Origin: a virus
IMG/VR virus record: IMGVR_UViG_3300010370_002417
Coordinates: 1 to 64,000 of that record
DNA length: 64,000 nucleotides
Reading direction: 5' to 3' (one strand)
In this document: piece by piece, positions 1 to 64,000 of the stretch
Layout of the letters: every line of letters starts with the position of its first letter
How positions within the stretch are numbered: the stretch's first letter is position 1
Made by a program: the position numbers and the translations under genes
Notes under the pieces: generated by a model
What the model was told of the DNA's origin: nothing
Databases searched by the model: none
What the model saw: the letters and a program-made list of their open reading frames with translations, nothing else

Positions 1-153
1 CATATCCGTCCACAAGGCTGTAAAGAACACGCCAGTGGCGATAACAGTCAGCAGATCAGTCATGAACAACGCGACGGAAATCGCGTACAACGTCTGAATC
101 ATGCTAAGAAACACTACAGCCAATGTGACTGGCTTGCCATACTTTGCCCACAT
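1..153 (-). CDS. hypothetical membrane protein (partial, runs off window start)
   Basis: AAGGAG SD, ATG at 153; hydrophobic reading frame MWAKYGKPVTLAVVFLSMIQTLYAISVALF... open to position 1. Confidence 0.6.
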   Translation of the reverse strand, partial: MWAKYGKPVTLAVVFLSMIQTLYAISVALFMTDLLTVIATGVFFTALWTDM

Positions 154-167
154 AGATATTCTCCTTC

Positions 168-428
168 TTACCAAGCTCTACAGATTCTACGCTCGCGCAT
201 ACCATATGGCGTGCGATCCCATGTGCTATAGCAATGCTGGGCTGGACGACGATATCCATAAGGATACGGCGCGACGTAGTGACGCTGCGCAATGTAAGGG
301 CGCGGAACAGGCGCAACATAGACTGGCGATGCGACAGCCACGTCAATTCCAGGTCGTGGCGTATAGACTGTTGCGTTGCAGCCAGCAAGACCAACAGCCA
401 AACAAGAAGCGATTAGAACCTTTTTCAT
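168..428 (-). CDS. Pro/Tyr/Arg-rich small lipoprotein
   Basis: MKKVLIASCLAVGLAG-C lipobox; GGAG SD; ATGA overlap with upstream stop. Confidence 0.7.
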   Translation of the reverse strand: MKKVLIASCLAVGLAGCNATVYTPRPGIDVAVASPVYVAPVPRPYIAQRHYVAPYPYGYRRPAQHCYSTWDRTPYGMRERRICRAW

Positions 429-787
429 GCGATACTCCAAACATAGTCGTCGATTGTATAGACGGACTCCTGGCCGTCATATTCGTCGATGCGATATTTA
501 GTTCCAGCAGGCAACTCGTAAATGCGAAGATTAGCCGCAAAGCCATTGGCTGCATCACCCAGTTCTTCAACGGCTTGAACAAGCGCGCGATCCGTGCGCT
601 GACCGTCCAGATCGTATTGCGAATGCTGTTTGCCATCTTCGTCGAGAATCCAGCCGCTATCCCAAGATGATGTGCCGTCAGGTGCTAGATATTGCCAACC
701 CTTGATCTCGGCGATTCGCTTCATTGCAGCCGCAGAAAGACCAAAGCCGCCGTAGCAAGCATTATATACAATCTTAGTCACATTCAT
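425..787 (-). CDS. conserved phage hypothetical protein
   Basis: KIVYNACYGGFGLS...LVQAVEELG...IDEYDGQE is a pattern common in phage proteins; start placed downstream of tRNA-Arg (793, 787 or 781). Confidence 0.7.
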   Translation of the reverse strand: MNVTKIVYNACYGGFGLSAAAMKRIAEIKGWQYLAPDGTSSWDSGWILDEDGKQHSQYDLDGQRTDRALVQAVEELGDAANGFAANLRIYELPAGTKYRIDEYDGQESVYTIDDYVWSIA

Positions 788-800
788 CTCCATTGTCAAG

Positions 801-877
801 TGGCGATCGCGGAAGGACTCGAACCTTCGACCCACAGCTTAGAAGGCTGTTGCTCTATCCAACTGAGCTACGCGACC
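801..877 (-). tRNA. tRNA-Arg(UCU), CCA encoded
   Basis: Reverse complement GGTCGCG-TAGCTCAGTTGGATAGAGC-A-ACAGC-CTTCTAA-GCTGT-GGGTC-GAAGG-TTCGAGT-CCTTC-CGCGATC-G-CCA folds as a 77-nt cloverleaf. Confidence 0.97.
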
Positions 878-964
878 TTTTCGCTTATACTGTTTCCGCG
901 ATTGTTTCACGCGCACGCGATACTTGGGCGTGCGTAGATCTTTCGCGATAGGATTCTTACTCAT
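839..964 (-). CDS. small basic ArfA-like protein; C-terminus overlaps tRNA-Arg
   Basis: ATGA coupling to the upstream stop; MSKNPIAKDLRTPKYRVRVKQSRKQYKRKG resembles the ArfA core [30 protein letters not shown] (by eye). Confidence 0.6.
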   Translation of the reverse strand: MSKNPIAKDLRTPKYRVRVKQSRKQYKRKGRVAQLDRATAF

Positions 965-1617
965 GCGGACAATTCCTTCACAAGACGACCCATACGACGA
1001 CCGTGGGCAGGATACGCGACGACAGCCACTTCCTTGGACCAGCAGGCGCGACAATCGCCACATTTGCCAGAACGCTCGTATGCGTCGCAGACTTTGCTAG
1101 CCTTAGTTTCGCTATCCGCGAACGGGATAACAGTGGATCCGTGATCGGCGTCGAACTCGCCAGTCATGGAGTCAGCAGAATAACGAACCGCCACGTTGGG
1201 CAGAGTCTTCATACGCTCCAGGATCGCGCGGATACGCGGTACCTTGTAGGACTTGGTAGGAAGCCAATGTTTGACATGCGGCGTCTTCTGCATAACCAAA
1301 AAGATCTTGAACGCGAGCGCGGGATGATATACGTCGCCAGAATCAAACCAGCGGAAGAACTTCTGCCGTTTCAACTCTTTGACCATATCATCGACCCACT
1401 CGGCTCGCTTCCAGTCTTCGCGATTGTGCTCGCGGACTTTGATCGCGTCGGGCATCATATAGAAGCCTTCGTTCGCATAACAACCAGCGCAAACAGCAAC
1501 GGGCAACTTGGTAGCCTTGTCGATAGAACCAGGGCAGGTAGCACGAGCCTGGAGCGACCACGACTTAGCCGGCATCTTGGAAGCTTTGGACAACTTGATC
1601 ATAACGAAACCTTTCAT
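961..1617 (-). CDS. GP88-family Cys-rich, putative Fe-S (radical-SAM-like) protein
   Basis: CPGS...CAGCYA, RWFDSGD, HWLPT, C-terminal CxxCxxCW; alternative SD-led start at 1602. Confidence 0.7.
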   Translation of the reverse strand: MKGFVMIKLSKASKMPAKSWSLQARATCPGSIDKATKLPVAVCAGCYANEGFYMMPDAIKVREHNREDWKRAEWVDDMVKELKRQKFFRWFDSGDVYHPALAFKIFLVMQKTPHVKHWLPTKSYKVPRIRAILERMKTLPNVAVRYSADSMTGEFDADHGSTVIPFADSETKASKVCDAYERSGKCGDCRACWSKEVAVVAYPAHGRRMGRLVKELSA

Positions 1618-1626
1618 CTTGGCTTA

Positions 1627-1655
1627 ATGATACCACGGGATGACTGGATTGTCAA
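1627..1655 (-). promoter_or_regulatory. sigma70-type early promoter
   Basis: TTGACA-17-TATCAT. Confidence 0.8.
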
Positions 1656-1681
1656 GGCCCGTGGTACTGTTAAGCTAAGAA

Positions 1682-2215
1682 TCAGTCGGCGAGAGCGTTC
1701 GCGCGAGGAAGATTCTCAGCGACCGCAACACGAGCGGCGAGCTGTTCAGCCCGAGCGGCTTCTTCCGCTTCCCACTCCGCCTCGAGCGCATCGAACTCCG
1801 CGCGAGTATCTTCCTTGATCTTATCAAGCGCCGTCTTCTCGCGCTTGGTCACTTCCTTCATCGTAGCCAGATTCTTGGCCTTGATCGCATCGACTTCTTC
1901 AGTCGACTTGGTCTTGGCTACAACCTTGGGAGCCTTCGCCTTAGCCGCAGCCTTGGGAGTCTTGGCCTTGGAAGCCTTACGGACAGGAGCGGCGGTAGCA
2001 GCGGCGAGTGCGCTGGACGAGATTGCACCCTGGAGCTGGTACGCGATAACGGCCTTGCCGCCGTCGCGGATCGCTTCGAGGACTACGCCAGCCTTGCGGG
2101 CAAGGAACAGCGCGCGACGAGCGCGGCGGGGCGTACCGGTGGCGGACTCAAGCTGCTTCGCGGTGAAGCGATTCTTGTTGTTCTTGAGAAGATCGATGAC
2201 ATACTGGGCTTTCAT
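1682..2215 (-). CDS. early hypothetical protein: N-terminal HTH-like region, Ala/Lys-rich linker, acidic helical C-terminus
   Basis: ORF with GAAAGG SD and its own promoter; KASKAKTPKAAAKAKAPK segment is histone-H1-like. Confidence 0.75.
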   Translation of the reverse strand: MKAQYVIDLLKNNKNRFTAKQLESATGTPRRARRALFLARKAGVVLEAIRDGGKAVIAYQLQGAISSSALAAATAAPVRKASKAKTPKAAAKAKAPKVVAKTKSTEEVDAIKAKNLATMKEVTKREKTALDKIKEDTRAEFDALEAEWEAEEAARAEQLAARVAVAENLPRANALAD

Positions 2216-2248
2216 AGTATATACCTTTCGTTGGTGGTCACATTATTG

Positions 2249-2277
2249 ATTCTAGCGGGTCGCCCCGCGGTTGTCAA
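2249..2277 (-). promoter_or_regulatory. sigma70-type early promoter
   Basis: TTGACA-17-TAGAAT. Confidence 0.85.
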
Positions 2278-2378
2278 GGGCGATTATCGAGAATATGAGC
2301 TACAGTGAAGCCCACGATCATCACGACCCAAAGGAACGCGAGCGGAGCTATAACAATGGCGATATCACTGGTACTCAT
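2274..2378 (-). CDS. 34-aa single-TM early protein
   Basis: GAGAGG SD; MSTSDIAIVIAPLAFLWVVMIVGFTVAHILDNRP; own promoter. Confidence 0.65.
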   Translation of the reverse strand: MSTSDIAIVIAPLAFLWVVMIVGFTVAHILDNRP

Positions 2379-2407
2379 GGAATCCTCTCAATTCACCCTA
2401 TATTCTT

Positions 2408-2436
2408 ATTGTACGCGATTAGGGGCTGATTGTCAA
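2408..2436 (-). promoter_or_regulatory. sigma70-type early promoter
   Basis: TTGACA-17-TACAAT. Confidence 0.85.
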
Positions 2437-2461
2437 GGCCCCTAATCGAATTATTTTATGG

Positions 2462-2608
2462 TTAAGCCTGAGCTTCCCAAGCAGCGATTAAGCGGCTATA
2501 GTTAAGGTCGTACGGCAAACCCATACGCTCAAGCTCACGAAGGTACGCGATTTTGTCGGTTACTGAAGCTAGACCTTGGAAGGTGGCGTAAATATAAGCT
2601 AAGGTCAT
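2462..2608 (-). CDS. 48-aa early hypothetical protein
   Basis: AGGGG SD; MTLAYIYATFQGLASVTDKIAYLRELERMGLPYDLNYSRLIAAWEAQA. Confidence 0.65.
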   Translation of the reverse strand: MTLAYIYATFQGLASVTDKIAYLRELERMGLPYDLNYSRLIAAWEAQA

Positions 2609-2711
2609 GTTAACCCCTACGGTTACGATTAAGCGGGCTTTAACTAAGCTATAAGCTAGGGCTTAACTATAAGCTAAAGCTACGCTATAGGGGCGGATCC
2701 CCTATAATCTA

Positions 2712-2740
2712 AATGTATAGGGTTGGGGTGGGGTTGTCAA
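2712..2740 (-). promoter_or_regulatory. sigma70-type early promoter (first of the cassette)
   Basis: TTGACA-17-TACATT with an A-tract upstream. Confidence 0.75.
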
Positions 2741-2825
2741 GGCCTTATTTTTGTTACGATCGTAACAGATTTTGTTACGTTTTAAATCGGCTAGTTTTAG
2801 GACCTAAGATTAGCCGTTTTATAAT

Positions 2826-2939
2826 CTAGCCGCATAGTGGCATCCCATAAAGAAAAACGACTGGGCCAAACGCCCACCAGAGCATTGACCCAGTCGCTAG
2901 AAATAAAAGAGCCGCGATTATATACGCGACCCTAATCAT
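2826..2939 (-). CDS. possible 37-aa hydrophobic peptide overlapping terminator hairpins
   Basis: TGATG coupling to the porin stop; MIRVAYIIAALLFLATGSMLWWAFGPVVFLYGMPLCG. Confidence 0.4.
   Translation of the reverse strand: MIRVAYIIAALLFLATGSMLWWAFGPVVFLYGMPLCG
2850..2896 (-). terminator. intrinsic terminator
   Basis: CGACTGGGTCAA...TTGGCCCAGTCG stem followed by TTTTTCTTT. Confidence 0.65.
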
Positions 2940-3454
2940 CAGAACTTATAGTTCACACCAATCGTTGCGCGATCTTCGCCGGCGTTACGATCGAAATTGT
3001 CGACGTGACGATAACGAGCATCGAGATCGAGCGATGAAGTCAGCGAGAACTTTACGCCACCGCCGATGTTCCAAATTGCTTCGTCCTTGATGTCAGCAAA
3101 GCGATAGCCGACGCCAACGAGAGCATATGGAGTGAACGAGCCGAACTTATAACCACCGACAACATTGCCAGCTACGTCATGCGTTCCGCCCTTCTTGTAG
3201 TCATATGTACCTTCAGCGGCTACACCGATAGGACCGAGACCGATGACATTATAGCCACCGACAACGCCAACGGTCCATGGTGCATCCGAATTGATTCCAT
3301 CAGTAACAACTCCACCAGCATTTACGCCAGCATAGAATGCCTTAGAAGCGAAAATGGGAGCTGGTGCAGCGGGAGCACTCTTTCCAGGAAGGTCAGCGGC
3401 TACGGCGCTAGTCGCACCAAGAACCACTGCGAGTGCAGCGAGTGTATTTCTCAT
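2939..3454 (-). CDS. outer-membrane beta-barrel protein, Omp25/RopB-like
   Basis: Signal peptide followed by AADLP; FYAGVNAG, TPYALVGVGY; C-terminal GVNYKF BAM signature. Confidence 0.85.
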   Translation of the reverse strand: MRNTLAALAVVLGATSAVAADLPGKSAPAAPAPIFASKAFYAGVNAGGVVTDGINSDAPWTVGVVGGYNVIGLGPIGVAAEGTYDYKKGGTHDVAGNVVGGYKFGSFTPYALVGVGYRFADIKDEAIWNIGGGVKFSLTSSLDLDARYRHVDNFDRNAGEDRATIGVNYKF

Positions 3455-3567
3455 ATGTTCTCCTTAATTGATGATAACATTATATAGAAATAGGACGAAT
3501 CCTACAGTCAATGGCATCCAAAGAAGGAAGCCTATCGCGAATAGTATATTTAGCCATTCGCGATATT

Positions 3568-3642
3568 TGGAGCGGCGAGCGGGAATCGAACCCGCGACCA
3601 ACAGTTTGGAAGACTGTGACTCTACCACTGAGTTACCGCCGC
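3568..3642 (-). tRNA. tRNA-Gly(UCC), CCA encoded
   Basis: Reverse complement GCGGCGG...ACAGT-CTTCCAA-ACTGT...GCGGG-TTCGATT-CCCGC-TCGCCGC-T-CCA, 75 nt. Confidence 0.97.
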
Positions 3643-3650
3643 AATTCTTA

Positions 3651-4229
3651 TTAGTTATTGTCAAGCCACTCCAAAATGTTCTCTGGAGACGTCTCGCCGT
3701 ACGGATCAGTATCGCAATTATCACTGAAGCCGGGCTCCTCGAACCACGCTTCAATCACGCCGTTATTGACGATCATAGCATAGCGCCAGGAACGATCGCC
3801 GAATCCCAGATTCTCCTTCGAAACAGACATACCGAGTTTGCTTGTAAACGTGCAGTTTCCGTCTGGAATCATCTTGACATTCATGACATTCTGAGATTTA
3901 GCCCAAGCATTCATCGTGAACGCATCATTCACTGAGATACAATAGATGTCGTCGATGCCGCGATCTTTGAACGCATTGTAGCAATTATCAAATCCTGGCA
4001 GCTGAAACGTTGAACAAGTCGGAGTAAACGCTCCAGGAAGCGAGAACACGATCACGCGCTTGCCACCAAAATAATCATAGCTGTTCACATCTTCCCAACG
4101 ATATGGGTTTGGTCCCTGGATAGAATCGTCGCGAACGCGAGTCTTGAATACTACCGCAGGAACGATAGAACCAACGCGATTGATACTAGCAGCTTGATGC
4201 TGTAGCTTCATCCATTCATCATATTCCAT
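3651..4229 (-). CDS. peroxiredoxin (Prx5 subfamily)
   Basis: FSLPGAFTPTCS active site, SVNDAF, IPDGN, RSWRYA. Confidence 0.93.
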   Translation of the reverse strand: MEYDEWMKLQHQAASINRVGSIVPAVVFKTRVRDDSIQGPNPYRWEDVNSYDYFGGKRVIVFSLPGAFTPTCSTFQLPGFDNCYNAFKDRGIDDIYCISVNDAFTMNAWAKSQNVMNVKMIPDGNCTFTSKLGMSVSKENLGFGDRSWRYAMIVNNGVIEAWFEEPGFSDNCDTDPYGETSPENILEWLDNN

Positions 4230-4239
4230 AATATTCTCC

Positions 4240-4740
4240 TTACCAATTTTTTTCTACTGGATTTGATATAGCGTCTTCGAGAGGATTTCTCGGCTTGAAC
4301 ATAGAAGAAGGACGTAAACGACCATCTTCACCAATTTGATCCATGTCACAATATATTTCAAACTGATAACCATCAGGATCAAGAAAGTTTATACTGATGT
4401 TACAGCCAGCACCTTTGCGTCCTTCAAAAACTATAGGAATGTTGTTGTCAATGAAATATTGTTTTGCTTTCTGCAATATCTCAATGTTATCAACTTCGAA
4501 CGCAAGATGTTCAACTTGTAACGTACCGCTCATGTCTCGCTCGGACTTTTTACCAGATTGCATTGGCGTAAGACCGATAGCGTGATGATCAGAACCGCAA
4601 CGAAAGAATACCATACCCTTAGCGTTGCGATCTGTTTCCTCGAAGTTCATCACTTCTTTCCAAAACTTGACTGTTCTCTCAATATCGCTTACTTCATAAA
4701 CAAAATGACCAAGTTTGTTGACCTTGATTGGTGATGTCAT
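4240..4740 (-). CDS. VOC (glyoxalase/extradiol dioxygenase) family protein
   Basis: LGHFVYEVSD, DHHAIGL, EHLAFEV, DPDGYQFEIY. Confidence 0.88.
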   Translation of the reverse strand: MTSPIKVNKLGHFVYEVSDIERTVKFWKEVMNFEETDRNAKGMVFFRCGSDHHAIGLTPMQSGKKSERDMSGTLQVEHLAFEVDNIEILQKAKQYFIDNNIPIVFEGRKGAGCNISINFLDPDGYQFEIYCDMDQIGEDGRLRPSSMFKPRNPLEDAISNPVEKNW

Positions 4741-5102
4741 GCTTGTCTCGTTAGATAGTTTGGTCGAACATACTTAGCGCCGAAGTATTCCTTAACCAGA
4801 GCGATGACAACCTGATCATCGTACTCCTTGCAAGAGAATACATCGAGATACATTGCGTTTCCACCCATACCATCATCGGGTACGAAGTGGGCGCAGATAT
4901 TGCTGGTCTCGATCAGCTGGACGAGAGTGTATCCAGCCTTGTTACCAGAGCCGAAGTTCACGATCTGCGGCTCGCCATAAGCTACCATGTCGATATCTTT
5001 GACAAGACGCTTGGTGAAGTTGTAAATAGTATCATAGCTGGTAATTGCTGCGTTGTCAAGTTCTGCGCAATCCAGAATGAGATGATAGCCCCAGTAAGAC
5101 AT
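4737..5102 (-). CDS. speD: S-adenosylmethionine decarboxylase proenzyme
   Basis: GYHLILD, LIETSNICAH (Ser pyruvoyl site region), LDVFSCK. Confidence 0.85.
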   Translation of the reverse strand: MSYWGYHLILDCAELDNAAITSYDTIYNFTKRLVKDIDMVAYGEPQIVNFGSGNKAGYTLVQLIETSNICAHFVPDDGMGGNAMYLDVFSCKEYDDQVVIALVKEYFGAKYVRPNYLTRQA

Positions 5103-5111
5103 TTGTTTCTC

Positions 5112-6071
5112 CTACAGTCCTTCGAAAGATTTGATACTTCTCGTGTCGTAAGTCCATTCGTACCACGACTCAAAAAATGCTCGTACCTCTTTCTCGTCGA
5201 ACTTAGGATCCCTGAGGATATCGACGATATTATCAGTCGTAGCCCTATTACTCACACAATCATATTCACAACGCCCGAACGTGACAATCGGCACTTTATG
5301 TAGCAGCGTTTCCATGCCAGTTCCAGAGTTCACAACTACGACTGCGCGCGCACGAGGAATGATCTCGTGAATGCTTACATCGTCCACCCATCTTGTGTGT
5401 CTGTATTTAGTGGCGATCGACATGAGATTCACCATGCTCATGGGATTCACGGGATGTCCCTTAACATACAGTGGGATATTTAGCTGTTCTGTCGCTTTGC
5501 AAGTTGCTTCAAGAGCTTCTTCGACAGTAACATTTGAATGATATTTAATTGTTTCGTCGTGCGGAATCTGACACGGAAAGAATACAAAATCGTCAGGCAG
5601 ACTCAGATTTTTCTTAGCAGGCTGATCAAACTTGCTTCCTCCCGCGAGCGCGCGAGCTTGCATCTGACCATAGAAACTGCCAGGAGGAACGATTCTATTC
5701 TTATCGAACAGGAACGGATAGCACGAAGCACCGCCAGCGAATCCCTTGGAGTCGACATAGAACTGCCACGGAAAGACTGATTGCATATAGTAGCGAACGA
5801 TCTTGTCGCGGACAGGAAACGTCTCGAGCGACTTGTGCGGAATGTAAACAATATCCGCATCGGCTCGTTCCGCTTCTTCGGGAGTAAACTGCCACAGTGG
5901 CTTTTCTATGAACTTTACATCGTCGCCTTTGATGCGATGATAATTCAAAAGCATATTTCCCATGTTCTGCCAATGAACACGGATAGGTGGGATCGGTCCG
6001 CGCTGCGCGGTAACAGGTCCTTGCTTGAATGTTACGTCAAGCCTAGGAAACATAATTAGAATCTTTCTCAT
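5112..6071 (-). CDS. KpsS/KpsC-like capsular polysaccharide glycosyltransferase
   Basis: FPCQIPHD, VKGHP, VVVNSGTGMETLL-KVPIVTFG motifs of the Capsule_synth family. Confidence 0.75.
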   Translation of the reverse strand: MRKILIMFPRLDVTFKQGPVTAQRGPIPPIRVHWQNMGNMLLNYHRIKGDDVKFIEKPLWQFTPEEAERADADIVYIPHKSLETFPVRDKIVRYYMQSVFPWQFYVDSKGFAGGASCYPFLFDKNRIVPPGSFYGQMQARALAGGSKFDQPAKKNLSLPDDFVFFPCQIPHDETIKYHSNVTVEEALEATCKATEQLNIPLYVKGHPVNPMSMVNLMSIATKYRHTRWVDDVSIHEIIPRARAVVVVNSGTGMETLLHKVPIVTFGRCEYDCVSNRATTDNIVDILRDPKFDEKEVRAFFESWYEWTYDTRSIKSFEGL

Positions 6072-6775
6072 CGAATCATCCTATCAAAATAATTCTTCTT
6101 TGCTACGTATGTTTGATTATCATACTTGCGCGGACCTTTACCAGTCCAGATCGTCGTTCCTTCGACAAACTCCCAATCCATAAACTGCGAATCAAAATAG
6201 TCGAAGCGATAGTCAGATATGTGTCTTTCATACGTTTCGTTGATAGCCACTTGATCTAGGAACCACAATACAGGCCCCTTGCGAATGCGGAAAGCAACTT
6301 CTTCAGCGAACTCTACTGCGTCGCGTGAGTAATATACTGCGCCCGCTGCGATCTTAGTACCGCGACTTTCCCATCCTTGTGTACCTTCCAGCGACTCGCG
6401 AATAAACAATCCGATCTGACCAGTAGGCTCTTCGATCTTCTTCATAATCAGACAATCTGTATCAATCACAAGATACGTATCGTCCGTGTATCTAAGACGA
6501 TTACCTACTGTAACAAATCTATCGCAAGCAAATATAGTTCTCAGTTGCTCTTTATCTTTTGCGCCCGTGAACATATCTCCCCATGAGAACGTAAACGTAG
6601 CAGAAGTCATGCTTTCCCATTTACCACTAAGATAGTGAAGGAAGTCGACTTCCGTCGGCGAAGCATTGACAACATGAAGATGAAGATTGTTTCCAGCGAC
6701 AGCAGCCGAAGCAACTAACGCTGGAGCGTGTAGGGTTAGATAGATGGAATCACACGACGCAAACAATTTGAACAT
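6068..6775 (-). CDS. putative nucleotide-sugar transferase (GT-A fold)
   Basis: IDTD (DxD), AAGAVY, WFLDQVAI, IWTGKG. Confidence 0.6.
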   Translation of the reverse strand: MFKLFASCDSIYLTLHAPALVASAAVAGNNLHLHVVNASPTEVDFLHYLSGKWESMTSATFTFSWGDMFTGAKDKEQLRTIFACDRFVTVGNRLRYTDDTYLVIDTDCLIMKKIEEPTGQIGLFIRESLEGTQGWESRGTKIAAGAVYYSRDAVEFAEEVAFRIRKGPVLWFLDQVAINETYERHISDYRFDYFDSQFMDWEFVEGTTIWTGKGPRKYDNQTYVAKKNYFDRMIR

Positions 6776-7503
6776 TACTGACCTATGATATTATACTCGC
6801 CAAAGGTTTCGTTACTGAGTTGCGGCGTGTATCCATTAAGAACTGCTTCTGCGCGCATATCGTGCCACAATTTCACGAGATCTTGACGCGGATGCTCTTC
6901 GCCTTTGCCCGTGAACCAAGCAGGCCTCCACGGCTGGGTACTCATCTTAGTATAATGCAAGTGCCAGATGTTGTCAATAGATAATCCATCGCCGTCATGA
7001 CAATTCCAACGTGGATCGAGGTCTAGCACATAATCAGATCCAGAGAACATACCGATATAACGATGATGGATATCTGGATTTGGTTTCATGCGCGCAGTGG
7101 GCATCAATAGATCACCCATACGTTCGTTGTCAAATACGATAACACAAAACTCGTGGCCACCAAAGCGAGCACCGCGGCGAGCAGCCAAGGGATGATTTTT
7201 AAGATCCACCGAAAAAAGATCAGAAATGTCACGAAGATTAAGCTGATCAACATCCATGTAAATAGCGCGACCATGATAACCACATACCTCTGGAATAGCC
7301 CAACGGAAGCCTGAGAAAGGAGTAGACCAGCGTTGAGTCTGCCATCCACCCCAAGGACTATCCTCGTCCTTTGTCTGTCGCATCCACGTAATATCTAGCG
7401 GATGCGACGTATTCTTACGCAGCGTATATTCTAATACCATTTCGGCTTCAGCGTCTTCGTTGTTAGCCGATGTTCCAACGAATATGCGGATCGGTTCAAT
7501 CAT
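6775..7503 (-). CDS. glycosyltransferase, GT8-like
   Basis: IFVG, STPFSGFRW, AIYMDVD (DxD), WNCHD, LHYT...QPW. Confidence 0.8.
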   Translation of the reverse strand: MIEPIRIFVGTSANNEDAEAEMVLEYTLRKNTSHPLDITWMRQTKDEDSPWGGWQTQRWSTPFSGFRWAIPEVCGYHGRAIYMDVDQLNLRDISDLFSVDLKNHPLAARRGARFGGHEFCVIVFDNERMGDLLMPTARMKPNPDIHHRYIGMFSGSDYVLDLDPRWNCHDGDGLSIDNIWHLHYTKMSTQPWRPAWFTGKGEEHPRQDLVKLWHDMRAEAVLNGYTPQLSNETFGEYNIIGQ

Positions 7504-8213
7504 TCTTTCTTATCTCCAAGGATCTGCAACAGGCTCATGAATATATTGATGAAGTCGAGATAGAGCTGCAACGCACCAAACACACCAGCCTTCTCGCGCT
7601 CTACACCTTCGATTGTGTCATACGTTTCTTTGATGTTTTGCGTATCATAGGCTGTAAGACCCGTGAAGATAAGAACACCAAGACAGCTGATTGCGAAAGC
7701 AAACATAGAGCTCTGCAGGAATAGATTAATTAGTCCGGCGACTACCAATCCCATCGCTCCCATGATAAGAAACGATCCCATGCTCGTCAGATCGCGCTTT
7801 GTCGTGTAGCCGTAGATTGACGCGAGCCCAAACGTCGACGCGGCGATGAAAAACACTTGTGCGATACTTCCTAGCTTGAACACCAGAAAGATTGACGACA
7901 GCGATAGACCCATCAAAGCAGCAAATGCAAAGAGAGCCATCTGTGCGCTTCTAACAGTGAACTTCTCAAAGAAGAACGCAAAAGCAAAAGAAGCAGCCAG
8001 CGGAGCGAAGATGGCGATCCACTTGAACGATGTGCCCCAGATGAGCGCCATAAGAGTAGGATTAAAGTTGAGTCCCATTGCTACAAGACCACTGATACCC
8101 AAAGCAACAGTCATGTAGTTGTAGACCTGCAACATATGATTGCGCAGACCGAGATCATATGCTAGACGATCTGCTTCTGTCGGGATTGTGTTGAAGGGAA
8201 TGTAACCGTTCAT
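7500..8213 (-). CDS. Bax inhibitor-1/YccA family membrane protein
   Basis: About 7 TM segments; GLRNHMLQVYNYM, YGYTTKRDL, AYDTQ, ALQLYLDFINIF. Confidence 0.93.
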   Translation of the reverse strand: MNGYIPFNTIPTEADRLAYDLGLRNHMLQVYNYMTVALGISGLVAMGLNFNPTLMALIWGTSFKWIAIFAPLAASFAFAFFFEKFTVRSAQMALFAFAALMGLSLSSIFLVFKLGSIAQVFFIAASTFGLASIYGYTTKRDLTSMGSFLIMGAMGLVVAGLINLFLQSSMFAFAISCLGVLIFTGLTAYDTQNIKETYDTIEGVEREKAGVFGALQLYLDFINIFMSLLQILGDKKE

Positions 8214-8216
8214 CTA

Positions 8217-8816
8217 TTATCTCCTCTTAAAGAACATACCTGTACGTTGCATAAAAGGCTTTTGCATTGTCGATACTTCTCTGATCTTCATCGTCACGTC
8301 GTGATCATACTCCAATCCATACTTATTAAACACATCATGCCAGTATTCTTCTTCGCGACAATTAACATGATGATGACCAGGATAACCCGGCGGAGCAGCA
8401 GTTGCTACGACATATTTACAACGCGCGAAGTCCTGCATATAATTGTCTTGATACTTTTCTTCTACGTGTTCAAGAAACTCGACGCTCCAGCCAAGATCAA
8501 ACTCGCGAGTCCACTGTGTAGGACCAACTGTGTAGTCGTGAATCATAACGCGAACATCTTGTGGGCGCTCGACAGTCCAGTCGCCGTCAACGCCTACTGC
8601 ATCAAGCCCGCGCATCTGTGCCAACTCAACCATACCGCCAGGACCGCATCCAATATCTAGGAACGTCTTTATATTATACTGATTGACAAGAAATGTCAAT
8701 ACCCCACGATCATTGTGGGTCTTGTTGAGATGACCGCCCAGATGCGAGGGAAGAGAATCTGGATTTACTTCTGATGTGTTCTGGGCTTCGATGCCACTTA
8801 CCGTTGATGTTGTCAT
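8217..8816 (-). CDS. class I SAM-dependent methyltransferase
   Basis: FLDIGCGPG, GVDG, WSVEFLEHV, GHHHVN; start uncertain because it overlaps the upstream gene. Confidence 0.82.
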   Translation of the reverse strand: MTTSTVSGIEAQNTSEVNPDSLPSHLGGHLNKTHNDRGVLTFLVNQYNIKTFLDIGCGPGGMVELAQMRGLDAVGVDGDWTVERPQDVRVMIHDYTVGPTQWTREFDLGWSVEFLEHVEEKYQDNYMQDFARCKYVVATAAPPGYPGHHHVNCREEEYWHDVFNKYGLEYDHDVTMKIREVSTMQKPFMQRTGMFFKRR

Positions 8817-9174
8817 TTATATAATCATCCCGTTCCAATACTTCATGCGCAAACTGTTCGCGCACTTCTTCATAATTTACGCGTCCCTTTGTACTGTGTA
8901 GCGAGATGATCTCTCGCCTGAACAAAGATTTGTTTGTTGTTTTGATTTGTTCTTTGAGAACTTCACTGGAACCGTAATATGATTTCCAGTCTGATTCTGA
9001 ACGTTGGCGACGGGACTTACCCTTCGCTTTTCTGACAGACCAGAAGTACTTGCGACCAATGTACTTCTGGCCTGCTGGTGTTGTGATAATATATACGAAA
9101 CCGTACGAGTTCCCGATATCCTCACTATCAAACTCTTTTCCGTCAAATGTCCACGGATTCTCATATGAAGCCAT
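8710..9174 (-). CDS. GIY-YIG endonuclease (DenA/Seg-like)
   Basis: GFVYIIT...KYIGRK, DWKSYYGSS, REII, NDNI. Confidence 0.82.
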   Translation of the reverse strand: MASYENPWTFDGKEFDSEDIGNSYGFVYIITTPAGQKYIGRKYFWSVRKAKGKSRRQRSESDWKSYYGSSEVLKEQIKTTNKSLFRREIISLHSTKGRVNYEEVREQFAHEVLERDDYINDNINGKWHRSPEHIRSKSRFSSLASGRSSQQDPQ

Positions 9175-9189
9175 GAACTTATATAGTTG

Positions 9190-10125
9190 TCACCACGCTT
9201 TCATAATATTAGACTTCTCTTCCTTTGACAGTGGAACATAATCTAATTCGTCTGCAATCGCGTCACCGTTCTCGAAAGCCCATCTAAAAAAGTTGAACGC
9301 TTCTTTTTGAGCTGTTTCGTTGACAGGTTTCTTGTACATTATAATATACGTTGGTGCAGCAATAGGCCAGTCGCCACTTTGAAATGATTGCTTTCCTGCG
9401 CGAACAATTTTCGTCGACGATTCGCCGCAGGCGTCCGTATAGTTAATCTGTAGAGTCGAATAACTGAGCTTGTTTTGTTTTGCATAAGCATACTCGACGT
9501 ATCCAATGGAGTTCTTAGTTTGTGCTACATTACCTGCAACGCCTTCGTTTCCTCTAGCGCCAACTCCTACAGGCCATTCAAGCGCAGTTCCTACACCGAC
9601 CTTGCTTTTCCACTCATCAGAAACAGACGCAAGATATCTAGCAAAGATAAACGTAGTACCAGAACCGTCACTTCTACGAACTACAGATATGTTTGTGTTA
9701 GGTAGATTGACGTTTGGATTCAGCTTCTTGATAGCTTCGTCATTCCACTTGCTGATCTTACCGAGATAAATGTTGGCTACCGTAGGACCATCAAGAACTA
9801 AATCAGAAATCCCCTCAAGATTATAAACTATCACGTTTCCGCCAATAACAGTTGGAAACTGAAACATTCCGTCCTTATCCAACTGTTGTTGTGTGAGGGG
9901 CATATCAGAAGCGCCAAACGTAACAGTCTTGGATTGGATTTGCTTAATACCTGCGCCCGAACCAACAGACTGATAGTTTACTTGCTTCCCCGTCTCCTTC
10001 TTATATGCGTCAGCCCACTTAGAATATACTGGATACGGGAATGTTGCTCCAGCTCCTGTGACGTCTGACGCATATACGTTAGTAGAAATTAAAATAGAAA
10101 ATACGAGTGCTAATAGCTTATTCAT
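9190..10125 (-). CDS. pstS: phosphate ABC transporter substrate-binding protein
   Basis: Signal peptide; GAGATFP, YQSVGSGAG, FGASD, RRSDGSGTT, IGYVE. Confidence 0.96.
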   Translation of the reverse strand: MNKLLALVFSILISTNVYASDVTGAGATFPYPVYSKWADAYKKETGKQVNYQSVGSGAGIKQIQSKTVTFGASDMPLTQQQLDKDGMFQFPTVIGGNVIVYNLEGISDLVLDGPTVANIYLGKISKWNDEAIKKLNPNVNLPNTNISVVRRSDGSGTTFIFARYLASVSDEWKSKVGVGTALEWPVGVGARGNEGVAGNVAQTKNSIGYVEYAYAKQNKLSYSTLQINYTDACGESSTKIVRAGKQSFQSGDWPIAAPTYIIMYKKPVNETAQKEAFNFFRWAFENGDAIADELDYVPLSKEEKSNIMKAW

Positions 10126-10258
10126 CGTCTTCCTCTAGCTCTTCGATCTCGACGTCATCCGCGTCTGCACCGCAGAAAGGGCAATAGATTGGATCTAGCT
10201 TCTTTCCGCGCTTTTCGTAGCAGATAAGATACTCATATTCGCCACACGGGCAAGTCAT
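10118..10258 (-). CDS. small zinc-ribbon protein with acidic tail
   Basis: MTCPCGEY...YCPFCGADADDVEIEELEEDDE; AGAAGG SD; fills the nrdJ-pstS gap (below the ORF-track cutoff). Confidence 0.75.
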   Translation of the reverse strand: MTCPCGEYEYLICYEKRGKKLDPIYCPFCGADADDVEIEELEEDDE

Positions 10259-10275
10259 ATCCTTCTCTGGCACAA

Positions 10276-12183
10276 TCAGACCTCACAGCCGCCCGCGACG
10301 CAAGCAAGTTCCTGCGCTCCCGTTGTAGTGTCGGTCTTTTCATAGTCTCTGAGCTTATTCCAGTCAATCGCCTTAGGCATCTTCGCAGCGAATGCTTCGT
10401 AGTCTTCCTTCGAGCAATCCTGATAAGGTGCTTGCGCATAAACGTGATCGCTGAATGGAAGGAACGAAACGCCAGACATCTTATCGAAGTGATTGTATAC
10501 CCACGCTCCAACGTCGAGCCACTCGTGTTCCTTGACGGAGATAGTGACAGATGGCTTATGCTCGCACCAGTGATCCTGATACGTAACCCAAAGTTCCAGC
10601 TGCTCGATAGCGGACATATCCGTACGGAACACAGCGTTCTCTGGTGCCTTCATTGGGAATGAGAACACATATACGTTGTTTGGGCGCATCGCGCAATCTT
10701 CGACCGGAACACCAGCGTCGATCATCAGCTGGGCCAGAGGATCCTTTTTATCAGCACGAACGGTGCGAATGTAATAAGGATTATGGCGAGCATGGATACC
10801 ACTAGCAGAATCACACAGCTGAGAAACAGTGCCAGAGGGCTTGACACAAGTGACAGCAGCAGACTGCGGTATACCCAGGTCCTTCGAGAACTTTGCATTG
10901 GTAGACACTGCGATTGCTCTAAGCTCTTCGAGTCTCTCAGCAAGTCCCGGTAGTTTTCCATTTGTGAGCTCATTGTCCATGATACCAGTTAGGGAAACAC
11001 CAAGAAGCCTCTCTTCCTCGCAGTTCTTTTTCCACGCGGAAGAAAGATAGCGGAAGTTCGTAAGGGTAGACTGCCATGTGCCAAGGATAGTCGCCCAGTA
11101 TACCTTTTCTTTCAGATCTTCCATCGTATCCGTCGCGCGGATAACAACTTCCGTCAGATTGCAAAATTCCTTGTCGCGTAGAATGATCTCTGAGCATGGG
11201 TTAGTTCCAAAGTCGAAGTTAGGATCACGACGACCGTGCTTGTTGACAGTCGCTTTTGCTGATGCACGATTGAAGATGCCGCGCTCACCAGACTTAGATT
11301 CATAGAGAGACTTCCATTCTTCCATGAACAAACCAATATCTGGCTTTTCCTTATAGACAGCTGAGTTGTTAGCTAATGCTCGCTGAGACTGATCCATCCA
11401 CCATTGACCAGACTTGGCAACACGCATACGATCGTCAGATAGATCAGAGAGAGAAATAAGTGCAGAACGGCGCACACCACCAACAACGACGATGTCAGCA
11501 ATCTTACAGACGATATCATGGCATTCCAACGTATTGAGACGACGACCAGCAGCCTTCTTGAATATATCAACGCAGAACTTGAACAGTGCGTCAAGCGGCT
11601 CTGGACCAGAAGCACGACCACCAAATGTCTTGAGAGGTGTTCCTGCTGGGCGAATCTTGCTGAGATCCCACTTCGGAATCTGACCAGAATAGAGAAGATG
11701 AACAAGTTCCTTGAGAGCCTTAGCCCAACCGAGCTTGGAGTCGGCTACCATGATGGTCGTATCGGAAGGATGAAAATCTTCTGCGATAACTGGAAGTTGC
11801 TCGACGTCCTTTGACTCGACAGAGAATCCAACGCCTGTGCCATTCATGAGAATGTACAGAATCTCGTCAAACGAGCGTGGCGTATTGACTGCAACATACG
11901 AGCAGTTATATGCAGCAACGTTCTCGCGCTTGAGAGCTTCGCCGGCAGTCATAACGCAACGCATAGATGGCATGACTTTCTGTGACAGAACAGCGTCTTC
12001 CAGCTCTCTACGATAGTCCTTGATATCGTAGCCGTGCTGCTCCTTCAGATGAGACTCAAAGAAATTGAAGAAACGACCAATAGTTTCATCCCAACTTTCT
12101 CTACGACCTTCATCCCAAAGAAAACGTGAATAGCGCGACAGATGGATGAATTGTTGATAGAGCGTGGGAAGTGAATTTGACAT
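10276..12183 (-). CDS. nrdJ: class II (adenosylcobalamin-dependent) ribonucleotide reductase, monomeric type
   Basis: YNCSY, GGVRRSA, GTNPCSEI, TCVKPSGT, C-terminal ACVAGGC; no beta subunit adjacent. Confidence 0.93.
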   Translation of the reverse strand: MSNSLPTLYQQFIHLSRYSRFLWDEGRRESWDETIGRFFNFFESHLKEQHGYDIKDYRRELEDAVLSQKVMPSMRCVMTAGEALKRENVAAYNCSYVAVNTPRSFDEILYILMNGTGVGFSVESKDVEQLPVIAEDFHPSDTTIMVADSKLGWAKALKELVHLLYSGQIPKWDLSKIRPAGTPLKTFGGRASGPEPLDALFKFCVDIFKKAAGRRLNTLECHDIVCKIADIVVVGGVRRSALISLSDLSDDRMRVAKSGQWWMDQSQRALANNSAVYKEKPDIGLFMEEWKSLYESKSGERGIFNRASAKATVNKHGRRDPNFDFGTNPCSEIILRDKEFCNLTEVVIRATDTMEDLKEKVYWATILGTWQSTLTNFRYLSSAWKKNCEEERLLGVSLTGIMDNELTNGKLPGLAERLEELRAIAVSTNAKFSKDLGIPQSAAVTCVKPSGTVSQLCDSASGIHARHNPYYIRTVRADKKDPLAQLMIDAGVPVEDCAMRPNNVYVFSFPMKAPENAVFRTDMSAIEQLELWVTYQDHWCEHKPSVTISVKEHEWLDVGAWVYNHFDKMSGVSFLPFSDHVYAQAPYQDCSKEDYEAFAAKMPKAIDWNKLRDYEKTDTTTGAQELACVAGGCEV

Positions 12184-12243
12184 AGGTTACTCCGTTTCTT
12201 ATTTCTTAGACAATAAATCTCATGCACAGACGTTGCGCCTGCG

Positions 12244-13251
12244 TTAGCATTTTTTCCAATCTCGGATAGCCAGTTTGAGGGCGAGACCCTTAAACGTGGA
12301 TTTATTTAGTATGTACTCAATCTCAGAACTACTGCATCCAGATAAAATAGCATCATTTATATCTTTATAATTCCAAGACGAATTCCAAATAACCATAGGA
12401 TATCCACGTCCAGCGAATGTTTCAACACGCTTCACAACCTGTTTGTTGCGAGGCTGATTATCGAAGATAAGAACTACGTTCTCACCGCTAATGTTATATA
12501 GGGCCCGCGCAAAGTCTGTTCCTCCCGCAGCGATAGCATTGTCAAGAAACATACTATCAATTGGGCCCTCTGTGACGTATATAGTCTTTCCGCGTTTTAT
12601 GCGATCTAGACCATAGATCAACGGATCGTCGGTAATTCTTACAGTCACGTATCGCAACGTGGAGTTACCCATAGCGCGACCAGTCACGCCAGTAAGCAAT
12701 CCATCTTCACGTCGAAATGGAATAACCAAACGCTCATCGGAAGCCAAACGACCTTCGTATGCAGGATTAAGCTGTTCTAGGATTTTCATATCGCGAGCGT
12801 AATAAAGATCTTCCCAACGTTCTTTGGGTATCTTTCGCGACTTAACATACTCAACTGCGCGATGATGCGATGGTAGTAAATCCACTCGATGAAGCAAATC
12901 GTCGAGAATAATTGATGGACGTACTACTACGGCTTCTTCTTTAGGAATGACGAAAGTTTCATTGTTAGCCGCAACGCGCTCTTTGTAAGATTCCAGCCTG
13001 TAAGCTCGAGCAAGACCAGGATCAACAAGATCAATGAGCTTACCAAGGCTAGCGCCCACGTCGCAATTATGACACTTGTATATAAGCCCACCGGATTTCT
13101 CAAACAGATAGCCGCGAGCCTTCAGTTTGTTTTTCTGAGAGTCGCCGCAGAAGGGACAACGAAAGTTATAGATTCGATCAGACTTCCGCTTGAACAGCGA
13201 AAGCCTGTGCGAGATCATCTGTGCATACTTGTGATCAGTGATAGCAGACAT
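12244..13251 (-). CDS. 61: DNA primase (T4 gp61-like)
   Basis: CPFCGDS...CHNC zinc finger; TEGPIDS, FDN, KDIND TOPRIM motifs. Confidence 0.95.
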   Translation of the reverse strand: MSAITDHKYAQMISHRLSLFKRKSDRIYNFRCPFCGDSQKNKLKARGYLFEKSGGLIYKCHNCDVGASLGKLIDLVDPGLARAYRLESYKERVAANNETFVIPKEEAVVVRPSIILDDLLHRVDLLPSHHRAVEYVKSRKIPKERWEDLYYARDMKILEQLNPAYEGRLASDERLVIPFRREDGLLTGVTGRAMGNSTLRYVTVRITDDPLIYGLDRIKRGKTIYVTEGPIDSMFLDNAIAAGGTDFARALYNISGENVVLIFDNQPRNKQVVKRVETFAGRGYPMVIWNSSWNYKDINDAILSGCSSSEIEYILNKSTFKGLALKLAIRDWKKC

Positions 13252-13257
13252 AGATTC

Positions 13258-13286
13258 ATTATAATAAGCTCAAGAAAGATTGTCAA
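13258..13286 (-). promoter_or_regulatory. sigma70 promoter, leaderless geometry (primase)
   Basis: TTGACA-17-TATAAT-6 nt-ATG, no SD. Confidence 0.85.
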
Positions 13287-13289
13287 GAA

Positions 13290-13649
13290 CTATCTCTTTG
13301 GTGGCTGGGGTTTATCGGTCTTGTAGTATTTCTGATAGGCTGCGATTACAGCTTGTTGCTGCTGAATATATCGACGGAGTTCTGCAACGTTCATCGACAG
13401 ATTCTGATAGCCTTGTGGCGTAATAGCAAACAACACAGCATTTCCGCCGCGACCTTCGATCTCTTTAATCTTTGCTTCATAGTTCTCTGGCGTGATGATA
13501 GTCCATGTAACATTGGCCTGAGAAACTGGAGCAACAGTAGGAACGACAAGTTCTGCTCTCTCATAGAGAACCGGCTTATCTAGGACTTTAGCTGTTTCGG
13601 AGCAGCCGGCTAGTCCAAGAGCACACAACGCAATAACTAAATTCTTCAT
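13290..13649 (-). CDS. putative o-spanin lipoprotein
   Basis: LGLAG-C lipobox; coupled (ATGA) to an upstream TM plus coiled-coil gene. Confidence 0.65.
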   Translation of the reverse strand: MKNLVIALCALGLAGCSETAKVLDKPVLYERAELVVPTVAPVSQANVTWTIITPENYEAKIKEIEGRGGNAVLFAITPQGYQNLSMNVAELRRYIQQQQAVIAAYQKYYKTDKPQPPKR

Positions 13650-14107
13650 GGTTTTTCCTTCGCAATCAACTCCTTAATAAGATCATTACATATTCCATTT
13701 CTTACTTTACCACTCTTTTCATCAGTTGTCAAGTTCGCACCTGTAATAAGTTCATTGCAACGCAGCGCATCTTTTGTGCCGCGATTGACTTTCATTTCGG
13801 TTTCGTCTGGATTCTTAAGAGACGACGCAGCCAAATCGCGATTAGCAAACTTCTGACTCAGCTGAGCAACTTCTTGCTGCGTGTCAGAAAACTTCTTAGC
13901 CATTTCATTATTAAGTTGCTGCATCTTGCGAACGTCTTCTTGCTGTTTCTCAAGAACGACTTTCTGCTGCTCAATAACCCCTTCCATTCGTTGCTGAATT
14001 TCGGCTGCTGCTTCGAGCTTGCCCTGAAGAGCCATGATATAGAAATATCCGCTAGTCATCACAGTGAATAATACACAAGCGATTATTAGCTTGATCTTCA
14101 GTCCCAT
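13646..14107 (-). CDS. putative i-spanin
   Basis: Single N-terminal TM, long periplasmic coiled coil with Cys, followed by a lipoprotein gene. Confidence 0.65.
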   Translation of the reverse strand: MGLKIKLIIACVLFTVMTSGYFYIMALQGKLEAAAEIQQRMEGVIEQQKVVLEKQQEDVRKMQQLNNEMAKKFSDTQQEVAQLSQKFANRDLAASSLKNPDETEMKVNRGTKDALRCNELITGANLTTDEKSGKVRNGICNDLIKELIAKEKP

Positions 14108-14110
14108 GAC

Positions 14111-14620
14111 TTATCCTTTATGTGATGATTCCGATCCGTCGCTTCCGTTACCCATAGCGCTCGTGCGACTGACCGCCTTGACGCGCTTTCCAAGAGCCTT
14201 GTAGAATACAGTAGCTTCGTTCGTTGCTTTTCTGCGGATGACAGCTTTGAACATCATCGGCTGTCCGTATTTCTTAAGAGTACCTTTCATACCAATCCGA
14301 GGTTGACGCTTGCTCCAATGCACAGGTTCTGTGCTTACACCAGCACCAGCTACGTTAGCGATCCCGCCAGTTGTTGGGCTTCCAGGACCGCCGCCTAGAT
14401 CCTCATTAATTCTTTTCTTTGCGTCTGGATGATGAACGACATGAAACATCTGCGAACCATAACTATCTGTGTGATATTGCATACCATACTTATGTGCGCT
14501 ATCCCACGTATCGAAACGAGTATCAGGAACTCTTCTCAGAGCACCAGCGCGTGTTTTAGTAGCGATAGCGAACGGACCTTTGCTATGTTTGTCGGCCGGC
14601 TTTACTACTTCGTTAATCAT
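14111..14620 (-). CDS. hypothetical basic protein, putative head-internal
   Basis: INE/TNE gp21-type sites (MINEV, RINED, ATNEA); late region. Confidence 0.55.
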   Translation of the reverse strand: MINEVVKPADKHSKGPFAIATKTRAGALRRVPDTRFDTWDSAHKYGMQYHTDSYGSQMFHVVHHPDAKKRINEDLGGGPGSPTTGGIANVAGAGVSTEPVHWSKRQPRIGMKGTLKKYGQPMMFKAVIRRKATNEATVFYKALGKRVKAVSRTSAMGNGSDGSESSHKG

Positions 14621-15009
14621 CAGATTTTCCTCAGCGTCTCGACTATTCGCATGTCCATGATGATATCGTTTGATCTAATTGTTTCACTGTCTGGACCAAT
14701 GTTTTCTATACGCTCCGGCCAATAGTTCAGCAACAAAAGAAACGGTTTCAGTAGATGCAAATGATCATACAGCTTAAAGGCCAACATTCGAGTAAGCGCT
14801 CTATGCTCAAAGACATTATATAAAACCATCAAATGATTTAATATCAATCTTTCTTTTAGCTCGCCGCGATTTTCATATCTACTGAACAGTCTTCGAAGAT
14901 TCTTTATTCTAGCCAAATCTTCTAAGAATTCATTTTCATCTACACAAGGATTTAAGTAATTTCGTGCAGCATAAAGAAAAAAATTATTATCGTCCAAAGT
15001 ACCTTTCAT
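14620..15009 (-). CDS. conserved T4-like hypothetical protein
   Basis: NFFLYAARNY-NP-C, EFLEDL, LKERLILNHL, LKPFL pattern of cyanophage-type T4-like core proteins. Confidence 0.8.
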   Translation of the reverse strand: MKGTLDDNNFFLYAARNYLNPCVDENEFLEDLARIKNLRRLFSRYENRGELKERLILNHLMVLYNVFEHRALTRMLAFKLYDHLHLLKPFLLLLNYWPERIENIGPDSETIRSNDIIMDMRIVETLRKI

Positions 15010-15010
15010 C

Positions 15011-15346
15011 TCACTGTTTAATTTCCTTAGCGGCCTCCACGATATCTTTATTGGCCGCTTCTGCCTTAATAAAAAAGCGCGCTGTCATAGACAACACGCC
15101 CCACGCTAAAAATCCAGTGACTGCTCCTGCTGCAAGAAGATGATCAATCGATTGTTTCGTTTCTAGAAACTCACAAATGATAGGAGCAAATATAATTGCT
15201 GATCCTGTGCAGACACCACCACGAATGGTAGCGTCTAGCACTGAAGATGGTCTCATGAAAGCAAACATAGTCAATCCGCCAAATAATCCACCAGCCGCTG
15301 ATGCAGCTTTAGTGACAACGTATGAACCTGCTGCTTCGATACTCAT
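15011..15346 (-). CDS. 3-TM membrane protein, possible holin
   Basis: Three Gly/Ala-rich hydrophobic segments and a charged tail; near the spanin genes. Confidence 0.5.
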   Translation of the reverse strand: MSIEAAGSYVVTKAASAAGGLFGGLTMFAFMRPSSVLDATIRGGVCTGSAIIFAPIICEFLETKQSIDHLLAAGAVTGFLAWGVLSMTARFFIKAEAANKDIVEAAKEIKQ

Positions 15347-15726
15347 TAGAATGTACCCAGTGCTACGCGCTTGATTGTTGTTGCATTAACTGCGATATAT
15401 AAATGTGTATTTGTGAAACGCATTTCTCCTACAGCCATACCAACAGTTGTTGCGTTGTTAGATCCTGGCGTTGTACCAAATGTGATCTTAACAACATTAG
15501 CAGTAAGAGTCTTTGTAACATTAACATTAGAAGCGAACTGTGCGCGATTACCGCTCACAGTTACGTTTGCACTGAATACTGTATTTGAAGGAACAGAACC
15601 GAAGAAGTTCTTTACTGTGATCTTCTTCGATACTGGCGTTCCGTTCGGATCATCAACGATCATCAGCAGATCTGGAGCCGCTGTGGTCGTCAATGCTGTA
15701 AGTTGCGATACCTTTTTATCAGCCAT
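15346..15726 (-). CDS. putative virion structural protein
   Basis: MADKKVSQLTAL N-terminus and HLYIAV...KRVAL C-terminus, typical of fibre/decoration proteins. Confidence 0.65.
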   Translation of the reverse strand: MADKKVSQLTALTTTAAPDLLMIVDDPNGTPVSKKITVKNFFGSVPSNTVFSANVTVSGNRAQFASNVNVTKTLTANVVKITFGTTPGSNNATTVGMAVGEMRFTNTHLYIAVNATTIKRVALGTF

Positions 15727-15744
15727 CTAGCGACTCCGAATCTA

Positions 15745-16482
15745 TTACACGCCCTTTGGCGATACTGTGAAGTTGGTGATACGCTGACCCCAACCATTCG
15801 ACAGGTTGTTAGCAACTGCGCCTGTGATTACAAGGTTAGCTGCGTGAGTCGTTCCCTGCTCTGGATTGTAGAGTGGGTTGCCAGTTACAGAAATCGACTG
15901 AGCATTGATGTGGTATGTAGCTTTAGCAGAACCAGCACCACCTTGCAGCTTAGGCATCGTGAATACGAGAACGTTGTTAGCAACATTTGCACGAGCAGCA
16001 GCAGAAGCTGCGATACGAGCAACACCATTGTTGCCGCCAGCTGTGTTTGCAAGATTGATCGACAGAGCGTTTGATGACGCACGAAGATGGACTGGCATAT
16101 TGAACACAACATACAGGTTAGCAGATACGTTCGCAGAAATCACGTTGTTCGCATTCGTCTTGACGAAGATCTCTACGATATCTGGACGACCAAGATGTGT
16201 GTTTGATGTGTAGTAGAAACCAGATCCTGGAGCAGCTGCAACAAGAGTTTCGTCGATCTGACGGCTGTTGCCGTGAGTATCAACCTTGTTTACGCGACGA
16301 ACCCAACCAGCTGTCGTGGCAATTACGTTGCGCTTGTTAGCTGTTTGAATCGCACCAGCAGTACCCGCGTCCTGGGAACCTGATGCTTGTGGAAGCGGGC
16401 GATAGCCCTTTACGATACCAGCAACTGTGTTTGCACCAGATGCTACCTGATTAGATTCTCTTGAAAAACCCCAAAGTGCCAT
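15745..16482 (-). CDS. putative virion structural protein
   Basis: MALWG start, AGWVRR...ETLVA motif, Ig-like beta-rich C-terminal half; late promoter CTAAATA near 16536. Confidence 0.65.
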   Translation of the reverse strand: MALWGFSRESNQVASGANTVAGIVKGYRPLPQASGSQDAGTAGAIQTANKRNVIATTAGWVRRVNKVDTHGNSRQIDETLVAAAPGSGFYYTSNTHLGRPDIVEIFVKTNANNVISANVSANLYVVFNMPVHLRASSNALSINLANTAGGNNGVARIAASAAARANVANNVLVFTMPKLQGGAGSAKATYHINAQSISVTGNPLYNPEQGTTHAANLVITGAVANNLSNGWGQRITNFTVSPKGV

Positions 16483-16538
16483 TTGCGTTTCCTTTCCGCT
16501 TTTCGTTAGTGACTACTCGGCATAATATAGATTAGTAT

Positions 16539-17570
16539 TTAGTCCTGATAACCAATTCTCTTACCGACGGCTTTATGAACGATCTTGTCGCCTTTTTCGC
16601 CGTACTTCTTTTTGATTAGAGCCTGGCTCTTATTTACCTTGCTCTGCTCTTTATCGTTCAGTTCATCACCGCGTTCGATCGCAGCGCCGTGAGCAGCAGT
16701 CTGACGCTTTACAGCTGTTCTGATCGCCTTCATCTTTGAGATCTCGTCGACCTGCTCTGCGTCTTCCTTGATACCAGCAGACTTCTTAGCAGCAGCCATT
16801 CCAACTGCATATGGCTCGCGAACAGAAGACTTATTCTTGATCAGCGACTTCGCAATCTCATGTCCCTTCTTGATGACAGACTTGGGAAGATTAGAAGCTT
16901 CCTTAAGAGGAGGATTTACTTCGATTGGCTCTTTGCCGAGCTTCGCATCCTTACCACCATGAACTTCGCATTTCATCTTTGATTCGTTTGTCGAGTCGCA
17001 GGTGCATTTGTCATTGCCAGCCTTGATCGTCTGAAGCTTCTTCTGAGCCTTTTGCTGCATAACGCTCATTTGCTTCTGCGCAATTTTCTGACGAATCTGC
17101 TTCTTCATCGCGTCTTTCTTAGCTGCGATCTGCTTTGCTACTGCGTCTTCAGCTTCGGTGACTTCTGTATCTTCCTTGACAGCTACGATTTTTGTTGGCT
17201 TGTTTTTGACGTACATTGGATGAGCTCTGACAACCTTCTCAGCTTCATCCTGTGTCTTAGCTTTATGTGCAGGAACAGTAACTGTAGCTTCGCCATGCTT
17301 TTTCGTTGTGACTTTGAACTTGAAGTTTTCTTCGACAGATTCCTTAGCTTGCTTCGCAGCTTGCTTCATCGGCTCTTTCTTATTGCCGTCCTTGTCGAGA
17401 TCAAGGAAATCTGGCTTAGATCCTTCGCCGCGCAGCTTCTTGAAGTCTGCTCCAGTGATCTTACCCTTTGGCTCTGCGACGTCAATCTTATGCTGATTGC
17501 CTTTGAGTGCTTCGCTTACTGCGTTCACCAGCGAATCGCTGAGACCAAACTTCTTTGGATCTATTGACAT
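16539..17570 (-). CDS. Lys/Glu-rich putative head-internal polyprotein
   Basis: Repeated VSEA, VKED, VTEA, LKEA, IKED, VDEI sites; PDFLDLDKDGNKKEPMK module. Confidence 0.65.
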   Translation of the reverse strand: MSIDPKKFGLSDSLVNAVSEALKGNQHKIDVAEPKGKITGADFKKLRGEGSKPDFLDLDKDGNKKEPMKQAAKQAKESVEENFKFKVTTKKHGEATVTVPAHKAKTQDEAEKVVRAHPMYVKNKPTKIVAVKEDTEVTEAEDAVAKQIAAKKDAMKKQIRQKIAQKQMSVMQQKAQKKLQTIKAGNDKCTCDSTNESKMKCEVHGGKDAKLGKEPIEVNPPLKEASNLPKSVIKKGHEIAKSLIKNKSSVREPYAVGMAAAKKSAGIKEDAEQVDEISKMKAIRTAVKRQTAAHGAAIERGDELNDKEQSKVNKSQALIKKKYGEKGDKIVHKAVGKRIGYQD

Positions 17571-17571
17571 G

Positions 17572-17823
17572 TTAGTTTCCCTTCTGACCTTTCATGTAGT
17601 CATAAACTGAGTTGATATAATCTTCAGCTTTGGTGATCTTGCTTTGGACCCATCCTTCAAGCTGAGTGTTATCGTCGAGCATAGAAATAAGTTCCTGCGC
17701 GCGCGAAGCGATCATACGCAGTTCACCTTTAGCCATATTGCCTTCGTCATCGATTTCGTTGTTCTCTTTGACTTTACCGCGAGCTGCTTCGCGGATAGTT
17801 GATTCTAAGCTCTTGTATGACAT
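17572..17823 (-). CDS. conserved hypothetical protein
   Basis: EGNMAKGEL...LEGWVQSKITKAEDYINSVYDY helical module. Confidence 0.7.
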   Translation of the reverse strand: MSYKSLESTIREAARGKVKENNEIDDEGNMAKGELRMIASRAQELISMLDDNTQLEGWVQSKITKAEDYINSVYDYMKGQKGN

Positions 17824-17832
17824 TTGCTTTCC

Positions 17833-19149
17833 TTATCTTGAAATCTCTTCCCAATCTAGAGACGCATAAATATCTCCACCATTTGTATCCGCGGCTGCTG
17901 TGAGAGTTAGTTCAAACGGTGTTAGTGTAAGACCATTGCGTTCTAACTGAAATTTAAACAGCGCTTCTTTTAAAATGTCGACTGGTGTAGATCCTTGAGC
18001 AGAACCGTTTAGAAATCCGCTAGCCATAGCTCTTCCGCCAGAAAATCCTGTTCCTGTGATATTGTATTCAACAGCAGAATCTGTTCCCGCGCTAACCCAA
18101 GTTCCACCTGTAGTTGTTCCGCCTGTTACAACTTTCCAGTTATAATTTACGTTATTGGTAAAACCAAGAAGAGAAAGTGCAGTAAGAATAACAATAGCAT
18201 CTAATCGATTTGGCGACGTTTTTAGTCTCAATGATATGACAGGATAGTATGTTCCTGCTGTTGTCAGATCACGAGGAGAACCAATAGGAGTTTCGATAGA
18301 TTGTTGTGATCCGCGTAGTTCATATCCACCTTCTGAGATAACAGTAGAACATACCTGCTTCAATGTGCTATTGTTAGCAGTTGCTGCTGTATTTTTGATT
18401 TCATAACGCAACGGCAATGAGCCAGTCGTCATGTAAGTCGTTTCCAACACATTCGCGTGATGGAATGAATGACAGTGAATCTGTTGTCCATCAATAACAA
18501 AACCGCAACGAACAGTTCCCAATCCAAGCCACTCAATATCTGTAAATAGAATTTGAGCTTTAGACAAATCGAGCGTGAGATGTGAAGGGCTCGAAGAAAC
18601 ATTGCCAAGAAGCGTGTCAACATTCCAATTAGCTTGAGATACGCGATTTTCTCTCAACGTTCCGTTGGTGTAGTTTCTTTCTACAAAGTAGATATCGCTG
18701 TTAGACTGCTCAAGATAGATACCATTGTTTGCACCAAAGTATCCAACGCGCTGCCTCAATCCAGTTTTAGGCTTATTCATTACAAAAGTGTTCATGATCT
18801 GTAATGACTTACCCGGCTGATAGGAAAATACTTTGATTGTTTCGCGAACAATTTCTTGATTCGCACCGGTCTTTATGTTTAGATTGATCAGGCCTTCATT
18901 TTGACTAAATGTGTATGATGTTCCAGCAGTATTTGATGTTGACCACAATCCGTTGTCGCGATATCTATGTGAAGAATCAAACAGCGTAAGTGGCATCGAC
19001 ACGCGAGAACGACCAAACGCATCAACAGCAACACCTGATGGGTTAGCAGGACCGATACGATTTCCATAAGGATCAGCCAACATCACGACCTCAAAGATCG
19101 TGTTGCAGTTTGGTAGATATCTACTCGTATCGGTTCTAAACTGCGCCAT
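17833..19149 (-). CDS. conserved phage protein, beta-rich, likely virion-associated
   Basis: DAFGRSRVS, YQPGKS, RVGYF, EWLGLG, LPLRYE, WEE end. Confidence 0.7.
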   Translation of the reverse strand: MAQFRTDTSRYLPNCNTIFEVVMLADPYGNRIGPANPSGVAVDAFGRSRVSMPLTLFDSSHRYRDNGLWSTSNTAGTSYTFSQNEGLINLNIKTGANQEIVRETIKVFSYQPGKSLQIMNTFVMNKPKTGLRQRVGYFGANNGIYLEQSNSDIYFVERNYTNGTLRENRVSQANWNVDTLLGNVSSSPSHLTLDLSKAQILFTDIEWLGLGTVRCGFVIDGQQIHCHSFHHANVLETTYMTTGSLPLRYEIKNTAATANNSTLKQVCSTVISEGGYELRGSQQSIETPIGSPRDLTTAGTYYPVISLRLKTSPNRLDAIVILTALSLLGFTNNVNYNWKVVTGGTTTGGTWVSAGTDSAVEYNITGTGFSGGRAMASGFLNGSAQGSTPVDILKEALFKFQLERNGLTLTPFELTLTAAADTNGGDIYASLDWEEISR

Positions 19150-19589
19150 TACTCACCTTTAGTGAAGGAACGCAGCATCCACGCATGCTTCTCGTGAGTG
19201 TCGATGCGATCTTCTAGAAAGTTCACGATTCCGCGCTTACCAGCAGCTTCTGCAGCCGCATGCGCTGCTTGAAGATCAGCAAGAATGCGCATATTGTCTG
19301 CATATAGTTTTGCCATCATCGCACGCGAAGAAGGAACGCTCAGTTCGTCTTCGATTGAAGTGAGCTGCTGAAAACGTGTCAGTGATCCTGGAACATATGC
19401 GTCAAGAGTACGAATATGTTCTGCAATAGTATCTACTGCACCCCAAACTTCTGCGTAGAGTTCACCCAAGAAGGTATGATACTCCGAGAAGCTATGACCT
19501 TCTACGTTCCAGTGATAGTTGTGCGCCTTGAGATAGAAAGAAAAGCTGCTCGCTAATACTTTCTTGAGCGACTCTACGAGTTGTTCCAT
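19149..19589 (-). CDS. dps: Dps/ferritin-like DNA protection protein
   Basis: KAHNYHWNVEG, H...LY, DTIAEHIR, HEKHAWML; start at MEQLVES. Confidence 0.93.
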   Translation of the reverse strand: MEQLVESLKKVLASSFSFYLKAHNYHWNVEGHSFSEYHTFLGELYAEVWGAVDTIAEHIRTLDAYVPGSLTRFQQLTSIEDELSVPSSRAMMAKLYADNMRILADLQAAHAAAEAAGKRGIVNFLEDRIDTHEKHAWMLRSFTKGE

Positions 19590-19590
19590 A

Positions 19591-19845
19591 TTACTTCGTT
19601 CCCTTTGCCTTAGCGACAGCCTTCGTTGCAGTCTTAGTTGCAACTTTCTTTGCGCGAGTTGCCGTCTTCTTTACAACTTCAACTGCGTCCTTAGCGTCTA
19701 CCTTGCCGTCCTTGTTAACGTCAGCTGCTGCCTTTACGTCAGCTGCGTCTACCTTACCGTCGCCGTTAACGTCAGCCTTTGGCCAGAACGTCCAAGCAAC
19801 ATAAGCAAGAACACCAATCACTACGAGCGTTACAATAGTTTCCAT
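19591..19845 (-). CDS. small membrane-anchored protein with paired EF-hand/dockerin-like loops
   Basis: N-terminal TM; DVNGDGKVDAADV and DVNKDGKVDAKDA; Lys/Ala tail. Confidence 0.75.
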   Translation of the reverse strand: METIVTLVVIGVLAYVAWTFWPKADVNGDGKVDAADVKAAADVNKDGKVDAKDAVEVVKKTATRAKKVATKTATKAVAKAKGTK

Positions 19846-19860
19846 TTTCAGTTTCTCCTC

Positions 19861-22800
19861 TTAACAATCCCATGCTCTACGCGACCAGTAGTTAGCACTG
19901 GTCTTCTTTGTTAGATTACCCTGTACGCTTGAGCGAGCACAGTATGATCTCTTGCGTCCAGGTTGATCTTTCTTAATGCTCAATTTCTTATCACCAAAGT
20001 TCACCTTCTTGATGTTTCCTGTTGAAGGATCGCGAACATAAACCTTGGACTTCTTAACGTCGCCTTTCATAGGCTTATTCAAAGGAACATTACGTCCCTG
20101 ATATATAGCTTCATTCATCGCATCTTCTTGTGCATCGAGAGCTTCTTGAACTTCTGGGTGATGCTCGAACGCAGACTGTACTTGGATTCCGTAGTCGCGT
20201 GCGAATGGAGCTAGCTCAAATCCAGCCGCGAATGATTCATTAAGTTCATTCTGCTCACGGATACCTGAGAGTGCTTTACGAATCTCGTTGAAATGCTTCT
20301 TAGATGCATCATCCTTAGAATGATCTACTTCTGTTCTTGTGCGCGCTACAGGAGAACCATACGATGGCTTTTCTGGAGAAAACGCAGCAACTCCAATTTG
20401 ACCTGCAGCTTGTTCTTGTCCTGGAGTAGCAGCTGCATAGTTTCTGCGAATCGCATCGGTTCCTACGAAACGGTTTGATGGATCGTTAGGATTTGATGAT
20501 GTTGGTTCTGAGCCAGTATATCCTTCACTTGCATCTTTGAACTTCTTTCTAAGATCATCCTGCATTTCTTTGTTAGTCTTAGAAACATAAGGAATTTTGC
20601 CCGTAGGATGTGGATGTGAAGCTTCTTGCTGCACGGTCGTTGTTGTTCTTTCCTTACGGAATGTTGTAGTTCCGTCTGGATTGCGAACTTTCACCACCTT
20701 TACATCGGCAGTGCGTTGTGCTTCGTTTACTGACTTTGGATGCCAAGCATGAAAGCTCTTGACTTTCTTCACTCTCTTAGCAAGAGGAACAGCGTCATGT
20801 GTTGTCATGTTCTGTTCTGTGACACCAACCTTAGCAGCTTGATTCGGCTTCATATAATCTCTTGGACGAATCATAGTCTTCGGAGTCTTTTTACCTGGAG
20901 GAAGAACTTTTACCTTACCTCCGGAAGCAGTAAATCTTGAAAACATTTTATCAAGAGTTTGTTTATCTTGTGCCTTCGATGTTTCTCCAGGTCTACGATA
21001 GTCCTTCAGTCTGTATCCAGTTTGATGATACAACTTATTGGGATCATAGTTGCGACCCTTCTCGTTACCCTTAGAAGTGGAACGAAGTCCTTCGTTAGTT
21101 TCTTTCTTCTTCGTAGCGAGCTTGATGAGTTCTTTCTTCTTCATCAGCGCCATACGATTGATTGCTCCGCCCTTCTTGCCGCCAGCATATTCGCCGCGCT
21201 GCGTAGCAAGAGCAGCGCCAGCAGCGCGCTGTTGTGCGTCTGACTTAGCTGCTTCGTTCGTCGTATGAGTTACAACGCGCTTTCCAGAAGCATCGTTGTA
21301 GCCGTGAGTTACGACTTTCTTACCGTCTTTGTATGTCGTCGACTTGAATGGAACCTTGCCACCATGCTCCTTAGCTTTGTCGCCAAGAATCTTCTTAGCT
21401 GCAGGAGATACGTCTTCGTTCTTAGGAGTCTTACCTGCTTTCTTCATTGAGATAGCAATCGCAGCTTGCTGTGCTGGACTTACAGCTTCTCCCTTTGCTG
21501 ATCTGATCTGATCCGCTGTTGGTGCTCCCTTCTCACCTGGCTTACGCATGCGCTCACCAGAACCCGACTTGATTCTTTGACGCTTCGCGTGAATGTTAGC
21601 CCAAAGACCCTGACTCTTTTCACTTAGATCGTCTTCACGTAGATCCTTGTCAGCTCCGTGATAAGTTCCCTTACCTTTTGTAATGTAAGAGTTGACGCGA
21701 GCCATTCCCCATTGCTGCGGAGTTGTGCCTGGACGATGACCAGAGTTCCATGCTGCTACGCCACGACGATAAACCTTTCGCAGCGTATCAATTGAAACGC
21801 CAGATTTCTTAGCCTTCGCTGCTAGACCAGCTTCTGCTGCTTCATCCATAGCTTCTTCTCCGTACATTCTCTTATATTTTAGAGTATGTTTTGATGGTTT
21901 TGTTTTTGCAGTCGCGTCTCCAGGTGCTGGCTCGTATGCGCGAGGATCACGATCGGACAGCTTGTCCATCTTATCCCAATGAGCTTTTCTTGCAGATGCT
22001 GTCTTATCTGACAAACCAGCGCGATACTTGTGTGGGAGATCGACCTTTTCTGAAAGATCGTTATCTATTTCAGCAGCCTTTCCGCCAGCAATGAATGAGT
22101 TGACACGATTGAACGCTTTTGCCGAATCGTTGTCTTCTTGAAGACCACGAACGAATACTTCAGCAAGAATAGAAACGTCGATTCCTGATCTCTCAGCTTT
22201 ATTGAGCAGAGCGAGCGCTTCTTTCGTCATAACGCGATAACGAACGCGTGAATATGTTGCTGGATCTTGTGTCGTGAGATCAATCAGTTTGTCCAACAGA
22301 TCTGCGAGTTTTGCGCGCATCTCTGGCGATTGAAGTGCGGCTTTCTTTGAAGAACGCAAAGCACGACGATACTTTTGCAGCTCGTCTGTATCGGCTAGAC
22401 CAAGACGAAGCAAAAGATCTAGCTTCTGTGAAAGCGGACGTGATTTATTTGGATCTTCTGGGCGATCTTCGTCCTTAGCAACTTCTGCGATACGACGATT
22501 GCCTGGTGGCTCATCGTTATCGTATGCAGATACAGTGCGTGAGCGTCCTACGCCAAGATAAAACTCGTTGAACTTCTTACCGCCAAGGGAGATCTTCTTC
22601 TTCTCTGGCTTTGCACCATGAGCCATGACGTTCTTGAACGAAGCAAGAGATCTACCCGCTTGAATCGTGAATTCATGCTTATCCGCTGGAAGACGCAGAG
22701 CTTCGAACTTAGCGAGCATCTTCTTAGCGTCGGCAATAGAAACATGTGCCTTGTGTCCGTCAGCGAATGTCGTTTCGTGCTCGCCGCGAGAGTTGATTGT

Positions 22801-24252
22801 CTTGCGCATCTGATAGATAATGTTCGTATCGCCCGCATCACGTGCATCTTTGTCGGCTGAAGACTTGCGACCTTCGTCGACAGAACGAGCATAATGGGAG
22901 AGCTTTCTGTTCAAATGTAAGTGTCCTTGCTTTGGATTAGGCGCAACGCGATCGTTTTGAGTTGGATCAATACTAAGAGTATCCAGCTTCTGTGGATTGA
23001 TATTCAGCGGAGAATCGTGTGCTGCGTCGGCCTTTGTCTTTTCCCAATCTGCAACAGACATACCGCGTTTTGCAGCTTGAATCTTATCCTGTGCGACGTC
23101 CTTGGCTGATCCTTCTTTGTCCTTCGCTTCATAAACGAAAGACTCTTTTGTATCGCGAGCCTGTGCAACAGATGTTTGTGCTTTCTTACGAATCATTGGC
23201 AGTATTCTCTTTGAGATGCGATCTACAGCAGAATTCAATCCCTTACCAAAACGATTGACAAGAGCATTATCTACGGCAACGCGCTGTGAACGTGAAAGTG
23301 TGCTATAATCTAGATTTGTCTTGCCTGTTGCACGACGACGAAGAATCATCAGTGCAGCCTTTCGCGCGCGCATGCGGAGTCTTTGTTGTGCTGGCATTTG
23401 CTTGCGCTTGATATCACGCAGACGAGCAAGACGCTTCGACATAGATTTCATGCGTTGAGCGAGCTTCTGACGCGTCTGTAAAGAAAGAACTCTTGCTTCG
23501 TCGACTTCTTCCTTCTCGTCAATATCTTGACCAAGTATCACGTCAAGCATGAGAGCGTCTGCGTCGTCAAGATCAAAATCGTCGACGCTCATGTCGTCAA
23601 TATGCTTTGCGATTTCTCCGTCTGAAGGAATAGCAATATCCATCTCGTCGTCCGACGCTTCGACAATAAAGCCAACGAAACGTTCGTCATGACTGTAATC
23701 CATGACATCCTCTCCTAGCAATGCTTTACGAACAGCGTTATACATGTTCTTAGCTTGTGTGATCTTTAGCGTGTTTGGAGCGCCGCGAAGGAACTCTGCA
23801 ACCTTTTCGTCTTTAGCAAGAGCGCGCATTTTGCTAGCCGACATTCCTGAAACGTCGTCTGCGTCTGGATCGCGCTCGCCAGCGGACTTCACTTCGATCT
23901 TCTCGAAGTTGTATTCTTTGCCATTGTATCTGTTGAGCAGATTAGTGAACTCGGGAACGCGGTCGGATCCGCCAAACATTGTGACGTGAGTAAATCCTTC
24001 CTTCTCCAGATCCTTGAGAATCTGAATTACGTTCTTAGAGTTTGACTTGCGCACGATTGCTCCGAACGCTGCACGAGCGAACGAGATCTTCTTATCATAC
24101 GGAAGGGGATCTTTTTTGCCTACGGAATGAGACAGATAGACGCGAGGAGTAGCTTTCGTCTGACGAGCGTGAGCGAGCAGCTTGTTGACAAGCAGCTGAT
24201 GTCCCGTAGTTGGTGGGTTCATACGCCCAAACGTAAATACAACGCTCTTCAT
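19861..24252 (-). CDS. HxGH nucleotidyltransferase (cytidylyltransferase-like) fused to a long modular polyprotein
   Basis: FGRMNPPTTGH, GGSDR, GMSASKMR in the first ~180 aa; ~20 basic modules separated by xxE motifs; AGGAG SD; late promoter. Confidence 0.8.
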   Translation of the reverse strand: MKSVVFTFGRMNPPTTGHQLLVNKLLAHARQTKATPRVYLSHSVGKKDPLPYDKKISFARAAFGAIVRKSNSKNVIQILKDLEKEGFTHVTMFGGSDRVPEFTNLLNRYNGKEYNFEKIEVKSAGERDPDADDVSGMSASKMRALAKDEKVAEFLRGAPNTLKITQAKNMYNAVRKALLGEDVMDYSHDERFVGFIVEASDDEMDIAIPSDGEIAKHIDDMSVDDFDLDDADALMLDVILGQDIDEKEEVDEARVLSLQTRQKLAQRMKSMSKRLARLRDIKRKQMPAQQRLRMRARKAALMILRRRATGKTNLDYSTLSRSQRVAVDNALVNRFGKGLNSAVDRISKRILPMIRKKAQTSVAQARDTKESFVYEAKDKEGSAKDVAQDKIQAAKRGMSVADWEKTKADAAHDSPLNINPQKLDTLSIDPTQNDRVAPNPKQGHLHLNRKLSHYARSVDEGRKSSADKDARDAGDTNIIYQMRKTINSRGEHETTFADGHKAHVSIADAKKMLAKFEALRLPADKHEFTIQAGRSLASFKNVMAHGAKPEKKKISLGGKKFNEFYLGVGRSRTVSAYDNDEPPGNRRIAEVAKDEDRPEDPNKSRPLSQKLDLLLRLGLADTDELQKYRRALRSSKKAALQSPEMRAKLADLLDKLIDLTTQDPATYSRVRYRVMTKEALALLNKAERSGIDVSILAEVFVRGLQEDNDSAKAFNRVNSFIAGGKAAEIDNDLSEKVDLPHKYRAGLSDKTASARKAHWDKMDKLSDRDPRAYEPAPGDATAKTKPSKHTLKYKRMYGEEAMDEAAEAGLAAKAKKSGVSIDTLRKVYRRGVAAWNSGHRPGTTPQQWGMARVNSYITKGKGTYHGADKDLREDDLSEKSQGLWANIHAKRQRIKSGSGERMRKPGEKGAPTADQIRSAKGEAVSPAQQAAIAISMKKAGKTPKNEDVSPAAKKILGDKAKEHGGKVPFKSTTYKDGKKVVTHGYNDASGKRVVTHTTNEAAKSDAQQRAAGAALATQRGEYAGGKKGGAINRMALMKKKELIKLATKKKETNEGLRSTSKGNEKGRNYDPNKLYHQTGYRLKDYRRPGETSKAQDKQTLDKMFSRFTASGGKVKVLPPGKKTPKTMIRPRDYMKPNQAAKVGVTEQNMTTHDAVPLAKRVKKVKSFHAWHPKSVNEAQRTADVKVVKVRNPDGTTTFRKERTTTTVQQEASHPHPTGKIPYVSKTNKEMQDDLRKKFKDASEGYTGSEPTSSNPNDPSNRFVGTDAIRRNYAAATPGQEQAAGQIGVAAFSPEKPSYGSPVARTRTEVDHSKDDASKKHFNEIRKALSGIREQNELNESFAAGFELAPFARDYGIQVQSAFEHHPEVQEALDAQEDAMNEAIYQGRNVPLNKPMKGDVKKSKVYVRDPSTGNIKKVNFGDKKLSIKKDQPGRKRSYCARSSVQGNLTKKTSANYWSRRAWDC

Positions 24253-24290
24253 TTTCTCCTCGCGGGATTGCCTTAGCCTGACCGCATCAG

Positions 24291-24298
24291 TATTTATA
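24291..24298 (-). promoter_or_regulatory. T4-type late promoter
   Basis: TATAAATA upstream of the 1463-aa gene. Confidence 0.85.
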
Positions 24299-24307
24299 AA
24301 AAGGGGC

Positions 24308-24336
24308 TTGACAACTTCAGAATGTAACGATATAAT
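24308..24336 (+). promoter_or_regulatory. perfect sigma70 promoter on the antisense strand
   Basis: TTGACA-17-TATAAT pointing into the 3' end of 24365..25597. Confidence 0.75.
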
Positions 24337-24364
24337 GAGTAATGTGACGAGCGGTCAGTATACC

Positions 24365-25597
24365 TTAGCGTTGCCATCCTTTTATGATATCTGAACTAAA
24401 GTTAGCCTGACTGAATCCTAGTCTGTCAACTAGTTTCACAGCTCCTCCAGTAAGATGATCAACTGCAACGTATCCCTCAGGAGAAGTGATCGTCAGTCCT
24501 TTATTAGTACGAAGGAACGTGCCAATAGAAGCTGACGAGTTCATCTTTGCGATGATAAGCAGTTTTGCTTCAACCACGAGATTCATAAAATCAAAAATGC
24601 TCTTTAATTGTATAGCTGGTGTGCGTACAATCGGTCCGAAGCTATTCTTGAATCTTTCTCTAACAGCTTGTTTACCCTTCTCGGTCTTCTTGCTGTTTTC
24701 TTCCTTCTTATAATAGTCATTCATGTAATGCACGAAGCCAACAACATGAGATGTTGTGTTCGCGATCTTTTCGCCAGCACGAACTTTGCTGTTATTATAC
24801 GTCTTGATGCGAATTAGTAATTCTGGATCTGCGGAGAACGCATCTACAGCAGCGCGTGGCAGTTTCTGCAGAATTGTTCCCATCTGCGATAGAATCTTAT
24901 TGAGCTGCTCAGTTTCCGCAGCAGTCATTGTTGCGGTACCGCTGACGTCTTTGTACGTTGCGTCGTCCATCCAGATCGTATTGACTTGCTTCAGCTTTTC
25001 GACGATACCTTTAGCAAACGATGCTTGCATATTCTCAAACGAGTCGCCTTCGTATGTCGTATGCCATACAACGCCAATACTCGCAGCATTGATTCTTTTT
25101 CCGAGAGCTGAGTTCACAGGGACGGCATATACAATCGTGTTTGGTTGGAATGTGTAATAACTTGCGTCGTCGATCGTTTCTTTCTTCACGTCTCCCTTCG
25201 TGAACATCAGATCGCCCTGATATACACCGCGCGTGATTCCGAGCTTCTTGAACTCGCGCAGCGCTACAGTGAATTTGGCTGCAAGCTCACCGTCAAGATC
25301 TGCGTTGATATCAGCCTGTGTCTTGTACAGCTTTGGTGTCTTGTTGAAGATACCTTTCTTTGCGACAAAGAACTTTCCGTCGCGCGGATCAATACCAGCA
25401 AAGATCGCAGGTGCACCGTCCCACTTTACAGTCGCAGATACTTTCTTCTTAGTCTTTCCGCCAAGCATATCGCGGACTTGTGTCAGAAACGAGAAGATCT
25501 GCTTTGCGCCAGCAACACCATCATTGAGGATAAGATCCTCGATGTGCTCCATGTGCAGATTTTTTTCTTCTGCAATAAATGTTGAGAGCTTTTTCAT
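24365..25597 (-). CDS. conserved T4-like protein with ligase-like nucleotidyltransferase motifs (DUF6267-like)
   Basis: TVKWDGAP (KxDG), QGDLMF, EGYVAV, AVKLVDR; N-terminus MKKLSTFIAE. Confidence 0.7.
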   Translation of the reverse strand: MKKLSTFIAEEKNLHMEHIEDLILNDGVAGAKQIFSFLTQVRDMLGGKTKKKVSATVKWDGAPAIFAGIDPRDGKFFVAKKGIFNKTPKLYKTQADINADLDGELAAKFTVALREFKKLGITRGVYQGDLMFTKGDVKKETIDDASYYTFQPNTIVYAVPVNSALGKRINAASIGVVWHTTYEGDSFENMQASFAKGIVEKLKQVNTIWMDDATYKDVSGTATMTAAETEQLNKILSQMGTILQKLPRAAVDAFSADPELLIRIKTYNNSKVRAGEKIANTTSHVVGFVHYMNDYYKKEENSKKTEKGKQAVRERFKNSFGPIVRTPAIQLKSIFDFMNLVVEAKLLIIAKMNSSASIGTFLRTNKGLTITSPEGYVAVDHLTGGAVKLVDRLGFSQANFSSDIIKGWQR

Positions 25598-26337
25598 TCA
25601 AAACAACTTAGGTTCATTTTGCCCTTTTGAATCGTGACGCTTTTGCCGTCAACAGGAGCAATGTTGAAAGGAGACTTCGATTTCATCGAGAATTGCATTT
25701 CAAATGTAAATTGATAGTTGTCGCTGCCCTTGTACTGAACGCGAGCGCGATAGATAGCTTTGGCTGATGCGCCAAATGTAGGAACGTCTTTTAGACCAAG
25801 AGGATTCTTTTTACCCATTAGATAGAATCCATGCGTTCCGACGTTCACATAGTACGTATCTTTCTTATTATAGTATTCTTCGATCTTGGTCGCGGGAATT
25901 TCGCCCTTGATATCTTTGAATAGCTTTAGGTCGCGCTCATATCTTTGACGCGGAGTTTTCTTACCAGCGGTCACTTCCCATGCAGGGTCTTTATCTCTTT
26001 TGTATGGAACTTCTTTCCATTCCTTTTGAATAATCTTGAATAGGCCAACGTAATCGGCTAGTTCTTTGATGAACTGTTTTTCTTTTTCGTCTGGCTTGAT
26101 AGTTCCGAATCCCCAAGGATTCTTTTTATTCTTAGCGTCGTACTTTAGAACAAGAGATCCAGCTGAAGCTGCGGTGATCTTTAGCTCGCAACCAGCTTTG
26201 TTCTTTTTGTACTGTAACATAAGATCAGGTTGATCATGTCCAGCACCAGCAGGCACAAATTCTTTGGGAACAAATCCCATAGGTTTCAATATTTTTGCAG
26301 CGTTCTGCTCATATAGAAATCCTTGTTGCGCCGCCAT
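25594..26337 (-). CDS. PD-(D/E)XK-like nuclease, putative
   Basis: GFLYE, QPDL, GCELK motif spacing. Confidence 0.55.
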   Translation of the reverse strand: MAAQQGFLYEQNAAKILKPMGFVPKEFVPAGAGHDQPDLMLQYKKNKAGCELKITAASAGSLVLKYDAKNKKNPWGFGTIKPDEKEKQFIKELADYVGLFKIIQKEWKEVPYKRDKDPAWEVTAGKKTPRQRYERDLKLFKDIKGEIPATKIEEYYNKKDTYYVNVGTHGFYLMGKKNPLGLKDVPTFGASAKAIYRARVQYKGSDNYQFTFEMQFSMKSKSPFNIAPVDGKSVTIQKGKMNLSCFE

Positions 26338-26376
26338 AGCTTATCCTTGTTGTTATTTTGACTATTTATTCAAATG

Positions 26377-26407
26377 AAAAAGGGGAGTGGCACCACGCCA
26401 CTCCCCT
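26377..26407 (-). terminator. intrinsic terminator
   Basis: AGGGGAGTGGC-GTGGT-GCCACTCCCCT followed by TTTT. Confidence 0.85.
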
Positions 26408-26439
26408 GACTAATGACAAAAAATCCACCTCCTTGATCA

Positions 26440-27237
26440 TTAGCCCAAACGGCGATATCCCAGCAAACGATTAGCAGGATAGTATGCGACATTCACTTCC
26501 TTGTTCTGATTCCCACCAAGAACCTTGATGTAGCGAATGCCATTCAATGTTTCTTCTCCCATATAGAATCCAACGTGTCCCGCATATTGACTGCGACCAC
26601 GAGTGAACACCACGATATCACCTTCTTTAGGATACTTCGTAGCGACGCCGTATCCCAGGAAACTACGTGCTTGAAGCGAGCCAGTTCCTTCGTATCCAGT
26701 TTGCTTTAGAATAGCGTTAGCGAACGCTGCACACCATGGAATGCGTACTGGATCAACGACCATCTCATTACCCTTAGACAACAGATCGCGGAGTTCGCTT
26801 CTGTTTCTCTGAGCATGATATCCTTCCCACTGCTGAGCAACACGAACTGGCTCTGGAGCAAGTGGCGTTTTATTACGACGCGCAGGCGTATCGTTCGTCT
26901 TACGCGCTTTAGCAGTTTGTGTCGTATTATATGTGACTTGAATATTAGCCATACGAGCACGATCAGCAGCAAAGAATGCAGCTGCGCTGTCGTCGTCTGC
27001 GCGATAAGAATGAGCAGTTTCTACAGACGCTGGAGCTGGATTCCTGCGTGCGATTGTTTCTGGCTTCAGCATCGAGCAGAATCTAGCGTAATGAGCATAC
27101 TTTGGTTGAACGCTCAAATTGCAGCGCTGTAGTGCGGTCTGCTGTGATACTTGCTTTTTCTTTTGAGGAGCAGCTTCAGCGGAAACTGCCATAAACAGCG
27201 GCGACGCTGCTGTTAGTGCGATGAAAGTCTTCTTCAT
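26440..27237 (-). CDS. secreted NlpC/P60-CHAP-like peptidoglycan hydrolase (TIGR02594-like)
   Basis: Signal peptide; PWCAAFAN, ARSF, GDIVVF, GHVGF, LGGNQ. Confidence 0.85.
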   Translation of the reverse strand: MKKTFIALTAASPLFMAVSAEAAPQKKKQVSQQTALQRCNLSVQPKYAHYARFCSMLKPETIARRNPAPASVETAHSYRADDDSAAAFFAADRARMANIQVTYNTTQTAKARKTNDTPARRNKTPLAPEPVRVAQQWEGYHAQRNRSELRDLLSKGNEMVVDPVRIPWCAAFANAILKQTGYEGTGSLQARSFLGYGVATKYPKEGDIVVFTRGRSQYAGHVGFYMGEETLNGIRYIKVLGGNQNKEVNVAYYPANRLLGYRRLG

Positions 27238-27314
27238 CTTATCTCCTATTTTTGCTTGCGCTACGAAAGGAAGATACGACGCTCTGGACGTAACTATACC
27301 ATACGAATATCTAT

Positions 27315-27566
27315 TTAGCTAAACAGAGTCTCAAACGTGCCGTTTTTGATGGCCGCTGAGAGATCATCATAGCTACCTACTCTCGTTTCACCCACAAAGA
27401 CTTGTGGAACTGTACGTACATTCGGAACCTGTTCGAAGAACTCTTCGCGAGTGATATCCCGACCAATCTTGATTTCATTGTACGAAACATTATGTAGTGC
27501 GAGCAGCGACTTAGCTCGCTCGCACCACGGACAATCATCTTTACTATAAATCTTAACTTCAATCAC
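27315..27566 (-). CDS. glutaredoxin
   Basis: IYSKDDCPWC, RTVPQVF, GSYDDL; GTG start at 27566. Confidence 0.92.
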   Translation of the reverse strand: MIEVKIYSKDDCPWCERAKSLLALHNVSYNEIKIGRDITREEFFEQVPNVRTVPQVFVGETRVGSYDDLSAAIKNGTFETLFS

Positions 27567-28089
27567 CGTATATATCCCCACCCTTTTGCTTAAAATGATA
27601 ATTATGCGCTCTACGCCACTCGTTGAAAATAATTTCCTGATCGCGGCGAGCTTCTTTTTCCCACGGCAGATCGAAATATGATCCGCGACCACGCCCCTCG
27701 GACTGAACTAATTTATTCTTCCATTTACAGTAGTCGGCGTGAGTAGCCAGATCTTTTAGGTCACCGGTCGCATATTGTCGAATATGGACTATCTCATGCG
27801 CGAGCACGCGGAACAGAGTTCTATCATTTATGTGATTGCACAAGTCCATATCAAACTCGCGCGGTCTGTTATTACTGTCAGCCCAAAGAACTGAACCGTA
27901 AACGTTCGTGTTCTTCAAATCGTTAACGAGATCGATTCTTAGGGAAACATTGTTGGCAAGTCTTGTTCCTAGGGTATAGCCAAGCATCCATCTAGCCGCA
28001 GCTTCGACGAGTTTTTTCTTCCTAGGTTTACCGCCAGCCACGTATATGTCGGCGGTATTATTCGAATATTCCAAAGCCTCTGGGAACAT
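27559..28089 (-). CDS. HEXXH zinc metallopeptidase-like protein
   Basis: LAHEIVHIRQY...PWEKEA; GGGAGG SD before ATG 28089; promoter TTGACA-17-TATACT at 28114-28142. Confidence 0.8.
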   Translation of the reverse strand: MFPEALEYSNNTADIYVAGGKPRKKKLVEAAARWMLGYTLGTRLANNVSLRIDLVNDLKNTNVYGSVLWADSNNRPREFDMDLCNHINDRTLFRVLAHEIVHIRQYATGDLKDLATHADYCKWKNKLVQSEGRGRGSYFDLPWEKEARRDQEIIFNEWRRAHNYHFKQKGGDIYGD

Positions 28090-28153
28090 GGCACCTCCCT
28101 CGCTTATTGGACTAGTATATTCTACTGGCGACAAAATGTCAAGACTATTTAGT

Positions 28154-29581
28154 TTAGAACTTGAAGTTGTTGAATTTGGGTTTAGGCTTGTTGCGCTCAC
28201 GATCTTCCATCCCGAATTTGGTATTATCCATCACAGAGTCATATCGTTTAGTCTTACCACCGCGGCTGTCGTCGATCAAGTCATCCTGGGCTGTTTCTTC
28301 GACATCAAAAAGACGCATTTTGACACGATCGATACCCACGAAGAATCTCTTGTTTTCGCCAGGATCGCTGTAGCGATTTTTCAGCTGCTTGATAAGTATC
28401 TGTCCCCTTTCATCCATATCTTCAGTACGAACAAGAGCAATCATAAAGTCTGCAGTCGCAGGCAAGCCAAACGATTCCGAAGTATCTTCAAGCCCAGGAT
28501 CGCTGTTGGTGTATCCAGAGCGAGTCGTTTGCGTAGCAGAAACAATTGGTACATTCTTCTCAACAGCCAATCCACGCAGTTCTTCAGCGATAGCCTTGAC
28601 ATACGTGTAGCTGTTTACGTTCGATCCGGTCTTGATACGAGACGACATACAGATATTGAGATAATCAATGTAGATAATATCAGGAACAAAATTTCGCTTG
28701 AGATTGAGCTCATTGATAAGATGACGGAAATGTCCAACGTGAGCCGACGCAGTGGGATACTCCTTGATGATTAGCTTGCCAGTAGTCTTGGCTCTGAGCC
28801 TTTCAATCTTCTTTTCATATATATCTTTAGGCAGCATCGCAAGATCTTCTGATGCAACGTTCAACAGATTCGCGTCGATACGCTCAGCGATCTTTTCTTC
28901 AGCCATCTCCATAGTTATATAGAGAACGTTCTTTCCCATCGCAAGATTGGCTGCGGTCATATGACACATAGCCAACGTCTTACCGACGCCAGTTCCTGCA
29001 AGGATAATATTCAAAGATTTGCGAGATAGTCCGCCGCGTGTTACCTTGTTGAGTAACTCAATATCGAATGGGAGCTTTTCTTCAACGCGATGATAATAAT
29101 CAAATCGACGTTCGTAGTCTTCGATGAAGTCATGGCCGATATGACTATCAAATGAAACGCCAAGAGCTTCTGACAAAATCTCAGGGATAGAGTTCTTGGT
29201 GCGATTCTTATCTTTGCCGTCAAGAATAGAGATGCTATCCATGACCGCATTATATACTGCACGTTCTTGACAGAACTGCTCAGTGGTATCGAGAAGCCAT
29301 TGCATTTCGCTAGGCTCAGGCTCGATTAGATTGCGAACGATATCCATCGAACGCTTGTGTTCTTCTTCCGTAAGATTAGTCGCAGATTCAAGTTCAATAC
29401 CAATCGCTTCGCGTGTAGGATTGGTGTTGTACTTAGTCATAAAGTCAGTGATTCGTTTGAACACCTGACGCTCAGACGAATCACTGAAATATTCTTCTTT
29501 TAGAAAAGGTAGAGTCTTACGGGCGAAGTCTTCATTATGAACCAGATTCTTCAGAATCGTCAGTTCGATCTTCATTCCCAA
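28154..29581 (-). CDS. 41: replicative DNA helicase (T4 gp41-like)
   Basis: AGTGVGKT, IDYLNI, SATQTTR, ESFGLPATAD, KNRY. Confidence 0.97.
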   Translation of the reverse strand: MGMKIELTILKNLVHNEDFARKTLPFLKEEYFSDSSERQVFKRITDFMTKYNTNPTREAIGIELESATNLTEEEHKRSMDIVRNLIEPEPSEMQWLLDTTEQFCQERAVYNAVMDSISILDGKDKNRTKNSIPEILSEALGVSFDSHIGHDFIEDYERRFDYYHRVEEKLPFDIELLNKVTRGGLSRKSLNIILAGTGVGKTLAMCHMTAANLAMGKNVLYITMEMAEEKIAERIDANLLNVASEDLAMLPKDIYEKKIERLRAKTTGKLIIKEYPTASAHVGHFRHLINELNLKRNFVPDIIYIDYLNICMSSRIKTGSNVNSYTYVKAIAEELRGLAVEKNVPIVSATQTTRSGYTNSDPGLEDTSESFGLPATADFMIALVRTEDMDERGQILIKQLKNRYSDPGENKRFFVGIDRVKMRLFDVEETAQDDLIDDSRGGKTKRYDSVMDNTKFGMEDRERNKPKPKFNNFKF

Positions 29582-29882
29582 TCCTTCCTACTTGTTTAAG
29601 TAAAATATCGAAAAGAATACCAGCAATCGTATCTTCAAATCGTTGCTTGATACTATCAGTCAGCATTTCTTCAGCAATGAACGATTCGACGACGTGATAA
29701 TTGAAGTTGAGCATCGCGTCGCCGTTTTCGTCTTCGGTATCGCTTACTTTTAGATTTTCGTAATGATACACCATCCCTTCGAACTCGCCTTCGTTGATTT
29801 TGATGCAAACGAATTTTTCTACTTTGGGATGCATAATATGACTATAATCTACTGCGACCGGATTGTCAATAGCTCTACTCAT
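29535..29882 (-). CDS. hypothetical acidic protein between uvsX and gp41
   Basis: ORF coupled to both neighbours; position corresponds to T4 gp40. Confidence 0.65.
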   Translation of the reverse strand: MSRAIDNPVAVDYSHIMHPKVEKFVCIKINEGEFEGMVYHYENLKVSDTEDENGDAMLNFNYHVVESFIAEEMLTDSIKQRFEDTIAGILFDILLKQVGRIGNEDRTDDSEESGS

Positions 29883-30915
29883 TTTCATCTCCAAGGATAG
29901 CACCATGGGCGATGGAGTATCGTTCTTTGATATACTTAGCAAAGTCTGTTTCCTTGAACATCGTCTTCCAGAACTCGCCGTTGTCTTCGATATCCGAAGC
30001 TCTCATGTTCGGCGCAAGGACTTCTCCAGTCTCTTTGTCTACCCTAGCATACCACCCATTTTTTGGCTTAACAATATAACCGCCATCCAGAGCAACGTCA
30101 AGTAAACCGCTCCAGCGATTAATGCCACCTTCAAATGAAACGCTAATAGGGATCTTTGACTTTTCTTTGACATAACGACTCTTCTCCACGTTGATAACGA
30201 AGTGATATCCTTGGATACCTTCAGAATCCTTATCTTGCTGACGACCAAGAATCCAGATGTTGTCTGAGCCGTAGTACGAGCCAGTGCCGCCACCAACGAT
30301 ATCCTTCGGGAACATACCAATCTCTTTGTAGGTATGATTGACAACAGCCATAGGAATATCTTTGAGAGTGAGATAAGGAGTGATCATACGGAACAGCGAC
30401 TTGAGCTGCTTCGCACGAGACATATCTGCGACAGATTTTTCATTGAGCGCGTCTTCGACTTCCTTCTTAGAAGCAAGATTACCAATCGAGTCAATGACAA
30501 TCATAACATGATCGCCGCGCTCCAGCTCTGTGAGCTGTTTCATTATGTCGAATTTGAGTTGTTCGACGTCAGTGATAGGAGTATGCACAACAGAGTCAAA
30601 AGGAATACCAAAGGTATTAAAATAGGACTGAGGAGTACCAAACTCAGAATCGTAAAAAAGTATAACGCCATCTGAATACTTCCTTAGAAAGGCTGAAGCC
30701 ATAAGAAGCGCAAATCCAGTCTTAAAATGCTTAGACGGACCTGCAAGCATTGTAAGCCCAGGAGTCATTCCGCCATCAATGCTACCAGACAACGCAACGT
30801 TGATCATGGGAACTGTGGTTGGAATGACGTCTTTCTTTGTGAAAATCTTAGAATCTTCAAGAGTGGCTGTAAAAGCGATTGTACTATTTTTAATCAGTTT
30901 TTCTTTGAGCGACAT
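29875..30915 (-). CDS. uvsX: RecA-like recombinase
   Basis: AGPSKHFKT, YDSEFG, IDSIGNLAS, VVNHTY, GGGTG; promoter at 30934-30962. Confidence 0.97.
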   Translation of the reverse strand: MSLKEKLIKNSTIAFTATLEDSKIFTKKDVIPTTVPMINVALSGSIDGGMTPGLTMLAGPSKHFKTGFALLMASAFLRKYSDGVILFYDSEFGTPQSYFNTFGIPFDSVVHTPITDVEQLKFDIMKQLTELERGDHVMIVIDSIGNLASKKEVEDALNEKSVADMSRAKQLKSLFRMITPYLTLKDIPMAVVNHTYKEIGMFPKDIVGGGTGSYYGSDNIWILGRQQDKDSEGIQGYHFVINVEKSRYVKEKSKIPISVSFEGGINRWSGLLDVALDGGYIVKPKNGWYARVDKETGEVLAPNMRASDIEDNGEFWKTMFKETDFAKYIKERYSIAHGAILGDENE

Positions 30916-30944
30916 AATTCACCTCCAACATGAATACTATCATA

Positions 30945-31766
30945 CTAAGCATAAGTTGTCAAGTTTTCTTTCTCGACTTTGATCTCTTTCCAGATATCAC
31001 CATCAGTTGTTACAGCTCCTACAGTTCTTATGTCACGACTGGCTGCAATGATAAGAAGAACAGCCAGAGGATCGATGACTAGTACAAGCAGAATAATCAT
31101 GATACGTATAGCAGATTCTAAATCCTTCTCAGAATCAGCGCCATATATCAGTTCTGCGACATAACGTATAGGACCGACTTCATTTCTAATCTCGCGAGTA
31201 GCCTTCATCAGTGGCGCTTTCTCGTCGAGCAACTTTTCGATATTAGTTTGCGCGTCTTTGATTTCAGCAGCTATGGTGTCGCGCTCTTTCTTTTGCTGAT
31301 TGCGTATCTGTAATGCAGTTTGAGCGCGATTGTTTCTGTCTATGATACTATCTATTGCTCGATCTAACTGTCCAACTTGTTGTTCTGCTTTCGTGATGCG
31401 CGCACGCTCGCGCGTGAGCGAGCCATCTATTCTTTCTATCTTGGCTGCAACTTCGCCACTCGGAGCAACTTGATCTAGATGCGCTTTGGATAAGAACCCA
31501 AAGATACCCATGCTTGTGATCAGCATGAGAATGAATAATGCGCTTACGAAATATGTTTTCATCAGAAACGGAACGTGCTTCCAGTTTCTGTATAGCCATG
31601 ACGCAAGGATTATTTTTCCGAACTCCAACGTGCCGCCAAGAATGACGATCGCCCAGAATGCTCCTGCGAAGATAGCTGTTAGACCTGTGACTGAGTACCA
31701 CGCAGCGACAACGGATAATGCTATCCCTGTTGCCATAATCAACCAACGATCTAAGTTAAGTGCCAT
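30945..31766 (-). CDS. membrane protein with long coiled coil
   Basis: 3 N-terminal TMs, ITSMGIFGFLSKAH, coiled coil, GPIRY, C-terminal TM with DPLA. Confidence 0.75.
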   Translation of the reverse strand: MALNLDRWLIMATGIALSVVAAWYSVTGLTAIFAGAFWAIVILGGTLEFGKIILASWLYRNWKHVPFLMKTYFVSALFILMLITSMGIFGFLSKAHLDQVAPSGEVAAKIERIDGSLTRERARITKAEQQVGQLDRAIDSIIDRNNRAQTALQIRNQQKKERDTIAAEIKDAQTNIEKLLDEKAPLMKATREIRNEVGPIRYVAELIYGADSEKDLESAIRIMIILLVLVIDPLAVLLIIAASRDIRTVGAVTTDGDIWKEIKVEKENLTTYA

Positions 31767-31935
31767 CGTGATCTTTTAGTAGCATCTTGGATGCTTCTAC
31801 CCATAGACGGACCGAAAGGAGATCATGGTATCCCGCAGTTCCATCATACAGTTCGACAACCATTTTTGCCACTTCCAGATCGCGTCCGTGCCACGTTAGG
31901 AAATCTTTATAGTTTTCTTTTGTTACTTCAAACAT
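31756..31935 (-). CDS. 59-aa hypothetical protein
   Basis: MFEVTKENYKDFLTWHG...DHDGT fills the gap and overlaps both neighbours. Confidence 0.6.
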   Translation of the reverse strand: MFEVTKENYKDFLTWHGRDLEVAKMVVELYDGTAGYHDLLSVRLWVEASKMLLKDHDGT

Positions 31936-32149
31936 TGATCTTAGACATCTTTCTTCGACCTATGGTTTCGTTAACTCGAGCGCGGATCTGTGCATTTTCC
32001 CAGGTCCAGCACTCGCCAGTGTCATCCTGAAACACAACCCACATCAAATCATTTTCCATACCGTAGTCAATAAGAAAGTGAGCCATAGCCCGACCCTTTG
32101 GTGTCATCAAAGGAATCGGTGGATCAATTCTTGTAATCGTACTCTGCAT
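31928..32149 (-). CDS. conserved phage hypothetical protein
   Basis: PPIPLMTPKG...IDYG...GECWTW...NETIGR; GAGG SD. Confidence 0.75.
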   Translation of the reverse strand: MQSTITRIDPPIPLMTPKGRAMAHFLIDYGMENDLMWVVFQDDTGECWTWENAQIRARVNETIGRRKMSKINV

Positions 32150-32150
32150 A

Positions 32151-32519
32151 TCATCCTCTAGTTATTTTCAACACAGCATCCAACTGACGCTGACAGACTT
32201 CGCGCCTGTTAGGCCAGTGAATCCATTCTTTATCTGCAGTCTTCAATAGATTATTCAGCAGCGGAACTACGATAGCTTCAAGCTGTCTGATCTTATCGCG
32301 CATTTCTGTTTCTGTAGCACTGGAAGCTACGTTGTTCTGCATTCTGCTAAACTCAACAAGAATGCGATCTAGCTTTTCATCAACAGAATCGAAGCGATCG
32401 TCGAGATCGATATTGATAACTGGCTGCTCAACAGGAGCTGGCTTCGCGAAGTCTGGCTCATCGACTGCGGAGAACCCATAGTCTTGTCCAAGATATTCAG
32501 CAGGGATATTCACAGTCAT
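32151..32519 (-). CDS. conserved hypothetical protein
   Basis: DYGFSAVDE...PLLNNL...IHWPNR; coupled to gp43. Confidence 0.75.
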   Translation of the reverse strand: MTVNIPAEYLGQDYGFSAVDEPDFAKPAPVEQPVINIDLDDRFDSVDEKLDRILVEFSRMQNNVASSATETEMRDKIRQLEAIVVPLLNNLLKTADKEWIHWPNRREVCQRQLDAVLKITRG

Positions 32520-35011
32520 GCAAAGAAATCCTCCAATGTACTTTGCTTTTCTTCGTGCCAGTTGATCACTTCAAGAATAGCGCGCAACGGCTCGAGAAAC
32601 GTCTTGTCAAATTGCATATCGTAATCAATGTACTTCTTCAGATTGAACTCTGCCGGCAGTTCATTGATCGCAGATATCACATTGTCATGTAATGGGTTTG
32701 GCATCTTGAGATAGGAGAAGCGAATCTTCTCACCATCTTTGATATACTCATACTTCTTATTCAGTTTCATCTCGCGAATCTTGCTGTTATACAACAGAGC
32801 GCCGCGCACATGAATCGGAATAGACTTTGTTTCCTTGGCATATTTAGTTAGATTCTGCACAGATCTTGGGAATGATACTTCTTCGAACGGCAGCTGGTTG
32901 AACTCGCTTCTAAAGTTCGCTATGAAATCCTGCAGCGTTGTTTCATCCTTCGACATAATAATGTTCAGCGCGTCGATGATAGCCTGACGACAAACTGCAG
33001 GAGTCGACGACTTAACTGCTTCGATACCCATGATCTTCAGTTTGGGCTTTGCATATCGCACGCCCTCAGAGTCATGAACGTTGAGGATATATCGTTTCTT
33101 CGCAGTCCAGATACCGCGGTCAGCAATAACCTCGCGCTTCATGTTCATCTTTTGCGCGAACGCCCCCATCCGAATAGCAAGATCCGAATAGATGCGATCA
33201 ATAACTGGTTCGATCTTCTCGCTAGCCATCTTATCAAGGAACGAAACAATCCGATCTTTCGAAACTTCTGAGTCGTTATCCGTCTCTCCTCGTTCTTCAA
33301 ACACCATGTGTACAAGTCTATCAAACGAGATGTAAAGTGAATCCGTATCCGAAGCAATGACATAGTCTTCTCCGTCAGTCTTGAGTAGTTTGTTCAGATA
33401 TTTGTTTATCTCATTCTCAGCCCAGCGAATAGAAAGCTGACCGCCGAGAGTAATCGCTGTAGCCTGATCAATATCAAAGAAACGAAAGTGAGGATTACCA
33501 ATCGCGCCGTAAGCTGAGTTCAACTGAACTTTCTTAGCGAGCTGCATATTTTTGTATCGAGATATATCTTTAGATGCTTGCTTATCTTTCGTCGCTTCGT
33601 ACTTCTTCTGCGCTTCGATCATCTTGTTTTTATATACAACACGATCGTTGTACATACGTTCCATGATCTCAGGTAGGAATCCTTGCTTGTCTTTCTTGAA
33701 GAAGCATCCATTCGCAGCCATGCCATACCCATCCGGCACTTCAGGGAATATGCCATCGAGCAGTTCATCGACGCTGGTCTGTGCTCTCTTTCCACGCAAC
33801 AACGTTTCAGGACTGATGTTGTACTGCATGATAAGATGCGGATACAGAGAGTTCAAGTCGAATGACATAACCCAGTTGTGTGCTCCGACCTGCGGATCTT
33901 TGACGAACGCGCCAACATACGCTTCGTCTTTGCTTCCGCCGCCAGTCAGCGGAACTGCAATCTTCTGCTTCCATAGATGATTGTGAATGATGACGTCCCA
34001 CATACGAACCTGTGTGAACACATCGAGCAATGTGACTTTCGCATCGTACGCGAGCGCGAGAGCCATGTCAATCAGTTTCATCTTGTCATCGAGCTTTTCT
34101 ACGAGCTCAACGTCTCGAATGTTATAGTCGATGAATCGCTGGAAATCTTTTACATAGAACTCATGCAGCGTGTCGTAGTCATATGATAGCTTTCGTTCGC
34201 CTAGCTCAATGAAGCCAATGTGATCTAGCTTGTATGACTCTTGCTGAGAATATGTAAACTTCTGATACATCTCAAGATAGTCGAGAGTCGCGATGCCGCC
34301 GATGTTGAATACAGTTTCTTCTTTGAACTTCGTACGAACCTGACGCTCTTTGAAGATTCTCCACGGTGAGAATCGCTTCGCTTCGCTCTCGCCAATGATT
34401 TGATTCATGCGACGAATGAGATACGGAATATCGAAGAACGTGACGTTCCATCCAGTTACGACATCAGGGTAGCCGCCTTCAGCCCACTCGCTGAGGAAGC
34501 GGGTGAGCAGTTCTCTTTCGTTGTTGCATTGATGATAGAACACATCGTTGCGCGAAGGAACATAGTCGCCATATCCCCACACATGGAATATGCTATCTTT
34601 CTTCAGCGTGATGGCTGTAACTTCGTGGAGTGCTTCGTCTGCGCTTGGAAAGCCAAACTCTGAGCTCACCTCGATATCGATGTACGCGACTTTGATTAGA
34701 TCACGATCGTACACGACTTCTTCTGGATATTCTTCGTTCAGATACGCATAGATAAATCGTGGGAGACCATAGACCTTGAAGTTAGATACATCTTCGTATC
34801 TATTGATAAAGTCTTTAGCCTCTCGGATAGAATCAAACTGCATACTATCCAGGGGCACGCCACGGATATCGCGCCAACCTGCATTCTCACGCTTGGAGGG
34901 AACAAACATCTTTGGCTTGTAGGGAATCTTTTCAGAGAAGGCTTGTCCGCGATCATAGCCGCGGACAAGAATGTTGTTTCCGTACTCGAGAGCATTAGTA
35001 TAGAACTTCAT
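32516..35011 (-). CDS. 43: family B DNA polymerase (T4 gp43-like)
   Basis: DIE, GWNVTFFD, YNIRD exonuclease motifs; FDLNSLYP, KVQLNSAYG, SDTDS, KKRY. Confidence 0.98.
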   Translation of the reverse strand: MKFYTNALEYGNNILVRGYDRGQAFSEKIPYKPKMFVPSKRENAGWRDIRGVPLDSMQFDSIREAKDFINRYEDVSNFKVYGLPRFIYAYLNEEYPEEVVYDRDLIKVAYIDIEVSSEFGFPSADEALHEVTAITLKKDSIFHVWGYGDYVPSRNDVFYHQCNNERELLTRFLSEWAEGGYPDVVTGWNVTFFDIPYLIRRMNQIIGESEAKRFSPWRIFKERQVRTKFKEETVFNIGGIATLDYLEMYQKFTYSQQESYKLDHIGFIELGERKLSYDYDTLHEFYVKDFQRFIDYNIRDVELVEKLDDKMKLIDMALALAYDAKVTLLDVFTQVRMWDVIIHNHLWKQKIAVPLTGGGSKDEAYVGAFVKDPQVGAHNWVMSFDLNSLYPHLIMQYNISPETLLRGKRAQTSVDELLDGIFPEVPDGYGMAANGCFFKKDKQGFLPEIMERMYNDRVVYKNKMIEAQKKYEATKDKQASKDISRYKNMQLAKKVQLNSAYGAIGNPHFRFFDIDQATAITLGGQLSIRWAENEINKYLNKLLKTDGEDYVIASDTDSLYISFDRLVHMVFEERGETDNDSEVSKDRIVSFLDKMASEKIEPVIDRIYSDLAIRMGAFAQKMNMKREVIADRGIWTAKKRYILNVHDSEGVRYAKPKLKIMGIEAVKSSTPAVCRQAIIDALNIIMSKDETTLQDFIANFRSEFNQLPFEEVSFPRSVQNLTKYAKETKSIPIHVRGALLYNSKIREMKLNKKYEYIKDGEKIRFSYLKMPNPLHDNVISAINELPAEFNLKKYIDYDMQFDKTFLEPLRAILEVINWHEEKQSTLEDFFA

Positions 35012-35017
35012 ATTCTA

Positions 35018-35046
35018 ATACTATCATATCAAGACGCGGTTGTCAA
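35018..35046 (-). promoter_or_regulatory. sigma70 promoter, leaderless geometry (gp43)
   Basis: TTGACA-17-TAGTAT-6 nt-ATG, no SD. Confidence 0.8.
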
Positions 35047-35373
35047 GATCCCTTTCTTGGGTAATACAAGTCCAGAACCAAAGTTCTGATTGTATGTGTT
35101 CTCGATCTGTTCGTCTGGTTCGTATGTGAAAAGAACATTGCGCGGATCCAGAATGATTTCTTTGTTCCTAGCCATAGGAATGAAATCAATCAGAGCCATT
35201 TGTGTCTTTCCAGTTGCCGTAGGCTGCAACAGAACAGCTGCAGGTTTCAGCACTCTAATCATATTACCAGCGACACCAACCTTTCCGATGATCTCGTCGC
35301 CATTCAGCAAACGAAGCATCATAATGGTTGTACCAACATCTTGACTAGCAGCATTCACAGGATTCACATTCAT
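35029..35373 (-). CDS. conserved small beta-barrel (Sm-like) protein
   Basis: LRLLNGDEIIG...YNQNFGSGLV pattern, typically found upstream of gp43 in T4-like phages. Confidence 0.75.
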   Translation of the reverse strand: MNVNPVNAASQDVGTTIMMLRLLNGDEIIGKVGVAGNMIRVLKPAAVLLQPTATGKTQMALIDFIPMARNKEIILDPRNVLFTYEPDEQIENTYNQNFGSGLVLPKKGILTTAS

Positions 35374-35382
35374 ATTATTTCC

Positions 35383-35865
35383 TCACTTCGTTACGCCCGC
35401 CATCTTCTCCTGACCACGGGACCAAGCAGCAATACCAAGAACAGCACCCATTGCGAGATGGAACAGACCAGCGCCTTGCAGCGTGAGAGGATTCCATTGC
35501 GTGAGTGGCATCTTTACCATGACTTGTGCGACCGACCACATAATTGGAAAGACCGCCATGTCGAGTACGCAGATAACCATATAACACCAACCCATTGCTG
35601 GACGCCATTTCTTCGCCATCCAGTCTTCATTCTGCTTTGCGTTTTCCGCTTCCCACTTCTTCTTCTCTAGTTCGATAGCAGCAAGTTGTGCTGCTTCTGA
35701 TAGTTGTGGAGCAGCAGAAGCGACTGGACCAGAAGAACGAGTAGTGGTCTCTACATATGTAGTTGGAATAGAAGCAGCTGCACCTTTCGTAGCAGCAGGA
35801 ATCTGATCCATAGCAGGTTTCGCGACGATTGGCTCGTCGTCTGTTGTAGTTCCGAATTTTGGCAT
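35383..35865 (-). CDS. putative holin
   Basis: WRPAMGW, TM segments, LGIAAWSRGQEK; directly after the endolysin. Confidence 0.7.
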   Translation of the reverse strand: MPKFGTTTDDEPIVAKPAMDQIPAATKGAAASIPTTYVETTTRSSGPVASAAPQLSEAAQLAAIELEKKKWEAENAKQNEDWMAKKWRPAMGWCYMVICVLDMAVFPIMWSVAQVMVKMPLTQWNPLTLQGAGLFHLAMGAVLGIAAWSRGQEKMAGVTK

Positions 35866-35875
35866 CGTGATTTCC

Positions 35876-36493
35876 TTATGCGAATATTTCTAAAGCAGCC
35901 GCATAATGTTCTTCACGATCTTTCAATCCTATAGTTCCACCGTTGATTTTCTTTGTGACAGTAAGAACGTCACCTCTATCAGCCCACTGATTCAGTTCAC
36001 GAGAATCCCAGAACCAACCAGCGGACCAAGCCGCACCTTCAGCTGTTTCGAGCCACTCAGTTGCTTCCGCGAGATCCATGTTCATGTCTGTCGCAAATGC
36101 TTGATAGTTGCTCTTTCCTGTCAGCTGAATAAGTCCACGCCCACAATAACGATAACCGTCTCCAGACTCTGGAGGACCGTTACCCATACGACTGGCGTAA
36201 ACTAGATTTGCAATCTTTTCAGGCTGTTTAGCGTATTGATTAGGATCTTTACCACGGAAATACTTTGGGAAGATCTTTACTAGCGTCTCAGCTCTATAGT
36301 TTAGATTTTCCTTACGAGCACGCAGTCCACCTGATTCGTGTCCTACCTGTGCAAGGAACATTGAGATACGATTCTTATTATTGATTTCGTAGAACTCCAT
36401 CACTTCGTTGAGTGGTTCTACGAACTCCTGAACGATGTCTTCGTCCGTATCCTCGAAAAACTCATTCAGTTGGTCAAATGTAACAAGCGCCAT
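35876..36493 (-). CDS. GH19 family endolysin
   Basis: FLAQVGHESG, GRGLIQLTGKSNY, TKKINGG; late promoter CTAAATA near 36513. Confidence 0.92.
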   Translation of the reverse strand: MALVTFDQLNEFFEDTDEDIVQEFVEPLNEVMEFYEINNKNRISMFLAQVGHESGGLRARKENLNYRAETLVKIFPKYFRGKDPNQYAKQPEKIANLVYASRMGNGPPESGDGYRYCGRGLIQLTGKSNYQAFATDMNMDLAEATEWLETAEGAAWSAGWFWDSRELNQWADRGDVLTVTKKINGGTIGLKDREEHYAAALEIFA

Positions 36494-36588
36494 TGGACCC
36501 TCCTTTCAGCTGTATTTAGCTGTAAGGGCGGTTCCCCATCTTTTCGCGCATTAGATTCTTGGTTTCTGTGATGATGTTGCATATAAAC

Positions 36589-36738
36589 TTAAGCATTGGG
36601 CACCAGATGTGTTTTATAAGCGACGTAAACGATTTCTTCGCGATACATACCAAGCTGCTCGAGCTCGTCGTCGCTCAGCTTCATAAGCTCGATGATTGTG
36701 TTATAGTAACGATATGTTTGTGTGAACCAGTCTAACAT
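36589..36738 (-). CDS. DUF1127 (YjiS-like) small protein
   Basis: AAGGAG SD; YRYYNTIIELMKLSDDELEQLGMYREEI matches the L-x-x-LSD-x-x-L-x-x-LG-x-x-R pattern. Confidence 0.7.
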   Translation of the reverse strand: MLDWFTQTYRYYNTIIELMKLSDDELEQLGMYREEIVYVAYKTHLVPNA

Positions 36739-36757
36739 GTGTGTCTCCTTAAACAGA

Positions 36758-36788
36758 AAAAAGCTGGGCAGCGTGAACTGCCCAGCGC
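36758..36788 (-). terminator. intrinsic terminator after hsp20
   Basis: GCTGGGCAG-TTCACG-CTGCCCAGC-TTTTTT. Confidence 0.85.
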
Positions 36789-36812
36789 ATAGCAAAAAAC
36801 TCAATAGGATGA

Positions 36813-37271
36813 TTAGTCCTTGATTTCGATCTTCTTAGACTTTTGATGCTCTGGAATAAGATTCTCGAGCCACACCTTAAGAATGCCGTTAACGAGCTCT
36901 GCGTTCTTGACTTCTACCGTGTCGGAGAGCGTGAAGTGGCGCGTAAATGCGCGTTCAGCGATTCCCTTATAGAAGTAGTAAACGTTGGCGTTGTCAACGT
37001 CGTTCGCTTCCTTCGTCTTTCCTGAGATGACGAGCTTTCCGTTCTCAAGAGTCATCTCGATGTCTGTCTTGGCGAATCCAGCTACAGCCATCTCGATAAC
37101 GTATTTGTTATCGCCGACCTTCTTGATATTGTATGGAGGATAGCCTGGAAGGCTCTTTCCAATGTTATCAAGTTGAGAGGAGAGGAGCTTGAAGGTCTTG
37201 TCGAATCCTACAGAGAATGGATCGAACTGACCGAAAGGCGAAGGGATTTGTGCGTATTCATTCTTTGCCAT
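36813..37271 (-). CDS. hsp20: small heat-shock protein (IbpA-like)
   Basis: YPPYNI, EMAVAGF, KGIAERAF, AELVNGIL; AGGAGG SD before ATG 37271. Confidence 0.94.
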   Translation of the reverse strand: MAKNEYAQIPSPFGQFDPFSVGFDKTFKLLSSQLDNIGKSLPGYPPYNIKKVGDNKYVIEMAVAGFAKTDIEMTLENGKLVISGKTKEANDVDNANVYYFYKGIAERAFTRHFTLSDTVEVKNAELVNGILKVWLENLIPEHQKSKKIEIKD

Positions 37272-37325
37272 AGTGTTACCTCCTGTTAGGCAAGGTTGAG
37301 TTTGTGACCTCGAAAGCGTCACATC
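37272..37325 (-). promoter_or_regulatory. ROSE-like structured 5' UTR of hsp20
   Basis: 5' UUCG hairpin, then CCUUGCCU-AAC-AGGAGG sequestering the SD; promoter TTGACA-17-TATATA at 37330-37358. Confidence 0.55.
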
Positions 37326-37456
37326 AGTATATATAAGCGGTGCAACCAAAAATGTCAAGGGTGTTGCACAAATAATATTGGAACCTGTATGCGAAGTAGA
37401 TTCCTACAGCCAGCCCTATATTCAGCAGCTGGCTGAAGAAATGAACTAGGAATAGA

Positions 37457-37864
37457 TCAGTCGACTGATCTTTTCTTCCCGATGTTATACTTGGCTTCCA
37501 GTTTCCAATCATTCTTTTCCTTATGCGCTAGAATCTTGATTTGATTCAGCGGCGCGATAGGATCCTTCGTGCGATTGTCGTCTACAATATCAATCAAGTC
37601 CCACTCAGCCAAAAGATTGGCGATCGTATTGCGACGCGCCTTATCTTCGTCCGAGAAATTCGTAGGTTTGCCGTCGAGCGCAAACAGCTCTTTGAAATGT
37701 ACGATATAGTAACGCCCTTGCTTATGCAGAATGTGACAGGACTGAAACAGAACCTTGTCTCTGCGTGACGCTACACCAATTCTTGTGAGGGTTTCTCTGA
37801 TCTTCAAAAAGTCTTCTGCTGTGCGCAGCTTGACTTCCACCATTGAATCAACCGATGCATTCAT
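37457..37864 (-). CDS. regA: translational repressor RegA
   Basis: DFLKIRETLTRIG, QSCHILHKQGRYYIVHFKELF. Confidence 0.96.
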   Translation of the reverse strand: MNASVDSMVEVKLRTAEDFLKIRETLTRIGVASRRDKVLFQSCHILHKQGRYYIVHFKELFALDGKPTNFSDEDKARRNTIANLLAEWDLIDIVDDNRTKDPIAPLNQIKILAHKEKNDWKLEAKYNIGKKRSVD

Positions 37865-38256
37865 ACCTTTCCACCTTTGTCGAGTGCTACCTCGATCATG
37901 GTCAACTGTTCATCGGTTAAGACTCGCAATGCCTGCTCCGCCTTAGCACGACCATAGCCGAAATACTCCATGATCATTTCGACGGTTGCGTCGGGGGCTT
38001 GCTTTTTCCATTTGGCATACCTCTTACGCTTCCGCAAGCTATTTAGTAAATACTCGTACTGCGGCTTATGCTCGAGATGTGGGCGCACATTCATCTCGTT
38101 GGCGTAAAGGATTGAGTCCTGAAAGTAAGACAGCGAACGATTAGTCAGATAGGGCTTGTAGCCTTTCTCTGCGAGTTCATCGTTCGCTGTCCCACGCATC
38201 AGATTCTTTTTAGTATGGCTTACACTATCGACATAGACAAAGGGATTACTCATCAA
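37861..38256 (-). CDS. 62: clamp loader small subunit (gp62-like)
   Basis: YKPYLTNRSLS, ANEMN, RKRKRYAKW, YFGY...KA. Confidence 0.92.
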   Translation of the reverse strand: MMSNPFVYVDSVSHTKKNLMRGTANDELAEKGYKPYLTNRSLSYFQDSILYANEMNVRPHLEHKPQYEYLLNSLRKRKRYAKWKKQAPDATVEMIMEYFGYGRAKAEQALRVLTDEQLTMIEVALDKGGKV

Positions 38257-38545
38257 AGAATCTATCTAAAGTTGCTCCAACGCGATCGTTCTTTTCTTTA
38301 TCGCGGCGCATCTTAGTCTGTGCATCTCTACACTCGACGCATATGCGTTCAGAAGGATCGAGCACGTTGTATGGTTTCGTTTTGGTGTAATCGGGCGATC
38401 TCATATAGAAGCTTGTTAGCGATCTGTGATTATAACATTTTGGGCAGAACTTGCTTCTAACTGTGGTCGTCCCGTATATAGTATTCGTTGTCAGTTGTTC
38501 AGGAGTCTTTCGCCATACAACTGGTATATTCGCTTCTCTTCTCAT
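38246..38545 (-). CDS. zinc-finger hypothetical protein
   Basis: CPKC...FY...CVEC. Confidence 0.65.
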   Translation of the reverse strand: MRREANIPVVWRKTPEQLTTNTIYGTTTVRSKFCPKCYNHRSLTSFYMRSPDYTKTKPYNVLDPSERICVECRDAQTKMRRDKEKNDRVGATLDRFFDE

Positions 38546-38853
38546 TATTTAATCCTCTTGATCTCGGGTCCGCAGAGGTAAATAATGGCTTCGTTGACTT
38601 CATCCAATGTGATGTCACCAAACCATTCAAATCCGCCTGCCCTCAAAAGTTTATCCCTGAAATAACGATGGAGCACCTTGTCCGATCCACGGGCGCGCTC
38701 TCCGATATTCCAGATAGCTCTAGTATATAATGGTTCAAATGTTTTGTCAAACTCTATTCTGCGTTTCTCAACGCCTGATAGAGATTCGGTTTCACCAATC
38801 TTCAGGCGGTTAGCCTGAAGATCAGTGTCGGTAGCAAGACAGTAGATATACAT
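38545..38853 (-). CDS. T5orf172/GIY-YIG-like domain protein
   Basis: YIY...LKIGET...RR...LH...FEWF. Confidence 0.7.
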   Translation of the reverse strand: MYIYCLATDTDLQANRLKIGETESLSGVEKRRIEFDKTFEPLYTRAIWNIGERARGSDKVLHRYFRDKLLRAGGFEWFGDITLDEVNEAIIYLCGPEIKRIK

Positions 38854-38854
38854 C

Positions 38855-39787
38855 TTACTGTTTCCGATAGGGCAGAAACTCGTAAGTGATTTCCATTGAG
38901 CAATATTTCAGCCAATCATTGATAGCCTTGATAGTGCTCGTCTTGAGCTTGGTGTCGCTGTAGTTCTTGAAGTGAAATACAATATGCGCCCTGTTATAAT
39001 TCAGCGCATTTCCAACAGCCTTGCCTAGCGTCTCGTAGATCTTATCGCGAGTAACAACGGCCCAAGTGACTGCAACGCTCTCGTCGTTCTGTTCGAACTC
39101 CTCTTCAAGCTCCTGCTTGATGAGATTCATTTCACTGGCAGAATATTGTCTAAAGTTGAACTTGGAGCGAAGCTCTTCTTCTTTAAGATCATTCTTAGCT
39201 TCCATGATCAGCTTACCAATCGTGGAGCTCTTCATCTGCACAGAAGCAGAAATGGCAGATTGATAGTCAGCCGTATCCACATTGATACCACTGATGATAT
39301 CTTTACGAATCATATCGCGCACATCAGACTTGGTTGTCTTGTTATGTACAACTTCTATACGATTCATCACAAGCGCAATTTGAACCAGCACTCGTTCACG
39401 ATCATTAGCATCTTCGGGAAGACGATTTTCGGGGATAACAACGATCTTGGCGTCAGTCAGTCCCTTGACCAGCTTCTTCTCAAAGGCTTCAACATAAGCG
39501 GCGCATGTGTGATTGCCGTTAATGAGTCGAAGCGAGCCATCGACGCGGCGCTCAACAAGAATCGGATCAGCGAAATCCATGTGACCAAAATATCGAATAC
39601 GATCGATGATTTCAGCCAATACATCAACATTGATTTTGTTTGATCGAACTTGAAGAACGGAAGTTTCGTCTGTATACCATTTAAGGACCTGCTTAAAAGC
39701 AGCCTTAGAAATGGCGAACTTGCCATCTTTATAATCTGCGACGATAGATTCAGCCACGCGCAGGTGTTCATTATGCGTCATACCCAT
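38855..39787 (-). CDS. ParB/Srx-like domain protein
   Basis: QVR, DPILVE, LINGNHT (DGxHR variant), then a helical/HTH region; GAGGAG SD; own promoter at 39876-39904. Confidence 0.65.
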   Translation of the reverse strand: MGMTHNEHLRVAESIVADYKDGKFAISKAAFKQVLKWYTDETSVLQVRSNKINVDVLAEIIDRIRYFGHMDFADPILVERRVDGSLRLINGNHTCAAYVEAFEKKLVKGLTDAKIVVIPENRLPEDANDRERVLVQIALVMNRIEVVHNKTTKSDVRDMIRKDIISGINVDTADYQSAISASVQMKSSTIGKLIMEAKNDLKEEELRSKFNFRQYSASEMNLIKQELEEEFEQNDESVAVTWAVVTRDKIYETLGKAVGNALNYNRAHIVFHFKNYSDTKLKTSTIKAINDWLKYCSMEITYEFLPYRKQ

Positions 39788-39908
39788 TTGCTTTCTCCTC
39801 TAAAGGTGCCCGATCTGTCACAGCGACTATTCGGCTACAGCCTTTTTCTAAGTGAGCAAATCACTCACTATCTTTATAGTACCACGATGGCACCAGATTG
39901 TCAAGGGT

Positions 39909-40847
39909 TCATTTGAACTCACAATCGATCATAATCTGCGTCATGCAGGCTGCCAAGTTGATTTCTTGGTCAACAACGAACGCAGCCTTGTACTGATAGT
40001 CAGCCAAGGCTAGAACCAGTGGCGGAATCGACTCTGGCTTCATAATTGCGCTTGCTGCGTCATACAGCTTACGAAATAGCACATTCACGTCCATGCTGGC
40101 GTTCTGGGCGACCCATTTGCGCATATTCTCGAACTCGCGTCCCTTTAGATACTTTACCAGCTCCTTGATCTCCACGTTGTCCACGGAGGCAAGAATGCCA
40201 GCATCAATCGCGCCACGGGCAGAATACCGCTGCAACTCATTGATAACTCGACGCCAATCAGGGAAGTGCTTCATAATCACTTCGGCTAGGACTTTCTTGT
40301 CATAGCCAACGTTCTCCTGATCCAGGATCCCGCATGCGCGCGCGAGGAACTGTTTAGCCAATTCGCCCTTTTCCTTGCTGCCAATCTTAAACTCTACGAC
40401 AGAGCAACGAGAGTGCAGAGGATCAATGATACGATTAACAAAATTACAAGTAAGAATGAATCCACAATTTGATGAATATTCTTCCATAAAATTGCGGAGA
40501 GCAGGCTGAGTGCTATTCGCGTTGAGATAGTCAGCCTCGTCAAGGATGACATACTTTCTTCCTCCGCCGAAGGAAACTGTCGCTGCGAAGTTACGAATGT
40601 CCGTTCGCAACGTATCAATGTTTCCATTCATTGATCCGTTAATGATAATGTAATCTGCTTCGATCTCCTCCAGCATAGCACTAGCAACAGTCGTCTTACC
40701 AACGCCTGCTGTGCCAGAGAGAAGTAGATTGGGAATGTTGCCGTCTGCTACAAACTGCTGGAATGTAGCCTTGAGATCCTCGGGCAGAATGCAATCTGCG
40801 ATCTTACGAGGACGATACTTTTCAACCCACAGAAATTCTTCGCGCAT
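39909..40847 (-). CDS. 44: clamp loader large subunit (gp44-like)
   Basis: WVEKYRP, GTAGVGKTT, LDEAD, SRC. Confidence 0.97.
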   Translation of the reverse strand: MREEFLWVEKYRPRKIADCILPEDLKATFQQFVADGNIPNLLLSGTAGVGKTTVASAMLEEIEADYIIINGSMNGNIDTLRTDIRNFAATVSFGGGRKYVILDEADYLNANSTQPALRNFMEEYSSNCGFILTCNFVNRIIDPLHSRCSVVEFKIGSKEKGELAKQFLARACGILDQENVGYDKKVLAEVIMKHFPDWRRVINELQRYSARGAIDAGILASVDNVEIKELVKYLKGREFENMRKWVAQNASMDVNVLFRKLYDAASAIMKPESIPPLVLALADYQYKAAFVVDQEINLAACMTQIMIDCEFK

Positions 40848-40871
40848 ATTGGCTCCATGATATAAAGAGGA

Positions 40872-40891
40872 AAGGGGACCGAAGTCCCCTT
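40872..40891 (-). terminator. UUCG hairpin terminator
   Basis: AAGGGGAC-TTCG-GTCCCCTT followed by TCCTCTTT. Confidence 0.75.
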
Positions 40892-40892
40892 G

Positions 40893-41561
40893 TTATTCGC
40901 CATACTTGCTAGACTGTTCTGTAGCAATCCAGTATTCCACATCTCCAGTCTTCGACTTGAAGTGAGAGATACCCTTAGCTGACACGCGAACTTCGTAATC
41001 GCGATTGAGAATCTTGAGATTGTCAATCTTGAAGATCATGCGATAGTTAGCCTCAGCCAAACCAACTTCGTACTCAAACGAGTTGGAGCCATCGTTGCGA
41101 GAATCAATCGCAGCAAGATAAGCCTTGCCCTTACGACCAATCAACGCAATCTCAGGAAGACCAAGAACACCAGCTGCGCGCAATGCGCTCTGCAATGCAG
41201 AAGCATCGAGAGTGAACGAGATCTCCGTGGAAGGAAGATTGATTTCCTTCGCAGGCGGCGCTTGGATCAGATCCGTCTTAGCATAGCGAAGAGTCGTCTT
41301 AGCCTTACCATTGGTGATCGTAAGCGAATCGTCGCCAAGATTGAGATCGGGATCTTCGAACATAGAAACAGTCGAGATGAACTGCGTCAGATCGTAGATA
41401 GCGAACTCCTTGTCGAAGCTCTCGGTAACATTAGCCTTAGCAAGAACAGTCTTCTGCGGGCTGACAGTCTTCTGTACACTGCCAGCCTGGAAGATAAGCG
41501 ACGGATTGATCGCCGCAAAGTTCTTGAGGATTTCGGTAGTCTCTTTAGAAAGTTTCATCAT
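40893..41561 (-). CDS. 45: sliding clamp (gp45-like)
   Basis: MKLSKETTEILKNFAAIN, FAIYDL, YWIATE; promoter at 41579-41607. Confidence 0.96.
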   Translation of the reverse strand: MMKLSKETTEILKNFAAINPSLIFQAGSVQKTVSPQKTVLAKANVTESFDKEFAIYDLTQFISTVSMFEDPDLNLGDDSLTITNGKAKTTLRYAKTDLIQAPPAKEINLPSTEISFTLDASALQSALRAAGVLGLPEIALIGRKGKAYLAAIDSRNDGSNSFEYEVGLAEANYRMIFKIDNLKILNRDYEVRVSAKGISHFKSKTGDVEYWIATEQSSKYGE

Positions 41562-41608
41562 GTTGTCTCCTCATATTCAATATATCACTATGTATGCGGA
41601 TTGTCAAA

Positions 41609-42469
41609 TCACTTCTTCTTTTTCTTTGGCATAGAAGTCTCGTCAGCCGTAGCTCCAGCGCCAATCGTAGCAAGATCCATAAGAGATCCACCAAACACAT
41701 AAGAGCCAGTATGCTGCAACTTCATCCAGGGGCAGAGCCAAGTCTTAAGACCAACTTCTTGCGCCTTCTGACAGAACCAATAGTCTTCTGAAAGATAACG
41801 CTTCGACGCTGGATCAACTTCGGCTTGGAAAGCCATAAGAATCTCGCGCGATCCATCGAAATGCTCTGTGCGAACGTGATCTGGCTTGTAGTAGTATTGC
41901 GGATACGACTTAGCGAAATGCTCCAGTGCTTCGCGCTGGATCATCATAAAGCCAGTGCCGCCTTCAAGAACTTCTACAGGCTCATCGAGAGGAATCGAAG
42001 TCGTTTCGCCTTTCGGATTGAACACATAGTCGCCAACATATTTCTCAAGATTGCTAGGATCTTTGTCAGCGAATCCCTTATCGACTGCTCGCTTGATCTT
42101 TTCCCAGGCGATGCACTTCTTAGGATACGGACCGCAGACGATATGCTTATCGGAGCCGGCTTCAGCGATAACCGCAAGAGCGATAACGTCGTTCGGATCG
42201 AAGCCAATGTCTGAGTCGATAAACATCAGATGCGTACAATCAGAGCGGAGAAACTCATCGACAAGATAGTTTCTTGCTCTGGTGATTAGTGATTCGTTGA
42301 AAAGATAAAAGAAGCGAACGTCCATACCATACTGTGCAGCCATAGATGCTAGATCAGCCGTGGACTTGCAATACTGTCCGCCGCAGATGCCGCCATACAT
42401 TGGCGTCGCGACGAAGATTTTCTTTTTGCGTAGTTCTTCAACAGATACTGTAATTTCAATGCCAGCCAT
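41609..42469 (-). CDS. glycosyltransferase-like protein (GT-A)
   Basis: FVATPMYGG, ESLITRARN, FIDSD, YPKK, GTGFM, LSEDYWFC. Confidence 0.75.
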   Translation of the reverse strand: MAGIEITVSVEELRKKKIFVATPMYGGICGGQYCKSTADLASMAAQYGMDVRFFYLFNESLITRARNYLVDEFLRSDCTHLMFIDSDIGFDPNDVIALAVIAEAGSDKHIVCGPYPKKCIAWEKIKRAVDKGFADKDPSNLEKYVGDYVFNPKGETTSIPLDEPVEVLEGGTGFMMIQREALEHFAKSYPQYYYKPDHVRTEHFDGSREILMAFQAEVDPASKRYLSEDYWFCQKAQEVGLKTWLCPWMKLQHTGSYVFGGSLMDLATIGAGATADETSMPKKKKK

Positions 42470-42504
42470 GATTACTCCAATGTTGTTTTATTATATATGC
42501 TCCA

Positions 42505-42744
42505 TCAGAGCAGTTCTTGAATCTCAGCCTGCTTTTTCTTCCAGCGAATGATAGCCTGCTGATGCTTCAGTCGACGCTTGATCGAAGGCTTGGTATAATG
42601 TTCACGATCTGCCAAATCGCGCAAGAGATTCTCGCGCTGGACTTTCTTCTTCAAAATGCGCAAAGCACCGTTCACATCATTATTGCGAACAGTGACGGAA
42701 ATACCCTTGAGATGCTCCCAAGGCTCACGATTATCAGTGGACAA
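42505..42744 (-). CDS. rpsU: phage-encoded ribosomal protein bS21
   Basis: VTVRNNDVNGALRILKKKVQ...REHYTKPSIKRR; TTG start with GGAG SD. Confidence 0.88.
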   Translation of the reverse strand: MSTDNREPWEHLKGISVTVRNNDVNGALRILKKKVQRENLLRDLADREHYTKPSIKRRLKHQQAIIRWKKKQAEIQELL

Positions 42745-42766
42745 TTATCTAAACTCCATGAAAGAT

Positions 42767-42792
42767 AGGGAGGGGAATTGCTCCCCCTCCCT
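42767..42792 (-). other. GC-rich GCAA-loop hairpin (terminator or 5' leader of bS21)
   Basis: AGGGAGGGGGA-GCAA-TTCCCCTCCCT, immediately after TATATAA. Confidence 0.6.
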
Positions 42793-42801
42793 TATATAGC
42801 A

Positions 42802-43074
42802 TCACGCAGCGTGAGAAAACGCGGTCGTGCCGAGAACCGCATACGCAGCAGCGACCATCGCGCGCGAAGGCGTGCCGAGACGGTACTTCTGCGTCACTTC
42901 GCCCTTCGAGTTCGTGCGCTCGTTGAGATAGATCGCGTAGCCCTTCTCGCGAAGAACACGAACAACCTCATGCGGATTGCCAACGGCGAAGCGCGAGCGG
43001 ATCTGCGAAGCGGTCAGCTCCTCACCAGAGAGAAGAGCCTTGAGAACGGAATCAGTCTTAGTCATAACAATCAT
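42802..43074 (-). CDS. winged-helix DNA-binding protein
   Basis: LLSGEELTASQI...LREKGYAIYLN...YRLGTPSR. Confidence 0.8.
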   Translation of the reverse strand: MIVMTKTDSVLKALLSGEELTASQIRSRFAVGNPHEVVRVLREKGYAIYLNERTNSKGEVTQKYRLGTPSRAMVAAAYAVLGTTAFSHAA

Positions 43075-43102
43075 ACTCCATAGATGGTGGGTTTAATTAC
43101 GC

Positions 43103-44323
43103 TCAGAAAGAGATTTCCTGAGCGTTCTCCGCTGCTTTGTCAGTTTCTGCAGCAGGAGTCTCGGTGACGGGATTGATCGTAGGATCAACCTTTGAATAGA
43201 GATCAAGGAATGCAGTCTTGGTCTCTTCGTCGAATCTGTTGATGCACAGGCGAATAGACTTCGCACGATCGCCAATCATACGATACGTCTGTGCAATATG
43301 AACAAGGCGGCGAGTTGAAATAAGCTCGTCAATCGCACCCTCGGTGAAAGTCTTGCGAATGATCTCAGACCAAACAACAAGATGCTCAACGAACGCCTTA
43401 TCATCTTCAGTCATTGTATCATCTGACAAGTAATTTGTCAAGATCTTTTTCTCGATGGCAGGAGTCGGATACTCTTGCTCAATCGTGATCGGGAAACGCT
43501 CGAGCCACGCATCGTCGAGCATCGTAGCAGCAACGTATCGACCGTCGTCGGAGCCGCGACCCTTAGTGTTAGCCGTAACAACCACGTTGAAGCCAGGAGT
43601 GGCTGTGACGATCTCGCCAGTCTTCTTCATGAAGTAAGGCTTGCCTTCGAGAATGCCCTGGAGACACATAGCCTTGCCAGGATCAGCGCGGTCAGCTTCG
43701 TCGATCAGCAAGAGAGCGCCGATCTCCATCGCGCGAAGGACAGGACCCTTCATGAACTTAGTCTCGCCGTCGATGAGACGGAAGCCGCCGATGAGATCGT
43801 CTTCGTCAGTCTCGCGTGACATTTGCACACGGATCATCGGACGCTTGACCTTGGCGCAAACCTGCTCGACCATGAACGTCTTGCCGTTGCCAGAATGACC
43901 TGAGATAAACACGGGGAAGAACTGACCAGACGAGATAATCTTCTCGATCATCTTGAACTCGCCAAACGGCACATAGTGCTTGTCCTTAGCCGGAATCTGC
44001 GCATAGTCATGCTCGGAAACAACGTTCGGATCGAACTTCTTGGCGCTCACAGGATTCTCGCGACGGATAGGAACGATATCAGCCGCCATGGCTGCAATGG
44101 ACTTAGAGTCGCCTTCGTATCGAGGCAGACGATACTGTCCGCGATCGTGACGATACTTGGGCTTGTAGAGCCAGTGGTGATCTGCGTTGGCTAGATTGTG
44201 CTGACGAGCCAGCTCGACCAGCTCAGCGACAGCCACAACAGCTTCGCTGCCAAATGTATCAGTAGCCAACTCGAGGAACTTGCTTTGATTCGCCTTCAAC
44301 ATGATCGTCTCACCTTTCATCAT
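43103..44323 (-). CDS. MoxR/CobS-like AAA+ ATPase
   Basis: GHSGNGKT, DLIGG, LLIDE, TANTKG, LERF, STRRL; starts at 44323 (leaderless) or 44302 (SD). Confidence 0.92.
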   Translation of the reverse strand: MMKGETIMLKANQSKFLELATDTFGSEAVVAVAELVELARQHNLANADHHWLYKPKYRHDRGQYRLPRYEGDSKSIAAMAADIVPIRRENPVSAKKFDPNVVSEHDYAQIPAKDKHYVPFGEFKMIEKIISSGQFFPVFISGHSGNGKTFMVEQVCAKVKRPMIRVQMSRETDEDDLIGGFRLIDGETKFMKGPVLRAMEIGALLLIDEADRADPGKAMCLQGILEGKPYFMKKTGEIVTATPGFNVVVTANTKGRGSDDGRYVAATMLDDAWLERFPITIEQEYPTPAIEKKILTNYLSDDTMTEDDKAFVEHLVVWSEIIRKTFTEGAIDELISTRRLVHIAQTYRMIGDRAKSIRLCINRFDEETKTAFLDLYSKVDPTINPVTETPAAETDKAAENAQEISF

Positions 44324-44329
44324 ATATGT

Positions 44330-44358
44330 ATTGTATCACAGGCGTCAGTGGTTGTCAA
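44330..44358 (-). promoter_or_regulatory. sigma70 early promoter
   Basis: TTGACA-17-TACAAT-6 nt-ATGATGAAAGG. Confidence 0.88.
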
Positions 44359-44359
44359 G

Positions 44360-44512
44360 TCACATTCGTTCGATAGTCGGTTTGCCAACAAGCCCAGTAG
44401 AATTGATAAGGGCTCGCATGAATGCAAAGGCATCCTTGAGATAGCGGAACGTGGCAGACTCGTCCGTGAGCAGTTTATCTTCGCCCTTGAGCGTATATGT
44501 TACCTTGAACAT
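44360..44512 (-). CDS. 50-aa early hypothetical protein
   Basis: GAGGAG SD; MFKVTYTLKGEDK...GKPTIERM; promoter at 44539-44567. Confidence 0.7.
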   Translation of the reverse strand: MFKVTYTLKGEDKLLTDESATFRYLKDAFAFMRALINSTGLVGKPTIERM

Positions 44513-44563
44513 TTTGCCTTCTCCTCTACTCTAAGATAAGTATATATGGTCTAGGTTCTATTG

Positions 44564-46843
44564 TCAAGCGGCAATCTTCTCGATGAATCGAGAAAGAACC
44601 ATACGAGATCCGCCACGCTTGTTCTGGGCGTTGATGAACGCTTTGGCTAGTTGCCCCTTCTTCAAGTCCTTGGCTTCTTCGAACTTAGCCTGCTGTGCCT
44701 GAAGATTCGCGCCACCCTGGATAAGATAGAACTCATGGAAGTTCAGCATCTTAGGGATGATCAGACTTCTTTCTTTCTTATATTTGGCTAAGGTCTTATC
44801 ATATTGTTCTGCAGGCGTGTATCTTGAGATGGCGTTACGAACTTCGTATGTGTTGTTCGTAATGTAGAAGCCAACGAAGTTAGAATCTGTGGCATCACGA
44901 ACGATGCGCGCAAACATAGCCGTGACATCCGAATAAGCATTGAAGTTCATTGCTGTCTGCATTCGCGTTTCTTCGTCGATGAAGATGCGCGTGACATTAC
45001 TCCACGTTGGCATAAGATTCATCATACGTTCGACGCCCTTTGTATCTGTGACGATCGAATGATTGCTCTCGCCATCCGTGATGCAGATGAAATTCATAAT
45101 CTGCACGTTCTTTTCTTTGCGGAACTTATTGATCAAGTCGCGACACACAAGCAACGAATCATTGAGCGGCGTACCGCCAAGACCAAAGAATCTAAGACCA
45201 TAAAAGCCAAAGATGCTATCCATCATCGAATTTTGGCCATTGAGCGTAAAGCCGTTCTTGATTGCGAACTCGTTGCTATGATAGTCGAACTTCGAGGCTA
45301 CCGCAAGAAGAATGCCAATCATTTCGTTGAATTCTTTGAGATTCATCTTCTCGTTGAATAGTTCGAGAAGATCGAACTCTTTGTCGGGGAACACGAAGTC
45401 CTTGTTGAGGCGTTGTTGGATTCTGCGCTTCATCTCTCCGCGCGCGCCAGAGCGAGCGAGCTTGGTCTTAGTCCAGACCTGATCATTGCCAGAAATAACG
45501 CTGGTGAAGCCATAGAAACGATGCGGGATACCAACGCGGCGGCAGAACATAGCCAACGAGATCAGCTGATCCATCGCGCCACGATAATTCTGCGACATAG
45601 AGCCAGACATATCAAGGATCGCAACAACGCCGTGATTCTTGCCAGTAGGCTCAATGGTCAGTCGCTTGAAGATATCATCGTTGAACTTGTAGCTGTGGAG
45701 CTTGTTCACGTCGATCACGCCAGTCTTAGCCTGCTTAGAGCGAGAGTAAGCGATAGCCGCTTTCTTCATCTCGAACTCTTTGACCATATAATTGATAGCC
45801 GAGTTGTTCTCACGGCGGAACTTGGTAGTCAGCCAGCCACAATAAGATCTGAACAGATACGGATTCTTGGCTCGCGCCAAGTCACTATCCACCAGCTCTA
45901 AGACTTCGCGATAGCCATAGGTGAACGGCTCGTATGCTAGATCTTTGGGAAAGTAGATATATTTGAACTCGCGGCTCGAAAGACTAGGATCGAGGAGCTG
46001 TTCCATACGTTCGCTCATCGCGCGATCAGTCTTAGCCTCGTCTACATTATCTTCTTGCTCTTTCGTAGTGGCACTATCAATAGAACCGTTGTTGCCAACG
46101 CCGTTTTCATCGTGGTCATCAGCTTCGCCTTCGCCTTCGCCGCTATCGTCTTCGATTTCGTCGAATTCTTCGCCTTCTTCACCCAGTTGGGCAAAAGACT
46201 CAGAAGTCTGCTCCAGCTCTTCTTCTTTCTTAGCCTTGACATACTCAAGGATATCGCGGGCAAGATTCTCCACGTCTTCGAATGTGATAGTCTGTTCAGC
46301 TCGCTGCACGAACATACGTTCTTCTTCACTGAACTTGACGCGAACAATCGTGCCCAATTTGAAGTAGAGATTGATACGATCGATCAGCGATAGGCTGTCA
46401 AGATCGTCGTTCTTGATCTCGAAGAAATCGTTCTCGTGCAGCCACTTGTAGCCGTCGATGAAATCGCGGCGCGATCCAGGGAACTTGGTCTTGATCTTGC
46501 GCTCGATGCGAGCATCTTCTATGACGTTGAGATAGCCCTGGAATGTATGCGCGATGCGCTTGGACTCTTTTTCTTCTTCTATCTTGTCGATAGCGCCTTT
46601 CCATTCCGTGGCGTCAGTATATAGAGCGTGGCCAACCTCATGCAGCGCAAGGAAATGATACAGATACTCTGGCATGTCCTTCCACATAGGAAGAGCCAGG
46701 ACACGATTCTTCACGTCGAAATAAGCCGTTTTGATGGGCTTGTGTTCGACCATAATATTTTCTGCCGCCAACAATTTAGCCAGCTTATCTAGCGAGCCAG
46801 GCTTGATTAGATTCGTGGTGTCAGCCATAGTCATCTCCGTCAC
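44564..46843 (-). CDS. CobT-like protein: HEXXH peptidase-like domain, acidic linker, vWA domain
   Basis: HEVGH, NVIEDARIE, LDMSGSM, GGTPL, ITDGE (MIDAS); promoter at 46853-46881. Confidence 0.88.
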   Translation of the reverse strand: MTEMTMADTTNLIKPGSLDKLAKLLAAENIMVEHKPIKTAYFDVKNRVLALPMWKDMPEYLYHFLALHEVGHALYTDATEWKGAIDKIEEEKESKRIAHTFQGYLNVIEDARIERKIKTKFPGSRRDFIDGYKWLHENDFFEIKNDDLDSLSLIDRINLYFKLGTIVRVKFSEEERMFVQRAEQTITFEDVENLARDILEYVKAKKEEELEQTSESFAQLGEEGEEFDEIEDDSGEGEGEADDHDENGVGNNGSIDSATTKEQEDNVDEAKTDRAMSERMEQLLDPSLSSREFKYIYFPKDLAYEPFTYGYREVLELVDSDLARAKNPYLFRSYCGWLTTKFRRENNSAINYMVKEFEMKKAAIAYSRSKQAKTGVIDVNKLHSYKFNDDIFKRLTIEPTGKNHGVVAILDMSGSMSQNYRGAMDQLISLAMFCRRVGIPHRFYGFTSVISGNDQVWTKTKLARSGARGEMKRRIQQRLNKDFVFPDKEFDLLELFNEKMNLKEFNEMIGILLAVASKFDYHSNEFAIKNGFTLNGQNSMMDSIFGFYGLRFFGLGGTPLNDSLLVCRDLINKFRKEKNVQIMNFICITDGESNHSIVTDTKGVERMMNLMPTWSNVTRIFIDEETRMQTAMNFNAYSDVTAMFARIVRDATDSNFVGFYITNNTYEVRNAISRYTPAEQYDKTLAKYKKERSLIIPKMLNFHEFYLIQGGANLQAQQAKFEEAKDLKKGQLAKAFINAQNKRGGSRMVLSRFIEKIAA

Positions 46844-46884
46844 TATTTACTAATGATAGCGGGTTGGCGGCGAGTTGTCAAGGG

Positions 46885-47109
46885 TCAATGCGCCTCAAAA
46901 TAGCGGATATCCGCTTCCGTGGTATACGGATCCTCAGCTTGGATCTGGCGAATCAGCTCTTCGCGGCGCTCGCGCAAGGCATCGATCTGTTTCAGCAGAT
47001 GATCAGCCAGCGGATAGGCACCGAATTTCATAGCCATGTCATAATTAGACTCCAGCTCGTCGAGGGTGGTGCGAATCTGATTGATGTTCATTTCGTTACC
47101 TTTCATCAT
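46885..47109 (-). CDS. early hypothetical protein
   Basis: Own promoter at 47116-47144; in-frame starts at 47109 and 47091. Confidence 0.75.
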   Translation of the reverse strand: MMKGNEMNINQIRTTLDELESNYDMAMKFGAYPLADHLLKQIDALRERREELIRQIQAEDPYTTEADIRYFEAH

Positions 47110-47121
47110 ATGTTCATTGTA
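47099..47121 (-). repeat. 23-nt promoter/leader repeat TACAATGAACATATGATGAAAGG
   Basis: Identical copy at 47478-47500; variants at 47734-47756, 44313-44335 and 1610-1632. Confidence 0.9.
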
Positions 47122-47140
47122 GTAAGTTGGCGGGCAATTG

Positions 47141-47488
47141 TCAAGCGCCCGTCCAGCGAACGTTCGACAAGGCCTGCAGCACATTGCCACGGGCGAAGTT
47201 CTTCGCGGGGGCGCGCCAGCTAGCCGCCTTGAGAATGTCGCCGCGCTTGAACTTGCCATCGTCGTCCAGCATAATGAAAGAATGAACGCCAGTCTGCGGA
47301 CCGGTGATCACCTTGATGAACTTACGATGGATCTCGTATCGAATCGAGGCGTCGAACTCTTGGATCATTTCAGCGCGAGTGGGTGACATCGGGCTATATC
47401 CAGCATAGTCAGCCTTGATGGCTTGAATGTAACGTTCAACGCCAGCCTTGAGGTCAGAAGCGATAGTCATGCCATTTCCTTTCATCAT
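47141..47488 (-). CDS. conserved early phage protein
   Basis: VHSFI...GDILKAASWRAPAKNFARGN; promoter at 47495-47523; starts at 47488 and 47470. Confidence 0.8.
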   Translation of the reverse strand: MMKGNGMTIASDLKAGVERYIQAIKADYAGYSPMSPTRAEMIQEFDASIRYEIHRKFIKVITGPQTGVHSFIMLDDDGKFKRGDILKAASWRAPAKNFARGNVLQALSNVRWTGA

Positions 47489-47519
47489 ATGTTCATTGTA
47501 CACGGTGGCAGGCTGGTTG

Positions 47520-47744
47520 TCAATACCGTTCCGACCACCGATCGTTTTCTTCGTCTTCGTCGAGAAAGAATTCCGCCAGCTGACCCAAGAAAATGATCAG
47601 GTCTCTGGTATCGCCCTTCTTAATGTTTTCGCTCGGCCAATCAAAGCCGGCTTTGACCGCCGAAGGCTTGAGCATAAGTATGGCTTCGATCAAGTCGTTG
47701 CGGTTGGTTCGGGTCTTGTAACTCATGTGGCTTCCTTTCATCAC
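47520..47744 (-). CDS. early hypothetical protein
   Basis: Promoter at 47751-47779; starts at 47744 and 47726. Confidence 0.7.
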   Translation of the reverse strand: MMKGSHMSYKTRTNRNDLIEAILMLKPSAVKAGFDWPSENIKKGDTRDLIIFLGQLAEFFLDEDEENDRWSERY

Positions 47745-47868
47745 TTTTTCATTGTATGGGGTATCGGGTTGGTTGTCAAACGAAAAAACCCCCTGTAAAA
47801 ACAGAGGGTTATAGCTAAGTCACTGATATTATGGGGAAAACTTTTTTGTAAAATCTTGGTTACGATCG

Positions 47869-48552
47869 TTAAGGATTTTTTAACGCAATAAAGCCGGTAA
47901 AGGCATGATTTTGCCAGAACGAATCGACTACCTTGAAGCCGGCGGCTTTACACATATCCACGATTTCCTGCCTGGTGCTAGGCTTAGTCATGTGGCGTAG
48001 TTGTCGTTCCTTATCCATAATGTCTTCTGTCGTAAATGTCTTGCGCTTGAAATCGTAGTAGGTAAATGTGCGGATCTCGTGTACGCGCACGTTCTCTGGC
48101 ATAGTCTTTTCTGCGAACACGAACGCGCCTCCAGGTAGCAAACCGTCGTGAACTTTACTTACAACTTCTTTGCGATCCTTGAACGACATAAACTGTAATG
48201 TAAAGATTGAAGTGACATAAGAACAGTTTCTAAAGTCATAGTTTAAGACATCGCCGCGATAGTATGTCAAATTCTCATATTGATTTTCGTCAGCGATGAA
48301 TCCCTTCCAAAAGTCTTCTTCGATCTCGATACCTTCATAGATGGCGTCTGGAGCAAATGTGTTCTGTGCGATCATGCTCTTAAGCATCTTGCCAGTAGAA
48401 CAACCAATATCAACGACAGAGGTATTGTTCTCGACGAAATACTGCGAGATGTCAACGACGTCTTGCCAAAGATGACCATATCCACGGATCGATCCGTCAA
48501 TGTGATTGTCAAAGCCTTCTTCGCGTGTAGCAAACGTGAACTTACCTGTCAT
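47869..48552 (-). CDS. CmoA-like (carboxy-SAM synthase-like) SAM-binding protein
   Basis: FTF...FDNHI..SIRGY, DIGCSTG, FTLQF, GGAFVFAEK, NHAFTGFIALK; ATGA-coupled to the MTase. Confidence 0.8.
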   Translation of the reverse strand: MTGKFTFATREEGFDNHIDGSIRGYGHLWQDVVDISQYFVENNTSVVDIGCSTGKMLKSMIAQNTFAPDAIYEGIEIEEDFWKGFIADENQYENLTYYRGDVLNYDFRNCSYVTSIFTLQFMSFKDRKEVVSKVHDGLLPGGAFVFAEKTMPENVRVHEIRTFTYYDFKRKTFTTEDIMDKERQLRHMTKPSTRQEIVDMCKAAGFKVVDSFWQNHAFTGFIALKNP

Positions 48553-49688
48553 GACAATTCCTTGTAGGGCTTCAAAATGTTTTCGTAAATGCAAGTAGAA
48601 AGGGCGCACATCATCTTTGGTGCAACCATGCGACCGATGCGTTCAGCCTGCTGATCGAACGTACCAGTCAATTCATAATCATCAGGTAAGCTCATGATAC
48701 GCTTCATTTCTTTGATTGTCAACTTTCTATTCGCCGCGTAGTGCATAACACCACTGGCGCTTCTTTGCTGACCCATCTGTGTGAGCGTAGGAGATGGCTT
48801 GTTGGGAGCTGGTCGTTTCATATTGAAGCAAGACGTCTTACCGTTGACTGGTCCTGGCTTCAATACTTTGTGAGGATTGAAAGGCATTGTTTCCACGAAT
48901 TTCTTCTGGAAACTATTTTCGCAGAAGTCCAGGAGCATTTGAACTTCTGCTGGATCATTATCGATCCCTTCTATTGCGCTGGCGATTGATACACCATCGC
49001 TTGTCGTAGGCATTGGAAATACTCGACTCGCGAGTTGATACTCCTCCAGCCCCAGAGCCGCGAACACATCGTTCCTGACTCCCACGAAGAATGTTCTCAT
49101 ACGACTCTGGGGCACCCCAAACTTCGAAGCATCCATGACTTGATACACCATCTTATAGCCTGGTGTAATGCGTTCGAAGCCTGTTACGAAATCTCTTAGT
49201 TTCTCAATAGCAGCTCGGGCTGTGATTCCCTCGACGTTTTCTGCTATAATGACTTTAGGTTGGATATCCTCTGCAATCCTTATATATTCCAGGAACAAGT
49301 CTTCAATGTTCTTTACAGTCTTGCCATCGGAATATTTTTTCTCTCTGTTCCAACCTTTCTTCCCTTTACCAGAAGATGAAAATGCAGAACACGGTGGAGA
49401 TCCATCAAGAATATCAAGCTCGCCTGGATTTAGATTACCGATCTCGAGCAGATCTTTTCCTTTTATATTCTTGATATCTCCAAGGATTACCTTCGTGTCG
49501 GGAAAGTTGCGCGAATAGGTAGCCACTGCTTCCTCAACGAACTCGTTGATCGCGACAACTTTCCCGCCTGCAAGCCGATATCCAGTTGAAGATCCGCCAC
49601 CGCCTGCGAATGTTGAGACCACCGTAAACAGTTCGCGCGCGGACGAGCGTCGCACATCTTCAATAGTATATGGCTGATAGTTGCTCAC
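48549..49688 (-). CDS. C5-cytosine DNA methyltransferase family (candidate carboxymethyltransferase)
   Basis: Motifs I FAGGGG, IV GSPPC, VI ENV, VIII QSRMR, IX RKLTIKE, X IGRMVAP. Confidence 0.9.
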   Translation of the reverse strand: MSNYQPYTIEDVRRSSARELFTVVSTFAGGGGSSTGYRLAGGKVVAINEFVEEAVATYSRNFPDTKVILGDIKNIKGKDLLEIGNLNPGELDILDGSPPCSAFSSSGKGKKGWNREKKYSDGKTVKNIEDLFLEYIRIAEDIQPKVIIAENVEGITARAAIEKLRDFVTGFERITPGYKMVYQVMDASKFGVPQSRMRTFFVGVRNDVFAALGLEEYQLASRVFPMPTTSDGVSIASAIEGIDNDPAEVQMLLDFCENSFQKKFVETMPFNPHKVLKPGPVNGKTSCFNMKRPAPNKPSPTLTQMGQQRSASGVMHYAANRKLTIKEMKRIMSLPDDYELTGTFDQQAERIGRMVAPKMMCALSTCIYENILKPYKELS

Positions 49689-50215
49689 GCAGTCCTCATT
49701 CTTCGTTCAGCTTTGTTCTTGAAGTTCTTCGCTTGTTCTAGATGAAACCGATTAGCTCTTTGCTGGAATGTGATTCCATTGAGATGATCGTACTCGTGCT
49801 GAAACACGCGAGCAGTATATCCTTCATAACGTGTAGTGCCAGCTTCTCCATCCCATCCACGATAGCGGACACGAATACCGCGCGATCTTTTGATTTTGAT
49901 GAACATCCCAGGATACGTCAGACATCCTTCTTCGTATATCACTTTTTCTTCATCGTAGTCTAGGATGATTGGATTGAATACGCCAATGATGCTTGCTGGA
50001 TCGCTGAAATTGCCAATAACAAAAACGCGAGTCATGATTCCTAGCTGACAAGCAGAAAGACCGACACCTTTGTTGGCTATCATCGTATCGCGCAGAAGCT
50101 CGTACAACTCTTTGGCGTTGTAGTGAGTTCCGTCTTCTGTCGTGTATCCCGCTTCAAAGTCAAACTCTGGGCAGATTTGCGAAAGCCTTGGATCGTTACC
50201 TTTTAGAAGTTCCAT
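49685..50215 (-). CDS. def: peptide deformylase
   Basis: GVGLSACQ, EGCL, QHEYDHLNG. Confidence 0.95.
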   Translation of the reverse strand: MELLKGNDPRLSQICPEFDFEAGYTTEDGTHYNAKELYELLRDTMIANKGVGLSACQLGIMTRVFVIGNFSDPASIIGVFNPIILDYDEEKVIYEEGCLTYPGMFIKIKRSRGIRVRYRGWDGEAGTTRYEGYTARVFQHEYDHLNGITFQQRANRFHLEQAKNFKNKAERRMRTA

Positions 50216-51918
50216 TACACTATCCTACTAAAATTCTTCTGCTTTGTAAAGCGAATAACGTTGCTAAACTTATCGTGTAGAACATCACCCTTATGCGAGA
50301 TGACAAATATATTCGTTTGTTCCAAATTATGAATGAGCTTCAGAAACTCATCACAGCCATTTGCATCAAGCGACGCGTCGAATACTTCGTCTAGAATCAG
50401 AAGATTCGTGTTGGCGCTGTTCTTCATGCGAGCGATTGAACGCCACGTGAAAAGAAGCGCAAGATCGATACGCATCTTTTCGCCTTCACTGAAAGAATCG
50501 TAAGTAAAGTCGTCGCGATGGCGCGATAGGATCTTTTCTTCGAACGACTCGTTCAACTCGAACTTCACGAAGAAGTCCATGGCGGCGAGGTATTTATTCA
50601 CCAAAGTATTGATGACTGGTACATACTGTTTTATGATGCGAGACTTGATGCCGCTATCGCGAAGGATAACAGTAGCAAGATCGAACATTTCACGCTCTTC
50701 GAGAATAACATTCTTCTTTCCTAGAAGTGCAGTATAGTCTTCGTTCAATTGTTTGATGACAGATTCGTTGAACGCTTCTGTCTTTTTCTCGGCGTCATTT
50801 ATTTCTTTAGTCCAAAGAGAGATTTCTTTTTGATGGGTCTTGATGGAAGACTGTAGCTCCCGTAGAACGTTTTGCTTTGCACTAATCTCACGTTGTATCC
50901 GCGAGATAGAATCCAACCGATTCTCCGCTTCGCGTAAGTTGTCTTGTAACGACGCGAGCGCGATATCAACATCTGTGATAATCTTTTCTTTCTCATCGAT
51001 TTTCTCACATTTTATAGTTTCGTCAATATTCTGCGTGCATGTAGGACATTCATCGTTATCGTGATAGAACTTGATAGTTTTGCGCGCATTACTCTTTTTC
51101 TTCTCAAGATTAGATTCGAGATTGAGTATCTTTTGAATTCTTGCGCTTACAGTTTCTTTGTCGTCGATTTGCGTAAGAAGATCATTGATTTCAGCTTCAA
51201 CAGTAGCAGCTTCCGCTTCGTCACGCAGGAACGATGCGTTAGCTGTTTCAATACGCTTACGATATTCATCGATCTTCTCGCTCTTTTCTTGCGCCAAGTC
51301 GTTGCGCAACTTCTCTTGCAGTTTGATGCTTTCGCTTGTGTTGGATATATCGTTTTCGTTGAGCTTATATGTTTCGCGATTAGTAGCAACGCGATCTTTG
51401 AGCAACAAAGCCATCGAGGAAAAGACGCGGATATCTAACAAATCCTCGATGACTTCGCGTCGCACATTGGTTGTAAGTTGCATGAACGGAACGAAAGAAG
51501 AAGATCCCAGGATAACTATCTGGGTGAACGACTTCATGCTCAACTTAAGAATGTTCTTCTCAAGCATTTCCTGATAGTCGCGCATAGCTGCGTCTTGATC
51601 GATCAGAGATCCGTCTTCATAGATCTCAAACAGATTTGGCTTGATACCACGCTTGATTATGTACTGATGATCGTGTGTGTTGAACTCAATCTCAACAACA
51701 ACATCGCGTCCATTGACCGAGTTGATAAGTTGATCTTTCTTGATCTTACGGAATGGCTTGCCATACAAACCAAAACACAATGCGTCGAGCATTGTAGATT
51801 TGCCAGCGCCGTTCTCACCAACGATGAGCGTAGAGTCGTTCTCGTTTAGCTTGATTTCTGTAAATGCGTTGCCAGTCGAAAGGAAGTTCTTCCAGCGCAC
51901 CTTTTTGAAATGAATCAT
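50215..51918 (-). CDS. 46: recombination ATPase subunit (gp46, Rad50-like)
   Basis: GENGAGKST, CPTC hook, FSEGE, LDEVFD, ISH. Confidence 0.97.
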   Translation of the reverse strand: MIHFKKVRWKNFLSTGNAFTEIKLNENDSTLIVGENGAGKSTMLDALCFGLYGKPFRKIKKDQLINSVNGRDVVVEIEFNTHDHQYIIKRGIKPNLFEIYEDGSLIDQDAAMRDYQEMLEKNILKLSMKSFTQIVILGSSSFVPFMQLTTNVRREVIEDLLDIRVFSSMALLLKDRVATNRETYKLNENDISNTSESIKLQEKLRNDLAQEKSEKIDEYRKRIETANASFLRDEAEAATVEAEINDLLTQIDDKETVSARIQKILNLESNLEKKKSNARKTIKFYHDNDECPTCTQNIDETIKCEKIDEKEKIITDVDIALASLQDNLREAENRLDSISRIQREISAKQNVLRELQSSIKTHQKEISLWTKEINDAEKKTEAFNESVIKQLNEDYTALLGKKNVILEEREMFDLATVILRDSGIKSRIIKQYVPVINTLVNKYLAAMDFFVKFELNESFEEKILSRHRDDFTYDSFSEGEKMRIDLALLFTWRSIARMKNSANTNLLILDEVFDASLDANGCDEFLKLIHNLEQTNIFVISHKGDVLHDKFSNVIRFTKQKNFSRIV

Positions 51919-52103
51919 TTATTCCCAATAATATCACAAGGATGATCTTGGTCATCCCATCTGTATCGACCAACAAGATTTAAGAGAAGGCGCGTCTTAG
52001 TTTCAGCGCATTCAAATATCTGTACGCCTTGGCGACGTTCAATATAAATGTATTCTTTGCCTTCACGACTTATATAGGTTTCGCCAGCAACGAATGTCAT
52101 CAC
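51915..52103 (-). CDS. hypothetical protein
   Basis: 62-aa ORF coupled to gp47 and gp46. Confidence 0.65.
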   Translation of the reverse strand: MMTFVAGETYISREGKEYIYIERRQGVQIFECAETKTRLLLNLVGRYRWDDQDHPCDIIGNK

Positions 52104-53161
52104 TCAGTTTCCATTTGAAGAGCTTCATTATATAACGAACGCATGAGCTTGTCAAGTTTTTCATTATCTACATTAGACTCAATCGTCTTGATATATTTCG
52201 ACAGAATCGTAAGAGTATCTTCAGCCTCATTCAATAATTCTTGCTCGTCGATAGAATCCATGTTGCGATGATCTTCGACGATAGTAACTTCAATTGGGCT
52301 GGCTTCGTAGAGCTTCGTAGTAAACAAATCAAACGTGAACGGATTATCTTTGTTAGATACAATGAGTTTTACGTATGCGCCAGCATACTTACTGAAGTCG
52401 CGTTCTAGGATTTCTTCTGTCGTCTTATCTTTATCGTTGTACCACACTTTGCGAAACATCTTGTAAGGATTTTCTATAAACGCCAACTCACGAGTTTCAG
52501 TATCGAAGATATGGAATCCCTTAGGGTCATCGTAGTCGCTCCAAGTAAATTCAGCATGACTACCAAGATAATGGATATTCCCACTAGAGGAACGATGATG
52601 ATAATGACCAGAGCATACCAAATCAAACCTATCAAAAATAGACCGGTCATCACCGTGACTGACAGGACTGCCTCGATACATTTCGAAGCCAGCGATTTCA
52701 AGATGTCCCATGCAGATTTGAGCATTGGTCTTCCTTATGAGATTCATCGCGTGTTCACGATTGTCTTCGCAAATCCACGGCATAAACAAAATCTTGACAC
52801 CATCGAACTCGACTTCCGTCGCTTCTTCATACAGAATGAAGTCGTCTAGATACGCTTCTCTAATGGCGTTGACTGAATTCGTATTCTTGTAATAGGTGTC
52901 GTGGTTTCCGAGGGTGAGATGTGGCTTGATGCCTCTTGCGTGTAGAGGTGAAATAAAATCCTCACGCAGGCGTCGCGCTGTATAGATGTTAATGTATTTA
53001 CGGCGATCAACAAGATCACCGAGATGGATAACAGTAGAGATGCTATTATCATCGATATACGGAAAGAAAACATTATCTAGAAACTTCTTGTTGTTGTCAA
53101 GGAACGCAATCTGATCGTTGCGCACACCCCAGTGGGTGTCAGTGATAATAGCAATTTTCAT
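52100..53161 (-). CDS. 47: recombination nuclease subunit (gp47, Mre11-like)
   Basis: DTHWG, HLGD, GNHD, GHYH. Confidence 0.96.
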   Translation of the reverse strand: MKIAIITDTHWGVRNDQIAFLDNNKKFLDNVFFPYIDDNSISTVIHLGDLVDRRKYINIYTARRLREDFISPLHARGIKPHLTLGNHDTYYKNTNSVNAIREAYLDDFILYEEATEVEFDGVKILFMPWICEDNREHAMNLIRKTNAQICMGHLEIAGFEMYRGSPVSHGDDRSIFDRFDLVCSGHYHHRSSSGNIHYLGSHAEFTWSDYDDPKGFHIFDTETRELAFIENPYKMFRKVWYNDKDKTTEEILERDFSKYAGAYVKLIVSNKDNPFTFDLFTTKLYEASPIEVTIVEDHRNMDSIDEQELLNEAEDTLTILSKYIKTIESNVDNEKLDKLMRSLYNEALQMETE

Positions 53162-53167
53162 AATGTA

Positions 53168-53196
53168 ATTCTATCACGCTACCTTAGAGTTGTCAA
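53168..53196 (-). promoter_or_regulatory. sigma70 promoter, leaderless geometry (gp47)
   Basis: TTGACA-17-TAGAAT-6 nt-ATG, no SD. Confidence 0.85.
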
Positions 53197-53716
53197 TCTT
53201 TTTATTGCGCTTGATGTTCTTGCTCGCTTCGAAGTCAGCCATGAACTTTTCCATCTGCTCCTTCGACCACTCGCCATACTTGATATCTGTGTCATGTGAT
53301 CTATCGCCATCCTGCGATTCAGAAGTCTCACCCATGATATTGGCGTATTCGATAGCGGCATACTTAGTGTAGAGATGCTTCTTCTCTTTCTGAATGCGAC
53401 GAATGAATGCAAAGTAAATGATCTGCGTAAAATACGCAAACGGATTCTGAGACTTAGCAGGATCGAAGTTATTGATGTAGAGCAAACAGTTCTCGATACC
53501 GTCAGAAATCATTTCTTCGCGGAACGTATAGTTTGCAAAGTTCGGACGATAGGCTAAGTGAGTAGCGATCTTCATGATACACTCGCCAATGTAGTGCGGG
53601 ATACGAGGGTTTTGTTTACCTGTATCTTTAGCTTCGTTGACAAGATTCTTGTATTCTATCATCGCAGCATACAGATCTTTGTTGTTGACGTAGTGTGTCT
53701 TCTTCTTAGCAGTCAT
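53174..53716 (-). CDS. 55: late sigma factor (gp55-like)
   Basis: HYVNNK, MISDGIENC, NPFAYFTQI..AFIRRIQKEK. Confidence 0.96.
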   Translation of the reverse strand: MTAKKKTHYVNNKDLYAAMIEYKNLVNEAKDTGKQNPRIPHYIGECIMKIATHLAYRPNFANYTFREEMISDGIENCLLYINNFDPAKSQNPFAYFTQIIYFAFIRRIQKEKKHLYTKYAAIEYANIMGETSESQDGDRSHDTDIKYGEWSKEQMEKFMADFEASKNIKRNKKIDNSKVA

Positions 53717-54117
53717 TAGTGTATGGTTCCTGAACTGTTGTTCGCATTATTGATGATAGCCTGTGATAGCGCGCGACTTACTAAACGACGGGCTTCTTCT
53801 TCGCGCATCTGCCTAACGCTTCTAGATTCTTTATTGATAGAGTTTAGATACTTTTCTGCAACTTCGTCATCTACTAACATATACGTCATAATATGCGACT
53901 TGTCAAGTCTTATCTTCTCAGTCATCATATTTTCGAATGGAATCCATCGCATGATGGCTGTAGTCACAACCATATTGGAAGGAGACTGCATGGCTTCTAC
54001 TCTGTATGGCTGAGTGACATATAAGCAATCTGGCTCATCGCCAACAAGCATGCAAAGTAGATCTTCGCCATTATTCAGTTTCAGAAAATAAACTTCGCCT
54101 TCCTGTTGCATCATCAC
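53716..54117 (-). CDS. conserved hypothetical protein (Sm-like)
   Basis: LKLNNGEDL...RWIPF; conserved position between uvsW and gp55. Confidence 0.75.
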   Translation of the reverse strand: MMMQQEGEVYFLKLNNGEDLLCMLVGDEPDCLYVTQPYRVEAMQSPSNMVVTTAIMRWIPFENMMTEKIRLDKSHIMTYMLVDDEVAEKYLNSINKESRSVRQMREEEARRLVSRALSQAIINNANNSSGTIH

Positions 54118-55567
54118 TCCTTAGCTTGATAGCGTGCAGTTCATAAGGAAACCCTTCGCTATTATACATCTTGACACGTTCAATAAGATGATTGAGAGTA
54201 TAGTTTTTCTTATTGCTGTGTGACAGATTATCAGCGATATCAAATAGTGTGCAAGTATTCTTTACGTCTGAAATGCGAAGTCCACGACCAATAGATTGCA
54301 GCGTTCTAATACGACTCTTCGTTGGGCTTGCGAATATGACGTTGTGTAGGTTTCTGATATTTATACCCGTCGAGAATGTGCCGTAAGATGCGACGATTAT
54401 AGCATCAGTTTCTTTCTCTACGATACTGCGAATCTCTTCGCGTTCTTCACCGTCAACGCCGCCATGCACGAAAAACACTTTACGATTCTCAGCTTTGTTG
54501 TTTATCAGATCGTAGAGAACTTGTCCATGCTTCTCGACGTATGCGTAGAGTATCAGCGTATTACCTTTGAGCGATAGCGCAAGATTACGGATAAATGTGT
54601 TGCGCGGCGGAAACGAGATTATATGCTCGACTTCTTCCTGATAGCTGCATCCAGCTAGTCGCTTGCATTCTTCGATAGGATGATTGAGCGTAAGAACTTT
54701 CACTTTGAGCTGTGCGAGTTTACCCGTATCAATAAGTTCTTTCGTATCGATGATCTTATGCGTAGGACCAAACAATCCTGTTAGTACAAGCTCGTTGACC
54801 TGCGATCCATCCAGTGTACCAGTAAGACCAAAACGATATTTCGTGTTAGTCATATTAGTCATGATCTTTGTAAGAGACTGCGCTTTGAACAGATGCGCTT
54901 CGTCACCTATGATTAGATCAAACGAATCAAAATACGATTTAGGAAGTTCATAAACCGATTGCCATGTTGAGATGGTAACAGGCTTATTAGATGCTTTGTC
55001 TTGTCCACCAAATACAGTATGAACGTTAGCATCGACATCAAAACCGTAATCAGCAAAATCGGAACGTAGCTGATGAACAAGAGAAATAGTCGGAACAAGT
55101 ATAAGAGCACGACCAGCATAATAACGAACCAATGAGTAGATGATTAGTGACTTACCACTAGCAGTAGGAGAAATGAGAATACCGCGATTGTTCCTAATCG
55201 CCAGAGCAAGTGCGCGTATTTGATGCTCGTGAGCTTCGAATGGTAGATTGAGTGATTGTGTGAACTCTTTTGCTTCTGCAAGAGAATATTCCTCTGTTTC
55301 TATTAAATTGGAATCAACTTCGATGGAGTAGTCGCGTTCTTCGCAGAATTGCTTGATCTCGTTAGCCAGTCCTGCATACGTTTGCATGTTGCGTGAGTTG
55401 AGCAAACGAATCTTTCCATCCCACACACGCGACTTATATTTTGGTGAGAACTTAGCTCCAGGCACTTCAAAAGTTAAATGTTCCGCGAGCTCGCGCGCGA
55501 TACCCATATCGCCGTCTACGCGAAGCCATGCTTCATTTACTTTTGTGAGCTTTAGGTCAGAATCCAT
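54071..55567 (-). CDS. uvsW: SF2 DNA helicase
   Basis: PTASGKS, DEAH, TGT, QSIGRGLR; start taken at the ATG overlapping the uvsY end. Confidence 0.95.
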   Translation of the reverse strand: MDSDLKLTKVNEAWLRVDGDMGIARELAEHLTFEVPGAKFSPKYKSRVWDGKIRLLNSRNMQTYAGLANEIKQFCEERDYSIEVDSNLIETEEYSLAEAKEFTQSLNLPFEAHEHQIRALALAIRNNRGILISPTASGKSLIIYSLVRYYAGRALILVPTISLVHQLRSDFADYGFDVDANVHTVFGGQDKASNKPVTISTWQSVYELPKSYFDSFDLIIGDEAHLFKAQSLTKIMTNMTNTKYRFGLTGTLDGSQVNELVLTGLFGPTHKIIDTKELIDTGKLAQLKVKVLTLNHPIEECKRLAGCSYQEEVEHIISFPPRNTFIRNLALSLKGNTLILYAYVEKHGQVLYDLINNKAENRKVFFVHGGVDGEEREEIRSIVEKETDAIIVASYGTFSTGINIRNLHNVIFASPTKSRIRTLQSIGRGLRISDVKNTCTLFDIADNLSHSNKKNYTLNHLIERVKMYNSEGFPYELHAIKLRSDDATGRRSLFSETE

Positions 55568-55994
55568 TCGTGAACTTTCGCCACTCAATCGCAGACTTGA
55601 TATCGTATCCGCGCTTGTGAATGCACTTCATAATTTCTACGATCACTTCAACCTTTTCTTCGAGCAACGCTATCCGTTCATCCATCTTGATAAGATCGCG
55701 GTCTGAATCTATGTAGCCCTGAACTTCGTTCTTCAGGACTTTGTTAAGAAATGGCTCGCGCCCAATACGTTCGAGATCTTGTGGATTGTTTAGATTGCCA
55801 AGATAATAATCACGGAGCGTGCTATAATGTGACTTCTTCTTAATCATGATCGCGCGCAATTGACTGCGCGTTTCGCTCAGTAGGCGATTGTATTTGGCGT
55901 GTAATGAGGATATGTTAAGAGAGTCGGCGTCCAAGTTAAGATCATCGTACTTGGCGTCTTTTTCCCACATTTCATAAAGTTCTTCAAGGGTCAT
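55557..55994 (-). CDS. uvsY: recombination mediator
   Basis: LHAKY, YYLG, RGYDIKSAIEWRKF. Confidence 0.92.
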   Translation of the reverse strand: MTLEELYEMWEKDAKYDDLNLDADSLNISSLHAKYNRLLSETRSQLRAIMIKKKSHYSTLRDYYLGNLNNPQDLERIGREPFLNKVLKNEVQGYIDSDRDLIKMDERIALLEEKVEVIVEIMKCIHKRGYDIKSAIEWRKFTNGF

Positions 55995-56000
55995 TTTATA

Positions 56001-56029
56001 ATTCTACTACAGATTAAGCCAGTTGTCAA
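56001..56029 (-). promoter_or_regulatory. sigma70 promoter, leaderless geometry (uvsY)
   Basis: TTGACA-17-TAGAAT-6 nt-ATG, no SD. Confidence 0.85.
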
Positions 56030-56094
56030 GAATAAAAATATCTTGACAAGCAAACAGTTTGGCCAAATAATTTGAATGTGTTCAAGCGATCATA

Positions 56095-56640
56095 TTACGT
56101 TTCTAAAACGTAACGGCGATATCTAAATGTGGCTGTAGCTTCGAGATATTCTAACGTGGTGTTAGTCGTATCAAAAGTAAGCTCTGTCAATCCAATTGGA
56201 AACAGATCATAAAAGAAAACATTTTTATTGAGATTCTTGTTACTTGTCAATATCGACAGTACGCCGTCAGAAACGAAAGTCATAGCTGTTCCTATTCCAC
56301 GATACATAGGAACTTCACTTCTAATCTGCTTTGATAGGTTAGTGGTTTGTTCGAGGCTTTCAGGATGTCCTAGTCCTTCAATCCAGGACTGAATCTCAAA
56401 GTAATTTCTAAGATCCTCGTCAACTTTAAATCTAATTGTCAGCGGATCATATGTAATTCTATCCCCAGGACGAGGAACAAATGCAAATGGCGTAGGAGAT
56501 TCAATCGCGACCATAGAAACGGAAGGGAGCGTTACGGTCTGACAGAAATAATTAACGCCAGGCAATCTCTTGATCGCAAAACGAAATCCGTTTTGACCAA
56601 GGAAATTGATATTAGTAGGTTGATTGTCTAATGCTGACAT
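56095..56640 (-). CDS. 3: tail tube terminator/completion protein (gp3-like)
   Basis: NFL..NGFRF, YFCQTVTLP, PGDRITYDPL, VDEDLRNY; position after gp23; late promoter CTAAATA near 56646. Confidence 0.85.
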   Translation of the reverse strand: MSALDNQPTNINFLGQNGFRFAIKRLPGVNYFCQTVTLPSVSMVAIESPTPFAFVPRPGDRITYDPLTIRFKVDEDLRNYFEIQSWIEGLGHPESLEQTTNLSKQIRSEVPMYRGIGTAMTFVSDGVLSILTSNKNLNKNVFFYDLFPIGLTELTFDTTNTTLEYLEATATFRYRRYVLET

Positions 56641-56654
56641 ATCACTATTTAGTC

Positions 56655-56682
56655 AAAAAAAAGGGAGAGCCGAAGCTCTCCC
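56655..56682 (-). terminator. intrinsic terminator after gp23
   Basis: GGGAGAGC-TTCG-GCTCTCCC-TTTTTTTT. Confidence 0.92.
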
Positions 56683-56709
56683 AGTTTGCGGCTTGAAACC
56701 GTCTTCTTA

Positions 56710-58104
56710 TTACATAAGGTTCGTAACAGCAACGAAGCGATAGTAGAGGTTCGCCTTTGCGTCGCCGAACGAGCCGATCGTGCCGTCTGCAGTCGACGTT
56801 GCGAATGGGTTTGCAACCATGCCGTAACGTGTCTTGAAGCCGATCTTTGGCTGGAACGTATCCTGACCAACGGCGCGAACCATCTGGAGAGGAACGTATG
56901 GGCAGTAGAACAGACCGGCGTCGAAAGCTGAAGAGCCCTTATAGCCGAGTGTGAAGTACTGCTTGCCAGAAGACGATGTGAAGTATGGGTCGATATAGAC
57001 CTTGATACGTCCATTGAGAACACCAGCGAAGGTGTTGCCCGTGTCGTCGACGTTGAGGTTGTTAGCAAGAGCTGGGGTGTAGTCCAGAACGCCTGCCATC
57101 TGAAGAGCTGATGCAACGTCCGATCCGCAGATCAGAACGTTACCCTTGCCGCGGCGGGTTGCCTTAGCAATCTGGTTAGCTTCGCGCTCGATCTGGAACA
57201 GAAGTCCCTTGAACTTCTCAACCATCCAACGACCGTTTGAGTCAACGTCGAGGTTAAACGTACCAGCAGTTGTTACGTTTTCCTGAGCGCCAGCCGAAGC
57301 GGTGTAGTTGATTGTACGAACAACTTCTCTGTTGATTTCCGAAAGGATTTCAGCAGCGAGGATGTTGGAGAGCTCGGTCTCAGCGTCGAGGCCGTGGATA
57401 GCCTTGAGATCCTGAGCGAGTTCCATCGTGTACTCAGCCTTCAGAGCACGCGATACGGCTGTAACAGCAACCTTCTCGATCGAGAAAGCCATTTCCTGGA
57501 AGCCGTTAGCAGCTCCGTCGCCGAGAGCTTCAGCAGCGGAACGTGACATACCGGTCGAAACGGTATAGCCAGAAGCGCCAGCCTTTACACGACCCGTTGG
57601 ATCGCTGCCGTCCTGAACACGTCCGGTTGAAGAGTTAGCAACAACCTTACGTGAAGCTGTGTTACCAGCAGCAGAAGCAGAGAAGGTTGTGTTAGCTTCG
57701 TTGAAGAGAGCTTCCGAACCACCCTGTGTGCTGTAACGTGAACGCATTGCGAAGATCAGGCCTGTTGGACCTGTCATTGGCTGAACGCCGCAGATATCGT
57801 ATGCGATCAGGTTTGGCATGGAACGACGAACCAGCGAGATGAGAACTGGATCGAACGTGTCGATCGAGCCGTCACCTGCTGTGGATGACGAAGCACCCAT
57901 AGCGTTGATTGGAGCAGCTTCGCCCAGGAGACCTGGAGCGCGATATCCGCCCGAACCGAATGAATCTTCACGAGCAGCCTTCTCCTGATTCTCAAGGAGC
58001 TGAGCCACTACGCTACGACGATGAACGTCCTTAATGGGAGCCAGATCAGGATGTTCCAGGACTGGCTGCCACTTCTTCTGAATTGTCTCGTTCAGAGATT
58101 GCAT
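56710..58104 (-). CDS. 23: major capsid protein (gp23)
   Basis: KWQPVL, GVQPMTGPTGLIFAMR, ELAQDLKAIHGLDA, FQPKIGFKTRYG. Confidence 0.98.
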   Translation of the reverse strand: MQSLNETIQKKWQPVLEHPDLAPIKDVHRRSVVAQLLENQEKAAREDSFGSGGYRAPGLLGEAAPINAMGASSSTAGDGSIDTFDPVLISLVRRSMPNLIAYDICGVQPMTGPTGLIFAMRSRYSTQGGSEALFNEANTTFSASAAGNTASRKVVANSSTGRVQDGSDPTGRVKAGASGYTVSTGMSRSAAEALGDGAANGFQEMAFSIEKVAVTAVSRALKAEYTMELAQDLKAIHGLDAETELSNILAAEILSEINREVVRTINYTASAGAQENVTTAGTFNLDVDSNGRWMVEKFKGLLFQIEREANQIAKATRRGKGNVLICGSDVASALQMAGVLDYTPALANNLNVDDTGNTFAGVLNGRIKVYIDPYFTSSSGKQYFTLGYKGSSAFDAGLFYCPYVPLQMVRAVGQDTFQPKIGFKTRYGMVANPFATSTADGTIGSFGDAKANLYYRFVAVTNLM

Positions 58105-58129
58105 TTTCTTATTTCTCCTAATTTACCTA

Positions 58130-59233
58130 TTACTTCTTGATTCCGCGAGCGATCGCGTTCATATAAGCAGCCATTTCAACTGGAACCTGTTTTTCAGCGA
58201 CGTCGTCGCCCACTGGTTCCTCATCGAGAGTTACGCTTTCAGACAAAGTCCCGGCCGAAGACTTTGAAGGGAAGTAGCTCTCACGAAGAGTTCCAACCTT
58301 CTTCTTGAATGATTCAACATCCTCGAAGTCGATGGACTCAGAAAGTGAAGACAGCTTTGCAACTTGCGTATCTGTCAGGCCTTCTGAAACTTCTGCGAAC
58401 GCGAGTGAGCGTTCGAATTCCTTGATGCGAGCAGTAAGCTCAACATTCTTCTCGATTTCTTCGTTGATTGCAGACTCGAGAACTTCTACCTGAGAAGCAA
58501 GCTCTTCTGCAACGTCAACGGCGTCGTCTGGAATGTCGATGTAGTGCTCTTCGAACAGACCCTTCAGTCCGTTCATGAACGACTCAACGATCTCAGCCTT
58601 AAGACCGCGCTCGATAGCAACGGCGTTGTTTTCCATCCACTGCTCAACAACATAATCGAGATATGTGTCGATGCGCTCAACGAGTTCTTCGTTGATCGTT
58701 GTGGTTTCTTCGCTGATAGTAGCCTGAACTTGCTCGTCGAGAGCTTCGATCTGCTCGTTTACCTTGGAAAGAACAGCAGCTTCGAATACCTGAGTAGCCT
58801 TAGCGATGAACTCTTCGGAAACGTCGGCACCAGCAAAGATAGCCTTGATATCTTCGGTTACGTCGATATCCTCGGCTGTCAGCTTTGCGAGCTTCATTTC
58901 TGTCTCCTCAGCAACGCGGCCCTTTGGACTAACAGATGAACCCTGCATTGGATTTGTCTTGTCGCCCTTGAATGAATCATAAGCGGCTGATACTTCCGCC
59001 TTCTTCATGCCGGTAAGAGCCTGAACCATTGCATTGATCATTCCGACCTTTGTATATGGCTTGATTCCAGAGCCCTGTGTCATTGGGCCTGACTTCTCAC
59101 CCTGCTGGGCAACACCACCAGGAACTGCGGCCTGAACTCCAGTAGGGTCAGCGACCTCAGCGTCAACGCCGTAGCTCGCCTTCTTTGCTTCTTGCATGTC
59201 GAGCTTTTCGACATTTGTGTCCTGAACTGACAT
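58130..59233 (-). CDS. 22: prohead core scaffold (gp22)
   Basis: Acidic coiled coil; YLDYVVEQWMENN, LFEEHYI, LRESYF. Confidence 0.92.
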   Translation of the reverse strand: MSVQDTNVEKLDMQEAKKASYGVDAEVADPTGVQAAVPGGVAQQGEKSGPMTQGSGIKPYTKVGMINAMVQALTGMKKAEVSAAYDSFKGDKTNPMQGSSVSPKGRVAEETEMKLAKLTAEDIDVTEDIKAIFAGADVSEEFIAKATQVFEAAVLSKVNEQIEALDEQVQATISEETTTINEELVERIDTYLDYVVEQWMENNAVAIERGLKAEIVESFMNGLKGLFEEHYIDIPDDAVDVAEELASQVEVLESAINEEIEKNVELTARIKEFERSLAFAEVSEGLTDTQVAKLSSLSESIDFEDVESFKKKVGTLRESYFPSKSSAGTLSESVTLDEEPVGDDVAEKQVPVEMAAYMNAIARGIKK

Positions 59234-59274
59234 ATTAATATTCTCCCTCAGGGTTGTAGAAGATTCTTCTAGTT

Positions 59275-59282
59275 TATTTATA
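59275..59282 (-). promoter_or_regulatory. T4-type late promoter
   Basis: TATAAATA upstream of gp22. Confidence 0.88.
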
Positions 59283-59295
59283 AAAATGACGCCAT

Positions 59296-59949
59296 TTAGA
59301 GTTTCTTGAGGAACTTATTAAACGCATTGAGCAGAATTGCTTCACGCTCCTCGCGAGTGCTATATCCCTCGTTAATCTCTGCCTTGATTCGAGCAACGTC
59401 CTTTTCTACGAGGATGCCGTTGTCCCAAACCCACTCTTTACCTTCCATGATTCCATTAGCGAGTGCTGCTGGGGCCGATGGATCGGCAACGATATCTGCA
59501 GCCGTAGCAAGATAGAAGTCTTTCTGTACTTCCATCAGATCGCCTCTCTTAACGAGCGATCCCATGCCACGAGAAGAGAACCCGAGTTTGGCTCCTTCTT
59601 TCATCAGATTCTTTACGATGTTTCCGTACGGTGTGTCCATGATCTTAACGCGGCCGACGAAATTATCGCCTTCCTGACGCAGTGACTTGATCATGTGTGA
59701 AACGCGCTCGAGATTGATGGTTGGTCCTTGTGGATGACCAAGCTCGCCGTAAGCGCGGTTCTGCTCAACGAACTCACGATTGTAACGTGAAACTTCGTTG
59801 GCTAGTGTTTCGGTAGGATACATACGACCATTTTTGTTCTTGAGATTACCCTGCATCAGGATACCTTCAAGAAAATACTGTTTCTCACCTGCTTCATTAG
59901 ATTCTGTGATGATCTGTATGTTTTCGTTAACTTCGCAGATGAGTTTCAT
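59296..59949 (-). CDS. 21: prohead protease (gp21)
   Basis: NKNGRMY, GELGHP, SSRGMG, DIVADPS. Confidence 0.96.
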   Translation of the reverse strand: MKLICEVNENIQIITESNEAGEKQYFLEGILMQGNLKNKNGRMYPTETLANEVSRYNREFVEQNRAYGELGHPQGPTINLERVSHMIKSLRQEGDNFVGRVKIMDTPYGNIVKNLMKEGAKLGFSSRGMGSLVKRGDLMEVQKDFYLATAADIVADPSAPAALANGIMEGKEWVWDNGILVEKDVARIKAEINEGYSTREEREAILLNAFNKFLKKL

Positions 59950-60335
59950 TAGTATTGCGAGCCTCCGGCAATAGAAACGGTTTTATGCAACTTGAGAACA
60001 AGTGTTGCGGGACCAGTTCCAACTTTTGTTACAACAACATTTGAAGTCGCTTCTGCGTCGCCATTGTCGATGAGACGTGAATCAGAAAAATCCATAACGT
60101 GCTGACCGTCTGTTAACAGCAGAATTGTGTTTGAGCCGCGCTGAACTACCCAGTGTACGTTGTTACCGCAAGACCACTCAGCTGAAACAATGTTCATACG
60201 AGTGACGTTTTCGCCTGCGGAATTAGCACCAATTGTAGCTGTTGGATGATTTCTTTTAATGAAACCACTAGCGTTGAACTTGGCGATGAACCATCCGCCT
60301 TTAACGTGCTTGTTTACAATTCCTTCTGCAGCCAT
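59949..60335 (-). CDS. hypothetical protein in the head cluster
   Basis: ORF coupled (TAATG) to both neighbours. Confidence 0.7.
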   Translation of the reverse strand: MAAEGIVNKHVKGGWFIAKFNASGFIKRNHPTATIGANSAGENVTRMNIVSAEWSCGNNVHWVVQRGSNTILLLTDGQHVMDFSDSRLIDNGDAEATSNVVVTKVGTGPATLVLKLHKTVSIAGGSQY

Positions 60336-60901
60336 TATTCATCTCCGAGTGATTCTACAACGAAGTCAAGAATCTTCTCAAAAGAATCTGCGCTTTCGTT
60401 GACGGCTGCACGGAATACTTCGCGATTGCCTGTATTCAGATTTTCATAAACCTGATGGAGAGCATCCCAAGTATCTTGATTGATTTCGATTGCATCCCCG
60501 TTCAGCAGATCAATATAAACGATGTCTTCGTCAGACTCGCTGATTACTGGCTGATTAACGAAGAGTGATTCTTTGAACGCTTGAACTGAAGAAGGAGACT
60601 GACGTACTGGCTTCATATCGCCTTGTGTCTTGTCAGCGCGTGTCAGTGGCGTCTTGCTGCCTTTGAATCCAGATTGATCCTTAAGATCGGAAGTTCCCTG
60701 CTTGATAGGAGAGCGATCGCCGTTCTCTGGTTGATGCTCAGCTTGCTTGGTCTCACCACCCTTGCTTGATACAGGATAATCTTTTACTTCGCGAGTATGC
60801 GCATCAGCAAAATCAACTTCTCCCTGAGCGCGCGGTCTAAGAGCGGCCGCTTCAGGATTTGCTTTGTCTAGAGCCTCACGCAGTTGTCTGAACGTCTTCA
60901 T
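60335..60901 (-). CDS. putative prohead core protein (gp68 position)
   Basis: MKTFRQLREA N-terminus; several xxE-S/A sites; synteny. Confidence 0.6.
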   Translation of the reverse strand: MKTFRQLREALDKANPEAAALRPRAQGEVDFADAHTREVKDYPVSSKGGETKQAEHQPENGDRSPIKQGTSDLKDQSGFKGSKTPLTRADKTQGDMKPVRQSPSSVQAFKESLFVNQPVISESDEDIVYIDLLNGDAIEINQDTWDALHQVYENLNTGNREVFRAAVNESADSFEKILDFVVESLGDE

Positions 60902-61085
60902 CTGAAATATTCTCCTGTTCTGCGGGCTCTTCTGCCTGAGAATTAAACATGGAAGAAGCGATCTCGATCTTTCTCAGCTCGAGGGCGTCTTGAATCTTTG
61001 TTGCTATAGCAGCACCAATGGCGTCACGAAACTCCGCGGCGTTCTCGTTTGATGCGGCTTGAATAGCAGTGTAAATATGTTCCAT
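60876..61085 (-). CDS. putative prohead core protein (gp67-like)
   Basis: Small acidic protein, KIQDALELRKIEIASSMF; follows a late promoter. Confidence 0.65.
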   Translation of the reverse strand: MEHIYTAIQAASNENAAEFRDAIGAAIATKIQDALELRKIEIASSMFNSQAEEPAEQENISDEDVQTTA

Positions 61086-61108
61086 TATGATACCTCAACT
61101 TGTGATTC

Positions 61109-61116
61109 TATTTATA
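61109..61116 (-). promoter_or_regulatory. T4-type late promoter
   Basis: TATAAATA. Confidence 0.85.
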
Positions 61117-61128
61117 AAAAACATCTTG

Positions 61129-64000
61129 TTAAAAGAAGGTTAGGAATCCTTGCTCTCTTACAAAATTCCATCCGTTCGAAGTTTCAGACCCAAAACCAGC
61201 TAGATCTGTTGCATCATCGTTGTAAAATAGTGCGGTCGCAGGAATAGCTTCTTTAGGAGAATTACGAACATAAACTGAAGACCGCACGCTTCCTGGTGTT
61301 ACAGAAGTATTAGGTGTAGCAACTACATTATAATTGTTTATTTTAATGTGACGTACATTTTGCGGCGTTGTATTAGCAACTACAATCTTAGCGTACCAAC
61401 CACCTTCAATTGGATCTGATACAACGTCAGCTGTGCTATCTACAATAATTGGATTTGCTGTATTCGCTCCAGATATTTCAAATTTATTAGTTAAAATGAA
61501 TGTGCTGTTTCTATTAAAACTAATTGTTGCATTATAGGCCGTATTTTTGATGCTATAGAAAGTAGCAGTTTTTGATCCACCTACAACACTTCTAGAGCGA
61601 ACAGTTAGCGTACCAGCACCGGCCTGATTCAACGTAGAAAAAATGTTTCCATTAGCTGTGAACGTCTTAGCAGAAGCAGAAGTCATATTAATTGTACCAA
61701 GACCAGAATATGTGATGTTGCTGCCATCTGCCAAAAATGCTGAAGCTCCGCTTCCAACAACTGTTATCTGACCGTTGGTGCCATGATTGATTGTTCTCGA
61801 AGCAGTTCCAGAAGCAGTAAACGTTCCTATTGTAAACGTGTATCCATTCAATACAAGATTGCCGGATGTGTATGTTGTTAGGCGTGTTGAACCAACTGTA
61901 ACCGCGCTCCCTAAAGAATAAGATCCTGTACCGCTGAATGTTACAGGTTTATCAATAGTTTCGCCGTTGGTAGTAATTGTTTGCGTTCCAGTACCAGCGA
62001 ATGTTAATGTGCCGCTGCTTCCACCGGTAAATGTAACATTGCTGCTTCCTTCAAAAATAAAATTGCCATATACTGTAAGATTTTCTGTTATTGAACTGAA
62101 TGTATAAGCCTTGTCTTTAAATGTGATATTTTTAACGCCATTCCCCGATGTTATAGTGAAAGTTCCATCCGTTAAATCGATTACAAAACTAGTAGAATTA
62201 GATTGTGTCAATCCAGTCGAACCTGGAGAGATCTGTCTGGTATTTGTTGAACCAGATCCATATAGTTCTACTGTAAGATCAGTGATAGTTAGATTTGTAG
62301 CAACCGCAGTATTCCAAACGTTTGTAGTGCTTGAAATATTGTATGTGTTTTTCCAAACACCGCCAGTTGAAGTTATGCCTCTTACGCCAGTACCGCCTCC
62401 GCTAAATGTTCCAGCAGTTTGAACAATATTGTAATTGCCCATAACAATAGTTCCGGTTGTTAATGTAATAGAACAACCGTTTCCAGATGTGCCACAAGTA
62501 AATTGATCTTGCAAAGTATATTGTGCAGTACCGCTAAAAGTTATGTTACTCCAGTTAACATTTTTACCATTGGTTGTGATATACTGATACGTTTGCCCAT
62601 TTGCTACAGTCCCTGCAAATGTTAATGTTGTGCCAGTAGAATGATTTATACTCATTCCGCTTGATATTATTAGATTACCATATATCGTAAGGGTGTCTGT
62701 ACTCCATGTAGTAGTACTTCCAGTGAAATCAAGAGTTCGAACGTAACCTTGAATATTATGTACGCCTGTTGTTGAAGAAGTGATATACAAATCAACAGAA
62801 TTTGTTTCAGTAGCACCTGAAGTATCACCATGGAAAAATATTATTCCAGGAGTATCTGTATATTCTACTCTTCTGTTACCAGATACAGTAAAGTTGGTTA
62901 ATGTAGATCCGTCCCATTCTCTATTTGATGGTTGTCCCACACTTCCAGTAAGAACAATTTTTCCACTAGTACCAAAAGCAATACTTCTAGCCGTTGAGCC
63001 AGTAAATGTAAACGACGGTGTTGTTAATGTTTTATCGTTAAGAGTAATAGTTCCTGCTGTTAAAATAGTATATAATGTAGCAGTATAATTATCTTGCAAC
63101 GTCCATCCACCACCAACACCGTTAAATTCAACTTCTAATAACGAAGTGCCATTTGTAGTGATTGTTTTTCCAGTAGATGTACTTGCAAATACTAATTTTC
63201 CAGATATAGTTTCTATGCCAGTAAACGAAAAATTAGTAGAAGGAATATAAAAATCGCCATAGACATTAATTATAGCACCTGAGCCATATATTGTTAATGT
63301 CATTGCGCGATCTAAACCGGAAGCTGTAAAATTTCTACAATTTACAGTAACACCTGTTCCAGTTAAAATATCAAATGCAGATCCGCTATCTGATCCTGCG
63401 TCAAAATATACATCAGTGTATTGATCTGGATAATATCCTGCGCTGCTTCCTCCAGAGAAATAAGACCAATTGGTAGTGCTTGAGTTGTTCCATGTTCCAC
63501 TACCACCAATCCAATACAATGGTGGATTGTAGAAATATAGATTTGTGTTGTTGCTGGTGTTAGTTGAGTTTGGTCCCATGTACCAAGTATCAACTGGGCT
63601 GCCTGTGATATCTCTTACAGTCACATAGTTTGTGCGAACTTTAGATGATCCAGCATAAACTAACGTGGCTGCAACACCAGCAGTTGTAGTATCTAGCGTA
63701 GAAACATCGCCTGAGTTATTTGCAAAAGAAAATGTGCTGAATGTATTTGTTGTTCCAGCTTCAAATCTTAGATTACCACCAGAAGTAATAGTTAACGTGT
63801 TAAATGTGTTACTTCCATATATGTCAAATCTATTTGAAGATGATGAAGTTGTAAGATTATTATATGTTAATCCACCACCTCTAAACTCAACCGTAGTAGT
63901 TGAAGCATGAGTTGAAGAAATATTGGCTGTACCTTTTATAAAAGTAAGATTTGTCGTAGTTGTAGTATTCCAAATGGCACCAGTACCATTTAAAGTCCAT
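61129..64000 (-). CDS. large Thr/Gly/Ser/Asn-rich beta-solenoid (fibre/adhesin-like) protein, 5' truncated
   Basis: Frame stays open from 63624 to the window end (checked by hand); repeats ITTNG, GTLTF, YWIGGSGTW; AT-rich. Confidence 0.75.
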   Translation of the reverse strand, partial: WTLNGTGAIWNTTTTTNLTFIKGTANISSTHASTTTVEFRGGGLTYNNLTTSSSSNRFDIYGSNTFNTLTITSGGNLRFEAGTTNTFSTFSFANNSGDVSTLDTTTAGVAATLVYAGSSKVRTNYVTVRDITGSPVDTWYMGPNSTNTSNNTNLYFYNPPLYWIGGSGTWNNSSTTNWSYFSGGSSAGYYPDQYTDVYFDAGSDSGSAFDILTGTGVTVNCRNFTASGLDRAMTLTIYGSGAIINVYGDFYIPSTNFSFTGIETISGKLVFASTSTGKTITTNGTSLLEVEFNGVGGGWTLQDNYTATLYTILTAGTITLNDKTLTTPSFTFTGSTARSIAFGTSGKIVLTGSVGQPSNREWDGSTLTNFTVSGNRRVEYTDTPGIIFFHGDTSGATETNSVDLYITSSTTGVHNIQGYVRTLDFTGSTTTWSTDTLTIYGNLIISSGMSINHSTGTTLTFAGTVANGQTYQYITTNGKNVNWSNITFSGTAQYTLQDQFTCGTSGNGCSITLTTGTIVMGNYNIVQTAGTFSGGGTGVRGITSTGGVWKNTYNISSTTNVWNTAVATNLTITDLTVELYGSGSTNTRQISPGSTGLTQSNSTSFVIDLTDGTFTITSGNGVKNITFKDKAYTFSSITENLTVYGNFIFEGSSNVTFTGGSSGTLTFAGTGTQTITTNGETIDKPVTFSGTGSYSLGSAVTVGSTRLTTYTSGNLVLNGYTFTIGTFTASGTASRTINHGTNGQITVVGSGASAFLADGSNITYSGLGTINMTSASAKTFTANGNIFSTLNQAGAGTLTVRSRSVVGGSKTATFYSIKNTAYNATISFNRNSTFILTNKFEISGANTANPIIVDSTADVVSDPIEGGWYAKIVVANTTPQNVRHIKINNYNVVATPNTSVTPGSVRSSVYVRNSPKEAIPATALFYNDDATDLAGFGSETSNGWNFVREQGFLTFF

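Follow-up and report, generated by a model that had tools for sequence, protein, structure and literature searches.

The locus at positions 801–964 of the viral DNA analysed here raises the question whether a phage can control a ribosome-rescue peptide through the maturation of a tRNA. The IMG/VR virus record measures 77 kb, and the window, i.e. the whole stretch that was analysed, covers its first 64 kb. The initial annotation had described a 41-codon ORF that is coupled to a GP88-like gene, resembles ArfA by eye, enters a tRNA-Arg at a codon boundary and finds its sole in-frame stop in the anticodon loop. The coupling and the position of the stop were confirmed: the minus-strand ORF 964..839 consists of 41 codons plus TAA, its ATG (964–962) shares an ATGA overlap with the TGA (963–961) of the GP88-like PF17338 gene, codon 30 begins at G877, which is tRNA +1, and the TAA (841–839) starts with the third anticodon base and runs over the two loop positions that follow it. 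The locus comprises the following features:

1627..1655, minus strand: sigma-70-like promoter (TTGACA, 17 nt, TATCAT, with TG); consensus scan 11/12, a pattern match alone
961..1617, minus strand: GP88-like gene, 218 aa; PF17338 E 4e-29, phrog_1392 E 1.4e-23
974..978, minus strand: Shine-Dalgarno sequence AAGGA, 9 nt 5' of the peptide's ATG; sequence motif
878..964, minus strand: 29-codon ORF of the DUF7230/ArfA superfamily without its own stop, last codon Lys AAA; DUF7230 E 0.0069
877..878, minus strand: predicted site of RNase P cleavage, separating codon 29 (last base 878) from tRNA +1 (877), as expected from universal tRNA 5' maturation
801..877, minus strand: tRNA-Arg(UCU) with encoded CCA; ARAGORN (anticodon tct), Rfam 70.1 bits, E 2.4e-14
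839..841, minus strand: incidental in-frame TAA in the anticodon loop, which terminates the 41-aa read-through form; ORF list
425..781, minus strand: downstream gene, phrog_16527 (E 1.2e-27); probable GTG start at 781 behind GGAG, 20 nt past the tRNA

Between the ORF and the tRNA there is neither a stop nor space for a separate tRNA promoter, and about 20 nt separate the CCA from the next gene; the tRNA is therefore part of an mRNA. The promoter at 1627..1655, 5' of the GP88-like gene, is likely the start of a co-transcript of GP88-like gene, peptide and tRNA, which is probably shared by the phrog_16527 gene. The latter is located right after the tRNA in the related locus L012 and farther downstream in L005. 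A further promoter-like element (TTGACA-17-TAAGAT) at 771–799 on the minus strand lies directly 3' of the tRNA, where it coincides in part with the start region of the following gene (ATG 793/787, GTG 781 behind GGAG), and could be a match by chance. A tRNA-Gly(UCC) at 3568–3642 (minus strand) is preceded by a 192-aa gene (3651–4229, minus strand) that ends with TAATAA and by an 8-nt spacer, and abutment of gene and tRNA is therefore not universal in the window. A tmRNA gene was found neither in the window nor in the related loci retrieved.

Using three queries (the GP88-like protein, the junction DNA pattern and the peptide profile) we recovered the same codon/tRNA junction in 19 further IMG/VR contigs from different metagenomes, 20 with the window. 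In all 19 the ORF ends with ...Y-[KT]-R-K and is followed with zero spacer by +1 of tRNA-Arg(UCU). By sequence comparison the stop-less junction is thus conserved in the clade, which removes the one-off chance stop loss that the initial annotation had named as a refutation. The surroundings are more variable: the GP88-like gene precedes the pair directly, is separated from it by 1–3 intervening ORFs or is missing (L088), while the pair of peptide and tRNA is constant. In most relatives the N-terminus is longer by 11 residues, which gives a peptide of 40 aa; the ATGA overlap and the short form are confined to the window and L033.

An ORF of only 29 codons that scores below Pfam thresholds and is unannotated in some relatives (e.g. 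Ochrobactrum phage ORM_20) might be suspected to be a chance open frame 5' of a tRNA. The pattern of substitutions argues against this. For the 28 codons before the tRNA in ten distinct sequences we obtained a pS of 0.70 and a pN of 0.20, i.e. a pN/pS of 0.29 in frame as opposed to 2.8 and 1.5 in the two other frames, so that purifying selection is frame-specific. Third positions vary in 27 of the 28 codons; synonymous sites are saturated and the protein is conserved. The last four codons alternate across the clade between TAT and TAC, AAA and AAG, six different Arg codons and again AAA and AAG, and selection at the protein level therefore extends right up to the tRNA. An AAGGA(G/A) motif 5' of the peptide's ATG is kept in all ten loci examined. 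Finally, a search of 1.84 billion proteins with the clade profile (A2) returned 527 related clusters (defined at 50% identity) at E≤1e-3. Together with the in-frame pN/pS of 0.29 these clusters effectively refute the chance-ORF reading, to which we leave next to no probability.

How closely the peptide is related to ArfA depends on the breadth of the profile used. The window peptide itself matches DUF7230 (PF23876) below the gathering score of 27, with 16.9 bits and E 0.0069, and the family profile finds it in its own genome with E 7.4e-19. Neither the 41-aa nor the 29-aa form matches Pfam ArfA (PF03889, gathering score 25.5 bits) at E≤10, an NCBIfam search gave no matches, and single-sequence phmmer against the PDB returned weak basic-protein noise alone (mL64, eL31; E≥0.086). 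The homologue of Acinetobacter phage Acj61 scores 47.3 bits with DUF7230 and E 3e-17 with phrog_2701. Family members share the consensus RNPIAKDLRTPKYRxRVVxSKKxYxRK, which is followed by variable basic tails. In P0154, P0179, P0185, P0192, P0199, P0246 and P0259 a KGKGS/GRGA-type insert precedes the Tyr, and KGKGS-type members are reached by the clade profile at about 1e-8. Among 143 representatives, 58 match DUF7230 and 8 match Pfam ArfA. When a profile of all 143 (A3) was run against the whole PDB only ArfA chains were returned, representing 6 distinct sequences (5MDV, 5MDW, 5U4I, 5H5U, 7OJ0, 5MGP) with E-values of 5.3e-4 to 3e-3; the alignment covers ArfA residues 8–51 with a 3-residue gap at GKG. 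Comparison of A3 with ArfA by hhalign, for which the ArfA set was enterobacterial only, gave Prob 72% and P 3.3e-5 over 39 columns, and the narrow clade profile alone was weak (P 0.002–0.01). In the sister phages L026 and L022, whose GP88-like proteins are 70–72% identical, the small gene after the GP88-like gene is positive for PF03889 (30.4 and 29.7 bits, cut-off 25.5), and their ArfA carries KGKGSY or GRGSY. The L031 peptide matches both families, and intermediates with KGKGS/GRGS inserts form a continuum between them. From the profile links, the PDB and hhalign matches and the ArfA genes of the sister phages it follows that DUF7230 and ArfA are, at the level of sequence, one superfamily, of which the window peptide represents the DUF7230 branch. 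The resemblance first judged by eye therefore stands as homology of the superfamily but does not extend to a PF03889 match of the window peptide itself.

The best-conserved part of the alignment coincides with the segments of ArfA that contact RF2 and are placed at the decoding centre, namely helix 15–24, F25 and strand Q27–E30 (PMC8012679). Window residues P5–K14, Y15 and V17–K20 correspond to ArfA 15–24, F25 and 27–30; hardly any variation is seen in the [FY], R and V columns, and both share the basic channel segment as well. ArfA A18 aligns with a Lys, the family's invariant Ala being located one position earlier. As had been noticed before, the window peptide lacks KGKGS: the motif falls into the 3-residue gap at the GKG position, is absent in most DUF7230 members as well and is present in L026, P0154 and P0179. 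The KH motif (K44 H45 equivalent), with which ArfA docks in the mRNA entry channel, is absent in the stop-less product, which ends at the equivalent of K42. In 126 relatives KH occurs within 6 residues after YxR in 30 cases (24%), and the tail after YxRK has a minimum of 3 and a median of 13 residues; none ends at YxRK. On the basis of the aligned sequences we lean slightly towards an ArfA-type, RF2-dependent activity of the peptide.

Some family members depart from the common layout. Two marine-looking DUF7230/ArfA-like subfamilies (L154, L159, L174, L178–L181 and L142, L161, L162, L167, L173, L176, L182, L183) carry the conserved C-terminal modules ...TWTPTKGLLQMLQR and ...AGNKxLEEFKEIIRxW, which suggest functions added to the ArfA-like core. 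An unannotated member in phage ORM_20 (L001:1501–1698; OX359470.1 13846–13649) shares 55% identity with the window peptide, stays open over 65 codons and reads about 100 nt into a convergent Rz-like spanin gene, whose stop sits exactly where the conserved part of the peptide ends. A terminator was looked for at this locus and none was found.

The tRNA-Arg is under structural selection according to its covariation: helix pairs are kept 21/21 in ten sequences, and 9 pairs show compensatory double changes. Position -1 is always occupied by a purine from the Lys codon and the discriminator position by G or A, so that the acceptor stem would not be extended. The stop inside the tRNA is not conserved. 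The window's TAA is absent or shifted in L013/L014/L015/L083/L104, L017 and P0134, and a one-base difference in the D-loop or a change in the anticodon loop sets the read-through tail to 7 (L017) and 12 or 26 residues (L013 group, P0134). The tail is therefore dictated by the tRNA and not by the protein. We also considered that the ORF might sense its own tRNA via AGA/AGG codons; this was rejected, as the window ORF has none and such codons are not consistently present in the ORFs of the clade.

We then asked how far the arrangement extends within the family. Among 60 distinct family peptides on viral contigs, 46 have an ordinary stop and no tRNA nearby, and the stop-less design is therefore clade-specific. 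The 14 peptides abutting a tRNA all belong to one clade and adjoin one tRNA, so that the arrangement probably goes back to one ancestral event. The expectation that homologues also abut tRNAs or lack stops is thus borne out by the 19 further junctions but not by the majority of the family. In this clade the gene has retained neither its 3' tail nor its stop, and +1 of tRNA-Arg(UCU) follows directly on its last Lys codon. Taken together, we are dealing in all probability with a genuine phage gene of the ArfA superfamily that is fused, without a stop and in a conserved manner, to a functional tRNA.

In the stop-terminated phage relatives we searched for an arfA-like hairpin or terminator before the stop and found none: z-scores ranged from +2.4 to -2.1, compared with -4.0 for E. 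coli arfA. A general non-stop design across the family was rejected on these values. In Acj61 a UUCG hairpin spans the last codons and the stop comes after the stem, and the L023 and L031 ORFs continue across a conserved short hairpin; both cases are unconvincing as arfA-like designs. This short hairpin (GGTGCGAC...GTCGCACC) is located just past the stop of the DUF7230 gene in four loci among L018, L021, L023, L025, L031 and L036. In L023 and L031 it lies inside the ORF, and the tail of the peptide is the translated hairpin.

Two loci show variant junctions. In L012 (3435–4007) a 190-aa endonuclease-type ORF, inserted precisely at the junction, separates the YKR of the peptide from the tRNA; it matches phrog_3322 (E 2.6e-22) as well as phrog_1035 (endonuclease VII) and phrog_3118 (HNH) and has no Pfam match. 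The stop of the insert itself is a TAG at tRNA positions 8–10. By the insertion the peptide has obtained its own stop and an 11-residue tail, a variant that has persisted (L012 and cluster P0133). In L005 (3151–3345) the ArfA-like gene is deleted; the remainder ...KLYKK has become joined to an upstream ORF of 64 aa, which enters a tRNA-Arg with two compensatory changes in its acceptor stem.

RNase P carries out the universal 5' maturation of used tRNAs. If the tRNA-Arg is used, each mature tRNA therefore leaves behind an upstream mRNA ending on the last sense codon, and given such use the formation of stop-less mRNAs is very probable. As in the design of arfA and brfA, there is no stop between the ATG at 964 and tRNA +1 at 877, and the RNase P site is obligatory. 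In the mechanism we propose, tRNA maturation would cut exactly after the last sense codon and leave the mRNA of GP88-like gene and peptide without a stop; ribosomes finishing the peptide would stall with an empty A site. The preferred overhang past the P site is ≤3 nt for ArfA and ≤9 nt for tmRNA, and the cut would leave 0 nt past the last codon, which lies within the preferred substrate range of both tmRNA-SmpB and ArfA. Trans-translation would normally resolve the stalled ribosomes and tag the peptide for degradation, so free peptide would build up chiefly under a shortage of tmRNA. Bacterial arfA, which loses its stop by an RNase III cut or a terminator, and brfA, which loses it by a terminator, behave in this way. 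If a transcript is translated ahead of processing, the read-through form would result, with its end at the incidental stop in the tRNA. By homology, the free peptide most likely binds to the decoding centre and the unoccupied mRNA channel and brings in RF2. That the cut lies exactly in frame, which the initial annotation had emphasized, has a prior of 1 in 3 and no mechanistic weight, since a ribosome stalls at the 3' end of an RNA in any frame. By analogy with the bacterial genes, the stop-less mRNAs may be the main template and the arrangement a sensor of tmRNA load, a step for which we see slightly less than even odds. For the combined reading, an ArfA-like gene expressed from an RNase P-generated non-stop mRNA under control of tmRNA, we estimate a probability of roughly 0.5. 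Weighing against it are the weak direct match of clade and ArfA profiles, the lack of KGKGS, the missing KH motif and tail of the stop-less product, the inactivity of shortened E. coli ArfA, the ordinary stops of most relatives, which show no arfA-like hairpin, and the loss of the peptide in L005.

The main rival, which we consider possible but rather unlikely, is tight packing without a switch. The working product would then be the read-through peptide (41 aa in the window), made from transcripts that RNase P has yet to cut and terminated by any stop that the tRNA happens to contain; stop-less mRNAs would be a tolerated by-product without a sensing role. The peptide could act as an ArfA-like factor even so, with constitutive production as in most of its phage relatives. 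Several observations fit this explanation. A length of 41 aa is usual for the family, the DUF7230 model has 42 positions, and a tail is found in all relatives (median 13, never 0). The first residues encoded by the tRNA (G-R) mimic the "RKGR" continuation in P0161, P0177, P0210, P0224 and P0248. Most family members have plain stops, the L012/P0133 variant persists with its own stop, and the ATGA coupling in the window favours ribosomes close behind the polymerase. Against it, the read-through tails differ in length and sequence (7, 12 or 26 aa) and follow changes of the tRNA, with no selection on the tail visible at the protein level. In addition, every mature tRNA implies one upstream stop-less mRNA, so that such templates must form if the tRNA is used.

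A habit of packing genes into tRNAs also bears on this rival. We examined ORFs of at least 80 codons, replacing a crude count of open frames that had been swamped by spurious frames across tRNA arrays. In the related phages at least 8 clearly real and unrelated genes (108–404 codons) stop within the first 7–14 nt of a tRNA, mostly with the TAG formed by U8-A9-G10, and in six further genes the stop touches tRNA +1 exactly. The tRNAs that contain such stops are the following, with coordinates in the tRNA's own orientation:

L089: tRNA-His 5968
L093: tRNA-Leu 4702 and 5243, tRNA-His 5917
L094: tRNA-His 6748, tRNA-Ser 8622
L095: tRNA-Asn 1844
L097: tRNA-Gly 1829
L104: tRNA-Ser 9036

Overlap of genes and tRNAs is a habit of these genomes, which lowers the case for a purpose-built switch. 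At the same time tRNA maturation would render the mRNAs of the genes with a stop inside a tRNA stop-less, and this suggests why the phages might need an ArfA-type factor for untagged release from their own RNase P-truncated messages. One may go further and suppose that the factor handles a self-made problem: maturation of the tRNA array would yield complete but stop-less messages, release of the ArfA/RF2 type would free the proteins untagged, which tmRNA would mark for destruction, and the factor's own stop-less mRNA would tune it to the tmRNA load. We regard this extension as doubtful. It is improbable, in our view, that the peptide is no rescue factor at all and binds ribosomes or RNA in another role. 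It would then, for instance, block the empty mRNA channel of host ribosomes, disturb host ArfA or tmRNA-SmpB, or serve as a leader, the translation of which governs how the following tRNA array folds and matures. The DUF7230 branch is uncharacterised, KGKGS is missing and the KH motif often so, A18 is replaced by the Lys next to the shifted Ala, some subfamilies carry conserved extra C-terminal modules, and in relatives the gene heads a large tRNA array, all of which would agree with such a role. However, the parts that DUF7230 and PF03889 have kept in common are the RF2-contacting core, a short helix followed by [FY]-R-x-R-V, and the basic channel segment, the intermediates with KGKGS/GRGS inserts form a continuum, and AGA/AGG codons that would make the ORF a sensor of its own tRNA are not consistently found.

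The neighboring GP88-like protein has 590 relatives in IMG/VR, and its gene repeatedly adjoins ArfA/DUF7230 genes on either side. An AF2 model of this protein (PF17338/DUF7227; window 961–1617, minus strand; L018–L036; L087:2465–3064) has a pLDDT of 91.4. Foldseek of the model against the PDB gave nothing at E≤1e-3. In a wide VIA-align search radical-SAM enzymes (PFL-AE, viperin, SuiB, LIAS, LipA, SPL, QueE, EpeE) account for 9 of the best 10 matches, which are weak (Z 5.0–5.8, rmsd 4–6 Å, 129–166 aligned residues). Invariant Cys residues at 28, 43 and 46 (CX14CX2C spacing) and at 177, 186, 189 and 192 suggest Fe-S clusters.

If the main reading is true, RNase P-generated non-stop mRNAs would represent a third independent route to the "non-stop mRNA" switch after arfA (RNase III or terminator) and brfA (terminator), in this case driven by tRNA maturation and encoded by a virus. 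It would bring together three subjects usually studied apart, namely ribosome rescue, the tRNA arrays of phages and the processing of mRNA-tRNA co-transcripts by RNase P. The tie to ArfA is the first functional handle on DUF7230, a very large uncharacterised family of phage mini-proteins (527 clusters). Peptides of 29–40 aa can be synthesized, and an RF2-dependent release assay would define a minimal ArfA. In a literature search we found no account of RNase P-generated non-stop mRNAs of the arfA type or of DUF7230. Phage ArfA genes as such are already annotated (Pelagibacter phage HTVC027P gp30), and the non-stop design of ArfA-type genes is already known from arfA and brfA.

Comparison with known systems places the window peptide between several of them. 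ArfA (YhdL, PF03889) of E. coli and other beta/gamma-proteobacteria (5MDV, 5MGP, 5U4I, 5H5U, 7OJ0) is likewise a small basic peptide, and residues 14–42 share with the phage peptide the core N-x-I ... L ... P-x-[FY]-R-x-R-V ... K-K ... Y-x-R-K. Its gene design is also alike in that at the window locus, too, the mature mRNA would have no stop. Unlike ArfA, the window peptide has no KGKGS, its stop-less product has neither KH motif nor tail, and only 3 residues precede the conserved Asn compared with 13 in ArfA. Truncation to 40 residues inactivates E. coli ArfA (PMC8012679). In arfA an RNase III cut or a terminator takes away the stop, whereas in the phage, which itself encodes the peptide, tRNA 5' processing would do so. 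By profile the window peptide belongs to the same family as the uncharacterised phage mini-proteins of DUF7230 (PF23876) and PHROGs 2701, 20887 and 6310, and the core motif RNPIAKDLRTPKYRxRVV-SKK-Y-RK is also present in its clade. Typical DUF7230 members, however, have 40–60 aa, their own stop, a basic tail of 3 to >20 residues and no adjoining tRNA, while the window clade has neither tail nor stop. HTVC027P gp30, which is annotated as ArfA and transcribed during infection (PMC12753301), lies about 0.8 kb from the GP88-like gene gp33, and proximity to a GP88-like gene is also seen at the window locus. It differs from the window peptide by a GRGS insert, a long N-terminal extension, an ordinary stop and the lack of a tRNA.

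The mRNAs of both arfA and brfA lose their stop, which places the expression of the two genes under control of trans-translation (PMC8012679). Like the design proposed for the phage, BrfA of Bacillus subtilis is an RF2-dependent rescue factor with a stop-less mRNA under control of trans-translation, and beyond the KH motif it is reported to have no outstanding sequence similarity to ArfA (PMC8012679). The brfA stop is lost through a terminator inside the ORF, in contrast to the tRNA processing that would act in the phage. The arrangement further resembles mitochondrial tRNA punctuation, where cuts by RNase P and RNase Z at tRNAs set mRNA 3' ends that lack a complete stop; non-stop mRNAs in mitochondria are treated in PMC9674279. 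In mitochondria polyadenylation completes the stop, whereas in bacteria, which are without such repair, the mRNA remains stop-less.

Follow-up and report, generated by a model that had tools for sequence, protein, structure and literature searches.

The locus considered here raises the question of whether a phage gene pair, encoding a C5 DNA methyltransferase-like protein and a CmoA-like protein, would make and install 5-carboxymethylcytosine (5cxmC), and, if so, whether 5cxmC would be the final base in the phage DNA or an intermediate. The window analysed is a stretch of 64,000 nucleotides, positions 1 to 64,000 of IMG/VR record IMGVR_UViG_3300010370_002417; the full record has 77,258 bases, and its completeness is approximately 37% according to CheckV. 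The original prediction, made from the letters of the window, was that the phage makes carboxy-SAM (Cx-SAM) and installs 5cxmC with it. Comparison with a phage system that has since been characterized supports this prediction, and we consider it highly probable that the pair, CmoX and CmoA, forms a DNA modification module of two genes in an uncultured T4-like myophage of fresh and estuarine waters and works by the mechanism proposed below.

The characterized system, CmoA-CmoX-CmoY, was shown experimentally in the Synechococcus phage S-B43 in December 2025 (Yang et al., Nat Commun 2025;17:281, PMC12783734). In that work, SpCmoA converts SAM and prephenate to carboxy-SAM with a kcat of 2.33 per s, SpCmoX takes carboxy-SAM only and writes 5-carboxymethylcytosine at GC sites, the modified DNA resists HhaI, and CmoY ligates glycine to the carboxyl group (PMC12783734). 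Arg350 of SpCmoX, which replaces Asn304 of M.HhaI, contacts the carboxymethyl carboxylate of Cx-SAM, and the R350N variant is inactive (PMC12783734). The same study retrieved 5,615 CmoX candidates from IMG/VR v4 and other sources, calling them by two criteria, SPPC and R350 (PMC12783734).

Organization of the locus

The genes and putative expression signals of the locus are as follows.

50215 to 49685, minus strand (49685..50215): peptide deformylase (PDF) gene, PF01327 with E 4.8e-32, upstream of cmoX in the same transcription unit; given for context only.

49688 to 48549, minus strand (48549..49688): cmoX, homologue of DNA cytosine C5-carboxymethyltransferase, 379 aa, GTG start, PF00145.

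48552 to 47869, minus strand (47869..48552): cmoA, homologue of carboxy-SAM synthase, 227 aa, ATG start within an ATGA overlap.

52127..52155, minus strand: perfect sigma70-type promoter-like site, TTGACA-17-TATAAT, upstream of gp46-PDF-cmoX-cmoA (consensus match).

48694..48722, minus strand: promoter-like site, TTGACA-17-TATCAT, in the 3' part of cmoX approximately 140 nt upstream of cmoA (consensus match).

47787..47810, minus strand: intrinsic-terminator-like hairpin with a 10-bp stem and a T run, 59 nt past the cmoA stop (consensus scan).

Every gene in this part of the window lies on the minus strand, and the genes are tightly packed. The stop codon of cmoX (TGA, 48551-48549) overlaps the start codon of cmoA (ATG, 48552-48550), yielding the ATGA by which the original prediction had the two genes translationally coupled. 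The GTG start of cmoX overlaps the stop codon of the PDF gene in the same manner (GTGA), and the PDF gene in turn abuts, on its upstream side, a gene for a gp46-like recombination nuclease subunit. A GTG at 48609 had also been available as the start of the downstream ORF; we reject it as an over-extension, as the relatives start at the ATG. The order gp46, PDF, cmoX, cmoA, small ORFs, and CobT-like gene is kept in 10 related IMG/VR contigs, and the cmoX-cmoA pair itself is present at all 15 of the 15 related IMG/VR loci.

The promoter-like site at 52127..52155 suggests early transcription by the host polymerase, the site within cmoX possibly provides extra transcription of cmoA, and the hairpin past cmoA is probably the end of the operon. 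Promoter-like sites are frequent in this region (30 seen versus 11.7 expected), and another one lies directly after the hairpin at 47787-47810. Taken as consensus matches, these sites fit an early operon, as post-replicative DNA modification would need.

The transferase and its motif X arginine

The product of cmoX matches the Pfam DNA_methylase family PF00145 over its full length (E 3.7e-51) and the NCBIfam family TIGR00675 dcm (E 1.2e-42), and two short stretches within it bear directly on the chemistry.

49389..49400, minus strand: SPPC motif, Ser97-Pro98-Pro99-Cys100, motif IV with the catalytic Cys nucleophile; aligned to S95-P96-P97-C98 of SpCmoX.

48630..48632, minus strand: codon CGC of Arg353, within the IGRMVAP of motif X; the counterpart of Arg350 in SpCmoX and of Asn304 in M.HhaI.

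Direct reading of the codons at 48638-48618 on the minus strand (ATC GGT CGC ATG GTT GCA CCA) gives I-G-R-M-V-A-P, so that the complete C5 methyltransferase with an arginine codon (CGC, 48632-48630) in motif X was read correctly in the original prediction. An ordinary Dcm-type motif X has an asparagine beside the methyl group of SAM (GNAV or GNSV); this asparagine is absent in CmoX, where IGRMVAP is found instead. A phmmer search matched the crystal structure of SpCmoX (PDB 8YF3) across residues 6-373 with E 3.7e-103, and in the alignment Arg353 falls on the same column as Arg350 of 8YF3, which is the column of M.HhaI Asn304. The arginine therefore does occupy the place of the cofactor-proximal asparagine, the point on which the predicted change of cofactor had been made to depend.

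The agreement extends to the rest of the cofactor site. The SpCmoX cofactor contacts F25, E47, F48, and D69 correspond to F27, E49, F50, and D71 of CmoX, and these four residues, together with S97-P98-P99-C100 and R353, are invariant across nine homologues (the window protein and eight others). What places the protein among the CmoX enzymes is thus the Arg350 equivalent, the SPPC motif, the four cofactor contacts, homology over the full length, and a phage CmoA as partner, each of which is found here. A homologue of CmoX in the phage Melnitz is without the arginine, and the complete Melnitz genome is also without CmoA. The search of cultured phages at the DNA level returned short, weak matches only, and comparison at the protein level was needed.

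In a comparison with five relatives, the dN/dS of CmoX is approximately 0.05, with synonymous sites close to saturation, and its dN is 3-4 times below that of gp46, PDF, and CmoA; we therefore conclude that cmoX is under strong purifying selection. Over the target-recognition (variable) region, residues 206-320, identity with SpCmoX is only 38%, so the GC target cannot be transferred to the window CmoX. Oligonucleotide statistics (observed/expected of 1.23 for GpC and 0.48 for GGCC) are suggestive at most and give nothing firm on the target. The under-representation of GGCC counts against protection of every GC site, under which it would be needless.

The CmoA homologue and the Arg199 column

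The downstream protein was described as CmoA-like in the original prediction, and database comparison agrees. Its best NCBIfam match is CmoA, TIGR00740 (E 1.9e-25, 89.9 bits), and its best PDB matches are E. coli CmoA (4GEK and 4IWN) and H. influenzae YecO (1IM8), with E values from 1e-16 to 3e-18 (3.3e-18 for 4GEK and 1.2e-16 for 1IM8). SpCmoA is 49% identical to it over the full length (E 1e-80). The scores lie below the equivalog cut-offs, both for TIGR00740 (89.9 against 193.3 bits) and for NF011995 (71.7 against 285), and the phage CmoA clade, including the relatives G001-G003, likewise falls under the equivalog cut-off. In the alignment, residues Y39, D62, G64, S66, F137, and E164 of E. 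coli CmoA are identical in the window protein. Tyr39, Asp62, Gly64, Ser66, and Phe137 bind SAM in E. coli CmoA, and Glu164 is conserved (PMC3663124).

One residue departs from E. coli CmoA. Arg199 of the E. coli enzyme forms a salt bridge with the carboxylate of the carboxymethyl group, and both HMMER and MAFFT place a glutamate of the window CmoA in that column. The local sequence is KERQLR, with an arginine at +1 of this glutamate and another at +4. The original prediction had flagged KERQLR as a hint that the cofactor might be a different SAM analogue. The glutamate is indeed there, but SpCmoA, which is active, has KEKELR, with glutamate at the Arg199 column as well, lysine at +1, and arginine at +4; we therefore take the glutamate as a mark of the phage clade that gives no indication of another cofactor. 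Throughout the phage CmoA clade, a basic residue is found at +1 and an invariant arginine at +4, one helical turn on; either of these may be the one that binds the carboxylate.

Search for a CmoY ligase

Whether 5cxmC would be processed further depends on a ligase, and no CmoY ligase was found in the 77-kb record, itself approximately 37% complete, by searches with PF00733 (Asn_synthase), SpCmoY, tblastn with the CmoY-like protein of the relative G001, and a PP-loop regular expression. A 14-bit ligase match at 40018-40092 on the plus strand runs antisense to a minus-strand gene and was taken as chance, and the sole SGGxDS motif of the 77-kb record falls in an antisense frame. An ORF of 273 aa at 30945-31766, the same length as CmoY, has no similarity to it. 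The ParB_N domain PF02195, which accompanies many CmoX genes (PMC12783734), was also absent from the 77-kb record.

The relatives indicate where a ligase gene might be expected. G001 (157 kb, 90% complete) has approximately 76% nucleotide identity to the record and is fully syntenic with it. After its DNA polymerase gene, G001 carries a 70-aa ORF and a gene for a 269-aa CmoY-like ligase, and neither is present in the window, where the corresponding site is as follows.

32297..32519, minus strand: junction of the DNA polymerase gene and the next gene, CmoY cassette absent (blastn synteny with G001 and ORF comparison).

At 32516-32519 of the window, the stop codon of the DNA polymerase gene and the start of the conserved gene that follows it overlap. 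Public contigs over 30500-35500 showed, at 90% likeness, numerous short joints that belong to other strains; the comparison was confined to two long mismatch-free contigs. These come from two public runs, one of which may be the source sample, and they span the 32516-32519 junction with identical sequence; the missing cassette is therefore not an assembly artefact. The CmoY-like gene of G001 lies approximately 16 kb from its cmoX, so a ligase gene need not adjoin cmoX. In the clade of loci L011-L015, which includes the complete 155-kb genome G003, the ligase gene is located directly upstream of cmoX. The window covers the two positions seen in relatives, the one beside cmoX and the one that follows the DNA polymerase gene, and neither has a ligase gene. 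No ligase was found in the relative G002 (78% complete) or in the complete genome of the cyanophage S-CRM01.

Proposed mechanism

In the mechanism that we propose, CmoA would convert SAM and host prephenate to carboxy-SAM. CmoX would then flip the target cytosine out, Cys100 would attack C6, and the carboxymethyl group of carboxy-SAM would be moved to C5 while Arg353 holds its carboxylate, giving 5-carboxymethylcytosine in the phage DNA. The two genes would stand last in gp46-PDF-cmoX-cmoA, an early operon that the host polymerase would transcribe as far as the terminator, so that the mark could be written on replicating DNA. The probable use of 5cxmC is as a shield against host restriction enzymes. 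The making of Cx-SAM and its use by an arginine-type C5 transferase are supported by the match to 8YF3 and the likeness to SpCmoA; for the chemistry in detail, the timing, the target sequence, and the anti-restriction role in this phage, we infer by analogy with the S-B43 work.

Alternative readings

The annotation programs would be satisfied with less. Pfam and NCBIfam call the first protein just a C5 DNA methylase, and the domain matches of the second are to generic methyltransferases with weak scores, as would be seen if an ordinary Dcm-type 5mC methyltransferase happened to lie beside an unrelated SAM-dependent methyltransferase of small molecules or RNA. We regard such a coincidence as very improbable: the arginine stands where it stands in SpCmoX, which refuses SAM; the best named match of the partner is CmoA, and SpCmoA, for which Cx-SAM synthesis is proven, shares 49% identity with it; every relative keeps the two genes together and translationally coupled; and the arginine-less Melnitz homologue comes from a genome without CmoA. 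It is likewise very unlikely that CmoA yields a SAM analogue other than Cx-SAM and that CmoX transfers a different group. The glutamate in the Arg199 column and the score under the CmoA equivalog cut-off would allow it, but SpCmoA, with the same glutamate, makes Cx-SAM by LC-MS and does so faster than E. coli CmoA (PMC12783734), the window CmoA has its arginines at +1 and +4, and the arginine of CmoX fits a carboxylate. Yang et al. raised as an open question whether phage CmoA depletes SAM (PMC12783734). A phage CmoA that mainly depletes SAM against SAM-dependent host defences, or provides Cx-SAM for the cmo5U modification of host tRNA, with CmoX secondary, could make use of the promoter-like site within cmoX to drive cmoA alone. 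Yet in the relatives cmoA never occurs without cmoX, the two genes overlap at the cmoX stop codon, and a CmoB homologue is not reported for such phages (PMC12783734). We give such a main role little credence; it could also be additional rather than alternative to the proposed mechanism.

The weightier issue is the fate of 5cxmC. The first step may be just as proposed, with 5cxmC an intermediate that a CmoY-type ATP-dependent ligase, encoded in the unsequenced 55-60% of the genome, would, as in S-B43, turn into a glycine amide or another amide. In S-B43, virion DNA contains 5gcxmC and no 5cxmC (PMC12783734); the near relative G001 has its CmoY-like gene away from cmoX, G003 and the rest of the L011-L015 clade have the ligase beside cmoX, and the record in hand is some 37% of a genome. 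All this makes an intermediate a serious possibility, although one that we hold to be somewhat improbable, as the window covers both ligase sites of the relatives and has no ligase gene at either, none was found in G002 (78% complete) or in the complete S-CRM01 genome, and ligases are outnumbered by CmoX contigs in the published survey (2,251 versus 5,615; PMC12783734). Because of these empty positions and these ligase-less relatives, we lean toward 5cxmC as the final base in this phage; with more than half of the genome unseen, that lean can only be a slight one. Our search of the literature found no report of unamidated 5cxmC as the final base of a native phage virion, the S-B43 virions holding the glycine amide only.

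Host and habitat

The original prediction spoke of an alphaproteobacterial phage, which the DNA polymerase does not bear out. Its closest relatives among cultured phages, all at approximately 51% identity, are those of Methylophilales phage Melnitz and of marine and freshwater cyanomyophages. The photosystem gene psbA is absent from the 77-kb record and from the near-complete relatives G001-G003, which makes a cyanobacterial host improbable. At least half of the sampled words of the cmoX-cmoA stretch occur in each of 20 public runs, which come from 16 studies and are mostly freshwater, aquatic, or estuary metagenomes.

A broader picture can be drawn from these observations, namely a widespread freshwater and estuarine T4-like group, probably with a heterotroph host, that carries bare 5cxmC as the final base at a target differing from GC, the last because the recognition region has diverged. 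We offer this picture tentatively and with more doubt than belief. If it were true, close relatives with and without the CmoY cassette would represent a natural switch between two DNA chemistries.

Comparison with known systems

The window pair is a further example of the published CmoA-CmoX(-CmoY) kind, of which the chemistry, the key arginine, the structure, and the wide distribution are already known. The expectation that the locus would extend this chemistry thus fails, as the system has been published and widely mined from IMG/VR. The window contig is probably among the 5,615 CmoX candidates of Yang et al., since their survey mined IMG/VR v4 and the protein has both SPPC and the R350 equivalent. 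Ligase-less pairs, too, are already implied by the 2,251 ligases for 5,615 CmoX and by S-CRM01. The locus accordingly carries little weight as a discovery and has a modest value as a member that is well documented, has no ligase in the part sequenced, and comes from outside the cultured cyanophages. Its close relatives vary by the CmoY cassette, by replacement of the cmoX allele, or by duplication of cmoX. Such natural variants could help in finding CmoX enzymes with new target sequences and in comparing the protection of DNA by bare 5cxmC with that by amides.

The two examples that the original prediction had named, the conversion of M.MpeI by N374K and a natural system in a cyanophage, both agree with the published account (PMC12783734). 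M.MpeI N374K, cited there, resembles the window CmoX in that a basic residue in place of the motif X asparagine permits the use of Cx-SAM. This bacterial enzyme is, however, CG-specific and a product of engineering, it depends on the CmoA of E. coli, and the relationship is confined to the catalytic core. The tRNA cmo5U pathway of E. coli, CmoA/CmoB, shares the fold of the Cx-SAM synthase and its SAM contacts (4GEK, 4IWN; PMC3663124). The window system has no CmoB and uses a DNA C5 transferase as acceptor enzyme, and its CmoA differs from that of E. coli in the glutamate at the Arg199 column, the basic residues at +1 and +4, and the score under the equivalog cut-off.

Among phages, S-CRM01 (HQ615693) has a two-gene cmoA-cmoX system, genes 149c and 148c, annotated just as methyltransferases, in a complete genome without CmoY. 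Its CmoX and CmoA are 48% and 53% identical to those of the window, and it is a freshwater phage. It differs in the gene order, cmoA then cmoX, and in being a cultured cyanophage; we found no biochemical report on its pair.

The likeness to S-B43 is close at the level of the enzymes. CmoX is approximately 49% identical over the full length (tblastn) and CmoA 49% identical; SPPC, the Cx-SAM contacts, and the carboxylate-binding arginine are all kept; and both phages are T4-like myophages with cmoA and cmoX close together. The differences lie in arrangement, target, and host. In the window the order is cmoX-cmoA and the two genes share an ATGA; in S-B43 the order is cmoA-cmoY-cmoX. The module sits between the PDF and CobT-like genes in the window but near the primase-helicase in S-B43. 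S-B43 has CmoY, and the window phage is without it in the 77 kb in hand. With the target-recognition regions only 38% identical, the GC specificity of S-B43 is not assured for the window enzyme. Finally, S-B43 is a Synechococcus phage, whereas the window phage, whose relatives are without psbA, probably has a host other than a cyanobacterium.

Conservation and variation of cmoX

Across relatives, CmoX (the DNA cytosine C5-carboxymethyltransferase homologue, window 48549-49688, minus strand) is much better conserved than any neighbouring protein, at 90-99% identity, as compared with 74-94% for CmoA, the carboxy-SAM (Cx-SAM) synthase homologue, and 69-82% for gp46 and the peptide deformylase (PDF). 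The synonymous divergence of cmoX is also below that of its flanks (pS 0.52-0.68 versus 0.61-0.78). At the related locus L017 (6001-7272), the genes flanking cmoX are 75-82% identical to their window counterparts and cmoX itself is a different allele, encoding a 428 aa protein that is 57% identical to window CmoX, with a 28-residue insertion 3' of motif IV and 8 additional residues in the variable region, i.e., the target-recognition region. The cmoX gene at L017 thus looks like an allele that was swapped in situ.

The sister clade L011-L015 (e.g., L014:5131-8986), one member of which (G003) is a complete genome of 155 kb with terminal repeats, was found to have a gene set comprising PDF, CmoY (the amide ligase that acts on 5cxmC in Synechococcus phage S-B43), two tandem CmoX paralogues, CmoA, and a CobT-like gene. 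Identity to window CmoX is 65% and 56% for the two paralogues, and divergence is greatest in the variable region, where identity falls to 50% and 33%. Because the paralogues diverge most in this region, their sequences suggest two target specificities, for which one Cx-SAM supply would be common.

Presence and absence of a CmoY cassette

A two-gene cassette lies 3' of the DNA polymerase gene in the related genome G001:

L024 (G001 60000-79999), 8120-9131: 70-aa very basic ORF and 269-aa CmoY-like PP-loop ligase

The cassette is cleanly missing from the corresponding place in the window (32297-32519), and this indel between close relatives may switch the final DNA chemistry.

Oligonucleotide bias and promoter-like sites

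In the whole 77-kb record, GGCC is the sole clearly under-represented 4-base palindrome, with 53 occurrences versus 110 expected under a Markov model (O/E 0.48), and the GpC dinucleotide is commoner than expected (O/E 1.23). The minus strand of window 46853-53196 is a dense array of putative early promoters, judging from eight near-perfect matches to the TTGACA-17-TAnnAT consensus, several of them immediately 5' of small ORFs starting MMKG; 30 promoter-like sites were seen in 6.6 kb versus 11.7 expected from shuffles.

Homologues in other phages

Methylophilales phage Melnitz (MZ577097) encodes a homologue 43% identical to window CmoX immediately 3' of its DNA polymerase gene (L026:3995-5212). 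Its motif IV reads SPPCPPFS and its motif X IGLMVAP, with Leu at the Arg/Asn position, and CmoA was not found in the complete Melnitz genome. A CmoX-like gene followed by a CmoA-like gene (L027:2887-4594), each annotated as hypothetical, is carried by Moraxella phage Mcat8 (KR093632), which is of the temperate type with a 40-kb genome and has Moraxella catarrhalis as its host. The CmoX-like protein has SPPC and MGRMVAP and is 42% identical to window CmoX, and the CmoA-like protein matches the CmoA family profile TIGR00740 (E 9e-19). The gene order in Mcat8, X then A, is identical to that of the window.
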